NCBI RefSeq assembly: GCF_006345805.1
Contig: NW_021827551.1
Coordinates: 1-37,353, forward strand
DNA: 37,353 nt
Direction: 5' to 3'
Source: Octopus sinensis
Lineage: Eukaryota
A program made the translations under genes and the position numbers. Below the pieces are notes generated by a model, which was not told where the DNA came from, made no database searches, and was given only the letters and a program-made list of their open reading frames with translations. Below are positions 1 to 37,353 of the stretch, piece by piece. The number at the start of each line of letters is the position of its first letter. Positions within the stretch are counted from its first letter, which is position 1.

Positions 1-540
1 AGCACTGTCAGGGCTGTCAATAGATGTGAGACATTGCATGGCATCTAGGAACCCCAAAGCTACATTGCTATGTAGTCAATTAACCTGCACGAAATAGCAG
101 CCAAATCCACAGAAAATCTAATGGAATTACATTGGATATTGTTATAGGGTATAGATTTACAAATGAAAAACAATGGCTATTCATGAATCTCATAATAAAC
201 TATATGAATTTATTAAATAACGATTGCAGCGGAGAGGCAACAGCAACACAACCTTTTCTTATTGCTACTATTACTAATATTACTAATAATTGTGGTACAA
301 ATAATAATTACTACAGCAAAAACGAAATGAGCAGCGACAGAAATATTGCCCTTGAGATGCAACAAGCGGAGGTTTTTCTTTGAGTGTGTCATCACCCAAA
401 ACATTGCAGTCAAAGGGATCGAATATAAAATAATTACATTTAACTTCCTAGAATTTTTAATTAAAATCATGGTACTCCGTTCGATTCCTGAAGAAATACG
501 TTCCGAGTTGGTCAAAATTAAAAAGAAAAACGACTGGCCA

Positions 541-1176
541 CACCGCAAAAACTTCGAATACCGCTACTCCTTGTGGTCTCCCCATACAAAAGAAACATCT
601 GGAATATTGCATGACCCCAGAGGGCACTAACTAAACGAATTTAAGCCATGATTGATCTCGGTTTTTGGGAACGCCTTAAAGCCTTGAAACTCTACTCTGT
701 CGAGCGCCGCTGCGAGCGGTCCATCATTTGAACAATGTGGAGAAAATACCGGCACCATTGCCCAAACGACCTGAACATTAGCTTCAAGGTTCATCCAAGG
801 CTGGGACCACGGGACATATGTCCCCTGCCCAAATCAGGATCACAACATATAGGTACAGTGCGTGCGACACAATATCTTTTCCTCAACAGGCCCTGCCCTG
901 TTTAACATTGTCCCAAAACAGATCAAAGAGGAAAAGGATCCCATCACCTTTAGACGGAGTCTGGACAAATTTCTTCAAGGAATACCAGATAGGCCACTCA
1001 TACTTCGATGCAGCTCACTCAACCAGAAGTCACTATTTCAATGGACCATAAATAAAACTTGACTTAAAAAGGATTTAGATAATCCTATCAGGTGTTGCTA
1101 TTAAGTTAGACATGGCCTGGACTAATCTTTGGTCGAAACATATGTAAGTTTTATCTAGGTTTTCTAAGTTTTTATC
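541..1176 (+). mobile_element. 5'-truncated, decayed CR1-group LINE: ORF2 C-terminus, 3' UTR and short tandem tail
   Basis: Manual translation across stops and frameshifts gives RKNFEYRYSLWSPH..PQRALTKRI*AMIDLGFWERLKALKLYSVERRCERSII*TMWRKY..CPNDLNISFKVHPRLG..RHNIFSSTGPALFNIVPKQIKEEKDPITFRRSLDKFLQGIPDRP. This matches CR1/L2-type post-RT motifs (LEY..PVWSPH, QRRATK, Y.ERL..L.L.SL.RRR, WN.LP). It ends in degenerate TAAGTTTTATC repeats at 1145-1176. Confidence 0.85.
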
Positions 1177-1361
1177 AAATACAGTTTAACAAATTATTTG
1201 ACACGCGTGCGCAATAAACAACAACCAGTAAATGTTGAGTTTCGGTACAGGTTTTATCTTTGAGGATGAATATTACACAAAGATATAAAAAAAGCATTGC
1301 AATATTTTGACTTATGTCCGTATCTCTTCTCTTCATCTTTCTTTGTATTTCAGTCTCTTAC

Positions 1362-1476
1362 ATATTTATATATATATATCTGTGTGTGTGTATGTGTGTA
1401 TAAGTGCGAGTAACTGTCTGTGTCTGTATGACTGCGTGTGTATAATATATGCATATAATATGTATATATATATACA

Positions 1477-1521
<45 letters not shown>

Positions 1522-1572
1522 TATATATTTATATATAAATATATGTACATATATATAGAGACATATATATTT

Positions 1573-1606
<34 letters not shown>
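1362..1606. repeat. Compound (TG)n/(TA)n microsatellite
   Basis: Dinucleotide runs read directly. Confidence 0.95.
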
Positions 1607-1670
1607 GGCGGTGCTCCAGCATGTCCGCAGTCATATGACTGAAACAAGTAAAAGAATAAAAGAATAAAAG
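1607..1670 (+). mobile_element. Family-C SINE, 3' tail only
   Basis: GGCGGTGCTCCAGCATGTCCGCAGTCATATGACTGAAACAAGTAAAAGAATAAAAG is near-identical to the tail of the full family-C copies elsewhere in the window. Confidence 0.85.
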
Positions 1671-1728
1671 AGAGAGAGACAGAGAGACAGATAGATAGAG
1701 AGAGAGAGAGAGAGATAGGTAGATAGGT

Positions 1729-1827
<99 letters not shown>

Positions 1828-1860
1828 CAGACATACATACAGACAGATAGATAGATATAG
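1671..1860. repeat. (GA)n / (GATA)n microsatellite
   Basis: Long (GATA)n run read directly. Confidence 0.95.
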
Positions 1861-2474
1861 GAATACTGAGGAAGAGAGAGGAATATCGGCTTTAAATTCT
1901 TGCTTGCAAATCGTTACAAGAGTGAACGACAATATTTCCCTCTCCGGTATCGTTACATAAAATCTTCGTAATATAATATACATTAATACTTTATGGCTTG
2001 CCAGGAGAGGAATTGCGACATCCAAGACACTTTTCACAGATTCCGAAATTGTGAGAAATAACGGAAGAATTTATTTCAAGTTGGGATTTGGCAGGAATAA
2101 TTAGAATACAAATGATTCCAGTAAATGGACTCGAGGGTCGATTTGTTGTGCAAAGCAGCTCTGAGATTCAGCGAAATGTTAACGTACGAGATTAGCTCGA
2201 CGATGCTTTGAGAAGTCGTATAAATTTGTGGTATGATGTCAATGGTATGATGTCCACTTTATTTAGAATTTAGTACATGTAAAGTACATTGATGAAAATA
2301 TGGTGAAGATGAGGCGTAAGAAATTGCGAATCATGGTAGATAAGAAAAGAAAGAAATAGGAAAATAGTCCGGTATCTATTCGTTGATGAATTAAAATTCC
2401 GATGCCAAACACTAATATGGCCGCCACCAATTTCGAGATCACTTCACTTGTTTGAATACGTATTTAGAAAGGAG

Positions 2475-2477
<3 letters not shown>

Positions 2478-2509
<32 letters not shown>

Positions 2510-2657
2510 ACACTACATATATTAATATACATATACATATATATATATATTATATATATATGTATATATATATATGTTGTGTGTGTATGTATGTACATAC
2601 TGCATGCATATATACACATACATAATATATATATATAATATATATAATAGATGTATG

Positions 2658-2704
<47 letters not shown>

Positions 2705-2727
2705 GTATATATATATATAGATATATA

Positions 2728-2770
<43 letters not shown>

Positions 2771-2790
2771 ATATACACACGTGCATATAC
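2478..2790. repeat. Compound (CA)n/(TA)n microsatellite
   Basis: Read directly. Confidence 0.95.
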
Positions 2791-3297
2791 ACATTACATA
2801 TCAGACAAAAGGAGGGAATACTAGTAAGCTGAAATTCCAACATGCAAAAATGAAATATAAGAGGTACTAAATCTGTTATAGTTCTTTATAGATGACGAGT
2901 TTATTTTCAGAAAATATGCTCCGTACTCTTATGTCATATTCAGTCCCACGTTTATATTATAAATGCCGGGTGCCATCGGTAAATAGTCGCCATATTATAT
3001 TTTTTTTATTTTCGCGCGTGCTCCCTGTTTCTTTTTGGATTTGGTCGACTACACAGTAGGATCAGTAGGCCACCGTCTGAGAGAAAAATAGAACCACGAC
3101 GCACCTCACTCTGCCAGAAATTTGGAAATGACATGCTCTACTGCTTGGCATTCGCCCCGGAAGGCTGCAGTATGAACATGTATCAAAATGGACGAAAAAT
3201 GGACAAAAAGGGACCTAGAGTATGACCTATAGGTAATAGGCAGGCCGTGAGAAAGAAATAACATATACAGCTATACTGAATTATACTTAATTATAGA

Positions 3298-3891
3298 GGC
3301 GGCGAGCTGGCATAAACGTTAGCACGCCGGGCGAAATGCTTTGCGGTATTTCGTCTGCTGTTACGTTCCGAGTTCAAATTCCGACTTTGCTTTTCATCAT
3401 TTCGGGGGCTCGATAAATTAAGTACCAGTTACGCACTGGGATCAATATAATCGACTTAATCCGATTGTCTGTCCTTCTCTGTCCCTACTGTGTTTAGCCC
3501 CTTGTGGGTAGTAAAGGAATAGGTATTTCGTCTGCCGTTACGTTCTGTGTTCAAATTCTGCCGAGGTCGAATTTGCCTTTTATCCTTTTGGGGGTCGATA
3601 AATTAAGTACCAGTTACGCACTGGGGCCGATGTAATCGACTTAATACGATTGTCTGTCCTTCTCTGTCCCTACTGTGTTTAGCCCCTTGTGGGTAGTAAA
3701 GGAATAGGTATTTCGTCTGCCGTTACGTTCTGAGTTCAAATTCCGCCGGGGTCGACTTTGCCTTTAATCTTTTCGGGTGTCGATAAATTTAGTACCAGTT
3801 ACGCACAGGGGTCGATGTAATCGACTTAATCCGATTGTCTGTCCTTCTGTTTCCCCTCTGTGTTTAGACACTTTTGGGTAGTAAAGAAATA
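3298..3891 (+). mobile_element. Family-M SINE trimer: one tRNA-like head plus three bodies with tail B
   Basis: Head GGCGGCGAGCTGGCATAAACGTTAGCACGCCGGGCGAAATGC. Bodies start GGTATTTCG at 3345, 3522 and 3707. Each has a B-box-like GTTCAAATTC, a central GTCGACTTTGCCTTTCATCCTTTCGGGGTCGATAAATTAAGTACCAG block (Meta-domain-like, from memory) and a tail ending GTGGGTAGTAAAG(G/A)AATA. Candidate TSD at 3282-3294 / 3892-3904. Confidence 0.9.
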
Positions 3892-4464
3892 TATACTTAA
3901 GTATGAGGATACTGTCCATATTATTTTCCTTTTGTAGAATTAAGTTAATCTTAATTGCTAAAACTTCAGAATAACCAGAGGTAAGTTATTCCTATTGTAG
4001 CAAATATTCTTATTTTCCACTATGCCTTTTTCTATAACAAGCATAATCAAATAAGTTAATTCTTTTCAACAACCCGAACGCTGTACATAATGGATAGTAC
4101 AGACGGGAAAATAGCTTTCTTCCGAGTACAGCTTGAACATAATTTTGTCGGAAGAATAACAAATACGTCACGAATCATATTGATATTTCAATGTAATTTT
4201 AAAGACATTTTTTCTATAGGAAATCATCTTTTGGTAGCCATATTATGGAGAGTCATGTGTGACATCGTGTAATATCCGGTGTTGTTATATAAACTAAAGA
4301 CTAATCCAGTAACAGAGGAATAATGAAAAAAAGTACAAAGCAAAACAAAAAACGTTATCTATTGAAGCCTTTGAAATTTTGTTTCACTTTTATGTCTGCT
4401 GATTCGATCAAATAGGCAACAGTCACAAACTGGTCTCATTTAACCTGACGAACAGATACATAAC

Positions 4465-4467
<3 letters not shown>

Positions 4468-4520
<53 letters not shown>
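4468..4520. repeat. (GA)n microsatellite
   Basis: Read directly. Confidence 0.95.
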
Positions 4521-4523
<3 letters not shown>

Positions 4524-4969
4524 CTACTGAAGATATTATTATATAAAAGAAACAATTTTCTAAAATGACAAGATAAAACAATATATTAAGAAATAGTTCT
4601 GAATTTTAAAAAAATAATACATCAACAGAGGATATTAAATAATGTTAAGTCATATATTTGAATTCCCCCATTTTTAATGCAGAATTGTTTTATCTAAGAA
4701 AATATTACATTCAGTTTAAACACTATCTGAAGATATTAATGAATCAATGCTCTTATCTTTTTCTATGCGATATATTAGTGTTCGGATACTGACCTACTGT
4801 TTTAATACATCTACATAGACAGGACTAATATCTAGACGGAAAGCGAAATATAAATACTAATATCAATAAAGAATATCAATAAATCTTCAAACGTGCTAAA
4901 GAAAAACATAGGCGAATGAATTGAAGAAAAATTGTTATCATATTACTTTGGTTCGTTGTGATATCACTG

Positions 4970-5586
4970 AAGTAAGTACAGAATCTGTTTTCAAGTAAGT
5001 ACCAAGTCAGTTTTCAAGTAAGTACAGACTCTGTCTCCATATAAGAACAGAACGTATTTTAAAGTAAGTACAGAGTCTGTTTTCAAGTGGAGAATATGTT
5101 TCCATAAAAGAACAGATTCTGTTTTCAAGTACATAATCTGTTTCCAAATAAGTACAGAGTCCGTTTTCAAGTACAGAATCTGTTTTCATGAACAGAATCT
5201 GTTTCCATATAAGGACAGAATATATTTCCAAATAAGTACAGAATCTAGTCTTAAGTAAGTAGAGACTCTGTATTCAAGTAATTACAGAATTTCTTTCAAA
5301 GTAAGTACAGAATCCGTCCTCAAGTAAATACATAATATGTTTCCAAATAAGCACAGAATCTGTGTTCAAGTAACTGCAGGGACTGTTTTCAAGTAAGTAC
5401 AGATTCTGTTACCATGTAAGTACGGAAACTGTTTTCAAGTAAGTACAGAATCTGTATTGAAGTAAGTACAAAATCTGTTTTCATTTTAGTGCGGACTATG
5501 TTTTCAAGTAAGCACAGACTTTGTTTGTAAATAAATACAAATACTGTTTTCAAGTAAGTACAGAATCTGTTTTGAAGTACAGAATC
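4970..5586. repeat. 23-bp minisatellite, consensus AAGTAAGTACAGAATCTGTTTTC
   Basis: Parsed by hand into 27 complete units (23 of 23 nt, 4 of 19 nt) plus one partial unit. Palindromic core ACAGA-A-TCTGT. Confidence 0.95.
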
Positions 5587-5832
5587 ATTGATTGCTTCCA
5601 CCTCTAGCCTTACGTGATGCTCACAGACCTAGGTTTCTGGGATTTATTCAGTGTGAGACAATCACTGGCTGTTGATAAAAGCGATCTCCACTCGCAAATA
5701 CTATATATTCATTAACCGACACACAGCCCTTGATCTCTTATCGAGAAAAGCAACCTGTTTTAAATATCTTAGTGGGAGCGATTACAGTAACAGTAGAAAA
5801 TGTTAATGTATATGTATATATATATATATAAA

Positions 5833-6160
5833 GGAGCACTCCGTCGGTTGCAACGACAACGGTCACACCTGATACGATCAACAGAACAGAACAGTCTGCT
5901 CATGAAATTAACGTGCAACTGGTTGAGAACTCAACGGCCTTGCGTATATTTAACGCTGTTCTAAGGTGAATTCAGCGTGACAAAAGTGTGACAAGGGTGT
6001 CATTTTAAATACAGATACTACTCTTTTTCTGCCAGCTGACTGAACTGGAGCGATGTGAAAATATACTGTCTTGCCCCGGGACACAACACGTCACTGGCAA
6101 TGGAACACACGAGCTTACAATCATGAATGGAATAACCCAACCATTAAGTCACGCGCCGTC
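5833..6160 (-). mobile_element. Old family-H SINE: tRNA-like head, CORE-like box, tail X
   Basis: Minus strand reads GACGGCGCGTGACTTAATGGTTGGG..GTGTCCCGGGGCAAGACAG..GCTCCAGTTCAGTCAGCTGGCA..then the same tail as the copy at 32637-33021 (..GTCACGCTGAAT..GTTAATTTCATGAGCAGACTG..CCGACGGAGTGCT). Confidence 0.8.
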
Positions 6161-6162
6161 AC

Positions 6163-6193
<31 letters not shown>

Positions 6194-6258
6194 TATTATA
6201 TATATATATTCATATTTAACACTATCAACCAATATATGTATTTATACATATATATTTG

Positions 6259-6294
<36 letters not shown>

Positions 6295-7126
6295 TGTGAG
6301 TGTGTGTGTGTGTGTGTGCATACATAGTTATATACATACATGCCTTACGTGTAACTTCTATTTATGAAAGAGTTCTCAATACTTTGAGTAGAGCAAATGT
6401 TTTTATTACGATCACGCAAGGAAAGCTTTCTCGTGATTTTAACTTTAGGGTAAATTTAGCGTCGTTAAGCAGAATTATTTTTATGTTCCACCAGCGTTTG
6501 CATGTGAATTTCCAGTTCAGATTATGAATGGTTTAGTCCCTCTAGAGGTACGTTGCAGTTTCGCATATATAGTGATGATCAGGATGATATTACTATACAT
6601 TTATTCATGCATAACTTTAATATTCGATTAATTTTACACCCAAGAAATGTGTTAATACGTCTACATCTTTAAAATATCCGATACATTTTTTTTTCTTTTT
6701 AGAATGCACTTAATCATAAATTCAATATTTTTTCTCCGGCATCTTCGCAGAGTAATTGGCGATTTTTTTTACGTAACTTTTCTACTCTGCCATTAATATC
6801 AAACCCGATGAACACTGAATATCTTTCAAAAGTGATTTGACTCAAAGCTATAACAATTTCAATATTTCCACAATTTTTATGTATCGCTTATATCCTTAGT
6901 TTAAATTATTTTATATAGCCATTAATTTTTTACTAACTTAATGCATGCTTTCTAGTGACAAACACTTTATAATAATATCTCACTATCAGTTAACTTCTCT
7001 TCTACTGATATTATTTATTGTCTTAATTTTTAAATCTCATTTTATTGCCATGCCTGCAGAAGAGTTCTTTTTTTTTTCATTTCTAGATACTCTAACTGGA
7101 ATAATTTTCAAGCAATATTTTTATTT

Positions 7127-7518
7127 CTGGTAGAATCCTTAGCACGTCGGGCGAAATGTTTAGCGATATTTCGTCTGTCTCTGCGCTCTGAGTTCAAATT
7201 CCGCCGGGGTCGTCTTTGCCTTTCATCATTTCGGGGTCGATAAATTAAGTACCAGTTATACACTTTTGTCGATATAATCGAATTCATCCGTGTGTCTGTC
7301 CCTGTTTGTCCTCTCTGTGTTTAGCCCATTGTGGTTAGTAACGAAATAGGTATTTCGTCTGTCTTTACGTCCTGATTTCAAATTGCACCGACACATTGCG
7401 TTTCGTTCTTTCAAGGCCGAATAAATTAAGTACCAGTTGCGTACTAGGATCGATCTAATCGACGGGACTTCTTCCCCCAAAAGTTTAGGGCTTTGTTCGT
7501 AGAACAGAAAATAATATT
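7127..7518 (+). mobile_element. Family-M SINE heterodimer 1: head, tail-B body, tail-A body
   Basis: Junction CGAAATA|GGTATTTCG at 7349. The second body ends in a different tail (..CCCCCAAAAGTTTAGGGCTTTGTTCGTAGAACAGAAAATAATATT). Confidence 0.85.
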
Positions 7519-7528
7519 ATGATTATAT

Positions 7529-7895
7529 AAGGCGGTAAGCTGGCAGGATCGTTAGCACGTCGGGTGAAATGCTGAGCGGTATTTGAGTTCAAATTCCGCC
7601 GAGCTCGACTTTGCCTTTCATCCTTTCGGGGTCGATAAATTAAGTACTAGTTACGCACTGGAGCCGATGTAATAGACTTAATCCTTTTGTTTGTCCTTGT
7701 TTCTTCCCTCTGTGTTTAGCTCCTTGTGGGTAGTAAAGAAATAGGTATTTCGTCTGTTGTTACGTTCTCAGTTCAAATTTCGACTAAACTTTGCGCTTCA
7801 TACATTCAGGGTCGATTAAATTAAGCAACAGTTGTGTACTGACATCGGTCTAATCGATTGGTCCCCTCCTTGCGGCTAGAGTAGAAAATAATATT
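7529..7895 (+). mobile_element. Family-M SINE heterodimer 2
   Basis: Head AAGGCGGTAAGCTGGCAGG. Junction AAAGAAATA|GGTATTTCG at 7744. Ends ..CTAGAGTAGAAAATAATATT. Confidence 0.85.
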
Positions 7896-7902
7896 ATAAT
7901 TT

Positions 7903-8268
7903 CACGTCGGGTGAAATGCTTATCGGTATTTCGTCGGTCTTTATGTTCTGAGTCCAAATTCCGCCGAGGTCGACTTTTCCTTTCATCCTTTCGGGGTCGA
8001 TAAATTAAGTACCAGCTATGCACTGGGATCAATATAATCGACTTCATCCGTCTATCTGTCCTTGTTTATCTCCGCTGTGTTTACCCCCTTGTGGGTAGTA
8101 AAGAAATAGGTATTTCGTCGGCCTTTATGTTCTGAGTTCAACTGGCACCGAGGTCGACTTTGCCTTTCATCCTTTCGAGGTTGAGAAATTAAGTATTGGG
8201 TTACAACTAATCTCCTGGCCAAGTCCCCGAAAATTTCGCCATTTTTGCCTAGAGGAGAAAAGAATATT
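7903..8268 (+). mobile_element. Family-M SINE heterodimer 3 (head partly lost)
   Basis: Junction AAAGAAATA|GGTATTTCG at 8109. Ends ..GCCTAGAGGAGAAAAGAATATT. Confidence 0.85.
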
Positions 8269-10202
8269 ATATTTCTATGCGTAGAGTATATAGTATTAGA
8301 GAACTATTTTTCATTATGGCTTCGAACCGATTATATTTTGCACTTCAGCTCTACATCAAAAAGCTATCATATATTTGCAGCATATTCTTCTGTTACTGAG
8401 TTCTCTTTGTGTTACCTTATTGTGTCCTTCGTTATTAATTCACCAATGAGAGTTGTTCCTATTCCAATAAATACAGGAAATACATACAATATTTAAATAA
8501 ACTACATATGTATAGGCCCGTGAATGTGAGTAAAAATATAAATAATTTAAACTTTAATGTCGTTTTATTCCAATTGCCTAATTTTAGTACGCCGCGAGCA
8601 GTTCCAATGTTGTTCAGAGTGAAACACTAACAAACATAAAAAAAAATTCCGAAATGAATGACAACAAAGAAAAAGTCAACAAAGATAACTGTGAAAAAAA
8701 AAAAGGGAAGAAACAAAAAATATATATTGAATTAAATATCTCAAACAAAGTGTAAAATGATGAATTATTATAGAGAAAGAGCAAAAAATCTATAAATATA
8801 TATCGACATTTTTTTTCCTCCTTTCGAAGCGTAACTGTAATTTTAAAGAATTGAAAATAATTCAGGAATTTTTTGTGTCATTAATGTTTGGGAATGTAAT
8901 GCACTACCATAGAATGAATAGAAAATTGAAATAAAAAAATTCAGTGCGAATTTATGTGTTTGTAAAAACTTTTCATTTTACTATTAATTACGCGGAACCG
9001 TTTTTATGTACGGCCTTTATAATTTTGCTTTTTTTACTCAATAAAATTCTGATAAATTTTCGGTATATTTTTTTTTTAAAGTCACGTTTAGTTTATTTCA
9101 AAATTTGTTCTTTTCTTGATATTTTCATTTACATCATGCTATTTTTATATTAAAAAAACATTGTTTTGTGTAAATTCAATTTTGCATTAATTCAATAAAT
9201 ACCGTTTTTAATTCAAGCACGTTTGAATCTTTAAAGCAAGCATTTATAAGAAACGTCTCTGAATGTTTATATTTGCTAATAATGAATTATATACATACAC
9301 ACACACACACACACACAACACATATAAATGTATATATATATACACGCATACGCGTGTGTTTTTGTGTATGTGTGTGTTTGAGTGCAGAGAGAGGTGCTGG
9401 AATGAGAGAACTTGGAATTAAAATGATGACACTTAGCACTAGCTGACTCCAATAAATTCATTTCAATCCTTTGAATACGGAAAATAATAACTTCACCTCT
9501 GCGAGCGAGGTGTATTGAATAATTACAGAGTACATACTATTGACCCATTAAGTTATCTTGAAAAAGAAACCAACATGTTAAATAGGAAAATAGGATAAAT
9601 GAGACATTTATTTACAAATGAAAACTATGCTTAGATTTTTAGCTTTATCCGGTGTTGAGCATTTAGATATTTCCGTCTAGTCCATTAACCATTTGTAGTG
9701 TTAGGTGCCTCACACACAGATATATGAGGAAGGTAATTGCACACTACACTGCAACACTGGCATGCTATATGTACAGCGATAGATACACACGTACCCATTC
9801 AAATGCACGCACGGAGACGTGTATAAATAAATAAATAAATAAATAAATAATAAATATATATATATATAATATATATAGATATATATGTATATATTTTTTA
9901 AACAAGAGAAAAATCAGCAAAACTGTAACTCTGAGTTTCACGTTCGCGAATCTATCACTGGTATTAATCTACCACTGGTATTTGCGTAGTCTTTTTTCCA
10001 CCTTGTTTCACTTTTATGTGTTTACTCCGGTATATATATATGGCCGCGGCCATCGGACTAAAACATTTTTAAGGATTTTAAGGATTTTATAATATATATA
10101 TAAGCTGAATCAAGTGAGCACCAAATATACAGTGGGTGTGTTTTTAATTTTCCAAACTGGCAACATGACCATCCCCCAATAAAACATCACGTGTTTGAAC
10201 AA

Positions 10203-10246
10203 CAAGAATTCACACCAAGAATTCACACCAAGAATTCACACCAAGA
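10203..10246. repeat. 13-bp tandem repeat (CAAGAATTCACAC)x3.4
   Basis: Three perfect units plus CAAGA. Confidence 0.95.
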
Positions 10247-10272
10247 TCTTGCAAAAGGAAAATATAACAGAA

Positions 10273-10304
<32 letters not shown>

Positions 10305-10537
10305 TATATATATACACACACACACGAGGATTTGGTGCCACTTTCCGGCTGCCAAATCGACGCATTTCAAAGGCTTTGGCACGCTGGAGAATATGGAAGA
10401 ACACACATACCAAAGGTACCACGCACTAGGACCAAACACACGGCCTTTTCTTTCACGCTTTCACCATTTTTAGTACATCATCGTTTCTAGCATATCTATT
10501 AGCTAATGGAGAGATTACGCATTGAGTATTCGTGTTA

Positions 10538-10952
10538 TCTCTTTCTCTCTTTCTCTTTTACTTGTTTCAATCGTTTGACTGCGGCCATGCTGGAGCACCA
10601 TCTTTAATCGAGCAACTCGACCCTGGGACTTATTCTTTGTAATCCCAGTACTTATTCTATCGGTTCTTTTTGCGGAACCGCTAAGTCACGGGGACATAAA
10701 CACACCAGCATCGGTTGTCAAGCAATGCTAGGGGGACAAACACAGACACACAAACACACATACATATATATATATATACATATATCCGACAGGCTTCTTT
10801 CAGTTTCCGTCTACCAAATCCACTCACAAGGCATTGGTCGGCCCGAGGCTATAGCAGAAGACACTTGCCCAAGATGCCACGCAGTGGGACTGAACCCGGA
10901 ATCATGTGTTTGGTAAGCAAGCTACTTACCACACAGCCACTCCTGCGCCTAT
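10538..10952 (-). mobile_element. Family-C SINE, full length, with internal microsatellite
   Basis: Minus strand: ATAGGCGCAGGAGTGGCTGTGTGGTAAG (A-box-like), GGTTCAGTCCC (B-box-like), CORE-like GGCATCTTGGGCAAGTGTCTT, internal (TA)n(TG)n, then a tail ending GCATGGCCGCAGTCAAACGATTGAAACAAGTAAAAGA. Confidence 0.92.
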
Positions 10953-10975
10953 ATATATATATATATATATATATA

Positions 10976-11283
10976 TCTCACGTGATCACGTGACCGACCA
11001 CACCATCAGATGTTGCTACACATCGCTGGTCACACTGCGTTCGCATTGTTTTAGCCTTCGAATGACGCCACCCCGCTGGCTAAGCGAGCAGGCCAACAGA
11101 AGAAAGAGTAACAGAAAGTGTGGTGAAGAAGTACAGCAGGGATCACCACCCCCTGCCGGAGGCTCGTAGAGCTTTTAGGTGTTTTCGCTGAATAAACACA
11201 CACAACGCCTGGTCTGGGAATCGAAATTGCGATCCTACGACCGTGAGTCCGCTGCCCTAACCACTGGGCCATTGTGCCTCCAC
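10976..11283 (-). mobile_element. Family-R SINE (tRNA-Arg-like head) with tail Y
   Basis: Head GGAGGCACAATGGCCCAGTGGTTAGGGCAGCGGACTCACGG..GCAATTTCGATTCCC. Homologous end to end with 31987-32297. Ends (CACGTGAT)2-like. Confidence 0.9.
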
Positions 11284-11450
<167 letters not shown>

Positions 11451-12085
11451 TTTATATCACTTACAGTGGAGCACTTAATACGCATATATGATGAATTTGA
11501 ATAACTACAACAGATTATAATTTGTGAAAAACTGGTAAAAAGGATTTCAGTGACGAGAGCTAAATTATCATAGGACAATGATTTCAAAGCCATTTGTATT
11601 CATTATTCTGTAACCTACGTGAATTCTGGAAAGGTAAGGCAAGAGTTCCTTTAACTCAAAAAATGAAATAATATTCAAAAATCCGAATTGAGTTAAAAAT
11701 TCTATTTAATGGATATAAATTAAACGCGTGATATTTTAATGTATCATTTAAATTAAATGTATCGTTGTCAATGAAATATACATAATTTAAATTAATTCAA
11801 ATTTTGAAGAGTGATACGAGAGCAATATGAGGAGCAACATACGCGAAATATTATTATAAAGATTGTTTTACGTGAAGTCACGATTCTTTAGAATATATAC
11901 AAAATATTTAATCACTCATAACATTTTATTTCCATTTGTGTAATGTATTCGAAATGATGTATCAAACTTACCGTGAGTAGAGATGAAATTAATAGGTAGA
12001 ATTATTAAAATATGTGAATAAAGAGATCAATAGCTAAATGATTGACACCAATTCGAATTCAATAAATTCAATACTAATTGATAAA

Positions 12086-12132
<47 letters not shown>

Positions 12133-12494
12133 TTATGAAACGTTTATTTAGAAGAATACTATCTGTTCAAAACAATTGTGGATAATTATGTATGTGAGTA
12201 TGTATGTAATTCTGTATGTTATGACTAATACTATTATAATGTACTCTATTAAAACGTATCAAGACGTATAACTTACTGATTTCATACAAACTATTACATT
12301 CAAATTTAATTTGAGAGCGACAATTTAACATGGATGTTCTTAGTAATATGGCAAGCGCTCTTACAAAATAATTTAATAGATATTCTGTATAACAGCCATT
12401 GATATATATATATATATATATATACATACATACACAAGCATATATTGTATATATATTTGTCGAGAGAGAGAGAAATATACATGACTACATTCAG

Positions 12495-12538
<44 letters not shown>

Positions 12539-13308
12539 GTAGTTAGATAGGACGCTAAACTTAGTACACATGCACGGCAGAGTTCAAGGTCAGTCTCTGT
12601 AAAAGCAGCATCACTCTTTGTGCTTTAGCTTCGTTACTATAGCACCAGTCCATATAATTATTCATCAGACCACGTATGTATAACTTTCCTTGTAATGGAC
12701 GGTTACATTTAAAACGAGAATATCAAATATATTTTAATAAGATAACTTGACAGAAAATTAAGAGATATGGATAGTTCTAAGACGTGTGCTAATTGCTCCG
12801 AGTTCATTATTTCGGAGGCCAAACCTCACGGAGGTTAGAACTGAATTTCATTTTTCTAAGTTCAATAAATAATTCACCAACCAAGGACTGATGTCTAATA
12901 CTTGTTCTGTTTGAATTTTATTTTATATTTGGTTTTATTTCCATCTTACTACGTAAGAAATTGTCTGCAATAGAATGTGATTAGACCTGTATCTTCCGGA
13001 TTATATTAGCGCAAAGAATGTCACATATCACATTTACGTCACTATGTATATTTGAGAAAATCCATGGATAGAAATATAATTCATATTATTTGTTAGGTGT
13101 AATTCAACCACAAGAACAAAGCCACAAACTTTATTGGGGACTTGTTATATGTGTATATTGACTATTATATATAATATATTTCATCGGTTGTCAAAATTTA
13201 CCTAGGTATTCAGAATAATCTCAGCTTGCTCTACAGGATAAGATGTTAATAAATTTTATTGCACCATTTTATCTGGATCACTATCAATATTCGAGGTTAT
13301 GAATGTAA

Positions 13309-13506
13309 TATATATATATATATTATATATATATATATATATTATATATAATATATAGATATATATAATATATATTTCACCCTTATACAATATATATATA
13401 TATATACATATATTATATATATACATATATGTGTGTATATATGTGAGTGTATGTGTGTGTGTTTGTTATAACCATATATACGATTACATATATATATATA
13501 TATGCA

Positions 13507-13549
<43 letters not shown>

Positions 13550-13613
13550 GTATATATGTATATATAATATATATTAAATTTACATTTCACACGCACAAGC
13601 ACACATACACGCG

Positions 13614-13647
<34 letters not shown>

Positions 13648-13650
13648 TAT
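13309..13650. repeat. Compound (TA)n/(TG)n/(CA)n microsatellite
   Basis: Read directly. Confidence 0.95.
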
Positions 13651-14316
13651 CATTATAAGAATACATAAATGACAGTTCATTACGTGCAGGATCTTATTGA
13701 CTAGATGCATAGCGTTCACAAGATTTCTAAAAATGGTGTCATTTTTGCAGTTAAAGTTACTTTTAAACTATAGCAATTCGATAAATGGAAGGAAGATGTG
13801 ATCAGAAGTAGATCTCTCTCAAACCGTTGTTGTGATTGAAATAGAATTAGAATTAATTTCATGACATTCAATGTTATGGAGATCACTGGTGACCAGATGA
13901 ATAACGAATAGTGAATGGCTGAACAAAATAGATACATAAAGAAACAGAAGGTATGGCGGACGAGTTAGGAAAATTGAGAAAGAAGAGCGACACCTGGATA
14001 ATTGCTGTTGTTCCCCGGGTTCTGGTCTATGTCATGTGCGCTCACTTAATTTACTGAAAACTAAGTTATATATGGAGTGATTCTTTGACTAGGCCAAAAC
14101 TAAGCAAAGTTGAATTTTGAGACAAGTATGTAGCAACCACGATACACACACACGCACTTCTACATATATATATATATATGTATATATATACTTCAGCAAA
14201 ATTTAGATTCAAATGAATATGGTACTTAAGTTAGATGCACCAGAATTCTGTATGGTGTTATCCATATAAATCCATGGGGCGATTATAATCAAAGTAAGCA
14301 ACAAGAATAACTCCCG

Positions 14317-14407
14317 TAATTTGGTACGATCGTTTCGCACTACATCATTTTATTAAATGTTGTAAGTATTACAATATTTTTAAATTCTGAGCACTCATCA
14401 GCCATTA
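14317..14407 (-). ncRNA. Candidate minimal type-I hammerhead ribozyme (probably degenerate)
   Basis: Minus strand order: TAATGG, CTGATGA (14401-14395), long stem II closed by GTGCT/AGTGC, GAAAC (14336-14332), palindromic loop GATC, GTA (14327-14325), CCAAATTA. All core nucleotides are present in the correct order. Confidence 0.6.
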
Positions 14408-14442
14408 ATAGATGTTTTCCATTAATACATAATTTTTATATC

Positions 14443-14478
<36 letters not shown>

Positions 14479-14782
14479 TGTGCGCGTGTGTGTGTGTATG
14501 TATGTATGTATAGGTGCATGTGGAATATTCACAAATGAGTAAATACATTTGTGTGTATGTTTGCATCTATGTGTGTGTGTATCATAAACACGCCTATATT
14601 GATAAAATTAATTACAACTTTCATTAGAAATACCTGAATATGAGTATTGAAAGGCTGGGTATAATATTCATATCTGAGGAAAAAATTACAATATATTTAT
14701 GAAATAGCATTTGTTTAAAAATTAGAGGAAATTAATATCTTAATATTTAAGTTGAATCTTACAAACATGATGTATGTAATTG

Positions 14783-14793
14783 TAATAATAATG

Positions 14794-14868
<75 letters not shown>

Positions 14869-14946
14869 TAATAATAATAATAATAATTATAATAATAATA
14901 ACAATAACACCCACAACGACAAGAAGAAGAACAATAATAATAATAA
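14783..14946. repeat. (TAA)n microsatellite
   Basis: Long (TAA)n run with degenerate 3' part. Confidence 0.95.
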
Positions 14947-14950
14947 ATTA

Positions 14951-15556
14951 TCTATTTTCAAGTGCTTCTACATTTCTCTATCTTTGCAGTCTTCCATCCT
15001 ATACAAACCTGACGTACTTACTTCCAATAATACAGTTTCTGTGGCATTTTTTACATACCGTACTGTGTTGTTTTCTTCTGCTCTAATGTTGTGTTCGCAT
15101 CCAATCTTCTCCTTCGTGTTCTTATTACATACAGTTTCTCCGCGTCACATTTTGGACGGCGTAACCCATATCTGGTCAGCATCTTTCTGTCTAGGCTATT
15201 TAGTTCGTCTACCGTCCATGCAATTACCACTGATCCATATCTAAGTAGTGAAACCACTCAAGTGTTGATAGCGTCAATCTTATTCCGTCCATTTAATTTT
15301 GACTTAAGTATCAGTCTCAGTCTCTGCAAGTACTCCACCTTAAATTGTCCTGTCATTTCTTTCTCCATCAATTTATCTATTTACAATATCCCACACTACT
15401 TATATCCGTCTCTTCTATCTGCTTAATAACCGTGTTTTCCGTTCTATCTGATTCATAATCTCGCCAGACGGTATCGCTAGCTCGTCCATACATTTGATTT
15501 TGCCGCTCTTCAAGACTAATACACCACACTTTTTCAGTTCGAACTCCATTCGGAGT
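14951..15556 (-). mobile_element. Decayed internal fragment of an R4/Dong-clade (RLE-type) non-LTR retrotransposon: RT end and thumb region
   Basis: Minus translation across lesions gives MEFELKKCGVLVLKSGKIKCMDELAIPSGEIMNQIE..EMTGQFKVEYLQRLRLILKSKLNGRNKIDAINT*VVSLLRYGSVVIAWTVDELNSLDRK..PKCDAEKLY..YVKNATETVLLEV. The motifs FGL.KC, KEY.RRLR.IL.S.LNG.NKI.AINT.A and DR..RK are characteristic of R4/Dong/Rex6 RTs. Confidence 0.85.
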
Positions 15557-17642
15557 GTGTAAAACAATTATGTAAAGCCCCAGTCCAGTACTGGAGTTGA
15601 AGTAATCGACTACCAAACACCTCTAAAATCGTTAGCTTTGTGCCAGAATCGTTAGAGAGTCTGCTTAGAGGCTTGACTTTCGATGTATTACGTACCGGAT
15701 TCAAATCCATCGGGACCAAATCTGCATTGCATGACATCGATAAAATAAGATGCAAATTAGTTACTGGAGTGTCCATTAACGATACTCTAGCATTAAACTA
15801 CTGATATTTTGCCAAGATTTTAAACAATTTTTATACTTCATATTCTTTTTGTTTTTGTTGTTATTCAACTGGATTTCAGAAGCCTGAAATATTTCAAGTG
15901 TTAATGGAAAAAACAATTATCGTTCTCCTTCTTTTTTGTATGTGTATCGTGAATTTTTATAACAAAATATCTAGAAATCTCACTGTGAGATAATACAAGG
16001 TAGAATTTTTTTTTTCATTAATTTCGTTTCATCACTGTGGAAATCGAATTCGATACTGACCTTCCGTTACATGCAGAAGAAGCAGGAAAAAAGCTTCAAA
16101 ATTGGTTTTTGAAATAGAAAATATATTACTCCACGCAACCGCACCCCGAATAAGGAATGGGAAAAAATACACGAATAATTTAGAAATGCGGAATATTTCT
16201 CATTGCTGCAATAAAAAAAGATATGCAAAATAAGTAAATAAATAAATATATAAGTAAAACAAGTTACTTCATGAAAGCCAGTGACATTCCAAAACGAAAG
16301 CTTAATCGTAACAACAATATCAAAACATCACCACCAGTACCACCACCGCCAACAACAACAACAGTATCAGGAACATCCAACGTCCTTATTTGAAAAATAC
16401 ATATAGATCATGGACGAAAGCTTGATGTATGTATTTTTCATGTTTTCGCAACCGCTGACATTTTCTTTATACAATAAACCTGGATATGAATCGCTTCACT
16501 ATTAGAAAAAAATATCGTCTGTTACAAGTTTCTTGCTCCAATGGATGTTACGAGCAACGATAAGTAATATATTTGTTGCAACAGTCTAAAGTCATATAAT
16601 GTCCAAAGCAGATTTAGATGAGGCACTCGTATGCAACATGATTGCTTCTGCAAATGTATGATTTGTTTTCCAGAACGATAAACTGGTGAAGAGAAAACTG
16701 GTCGTTTATTGGAATTCCTGATTCTAAACCAGTCGTACTATATTTCGGGCAGAGGTTATCGAACAAGATGTTGCTGTCGGCTCTTGTCTTCGTTGGTGGT
16801 GGATGACCAAGGCCGAACAGATATTCATTGACTTACGTTGAAGTCGGTGTTATCAGAAATAGAAATGTTGTCACTATCCCCAAGTGTAATTCTAGAATTG
16901 TGCACTGAAGTAGGCACTGATAAAATATTGATTGAATGATTATGTCATAAAGACCAGCGCTAAATTTACAACTAATTTCTTCAACGGCTTTTCTAGGAAA
17001 GCTTAACGGATGAAAAGTGAGTCGGCTGGACTTCAGTCATCCCCATGCTCACAAGAGGGAACATATATAATTCCTTGTTCTCCTCTACAGTAGATGACAA
17101 TAGAGTCTGTCATGAATACCATTACACGGCGCGAAATAGGATAGTCACAATATATATGACAGATAGGAATATATATGACAGATAAGTGTGACAAAATACA
17201 GTAGAAATAGAGCGAGATCTAGAGAAATGCTATTGGATATACAAATTTTACATATTAAACACATTCCTGGAAGCTGGTACGTAACTATTAATGACCTATA
17301 GGGATACCGTATTTCGTTCTGCAACCATAATATACTATAAATTATATTAAACGGATTTATAAGATAACACTTCGTTCCACTCTGTGTTAGCAGTGCTGCC
17401 ACGTTACTTGTCGCTGATGTAATATGTTCCCACTGCGCGAAAGATCATTAAAAGCGCAGTCAAAGCGTCACACTTTATGATTCTATAAAACAACCGAAGT
17501 TAAAGCATACACCAGAGTATGAGGTTAAGAAAGGAGATAGGCGTGAAATTATCACTTTGTGTTCCGCATCGTACACACGATTATGACGATCACGCAGGCA
17601 GTATTTGAGCCGCATTCTCTTTCAACCCTTTCCACTCTCCCT

Positions 17643-17725
17643 CTCACTCCATCCTTCTCACTCCATCCTTCTCACTCCATCCTTCTCACTCCATCCTTCT
17701 CACTCCATCCTTCTCACTCGATCTT
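17643..17725. repeat. 14-bp pyrimidine-rich minisatellite (CTCACTCCATCCTT)x5 plus one degenerate unit
   Basis: Five perfect units at 17643-17712. Confidence 0.95.
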
Positions 17726-17913
17726 CCTCTCTCAATTTCTCTTTCTGTCTCTCTGTGGATAAAATCCATGAACATATTTCTAAAGCACATAAAATAACCC
17801 TATCCTATGAGTCAAACACAGGTCAGTTTTCTCCGTTCATGCACCTGAACAGACTTTTCTTTCAAGAGAACACATTTTTCTGGAGAATTTTCCACAAAAT
17901 TTTCCGACATTTG

Positions 17914-18333
17914 CTTTTACTCTTTAACTCTTTTACTTGTTTCAGTCATTTGACTGCGGCCATGCTGGAGCACCGCTTTTAGTCGAGCAAATCGACCCCG
18001 GAACTTATTCTTTGTGAGCACAGTACTTATTCTATCGGTCTCTTTTGCCGAACCGCTAAGTGACGGCGACGTAAACACACCAGCATCGGTTGTCAAGCAA
18101 TGCTAGGGGGACAAACACACACACACAAACATATACACATACACTTATATATATATATACATATATATGACATGCTTCTTCCAGTTTCCGTCTACCAAAT
18201 CCCCTCACAAGGCATTGGTCGGCCCGGAGCTATAACAGAAGACACTTGCCCAAGATGCCACGCAGTGGGACTGAACCCGGAACCATGTGGTTGGTTAGCA
18301 AGCTACTTACCACACAGCCACTCCTGCGCCTAT
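17914..18333 (-). mobile_element. Family-C SINE, full length
   Basis: Same architecture as 10538-10952, with tail repeats (GTAAAAGA)n. Confidence 0.92.
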
Positions 18334-19147
18334 CAAATTTTCTGTATCAAATTTTTCAATTTTAGCGACAGTTTTCGAAAACACTGCCTCTTATTACACA
18401 TATTTCCCTCGTAAGACGTTTATAAGTCTCCGTGTCTTTCGATTTTATTTTTGTTGTTATCGCTTCTGTCAAGTGATGTTCTAACACCAATTGAACCGTT
18501 ATAATATTTTGGACGGAAATATTCAAAGTTGTCCGCTGCTAAATGATGAGTTTACCTCTGCAAATCATTCACGTACTTAATATTCTGCTTCCTGTCAGCA
18601 ACACCTTCTAAGCGTGTATGTGTTTTTGTGAATATTTACGCGTTTACTTGTCGCAACTGCGGTTAAAATTAACAAAAATTAGTTTTAAAAAATTTAATAA
18701 ATATCTTCTTGGGCGAAAATCAATTAAATTGCTTTAACTTGCAAAGGGAAAAAAAGGGTATATGACAAGGCAAGTAAAAATAGCGCGTAGTTTTTGAAGA
18801 AGTTGTTAATATCCAGCTTGGTGAAGATGGCCCACGCAAATTACGAAGTCTTCCCAAAATATTATTATCCAATTCTTCATAACATTTCTTCTTTTGTGTT
18901 TATGCTTTTACAAATGTCATAGTAATAGAAAATATGAAGTAAACCTTGCTCTCACTGAAAACTCGCGCGTGAAACGCTAATTCGATTCGTGTCAATATAT
19001 TTAAAAAAAAAAAACGTGTCATTGGAGAGAGAATGATGGAGAGAAAGATGAAATGGCCGCTACTCATGACGCGTTGAGTTAATGAGAAAATACAGCAGCG
19101 AGAGAAGCGCCACCATCACTGATGTCGCCAATAATATAAAGGAAAAT

Positions 19148-19766
19148 AGAAGAAGAAGAAGAAGAAGAAGAAGAAGAAGAAGGAGGAGAAGAGGAGGAAG
19201 AAGAAAAGGAGGAAGAAGAAAAGAAGAAGAAGAAGAACACAAGGAAGGAGGAGGAGAACGAGCAGAAGGAGAACAAGAAAATGAAGAAGTAGAAGGCAAA
19301 GAAGGAGGAGAAGAAGAAGAAGAAGATGAAGAAGACAAAGAAGGAGGAGGAGGAGGAGGAGGAGAATAATACAAAGAAGGAGGAGAAGAAGACGAAAAAG
19401 AAAAAAGAATGGGGGAAGAGTTAGGAGAAGAAGAAGAAGAAGAAAAGAAGAAATAAGAAGAAGAAGAAGAAGACAAAAGGAAGGATGAGGAGGAGAAGAA
19501 GAAGAATAATATAATAAGACAAGAGGATTAGGAGGAGACAGGATAAATTAGGAGGATTAAAGGAGGAGAAGAAGAAGAAGAAGACAAAGAAGGAGGAGGA
19601 AGCGGAGGAGGAGAAGAAGGTGAAGAAGAAGACAGAGTAGGAGGATTAGGAGGAGGAGGAGGAGGGGAGTGGAAGGAGAACAACAACAATGGGAAGAAGA
19701 AAGAGGAGGAGGAGGAGAGGAGAAGAAGAAGAAGAAGAAGAAAGAAGAAGAAGAAGAAAAGAAGAA
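19148..19766. repeat. Approximately 620-bp purine-rich (GAA)n/(GGA)n compound tract
   Basis: The plus strand is almost entirely A/G triplets. Confidence 0.95.
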
Positions 19767-19829
19767 CGACTACAGCAATTTCTAATAGGATACTGATTAT
19801 TATCGCTGTTATTGTTGTTGATGATACTC

Positions 19830-20048
19830 TTTCACTCATTTCAGTCATTTGACTGAGGCCATGCTGGAGCACCGCCTTTAGTCGAGCAAATCGACCCCAG
19901 GACTTATTCTTTGTAAGCCTAGTACTTATTATATCGGTCTCCTTTGCCGAACCGCTAAGTTACGGGGATGTACACACACCAGCATCGGTTGTCAAGCGAT
20001 GATGGTGTACAAACAGACACACAAACATACACACACACATATATATAC

Positions 20049-20108
<60 letters not shown>

Positions 20109-20113
20109 TGTAT

Positions 20114-20147
<34 letters not shown>

Positions 20148-20198
20148 TGTATGTACAAACAGACACACAACACATACACACAACAAAATATATATACA

Positions 20199-20254
<56 letters not shown>

Positions 20255-20321
20255 GTATATATATGTTGTGTGTTGTTTTGTGTGTCTGTTTGTACATACA
20301 TATATATATATTACATATATC

Positions 20322-20354
<33 letters not shown>

Positions 20355-20401
20355 ATATGTATGTATATATATATATATGTATATATATATATTAATATAG
20401 A

Positions 20402-20458
<57 letters not shown>

Positions 20459-20627
20459 TATACGACATGTTTCTTTCTATTTCCGTCTACGAAATCCACT
20501 CACAGGCTTTGGTCGGCTCGAGGCTATAAAAGAAGACACTTGCCCAAGGTGCCATGCAGTGGGACTGAACCCGGAACCATGTGGTTGGTAAGCAAGCTGC
20601 TTGCCGCAGAGCCACTCCTGCGTCTAT
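19830..20627 (-). mobile_element. Family-C SINE with greatly expanded internal microsatellite
   Basis: Tail half at 19830-20025 and head half at 20462-20627 flank more than 400 bp of (CA)/(TA) repeat. Confidence 0.9.
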
Positions 20628-21429
20628 ATGATGTTCATTTTCATTGGTTATATTTTTATCACGTGCTGTCACTGCACAACTGGATGCAGCTCTGTGTGCC
20701 TCGAGCATGAGCTATGGTTTTGTTACTGTTTTTTGTTTATAGTAATAACGAAGGATTTGTGGTGCGATATTTTCCGTAAGTTATAATATATATTTGTAAA
20801 TCTTTAAGGTTTAATTATGTATTTGAATATTTAGTTATTTCAGTTTTCAGGCTCCATGTTCGAGTTATCTCCATTTCTAGATCTTTGAGTTTCTTATATT
20901 TTTCTAGCAATAAATTGGCATATGTGGGGACTCATATCTCGATTAGAAGGCATTTCTTGTTGGTGACGCTGACTAGAATATCTGGACCATGAGTCTTCAC
21001 CTCGCTATTTGTGTGTGTTGGTATTTCTCAGATGACGGTTACTTCGTTATTTTCTGTTGTTTTCAGAGACGTACGTGTACCATATTTTGATTGTAATTCC
21101 ACAGCTTCCATTGTATATAGGTCCCAATTCCCTCGTGTCTGTAGATATATTCCATCTCAGTCATGACCGAGCAGCTAGAAATAATATGTTTAATTGTTTT
21201 TATTCCCCATCGCCGTATATTCTGCAGTTACTCATTGTATTTTCTTCATCGTGTGATTTTCGTGGCTAGTGGCGAGTGAGGCTTTTATGCCGCAGATAAG
21301 ACTCTTCGGTCTCTGCTTTGAGTCACAATTTTCTTAAACATTGGTCATATTTCATTTTTGCTAGCTCTTTTTTTTTCTAACTTATCCCAGTATTTGCCAT
21401 GAGTGGGTTAGTAAAGGTACTAAAGATAT

Positions 21430-21596
21430 GTTAGTTAGTTAGTTAATTTTTTGGCTCAAAAAGCAAAAAGCAAGGCCATATAGGGGGACATGAAGTTATG
21501 TACAGGGTGGTGTTCATGTAAAGAGTTCAGGCCACTTGTGGCCAAGGGAGACTTTGAACCGATCGGTCGTCTGCATCTTCACTATCTCGTCCGGCT
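21430..21596 (-). mobile_element. 3' terminal fragment of a second CR1-type LINE
   Basis: Minus strand: PDEIVKMQTTDRFKVSLGHKWPELFT* (stop at 21516-21514; compare the CR1 C-terminal WN.LP.EVV..FK..LD motif), a short 3' UTR and a (TAAC)n tail. Confidence 0.75.
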
Positions 21597-22202
21597 TTCT
21601 TGTATTGCATATTAAGTCCCCACCCACACATATATTGCATACTCACAGCATAGACAGAGAAAATTAAGCAATAATATCCAACCATATGCTGCGAGAAGTA
21701 GTATTATATTTGCTTTGAAATTTACTGCCACAATTCAGTTTTATTAGAATCAGCGTAATTTTTGATTTGACCGTGAATAACACACTTCCTACTTCTAAAA
21801 CGTGTGAAAAGTTGCGTTGCAGATTTATTCGTTTTACTCTGTTTTGTAATGCTACACTAAATTTCTCTACAGTTTTCATGTAGGAGGCATTTCTTTGGCT
21901 TCATGCATTTGCAAATGGAGATGAAGCAAACCAAAGCTGAAAATGCTAATGAAAAAATTTTTTTTTTTTTGAAAAAACTAATTTTCGAAAATGGCTGAAA
22001 TCAAATTGCCTTGTAAAATATATTCCCATAATAACTCAAACAAATAAAATTTAATCCGATTCGTTAACGAAAAAGAAATTCTTTGGCAAGTTATCCAAAA
22101 GATTTAAGCGAGAGTAAAAATAAATATATTTACGGTGATTACAAAAGTCAGTAACACTAAAAACAACTAACCAAAATTCAAGAAACAACGATGAGAAAAT
22201 AT

Positions 22203-22211
22203 CTACTACTA

Positions 22212-22272
<61 letters not shown>

Positions 22273-22560
22273 GACTACTACTACTACTACTACCACTACT
22301 ACCACTACCACTACTACTACTACCACTACTACTACTACTACACTATCACTACCACTATACTACCCACTACTACTACTACTCTACTACTACTACTACTAAC
22401 TCTACTACTAACTAACTACTACTACTACTACTACTACTACTACACTACTACTACTTTACTTACTGCTGCTGCTGCTCGACCCACAACTACTAACACTGCT
22501 AATATCACTACTACCAACTGCCGCTGCTTCTGGTACTACTCTACTTCTACTACTACTAAC
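22203..22560. repeat. Compound trinucleotide repeat (CTA)8(CTG)15 followed by degenerate (CTA/CCA)n
   Basis: Counted directly: CTA at 22203-22226, CTG at 22227-22271. Confidence 0.95.
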
Positions 22561-22637
22561 TAATTAATAATAAGAAGAATAAGAAAAAGAGAATAGTATA
22601 ATATAAATAATAATAATAATAATAATAATATATAATA

Positions 22638-22670
<33 letters not shown>

Positions 22671-22692
22671 ACAAAATTAACAATAATAATAA
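22561..22692. repeat. (TAA)n-type microsatellite
   Basis: Read directly. Confidence 0.9.
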
Positions 22693-23024
22693 CGTTTCAA
22701 AATACAACTTAGCTGTGTTATTTATTAATAATCCTACCCACCGTCTTAAAAATTAAATAAGGATCGGATATTTCCCTTACTTATTAGTATAGGTCTGCTC
22801 ATTCAGAGTATACATTGAGATACATAAGAGCTACTAAAATATCAGCAAAACTCTAGTTTATCACATTCATATTAATGCTGTAAGTTTGCTAGCATCTGTA
22901 AGTTTGCTATGTCTTATAAGTTTGCTATGTAGAATCTGTAAGTTTGCTATGTCTTATAAGGGACGCACAGAGTCTAAAATACTGAGATTGCCGTGAATAT
23001 TATGCATTAAATATCTTTTCTTAT

Positions 23025-23656
23025 TTCTTTATTGCCCACAGGGCGATAAATATAGAGGGGACAAACAAGGTATTAAGTCGAGCTGGCAGAAACTTTAGCG
23101 CACCATGCGAAATGCTTAGCGGTATTTCGTCTGTCGCAACGTTCTGAGTTCGAATTCGCCGAGGTCGACTTTGCCTTTCATCGTTTCGGGGTCGATAAAT
23201 TAAGTACCAGTTACGCACTGGGGTCGATGTAATCGACTTAATACCTATGTCTGTCCTTGTTTGTCCCCTCTGTGTTTAGCCCCTTGTGAGCAATAAAGAA
23301 ATAGGTATTAAGTCGATTACATCGACCCCAGTGAGTAACTGGTACCTATTTGATCGAACACGAAAGGATGAAAGGTAAAGTCGACCTCGGTAGAATGTGA
23401 GCTTAGAACGTAACGGCAGACGAAATACATATTTCTTTGCTACCCACAAGGGGCTACACACAGAGGGGACAAACAAGGACAAATAAACGGATTAAGTCGA
23501 TTATATCCACCCTAGTGCGTAACTGGTAATTTTTTAATCGGCCCCGAAAGGATGAAAGGCAAAGTCGACCTTGGCGGAATTTGAACTCAGAACGTAACGG
23601 CAGACGAAATACGGCTACGTATTTCGCCCGGCGTGCTAACGTTTCTGCCAGCTCGC
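23025..23656 (-). mobile_element. Family-M SINE dimer (head plus two tail-B bodies), interrupted by a nested copy
   Basis: Head at 23656-23612. Junction AAAGAAATA|TGTATTTCG at 23429. The second body is split at the duplicated 13-mer and its tail lies at 23068-23025. Confidence 0.85.
23082..23303 (+). mobile_element. Family-M SINE monomer (tail B) nested in opposite orientation, 13-bp TSD
   Basis: GGTATTAAGTCGA is present exactly at 23069-23081 and 23304-23316 and flanks a near-complete copy ending GCAATAAAGAAATA. Confidence 0.92.
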
Positions 23657-23801
23657 AAACTATTCAATATATTTTCTTGCTGCTGTAAACACCGAAGTTG
23701 AAAGATAATGTATAAAATTACACTGACATACACACAGTAAAATTAGTCGTACATTACTACTACAAGGCATAGTATTTCGTCAGATTATTTATGCGTATAT
23801 T

Positions 23802-24010
23802 AAGGCAGCGAACTGGCAGAATCGTCAACATGCCGGGCAAAATATGTTAGCCATGATTCATCCGTCCTCGCGTTCTGAGTTCAATTTCCCCCGAAGACGG
23901 CTTTCCTTTTCATGGTCGAAATAAATAATTACCACTGAAATGCTGAGGTTGATATAATGAGCTAATACCTCCCGCCCAAAAATTGCTGGCCTTGTATCAA
24001 AATCTGAAAC
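23802..24010 (+). mobile_element. Old family-M SINE monomer (tail A type)
   Basis: AAGGCAGCGAACTGGCAGAATCG..CGTTCTGAGTTCAAT..CCCAAAAATTGCTGGCCTTGTATCAAAATCTGAAAC. Confidence 0.8.
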
Positions 24011-24439
24011 TGTTATTTATGTGGACATTAAACGTAATTTTCGATTTATCTATATCTACACTCGCTCGGACATTGGTGTCTCGGACAAAATATTTCCTGG
24101 TAGTCAAGTACCGATTCTTATTTCCTGAGTTCTAATGATGTCGGTGAATTATCGTCCTCAAACTTATATAATAAAGGGCAAATAATATTCAGTAACGGCT
24201 GGCTATTACATACACACATGCGCGTGCGCTGACTGACAGACATATAGATAGATAGTGACATAAATAGATAGATATAATTATAATTTGGGTTCAGCAAAAT
24301 TTGCTTCACTACATACCGAAATTTAGAAACAGCAGTTAAACTACTATTTTACTACCATAAGAAGATAGTATAAATAGATAGATAGAAACATTCATATACA
24401 TACATATATGTTGAGATAAATACATCTGCATACATAAGT

Positions 24440-24503
24440 ATGTAGGTAGGTAGACAAATAGATAGATAGATAATATATAGATAGATAGATAGATAGATAG
24501 ATA

Positions 24504-24539
<36 letters not shown>

Positions 24540-24678
24540 TACGTAGTCGTCATAGGAGAGGAGGGAAAAATATCTTCATAGAAGAGGAGAAGAGGAAACA
24601 AATAGAGAGATATAGATACATACAGAGAGACAGGTAGATACGTAGATAGATAGATAGACAAATATATAGGTAGATATG

Positions 24679-24761
<83 letters not shown>

Positions 24762-24790
24762 ATATATAGATAGAATCATTGATTGATTTA
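24440..24790. repeat. (GATA)n/(GATT)n arrays containing a local duplication
   Basis: GATTGATTTACGTAGTC(G/T)TCATAGGAGA follows each of two (GATA)n blocks, at about 24531 and 24781. Confidence 0.9.
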
Positions 24791-25211
24791 CGTAGTCTTC
24801 ATAGGAGAAGAGGAAACAATACCTCTTCTAATACGTTTATTTAATTCTCTCTTTTTTCTGTGATGAGGCAGGCAGAGGGTGCACATGTAGATGATTACAT
24901 ACGCGACAATGTTCATTATATCCAAGATGAAGAGAGAAAAGATGTTAGATGACGGTAAGATATAAACACCAAAGAAAAAAGAGAACGCAATTGAACTATT
25001 TGACCGCCATTTTATTACTGCTGCCATACAGTCATTTGGTATATATTATAGATAGATAGTCATTTGGTGCATATTATATATATATATATATATATATACC
25101 TTGAAACAGATATAAGAAATAATGTTCACTCGGTGAAACTTGAACTTCTAAAGTACTTTGGCAGAAGTAACAAAGATATTATTCATGCTAAAATATCGAT
25201 GAATTCTCACG

Positions 25212-25219
<8 letters not shown>

Positions 25220-25265
<46 letters not shown>

Positions 25266-25418
25266 GTGGTGTGTGTGTGTGTTTGTGTATGTGTGTGTAC
25301 ACACATATATGTACATAAGTGTGTTATATATAACTACATGCGCTTGTGTATATGTAGTCATATTTCTATTCACATATATATACATATATATACATATACA
25401 TATATATATATACATATA

Positions 25419-25469
<51 letters not shown>

Positions 25470-25500
25470 ATATATATATTATATACATATTTCTTTATAT
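25220..25500. repeat. Compound (TA)n/(TG)n microsatellite
   Basis: Read directly. Confidence 0.9.
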
Positions 25501-25554
25501 AATATCCGTTTTTATTTCGCATATATAACGCATATATATTTCATGTTATGTTTG

Positions 25555-25860
25555 GTCAATCCTAAAGAGAAAAACAAGGTGTGATAAGATTTCAATGAAA
25601 TAATCTCGTACATTTCTTCTCCGTATATTTCTTATCACCTTTCATTTCTTACTTGTTCCTGATTCGTTTATAAACTATTCAACTACATAAAAAGAGATTT
25701 TCTTTCTTTCTTTCTTTCCCGTTTGTTTTTTTTCTTTTTTGCTGTTATTTTGCTAAGTATATATATATTTCTTTTTCATATATTTTTCTTTTTCATTATT
25801 TGCGCAATGCAGCTTTGTATTCAAACATCTTTCATCCTCTTCCGTTATTTTTTTTCATAA
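25555..25860. repeat. Unclassified dispersed repeat, copy 1
   Basis: Collinear with 28983-29230. Shared blocks: CAATC(C/T)TAA(A/G)GAGAAAA, TAATCTCGTAC, TTTCTTATCACCTTT, TGCGCAATGCAGCTT(T/A)GTATT(C/G)AAACATCT. Confidence 0.8.
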
Positions 25861-26199
25861 CTTTTTTTCTTTTTACTGATTAATTGTGCGCAAAATTGTT
25901 AGTAAAGATAAACGGGATGGAGATGGTAGGGAAATATATTGGCAAATTCATTAATAAAAGCAGTGCAAAATGTAATATTTGCTGGTTTAATATGTCGTAG
26001 CTACAAAGTAACACAAAGTGTGTCCGATGATTAATAGTGCATTTTGCCTGGAATATATATATATATACATACAATTGCTTATTTTGTGCAAGAAGATATA
26101 ACTGTATGCCCATATGTGGAGATAGAAATTCAAACATAGGTGTTAATATATATCTACATGCACAGCCATACATCCTCATAATTATATATGTATTAATGC

Positions 26200-26346
26200 A
26201 TGTATGTATATATATATAGAAATGTGTGTGTTTGTGTGTGTAGAGCTGTATATGTTTGATAGTGTGGATTTGTATCTAACTATATTTATGTATATGAAGA
26301 GGCATATTGCGTATTTACATAAGATGTACATACATCTCTCTCTCTT

Positions 26347-26382
<36 letters not shown>

Positions 26383-26720
26383 GTATGTGTATACTTATAT
26401 ACACATATATATACATCTATATACATATATATATACATATTTATACATATATATATAAGTGATTATATATATATATATATATATATATAAATATGTATAT
26501 ACATATGTGTATATATATATACTCACACACACACTCGCACACAAACATAAACACACACACACAAATATATATCTATGTATCCGTCGCGTTCTCTCTCTCA
26601 CTCTCTGAATGTCTGTATGAATTTGGGTGTGTGCATGCATATTTTGTGGTGGGTATATATTAGTGTGTGTATAGAATTGCGTGTGTATATGTGTTTCTCT
26701 ATGGGTGTGTGTGCAGGGAT
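26200..26720. repeat. Microsatellite mosaic (TA/TG/CA/CT)
   Basis: Read directly. Confidence 0.85.
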
Positions 26721-27032
26721 GGGTGTATTTACATTATTCCCCACATCTAATCTTATTATCATTACAGTAATTCATAGCCGCAGGTGAAACAATTTTCCGT
26801 TACATCTCCAAAAGAAGGTGACGGACATTCCAATATTAATTTAGGTGGAGATAATTTGTGTTATTATAGTTTCCCTGCATATTTATTTAGTTACCACATA
26901 CATAAAACTTTTTCTTGCTTAATAACATTTACAAGTTAATTTGTGCAGGTTATTCCATTGCGTGCTACTATATAAATGTATAAGTATGTATATGTATGCG
27001 TGTGGTTAATGCGCATATATGGATGCATATAT

Positions 27033-27094
<62 letters not shown>

Positions 27095-28128
27095 GTGTAT
27101 GTATGTAAGGGGACAAGAAATTGGAAATGTTTAGGTATGATTTTTTGAACCATTACAGGTGTTTCATTTGCTGATAGGAATGACAAAATTTTGCATAAAT
27201 GTTAGATGTGTAAGGAACTTTCTATTAAGAATCTGTCAAGCAGAAGAATTAAAGGATATTACATGTATATATATATATAAATATATATATATATAGTTCC
27301 AATTTACAGAAAACTAGAAACGAGGACAGGTGTAGGAAAAAGGAGCAGATGATTTAATTTGAAGATTGGGAAGAATTAAAACATTTTCTTAGGCATCGAA
27401 CTTAAGTTCTTCACTAGAAATGATTCAGAAGAAAAAGAACAGAGTGAGATTGAAGCAAACGTAAAGAGAAAAAGATGAGTTCTAATTTACAGAACCCAAA
27501 AGATGAAAACAGGTGCAGGAACATAAGACATGCGTAGTAGTTTAACGCTGGGGATGAATAAAAAAAGTCGTTTACGTTCGAGGTTTTGCACTTCGACATA
27601 AAAGGAGAAGGAATGAAAAAGATGGAGAAAGAAAACAAATGTGAGTGCATCCCAAATTAATTAAGGGATTGTCTCATATTATTTTTGTTGCTGTTGTTAT
27701 TATTATTATTACTAATACTATTATTTTTAATAATAGCACTATTATTTTTAGTTTTTCAGGCTTTAGGATTTAGTTTTCTTAGTTTGTAATTTGAAGTTAA
27801 TTTTAATTCTTAATCCTTTAGTTCGTATCATTTAATCGCTATTAAACTTGAAGTATATATTTAAATATCTGTTCTGACCAGGAAACTATTGTCCTTTGTG
27901 ATCTTACCTCAATTGGCTCACTACACATTTGTGAAATTTTAACGTAGTATCTCTCATATATATACATACATGTTTATGAATATATAAGTAAGTGTAACGT
28001 CAGTATTGCATCGGTGTGAGGGATCATACGTTAAAATTTCACAAATGCGTGGTGATCCAATCGAGGTAAGATCACGAATGTATACAAACATGTGTGTATA
28101 TATATATATCGTAGCATTTTTCAAACCT

Positions 28129-28374
28129 AACCAAGCTCATATGGCGTATGTGTTTCCCACAGCTGGACAGGACGCCAGTCCATCGCAGCGATACTCAAGA
28201 AACAGTAAGAGAGAGTGAGAGAAAGTTGGAGCGAAAGAATACAACAGGGCTCTCGCAGGTCGTGGAGCTTTTAGGTTTTTTCGCTCAATAAACACACACA
28301 AAGCATGGGAATCAAAACCACGATCCTCCAAGCGCGAGTTCGCAGCCCTAACCACTGGGCCATTGCGCTTCCAC
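28129..28374 (-). mobile_element. Family-R SINE with tail Z (V-domain-like), internally deleted
   Basis: Same tRNA-Arg-like head (AATGGCCCAGTGGTTAGGGCTGCGAACTCGCG). Continues into CGCTGCGATGGACTGGCGTCCTGTCCAGCTG, which resembles the V-SINE conserved domain as I recall it (unverified). Confidence 0.8.
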
Positions 28375-28381
28375 GTATATA

Positions 28382-28846
28382 TACTCTTTTACTATTTTAC
28401 TTGTTACAGTATTTGACTGCGGCCATCGTGTAGCACTGCCTTAGGTCGAGAAAATCGACCCCAAGTTTTACTTTTTGTAAGCCTAGTTCTTATTCTATCA
28501 GTGTTTTGCCGAACCATTATGTTACGGGGACGTAAACACACCAGCATAGGTTGTAAAGCGATGTTGGTGTACAAACAGACACACAAATATATACACGCAC
28601 ACACACACACACACATGTATTCTCTCTCATACACACACATATATATATATATACGACGGGCTTCTTTCAGTTTCCGTCTAGCAAATCCACTAACAATGCT
28701 TTGGTCGGCCCGAGAATATAGTAGAAGACACATGCCCGAGGTGCCACGCGGTGGGACTGAACCCGGAACCATGTGGCTGGTTAGCAAGCTACTTACCACA
28801 CGGCCAATCCTGCGCCTATATACACACAGCCACTTCTGCGCCTATA
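28382..28846 (-). mobile_element. Family-C SINE, full length, with duplicated 5' end
   Basis: Same architecture as the other family-C copies. The first 24 nt of the head occur twice (28797-28820 and 28823-28846). Confidence 0.9.
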
Positions 28847-28848
28847 TA

Positions 28849-28881
<33 letters not shown>

Positions 28882-28982
28882 CTCACACATGCATGCAAGT
28901 ATATGTGTGTTTGTGTGTGTGTGTGAGAGAGAGAGAGAGATAAAGAGAGAGAGAGAGAGAGAGACCATGAAGACGTACTTCG

Positions 28983-29230
28983 CCAATCTTAAGGAGAAAA
29001 CAAGGAGCGATAACATTTCAAAGAAGTAATCTCGTACGCTCCTTCTCCATATATTTCTAATTTCTTATCACCTTTGATTTGTTACATCGTCATGATTCAT
29101 TTGCAAACGATTCAATAACATGGGAAATGTCTTTCAGTATATAAATTCTCTCTTTTTTTTCTCTAGTAATTGCGCAATGCAGCTTAGTATTGAAACATCT
29201 ATTCTAGTCTTTGATAATTTTATTTCATTA
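28983..29230. repeat. Unclassified dispersed repeat, copy 2
   Basis: See 25555-25860. Confidence 0.8.
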
Positions 29231-29261
29231 TATCCGGGCTCCTGCTGAATATATGACCAGC

Positions 29262-29298
<37 letters not shown>

Positions 29299-29396
29299 GT
29301 ATGTATGTATGAATGTATAATATATATATATACATACATGCATACATACATACATGCATGCATGCATACACACATACACGCACACACGCACATATA

Positions 29397-29445
<49 letters not shown>

Positions 29446-29452
29446 CATACAT

Positions 29453-29505
<53 letters not shown>
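29262..29505. repeat. Compound (TA)n/(CATA)n/(CA)n microsatellite
   Basis: Read directly. Confidence 0.95.
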
Positions 29506-29509
<4 letters not shown>

Positions 29510-30406
29510 TTCAAACAACCTTAGGGGAAAACAGTCTTATGTATAAATTTTATGAAATGTATACAATGTTAGAACTGCTCTGCCTGTAATATTCCAATTC
29601 AAAGGATACTCTCTATGCTTATGCAAAATACAGATCATCGCCGAGAAATATGTAGGATTGCCGCACGAAGACTAAGTCCTTTTATCGTCAAATCCAACAC
29701 GAATTACCTTGATATCAGAACCTAAACCGAAAATATTTGTTTCTATATACACATCAGTAAATGAAACAGGAACTGCTTCTACGAATATTCTTCAACGTAG
29801 AATGTAAGTTATATGCGCAATTGAAAGATCTTAAGTTTAAAATGCCAGGATTTATAATACTCATATTGTGTATGTCAACCAGGAATTTCTCTTCCTGTAT
29901 TGGAGATACTTTTGAAAAATACTCCTAGACAAAATCATGCATTTACTCAAACATGGCGTTTCGATCTTATTTGCTCTTCTAAATATAGAATGCTACAGTT
30001 ATTGTAAGTCCAGATGAAAATATATAGAACAAATTATGGTCCGGTGGATACAAAATTCACTAACACATACGGGTAGTCAAAACCGTTGCGACACTTTAAT
30101 ACAAAACCTTCCAGCCCGTGTCCGCCAAAATCCGTGGTTGCTTTGGCTGACTTAATGATACGCTTGGTGTCAAAAAGTGACTATCCATATTTCCAACCAT
30201 ACAGTACTCCGAATGGAAAAGACACGACATTGTATTCAGCGTAGACTATAATGTATTTGCTTTAGATGTGCAGTGTATGAGTAAGATTGCAAATAGAATA
30301 AATGATTGTTGTTTTCTTCCAATGCTTTATTTATTAACACTGTCAGAACGAAAGCCATATTTTCGTCTCCAGTATTTGAAATTAAAGGCCAACCAGCAGG
30401 AATAAG

Positions 30407-30951
30407 GGTTTCAAATTTTTAAACAAAATTTTGGAGAAGGGATTAGGTCTGTTATACTGACTCCAAAATGATGAATGGCAAATTCAACCTCGGTGGAATT
30501 TTGATCTCAGAACATAGCGGTTGACGAAATACCTGTTTCTTTATGATCAACAAGGAGCTAAAAACAGAGGGGACGAACAAGGACAGATAAAGGTATTAAG
30601 TCGATTACATCGACACCAGTGTGCAACTGGTACTTAATATATCGACCTCAAAATGATGAAAGGCAAAGTCGACCTTGGCTGAATTTGATCTCAGAACATA
30701 GCGGTTGACGAAATACCTGTTTCTTTACTACCCACAAGGGGCTAAACACAGAGGAGACAAACAAGGACAGACAAACGGCTTAAGTCGATTACATTGACTC
30801 CAGTGTGTAACTGGTACTTATTTAATCGACCCCCAAAAGGATGAAAGGCAAAGTCGACCTCGGCGGAATTTGAACTCAGAACGTAACGGCAGACGAAATA
30901 CCGCAAAGCATTTCGCCCGGGGTGCTAACATTTCTGTCAGCTCGCCGCCTT
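30407..30951 (-). mobile_element. Family-M SINE trimer: head, tail-B body, tail-B body, tail-A body
   Basis: GGTATT junctions at 30902, 30717 and 30533 (periods 185 and 184). The last body ends ..CTCCAAAATTTTGTTTAAAAATTTGAAACC. Confidence 0.88.
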
Positions 30952-31798
30952 CAGCAAGCAGGAATTATGACGGCAATCCACTTCTCCAAAGCACTAACAA
31001 TTTTCAAGTTATTAAACCCTGTGAATTTACATACGGATTTGTAGATATTGCCCATTTTATTAATTGTTTTAGATGTTAACTAAAAGACTCTCCTGACATA
31101 GTTTTATCGTGCTGAATATTATGATTATAACGTAACTTCTTCTGCGTGTGTTTCGATTTCTATGGTGCACGTTAGAAAATATTTGATCGTGTCATAGATT
31201 TTCGGATAAAGTTTTGGTTAGATTTTCCATTGCTTTATTACGTGGTACGGCTTTCAAGCGAAACATTCGAATTGGATTCGTAATGTAAAAAACTTACGAC
31301 TATGTGTTCAAATATTTTTACATTGTTACATAAGCCGAAAGCGCAACACTCCACCACATATGACGGAGTGATAAAATAATAGGTGAAATATATACGTTAT
31401 TAGGCTAAATCAGAGACATTTGTAATTAGTTATAAGATGATTTGAACTCAGCTAACATTTACTTTAGATCTCTATGATTACAGGTTCTTAATTTAACGTT
31501 GGATACGGGTGTACATTCAACGAATATTTATGACTATAATCGACGGTTAGAAATCGTATGTAGAATCAGTAGAGCAGTAAAGAGAATACCTTGTGAAATA
31601 CATTTACGTGCCATTGAGTTCTGAGATCTGTGGCCTAGAGATTCGAGATTTCCTTTCATCTGTTCCACGGTCGATAAAATATGTACCGGCCAAGCACTTC
31701 CAATGATCTAATAAACCATACGCTTCCACAGATTCCGGATATACATGATTGCAGTGAATGTGTAGGTATTAGGAGTATCGTTGTGGTACTGTATTGAA

Positions 31799-31953
31799 AA
31801 ACTTACGCTAATGTTTCCGGATCTCTGTGTAATAAGATTAAATCCCGATTAGTACAAATTCCATATAGGCAGTATTGTTATTTCCCTGTGTAACAGAAAC
31901 TTACGTAAGGAATCCGCATCTCTGTGCAATAACATCAAATCTCGATTAGGACA
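31799..31953. repeat. Diverged direct repeat, period 98 bp
   Basis: 31799-31856 vs 31897-31953: 48 of 58 aligned columns identical by hand alignment. Confidence 0.85.
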
Positions 31954-31986
31954 GGTTTGCGTTTTAGGGGTGTATAAATAAAATGT

Positions 31987-32297
31987 GGAGGCGCAATGAC
32001 CCAGTGGTTAGAGCAGTGGACTCGCGGTCATAGGATCGCGGTTTCGATTCCCAGACTGGGCGTTGTGAGTGTTTATTGAGCGAAAATACCTAAAGCTCCA
32101 CGAGGCTCCAACCAGGGGGTAGTGGCGATCTCTGCTGTACTCTTTCGCCACAACTTTCTCTCAATCTTTCTTTTGTTGGCCTACTCGGTTAGCCAGCGGG
32201 GTGGCGTCATTTGAAGGCTAAAACAATGCGAAGTGCATTGTGACCAGCGATGGGTAGCAACATCTGATAGCCTGGTCGGACACGGTGACACGGTGAT
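31987..32297 (+). mobile_element. Family-R SINE with tail Y
   Basis: GGAGGCGCAATGACCCAGTGGTTAGAGCAGTGGACTCGCGGTC..GGTTTCGATTCCC; ends (CACGGTGA)2. Confidence 0.92.
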
Positions 32298-32636
32298 AAA
32301 TAACATATTCGTAAAAGTTGCTGTTGTGAAGAAACATTAGTTACGAATAAGCACTAACAAATGTATTCCAATGCTCCAGAAAACAAGGTGGACTTCGTTT
32401 CCACTATAACAAATGAAGTCCAAACTGAAAATATCTTGATTACTGAACATGAATTTAGTAAAGAGAAATACTGCGGATGCAGAATCAGGGACGAATATAA
32501 ACTTGATCAGCGCAAGTGTAGATCTATTTCGTTTAATTTCATCGTACATATTTTTCTTTTTTTTAATTTCGTGTAAATATTTGTTTGTCATAAATATTCA
32601 GTATCAAACATAATTACAAGTATTTTATTCTATATG

Positions 32637-33021
32637 GGATGGAAGCACTCCGTCGGTTACGACGACGAGGGTTCCGGTTGATCCGATCAACGGAACAGCC
32701 TGTTCGTAAAATTAACGTGTAAGTGGCTGAGCACTCCACAGACACGTGTACACTTAACGTAGTTCTCGGGGATATTCAGCGTGACACAGAGAGTGACAAG
32801 GCCGACCCTTTGAAATACAGGTACAACAGAAACAGGAAGTAAGAGTAAGAGAAAGTTGTGGTGAAAGAGTACAGCAGGGATCACCACCATCCCCTGCCGG
32901 AGCCTCGTGGAGCTTTAGGTGTTTTCGCTCAATAAACACTCACAACGCCCGGTCTGGGAATCGAAACCGCGATCCTATGACCGCGGGTCCGCTGCCCTAA
33001 CCACTGGGCCATTGCGCCTCC
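32637..33021 (-). mobile_element. Family-R SINE with tail X, well preserved
   Basis: A-box-like TGGCCCAGTGG and B-box-like GGTTTCGATTCC. Tail ends GGAACCCTCGTCGTCGTAACCGACGGAGTGCTTCC. Confidence 0.92.
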
Positions 33022-33983
33022 TTTATTCTATATAACTTCCAGGATTTGTGGTGGATAATGGATTGTCCATCCTTATTGTTAAGTTCTCTAGTTGCCAGAT
33101 TTGTTAGAGAGTTGCTAAAATACTTTCTTCCGATTGTTCATAATCTGATATCAAAACCTCTTGAAGTCAACTTTCGATTCATTCTTCTACGAGAAGCAAT
33201 TAAATTTTGTGCCCTATTCGCATCACTTGCTTCTCAAGAAAATACACCGAATTATTTTACTTGATACAACAGTAAATTTTAATGTTTCATCTTATATATG
33301 CGTGTGTGCTTGTATATGTATGTCTCTATGTGTCTGTGTTACTGCGTGTCTGTGTGCATATATAGGGGTCTTGAGTGCTCTTTCTTCGTGGATTTATACA
33401 CTCTGTGAAACAAATATTTTACGCCATGTCATTTATTATACATGCGGACCACTGCTAAGTAATTATTTAATAATAATTTTAACCCATATATATATATATG
33501 AGTAAGTTAGAGGTTCAGAAACCAACTAAGGTATCGTATCCAACCAATATTGCGGATAGTGTACCCAATTATTCATAGTCAAGTGCTAGTTTTATATATA
33601 TAGAGAGAGAGGGGGGGATAATTTCCGTGAAAAGCATGGGAAAATATCCTATTTTCACTGGTACTTCAGTTAAATGCAACAATATAGTAGAAAAAAAATC
33701 CGAACTTAAAATGGTATAATTTCAATATACAGCTATTAAAGGAAATAGAGGAATACAATTGATATATTATAAACCATAAGTATGCTATAAAAGGATATAA
33801 TATAATATAACAAATAATTAAAACAAATATATATGCTACAAATTGTTTCGATTCGTATCCAATACTGAATTTATGAAAAAGAATAATAACATTCATACAT
33901 ATGCATCTCGTCTCGGTAATATTTGTCCCCAAAATACATACAATTCCATGCAAGAACTGTTGTCAATTGTAATTCTCTTATGC

Positions 33984-34035
<52 letters not shown>

Positions 34036-34480
34036 CGATTTGTATGTTTGTATGCATGCATTGGTATTTATGAACTCCATATTCTGAGAATATGAAATGG
34101 TTATACACAGAAATTTCATTTTTTAAGTAAGGTGGTAAATTGTAATGTTGATACGCATGATGAATAATTATCTTAAATGTTTTGTCTACAAATCCCCATC
34201 CATCCGGAAAATTCATTCCCGAAAATATTTGGGATAAAGGAGGGATTAGTGTAGAGGTCATTTTAATGTATTTTTTCTTTCCTTATTGAGAAGTTCTGAG
34301 AAGAAATATCATTGAAGTTCTACTGGAAGAAAAACTGAAGAGAACGTAAGGAGTGACGGGCGTTGATTTTCATCGGTGTCTCCTTGATCGACGAGCCACT
34401 GCAGAAGCACGCTTTCCTCGTTTGAGGAATTGTAATTTTTCAAAGAGAGGTATAAGTGCTTTACATTAATTGTAGTTCTC

Positions 34481-34612
34481 AACTAGTACGTATTTAATCA
34501 ACTCCGAGAGGATGAACTACAAAGTTGACTTCGGTGAAATTTGTAATCTGAAAGAACAGACGGAGAAAATGCTTCTAAGCATTTTGCCCAGCGAGCTAAC
34601 GAGCAACCCAGT
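34481..34612 (-). mobile_element. Very old family-M SINE remnant
   Basis: Residual GTTAGCTCGCTGGGCAAAATGCTTAG..GAAGTCAACTTTGTAGTTCATCCTCTCGGAGTTGATTAAATA. Confidence 0.6.
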
Positions 34613-34635
34613 TAGAGCTCATAACAATATCTAAT

Positions 34636-34828
34636 ATATTAAAGGCCAGCAATTTCTGGAGAGGTTGTATGTCTGTTATATCGATCAAGTGTTAATTATT
34701 TTAACAATACCTAAATGATGAAATGCAATGGCGACCTCGGCGGAATTTGAACTCAGACTGTTGAAATGGCCGAAATGCTGCAAAGCATTTGTGCCGACGT
34801 GCCATTGTTTCTGCCAGCTTCAGGCCTT
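34636..34828 (-). mobile_element. Old family-M SINE monomer (tail A type)
   Basis: AAGGCCTGAAGCTGGCAGAAAC..CTGAGTTCAAATTCCGCCGAGGTCGCC..CCAGAAATTGCTGGCCTTT. Confidence 0.8.
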
Positions 34829-34864
34829 AACAAAATGTAATATATTTATATCATTATTTCAGTC

Positions 34865-35074
34865 GGCGTGATGTTAGCGATCTCGCCAGCACGCTGAACG
34901 AAATGATTAGCGGTGTTTCGCCCGTCGCTACGTTCTGAGTTCAAATTCCTACCGAGGTCGACTTTGCCTTTCATCCTTTCGGGGTCGATTAAATAAGTAC
35001 TAGTTGAAACTTGGGTCGATCTAATTGATTCATCTCCTCCCCAAAATTGCTGCCGCTGTGACAAAATTTGAAGC
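34865..35074 (+). mobile_element. Family-M SINE monomer (tail A type)
   Basis: Well-preserved body CGTTCTGAGTTCAAATTCCTACCGAGGTCGACTTTGCCTTTCATCCTTTCGGGGTCGAT. Tail CCCCAAAATTGCTGCCGCTGTGACAAAATTTGAAGC. Confidence 0.85.
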
Positions 35075-35223
35075 AAATTTATCAAAATCATCACACTGAT
35101 TTTTTTTAAAAATGTATATTTTTTTTTAAAACTGTGTAGGAGAAAATTCTTCTCAAAAGGAAGCCAAGAAAACATTTTAGAATTACAGTTAGATTTTTAG
35201 TTAGATGGGGGATTTAAGATGTT

Positions 35224-35547
35224 CCTTGGACAATTGTCTTCTAATATAGTATAGGGCCGACGAAAGCCTTGTGAGTGGATTCGGCAGATGGAAACTGAAA
35301 AGAAGACCACCGTATAGTTATATTTAAATTCATATGTGTGAGTGTGTGTGTTCGACCTCACGCCATCGATTGACAAAAGTTATTGGAGTGCTACGTGACC
35401 GCAACTTAGCGGTTCGGCAAATATACCAATAAAATGAGAACTAGGATTACAAAAATAAATTCTGATGTGGGTTGGTTTTTTCGTATAAAGGCGGTGCTCC
35501 AGCATGACCGTATTCAAATGAGAAACACAAGTAAAAATAATAAAAGA
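35224..35547 (+). mobile_element. Old 5'-truncated family-C SINE
   Basis: Starts in the CORE-like box (CCTTGGACAATTGTCTTC), has a short internal TA/TG stretch and the tail GGCGGTGCTCCAGCATGACCG. Confidence 0.8.
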
Positions 35548-36098
35548 ACACTCCCAATTCACCATGCAGCGATCTCAAAGCTGCCAAGTTTCGAGATAAC
35601 TGAAAGATGTAATTTATGGGAAACTTTTTTGGCATTTATTCTTTCAAGCATTTCCTTCAGTTTTGCTAATTAAATGAAGAACAAGGAACGATTCCGCAAA
35701 ACATAACAGCAAGCTAACATCCTGCCTATGATACTTAAGATGAAATGAGCAATGTAATGTGTAATACTTTAATATTTTAACCAAGATCTGAAGAAAATTA
35801 CTTCACGTTGAACGATCTGGTTCCCTCTACAAACCCTGCTTCAGTAGAGAATGTCATCACTTCAAGGGACATTCTCGTATTCCAAAATCAAAGGACAGGA
35901 ACAGGAGAGGTTTCTTCTATCATGTTACAACTATTCAGTTAAAGGCTCATCGCGTATTGCAGCGAAATTTCCCGTTCACGCTTTTACGGCGGATATTTGA
36001 GACAAAGCGACAAACAAAGCCACGTTGAAAGACTCAAAGAAAAGATAACCAGTTGCCGATAATATAATGCAGAAGTGTTTCATACATGTGAGAATAAT

Positions 36099-36229
36099 AC
36101 CAGCCACATGGTTCCGGGTTCAGTCCCAATGCGTGGCATCTAGGGCAAGTGTCTTCTACTATAGCCTCGGGCCGACCAAAAACTGGTAAGTGGATTTGGT
36201 AGACGGAAACTGAAAAGACGCCCGTCGTA

Positions 36230-36286
<57 letters not shown>

Positions 36287-36515
36287 CTTGTGTGTGTGTG
36301 TGTGTGTTTGTACCCCTAGCATTGCTTGAAAACCGATGCCGGTGTGTTTATGTCCCCGTTACTTAGCGGTTCGGCAAAACAGACCGATAGAATAAGTACT
36401 TGGCTTACAAAAGAATAAGTCCCAGGGTCGAGTTGCTCGTTTATAGTCGGTTCTCCAGCATGGCCGCAGTCAAATGATTGAAACAAGTAAAAGAGTAAAA
36501 GAGTAAAAGAGAGTA
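36099..36515 (+). mobile_element. Family-C SINE, slightly 5'-truncated
   Basis: CCACATGGTTCCGGGTTCAGTCCC..(TA)n(TG)n..CCAGCATGGCCGCAGTCAAATGATTGAAACAAGTAAAAGA(GTAAAAGA)2. Confidence 0.92.
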
Positions 36516-36596
36516 ACAAACAAATTTAAGTTATCTCTCCACAATGACAAAACGTAATATATATATATATATATATATTAATATATATATATATAT

Positions 36597-36731
36597 AGCT
36601 TGCTTACCAACCACATGGTCCGGGTTCATTCTCACTGCAGAGCACCTTGGGCAAGTGTCTTCAACTATAGCCGCGAGCCGACCAAAGCATTGTGAGTGGA
36701 TTTGGTAGAGGGAACTGAAAGAAACCCGTTG
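36597..36731 (+). mobile_element. Family-C SINE 5' half; the internal microsatellite follows to about 36990 and the 3' half is missing
   Basis: AGCTTGCTTACCAACCACATGG..CACCTTGGGCAAGTGTCTTC..GAACTGAAAGAAACCCGTTG, then (TA)n. Confidence 0.85.
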
Positions 36732-36748
36732 TATATATGTATGTATTA

Positions 36749-36791
<43 letters not shown>

Positions 36792-36898
36792 TATAATATA
36801 TATATTATATATACATACATATATATATATACATACATATATATCTATATATATACATATGTATATATATATATACCTACATATATATATACATATAC

Positions 36899-36929
<31 letters not shown>

Positions 36930-37353
36930 ACAGAAATAATATATATATATACATGTAATATTATACATACATATATATATACAATATATTACAATTAAGG
37001 ACTGCACAGGAAAAGTAGACAGTCAACATGCTAGATATAGACGTCAAATCGCCATTCTCCCAAAAAATTTTATGTTCGATCAAACTCAACAAAACCAAAG
37101 TAATAAACAAGTGAAAAATATACGAAATAAATATTTACCCATGTACTAAATTTAGTTTCAGCTGTTATTTTCCGCAAGGATAAGTGCAACATCATCAGCA
37201 TGGTCCCATATAAAATGTAATTTGCTGGACTAAATGCCAACACGACACCAAAATATCGCGTGCATGGAGTCCGGCCTATTACATTTGAAATATATATTAC
37301 AAATGCCACTACTTTTGGCGCGATGAGACCCGAGAAAACTAGCCTGCAGCTAA

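What the first reader, a model, noticed from the sequence alone, without database searches (positions are those of the whole stretch)
23025..23656. Self-targeting SINE: tail-B copies land at GGTATT, a motif inside their own family
Seen: a plus-strand copy (23082-23303) is inserted into a minus-strand copy with the exact 13-bp TSD GGTATTAAGTCGA, plus CGA microhomology at the 5' junction. Its 3' end therefore reads AAAGAAATA|GGTATT, the same as the tandem junctions elsewhere, but at a different site and strand (GGTATTAAG vs GGTATTTCG). Of 11 tail-B ends in the window, 8 are followed by GGTATT, 1 by TGTATT and 2 by other sequence. The usual site lies between the A-box-bearing head and the B box. 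Inference: insertion is biased to GGTATT, through a sequence-specific endonuclease or through priming by an RNA 3' end extending into GGUAUU. For same-strand events the cDNA could anneal to the homologous host, giving seamless head-body-body arrays. The new copy would gain a harmless landing site and a complete Pol III promoter, and the target would be regenerated each time. I know of no description of this behaviour for octopus SINEs, but could not search.
Basis: partly seen in the sequence, partly recalled or inferred. Interest (0 to 1): 0.85.

Follow-up and report, generated by a model that had tools for sequence, protein, structure and literature searches.

The report
Octopus SINE copies stacking in register
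An octopus short mobile element (a CORE-SINE with a particular 3' tail) repeatedly sits directly in front of the motif GGTATT inside older copies of its own family, building head-body-body arrays. The evidence favours repeated in-register insertion but comes from too few events to prove true self-targeting.

Summary
A plus-strand SINE copy (23082-23303) lies inside a minus-strand copy, flanked by the exact 13-bp duplication GGTATTAAGTCGA. Of 11 tail-B ends in the window, 8 are followed by GGTATT, 1 by TGTATT and 2 by other sequence. However, 8 of those 9 junctions are in-register tandem junctions (tail end joined to SINE position 49). Only the nested copy is a separate kind of event.

The element is the octopus CORE-SINE family, also found in O. 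vulgaris, O. sinensis and O. bimaculoides loci.

Evidence for stepwise insertion into resident copies:
- Head-proximal tail-B units are younger than distal units (array D: 1 versus 12 private substitutions).
- The distal unit can be an older tail-A type, and whole arrays share one outer target-site duplication.
- No tail-A end (0/17) is followed by GGTATT.

Evidence against a strict GGTATT-specific nuclease: four of the five clear tail-B ends outside tandem junctions land elsewhere.

Arrays are also reshaped by gene conversion or unequal exchange. An O. vulgaris insertion shows that array transcripts and template jumps occur too.

Verdict: partly supported. This is a new variant of known SINE multimerisation and SINE-derived tandem repeats. 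The genome-wide flank test could not be run.

The parts
23082..23303 (+). Nested tail-B SINE copy ('Cins'), 5'-truncated by about 9 nt. It is 6.0% from the tail-B consensus, with 4 private substitutions.
23069..23081 (.). Left copy of the 13-bp target-site duplication GGTATTAAGTCGA. Its last 3 nt (CGA) are microhomology with the SINE 5' region.
23304..23316 (.). Right copy of the 13-bp target-site duplication GGTATTAAGTCGA. It is the antisense of host SINE positions TCGACTTAATACC.
23022..23661 (-). Array C. Parts: head 23661-23614; tail-B unit 1 at 23613-23430; tail-B unit 2 at 23429-23304 plus 23068-23022, interrupted by the nested copy. The junction reads AAAGAAATA|TGTATT at 23430/23429.
23662..23677 (-). 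Outer target-site duplication of array C, 5' copy (AGAAAATATATTGAAT on the minus strand).
23006..23021 (-). Outer target-site duplication of array C, 3' copy (AGAAAAGATATTTAAT on the minus strand). It matches the 5' copy at 14 of 16 positions.
3295..3891 (+). Array A: a head plus three tail-B body units, with junctions at 3521/3522 and 3706/3707. It is flanked by TATACTTAAKTAT at 3282-3294 and 3892-3904. The units share private variants and have a mosaic identity pattern.
7117..8267 (+). Array B: three adjacent composites, each made of a head, a tail-B unit and a tail-A unit. The tail-B|GGTATT junctions are at 7348/7349, 7743/7744 and 8108/8109.
30404..30951 (-). Array D. Parts: head; young tail-B unit 1 (30902-30718); older tail-B unit 2 (30717-30534); degraded tail-A' unit 3 (30533-30404). 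It is flanked by ATTCCTGCTKGYTG at 30965-30952 and 30403-30390.
34899..35085 (+). Stand-alone copy of the same CORE-SINE with the third (A'-like) tail. Its position-49 hexamer is GGTGTT and it carries no tail-B unit. It serves as a comparison copy.

Best explanation
The repeats are copies of the tRNA-derived octopus CORE-SINE. One subfamily carries 'tail B', which ends ...GGGTAGTAAAGAAATA.

Proposed mechanism (inferred): new tail-B copies are repeatedly inserted by target-primed reverse transcription (TPRT) into resident copies of the same SINE superfamily, which may be of tail-A, tail-A' or tail-B type.
1. The primer is the nicked bottom strand ending ...AATACC-3'. The new tail therefore abuts GGTATT at SINE position 49. 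That position is the boundary between the loop and the 3' arm of a 13-bp hairpin, between the A-box-bearing head and the B box.
2. Host and cDNA are homologous, so the upstream host strand can anneal to the cDNA in register. The redundant head is then lost, leaving a seamless head-body-body array.
3. A second GGTATT exists in antisense in the TTAATACC subfamily. It received the inverted nested copy, which has an ordinary 13-bp TSD.
4. The site bias most likely comes from base pairing, not from a sequence-specific nuclease. Transcripts that read from one tail into the next unit and stop at TATTT would end in ...AAAGAAAUAGGUAUUU, and that end can pair with AATACC at a nick.
5. After formation, arrays are remodelled by gene conversion or unequal exchange.

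Shown: the structures, the TSDs, the age order of units and the tail-B specificity. Inferred: the priming mechanism and the homology-guided 5' join.
For: 1. The nested copy has an exact 13-bp TSD that begins with GGTATT, and a 5' microhomology. The chance of GGTATT at any of the five clear non-tandem ends is about 2e-3.
2. The junction is always tail end | position 49, in 4 arrays in the window and in O. vulgaris locus L006.
3. Age order. Divergence from consensus is 4.9% < 13.6% < 22.1% along array D and 7.6% < 12.1% along array C. In the three array B composites the tail-B unit is less diverged than the tail-A unit (12.5 v 15.1, 6.0 v 15.3, 9.8 v 12.8). Private substitutions are 1 v 12 for D_u1 v D_u2 (binomial p 0.003) and 7 v 16 for C_u1 v C_u2 (p 0.06). 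Units inserted in a single event should be equally old.
4. In array B the tail-A units differ from one another more (23-25%) than the tail-B units do (15-18%). The hosts are therefore older than the inserts.
5. Arrays A, C and D each have one outer TSD joining the head to the last unit (13, 16 and 14 bp). This is expected if head plus last unit were the original element.
6. Specificity: 0 of 17 tail-A ends are followed by GGTATT, against 9 of 15 tail-B ends.
7. In the window, copies whose position-49 hexamer is (G/C/T)GTATT carry a tail-B unit in 6 of 7 cases. Copies with AGCATT, GGTGTT or CATGAT carry one in 0 of 4.
8. Position 49 is the first base of the 3' arm of a predicted 13-bp hairpin.
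9. TATTT is described as a Pol III terminator in mammalian SINEs (PMC8466645).
10. In L006, a head fragment ending at 48/49 is joined to the target sequence GTCATTT, which resembles GGTATTT. An adjacent piece ends at a T3 run. Both are as expected for Pol III transcripts primed by 3'-end microhomology.
Against: - The sample is small and comes from one window that was chosen because it looked unusual. Only 4 further tail-B ends were found in about 134 kb of other octopus DNA.
- Only one GGTATT event lies outside the in-register class.
- Four of the five clear non-tandem tail-B ends are not at GGTATT.
- 'Private' substitutions could partly be unsampled subfamily variants. The tail-A consensus was built from only 11 copies from other species.
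- Heads are about twice as diverged as bodies even in monomers, so head age cannot be used.
- Identical patches show that gene conversion operates and could mimic host-derived 5' ends of units. Examples are the 44-nt patch across both junctions of array D, the 66-nt patch in array A, and private variants shared within B3.
- L006 (O. vulgaris) carries the junction at a site where O. bimaculoides has no SINE. At least some junctions are therefore copied from array transcripts rather than made by insertion into a host.
- L002 shows a tail-B copy followed out of register by a tail-A 3' fragment with no host 5' part, which suggests template switching.
- The partner LINE and the SINE RNA 3' ends are unknown.
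Confidence: 0.5

Rival explanations
1. RNA-level origin. Reverse transcriptase runs off, or stalls on, a SINE RNA at position 49. This could follow cleavage in the UAGC loop of the tRNA-like hairpin, or a block there. The enzyme then jumps to the 3' end of a second tail-B RNA. Each array would then be born in a single retrotransposition event flanked by one TSD.
For: - The outer TSDs flank whole arrays.
- The boundary 48|49 coincides with the loop/3'-arm boundary of a 13-bp hairpin.
- L006 holds pieces [90-231][49-107]AAA[1-48], with the 48|49 breakpoint used twice, at a site with no SINE in O. bimaculoides.
- L002 looks like a switch from a tail-A RNA to a tail-B RNA.
- Template switching is the accepted route to composite SINEs (PMC4824008 and PMC4758252).
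Against: - Units of one array differ significantly in age (D: 1 v 12 private substitutions).
- Distal tail-A units are degraded, with 5-8 indels. Such copies would be poor RNA templates.
- This model does not explain the antisense nested copy, whose primer was genomic DNA ending in AATACC.
- It does not explain why the far commoner tail-A RNAs never act as acceptors (0/17).
- No headless monomer starting at position 49 was seen among the SINE copies listed.
Confidence: 0.2
2. A dimeric or multimeric master. A head-body-body (or head-B-A) element arose once, is transcribed through the junction because no T4 terminator intervenes, and spreads as a unit. Arrays then grow or shrink by unequal crossing-over and gene conversion.
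For: - The consensus has no run of four T, so read-through is plausible.
- L006 is best explained as a copy of an array transcript.
- The units of array A share private variants and are equally old.
- Identity patches show exchange within arrays.
- Dimeric SINEs and SINE-derived tandem repeats are known (PMC10702118).
Against: - Arrays differ in composition: B-B-B, B-A, B-B' and B-B-A'.
- Units of one array are no closer to each other than to units elsewhere, except in array A.
- The age gradient in arrays C and D is unexplained.
- The nested antisense event is unexplained.
Confidence: 0.15
3. Coincidence plus local duplication. The nested copy landed at GGTATT by chance. The arrays are ordinary tandem duplications of a 185-bp segment and have no link to retrotransposition.
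For: - There is only one non-tandem GGTATT event.
- The 184-185 bp period and the exchange patches are typical of tandem repeats.
Against: - The same boundary (tail end | position 49) recurs at at least four separate arrays. There is no microhomology that would place a duplication there.
- Units within arrays belong to different subfamilies and tail types.
- The chance of the nested GGTATT is about 2e-3.
Confidence: 0.07

Closest known systems
Octopus CORE-SINEs (OR1/OR2 of Ohshima and Okada 1994, as cited in PMC4824008 and PMC4758252)
   Same: It has a tRNA-like head with a B box (GAGTTCAAATTCC). Its central segment (TTTGCCTTTCATCCTTTCGGGGTCGATAAATTAAGTACC) resembles the CORE domain; the likeness to the MIR core is my own recollection, seen by eye. 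It has a non-poly(A) tail of the LINE-derived kind and variable TSDs. It is present in O. vulgaris, O. sinensis and O. bimaculoides loci.
   Different: I could not compare it with the published OR1/OR2 sequences, because the 1994 paper is not in the library. The papers read here do not mention in-register arrays.
SINE-derived satellites of squamate reptiles (PMC10702118)
   Same: Both are tandem repeats of part of a SINE, with a longer terminal unit that reaches the SINE terminus. Both have a period near 150-180 bp, arise independently at many loci, and show signs of homogenisation.
   Different: Here arrays have only 2-3 units, and the units differ in age, subfamily and even tail type. The upstream unit is always tail-B. 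That pattern points to repeated retrotransposition rather than to duplication alone.
Head-to-tail SINE multimers (B2, Dip and Ves SINEs; PMC8466645) and Alu-in-Alu-tail insertion
   Same: In both cases new copies of a SINE accumulate next to or inside resident copies because the resident copy offers a favoured target. The Alu example is from my own knowledge.
   Different: Those insertions go into A-rich tails and give complete-unit tandems. Here the landing point is internal (position 49), and the product is a head shared by several headless bodies.
R2 and its internally deleted derivatives (PMC3414825)
   Same: This is a possible analogy. RNA sequence downstream of the element's 3' end pairs with the target and sets a precise 3' junction. 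Template jumps occur. (The role of downstream 28S sequence in R2 is from my own knowledge; the paper was only listed.)
   Different: R2 has a sequence-specific restriction-like endonuclease and a single rDNA target. Here most stand-alone insertions are at unrelated sites, and the partner LINE is unknown.

Membership tests
tRNA-derived CORE-SINE (octopus OR-type) | tRNA-like 5' head with internal Pol III promoter boxes | tested here: inconclusive
   A B-box match (GAGTTCAAATTCC) and A-box-like motifs in the head were seen by eye. ARAGORN calls no tRNA and Rfam gives no tRNA hit. The head folds into a long hairpin.
tRNA-derived CORE-SINE (octopus OR-type) | Conserved CORE central domain | tested here: inconclusive
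   The central 40 nt is conserved in all copies and across three Octopus species. The similarity to the MIR core was judged from memory. No reference CORE sequence was available to align.
tRNA-derived CORE-SINE (octopus OR-type) | Dispersed copies flanked by target-site duplications | tested here: met
   TSDs of 13, 13, 16 and 14 bp were found at the nested copy and at arrays A, C and D. Copies occur at unrelated loci in three species.
tRNA-derived CORE-SINE (octopus OR-type) | 3' tail shared with a partner LINE | tested here: inconclusive
   No LINE with tail A or tail B was found. The LINE remnant at window 346-1060 has an unrelated 3' UTR.
SINE-derived satellite / tandem repeat | Head-to-tail repeats of a SINE segment, with a terminal unit extending to the SINE end | tested here: met
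   Period 184-185 bp, 2.4-3.3 copies. A head is present only on the first unit.
SINE-derived satellite / tandem repeat | Units of an array derive from one another (local amplification, homogenisation) | tested here: inconclusive
   This holds for array A and for short patches. Units of arrays B, C and D are as different from each other as from copies elsewhere, and they differ in age.
Dimeric SINE amplifying as a unit (Alu-like) | The same composite found at many loci, each flanked by its own TSD, with position-specific diagnostic bases | tested here: not met
   Composition differs among the four arrays (B-B-B, B-A, B-B', B-B-A'), and there is no position-specific clustering. The sample is small.
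Site-specific non-LTR retrotransposition (R2/R4/Dong-like) | Nearly all insertions lie at one target sequence recognised by the element's endonuclease | tested here: not met
   Four of the five clear tail-B ends outside in-register junctions lie at TATACT, AGAAAA, AATATA and AGAAGC.

The most novel reading that the evidence does not exclude
This would be a self-homing SINE. Pol III transcripts that read from one tail-B into the next unit would stop at the weak terminator TATTT and so end in GGUAUUU. That 3' extension would pair with AATACC at nicks inside resident copies of the family. Arrays would then breed RNAs that extend arrays in register, an RNA-guided homing mechanism with no site-specific nuclease. 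Occasionally such an RNA would hit the antisense GGTATT of one subfamily.
Probability: 0.3. Interest if true: 0.7.

Novelty: new variant of a known kind. Interest (0 to 1): 0.5.

Why it matters
SINEs make up about 12% of the Octopus vulgaris genome (PMC13282606). How they spread and how they seed tandem repeats is poorly known outside mammals.

If tail-B copies really home in register to an internal motif of their own family, two things would follow. It would be a concrete route from dispersed SINEs to satellite-like arrays, a link so far inferred mainly from squamate data. It would also be an example of target choice set by the RNA's 3' extension rather than by the nuclease.

The claim can be tested directly with the three chromosome-scale Octopus assemblies that already exist. 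If it fails, these arrays are ordinary SINE-derived tandem repeats.

Tried and rejected
1. Fishing for more octopus DNA with a translated SINE peptide spanning the junction gave one 543-bp metagenome contig.
2. Exact 20-mer scans of JGI metagenomes, GTDB genomes and IMG/VR gave one partial copy and otherwise chance hits.
3. The rhodopsin route worked. It gave orthologous 24-kb loci from O. vulgaris, O. sinensis and O. bimaculoides, and a LINE-like gene model gave a further 60-kb O. bimaculoides locus. These held only 4 more tail-B ends.
4. The search for the partner LINE failed. The window's LINE ORF2 remnant found two proteins. The exhaustive representative search returned only short metagenome or Logan contigs of unknown origin. 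The one contig I fetched is unrelated GC-rich DNA.
5. I first read array D as a simple unequal crossover (unit 2 = 5' part of unit 3 + 3' part of unit 1). I rejected this because units 1 and 2 differ by about 14% outside a 44-nt patch.
6. I first read array B as a recent segmental triplication. I rejected this because its blocks are no closer to each other than to unrelated copies.
7. Using head divergence as an age marker was rejected. Heads are about twice as diverged as bodies even in monomers.
8. The Rfam hits (plant miRNA-precursor models, far below gathering score) are artefacts of the long inverted repeat made by the nested copies.

Full report
**What is in the window**

The window is AT-rich eukaryotic DNA (GC 0.27-0.40, many microsatellites). 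A BLAST search with the copy at 23082-23303 finds the same roughly 230-bp element at five places.

The element has three parts:
- a 48-nt head (AGGCGGCGAGCTGGCAGAAACGTTAGCACGCCGGGCGAAATGCTTAGC);
- a body that starts GGTATTTCG, carries a B-box-like GAGTTCAAATTCC, and holds a conserved core (TTTGCCTTTCATCCTTTCGGGGTCGATAAATTAAGTACC);
- one of several tails.

'Tail B' ends ...CCCTTGTGGGTAGTAAAGAAATA. 'Tail A' ends ...CCTTGTGCCTAGAGTAGAAAAGAATAT(TAT)n. A third type, A', ends ...GCCAAAATTTGAAAC....

The core resembles the CORE domain. The literature records octopus CORE-SINEs, OR1/OR2 of Ohshima and Okada 1994 (PMC4824008 and PMC4758252).

I fetched the rhodopsin loci of O. vulgaris, O. sinensis and O. 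bimaculoides and a further 60-kb O. bimaculoides locus. All carry the family, mostly as tail-A monomers. The source is therefore an Octopus genome.

**Checking the observation**

- The plus-strand copy at 23082-23303 is flanked by GGTATTAAGTCGA at 23069-23081 and 23304-23316.
- It starts at GCTGG, about 9 nt short of the full 5' end. CGA is shared between the duplication and the consensus.
- It interrupts the second unit of a minus-strand array (23661-23022).
- Of the 11 tail-B ends, 8 are followed by GGTATT, 1 by TGTATT, 1 by TATACT and 1 by AGAAAA.

GGTATT occurs at about 2.3-4.6e-4 per site and strand. One such hit among the five clear tail-B ends outside tandem junctions (three here, plus L002 and L009) has a chance of about 2e-3.

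The other seven GGTATT junctions and the TGTATT one are a single kind of junction: tail end joined to SINE position 49, with period 184-185 bp. They are not all independent.

**Anatomy of the arrays**

- Array A (3295-3891): a head plus three tail-B units.
- Array B (7117-8267): three adjacent composites, each with a head, a tail-B unit and a tail-A unit.
- Array C (23661-23022, minus strand): a head plus two tail-B units of different subfamilies (TTAATCCG versus TTAATACC).
- Array D (30951-30404, minus strand): a head, two tail-B units and a degraded tail-A' unit.

Arrays A, C and D are each flanked by one outer target-site duplication (TSD) of 13, 16 and 14 bp, with 1-2 mismatches.

In the predicted RNA fold of the head, positions 32-44 pair with 49-61 and the loop is UAGC. 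The unit boundary 48|49 is therefore exactly the boundary between the loop and the 3' arm. The junction itself (GAAATA GG TATTTC) is a 6+2+6 inverted repeat.

**Evidence for stepwise insertion into resident copies**

Units within an array differ in age, and the head-proximal unit is the youngest.

| Array | Divergence from consensus, proximal to distal |
|---|---|
| D | 4.9%, 13.6%, 22.1% (the last with 8 indels) |
| C | 7.6%, 12.1% |
| B1 | 12.5% (tail-B), 15.1% (tail-A) |
| B2 | 6.0% (tail-B), 15.3% (tail-A) |
| B3 | 9.8% (tail-B), 12.8% (tail-A) |

The tail-A units of array B also carry 5-6 indels each.

Counting only substitutions seen in no other copy gives the same order. D_u1 has 1 and D_u2 has 12 (p = 0.003). 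C_u1 has 7 and C_u2 has 16 (p = 0.06).

In array B, the tail-A units differ from one another by 23-25% and the tail-B units by 15-18%. The hosts are therefore older than the inserts.

The upstream partner of the junction is always tail B. 0 of 17 tail-A ends are followed by GGTATT, against 9 of 15 tail-B ends.

In the window, copies with (G/C/T)GTATT at position 49 carry a tail-B unit in 6 of 7 cases. The exception is the young nested copy. The four copies with AGCATT, GGTGTT or CATGAT carry none.

An old head and an old distal unit that share one TSD, with younger tail-B units between them in perfect register, is what insertion into a resident copy predicts.

Ordinary target-primed reverse transcription (TPRT) explains the seamless 5' side. 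The upstream host strand, head plus a few bases of the body, is homologous to the new cDNA. It can anneal in register and prime second-strand synthesis, and the redundant head is then lost.

**What limits this reading**

1. The arrays are also remodelled.
   - A 44-nt patch (TAAAGAAACA|GGTATTTCGTCAACC...CAAA) is identical at both junctions of array D, while the flanks differ by about 14%.
   - The last 66 nt of A_u1 and A_u2 differ at one base, while their first 110 nt differ by about 13%.
   - The two units of B3 share variants that are absent from B1 and B2.
   - Gene conversion or unequal exchange is therefore active. Shared 5' variants cannot be taken as TSDs.
2. Heads are about twice as diverged as bodies even in monomers. 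Head age is not informative.
3. In O. vulgaris locus L006, a young rearranged insertion reads [90-231][49-107]AAA[1-48]. It lies where O. bimaculoides has about 800 bp of unrelated sequence.
   - It carries the tail|GGTATT junction, yet there was no resident SINE at the site.
   - It is best read as follows. A short head transcript that ended in the TATTT run was primed at the similar target GTCATTT. A template jump then followed, to an array transcript that ended at a T3 run.
   - So array transcripts exist and are copied, and template jumps occur.
4. Contig L002 shows a tail-B copy followed, out of register, by the 3' part of a tail-A copy with no host 5' part. This also suggests template switching.
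5. The four clear tail-B ends outside tandem junctions that lack GGTATT lie at TATACT, AGAAAA, AATATA and AGAAGC. TSDs of 13, 16 and about 3 bp were identified at three of them. The partner enzyme is therefore not a GGTATT-specific nuclease.

**Most likely mechanism**

I favour in-register retrotransposition of tail-B copies into resident CORE-SINE copies, with the site set by base pairing rather than by nuclease specificity.

The feature common to the tandem and the nested junctions is a DNA primer ending ...AATACC-3'. A transcript that runs from a tail-B into the next unit and stops at TATTT would end ...AAAGAAAUAGGUAUUU and would pair with that primer. TATTT is described as a Pol III terminator in mammalian SINEs (PMC8466645).

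It is inferred, not shown. Confidence in the overall model is about 0.5.

**Rivals**
- Single-event RNA-level template jumping at position 49 (0.2).
- A multimeric master plus unequal exchange (0.15).
- Coincidence plus plain tandem duplication (0.07).

The processes probably coexist.

**Comparison with what is known**

- The structures match 'SINE-derived satellites' of squamates: tandem repeats of a SINE part with a longer terminal unit (PMC10702118).
- They also recall the abundant head-to-tail multimers of B2, Dip and Ves SINEs. For those, insertion into a resident tail versus a dimeric template remains undecided (PMC8466645).
- What differs here is the internal landing point, the shared head, the strict tail-B specificity, the mixed ages and types of units, and the antisense hit at a second copy of the motif.
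- I found no description of this for octopus SINEs in four full-text searches.
- I rate it a new variant of a known kind.

**What could not be done**

The decisive test is a genome-wide flank logo of non-tandem tail-B ends, together with orthologous monomer/dimer comparisons. It needs whole-genome access, which these tools do not give.

The partner LINE was not found.

Noticed in passing
window 346-1060 (+): A degenerate, frameshifted 3' end of a LINE ORF2 (...ERLKALKLYSVERR...GPALFNIVPKQIKEEKDPITFRRSLDKFLQGIPDRP, stop at 1060). The closest named protein is O. bimaculoides LOC106879348. Its 3' UTR is unrelated to SINE tails A and B, so it is not the partner LINE.
   Followed up: partly
window 10886, 18267, 20561, 28753 (-) and 36110 (+): A second tRNA-like SINE family with B box GGTTCCGGGTTCAGTCCC: 5 copies in the window against 0.01 expected by chance. 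The tail-B copy in L009 (36447-36673) is inserted into a member of this family.
   Followed up: partly
window 23079-23655: The nested inverted SINE copies form long inverted repeats (158 nt at 85% and 94 nt at 90% complementarity). Rfam scores them as plant miRNA-precursor-like hairpins far below the gathering score. This is an artefact, although such a locus could yield hairpin RNA if transcribed.
   Followed up: partly
window 30592-30604 (+): The same 13-mer GGTATTAAGTCGA that was duplicated at the nested insertion also occurs, unoccupied, in the antisense of array D unit 2.
   Followed up: no
L006 24000-24259 (-) versus L008 19960-20755: O. vulgaris has a 247-bp rearranged SINE insertion, [90-231][49-107]AAA[1-48]. 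At the same place O. bimaculoides has about 800 bp of unrelated sequence that includes a (GT)n run. There is no TSD. The O. sinensis locus ends exactly at the boundary, so the ancestral state is unknown.
   Followed up: partly
whole window versus L006-L009: Tail-B ends are far denser in the window (11 in 37 kb) than in the other octopus loci (4 in about 134 kb).
   Followed up: no
L009 36680-36760 (-): The 5' part of the other SINE family (CAGGTGTGGCTGTGTGG) is repeated three times in tandem just upstream of the tail-B insertion. This is another small head-region tandem.
   Followed up: no
window 4970-5579: A 23-bp tandem repeat array (about 27 copies, 69% matches) with 42- and 84-bp higher-order periods.
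   Followed up: no
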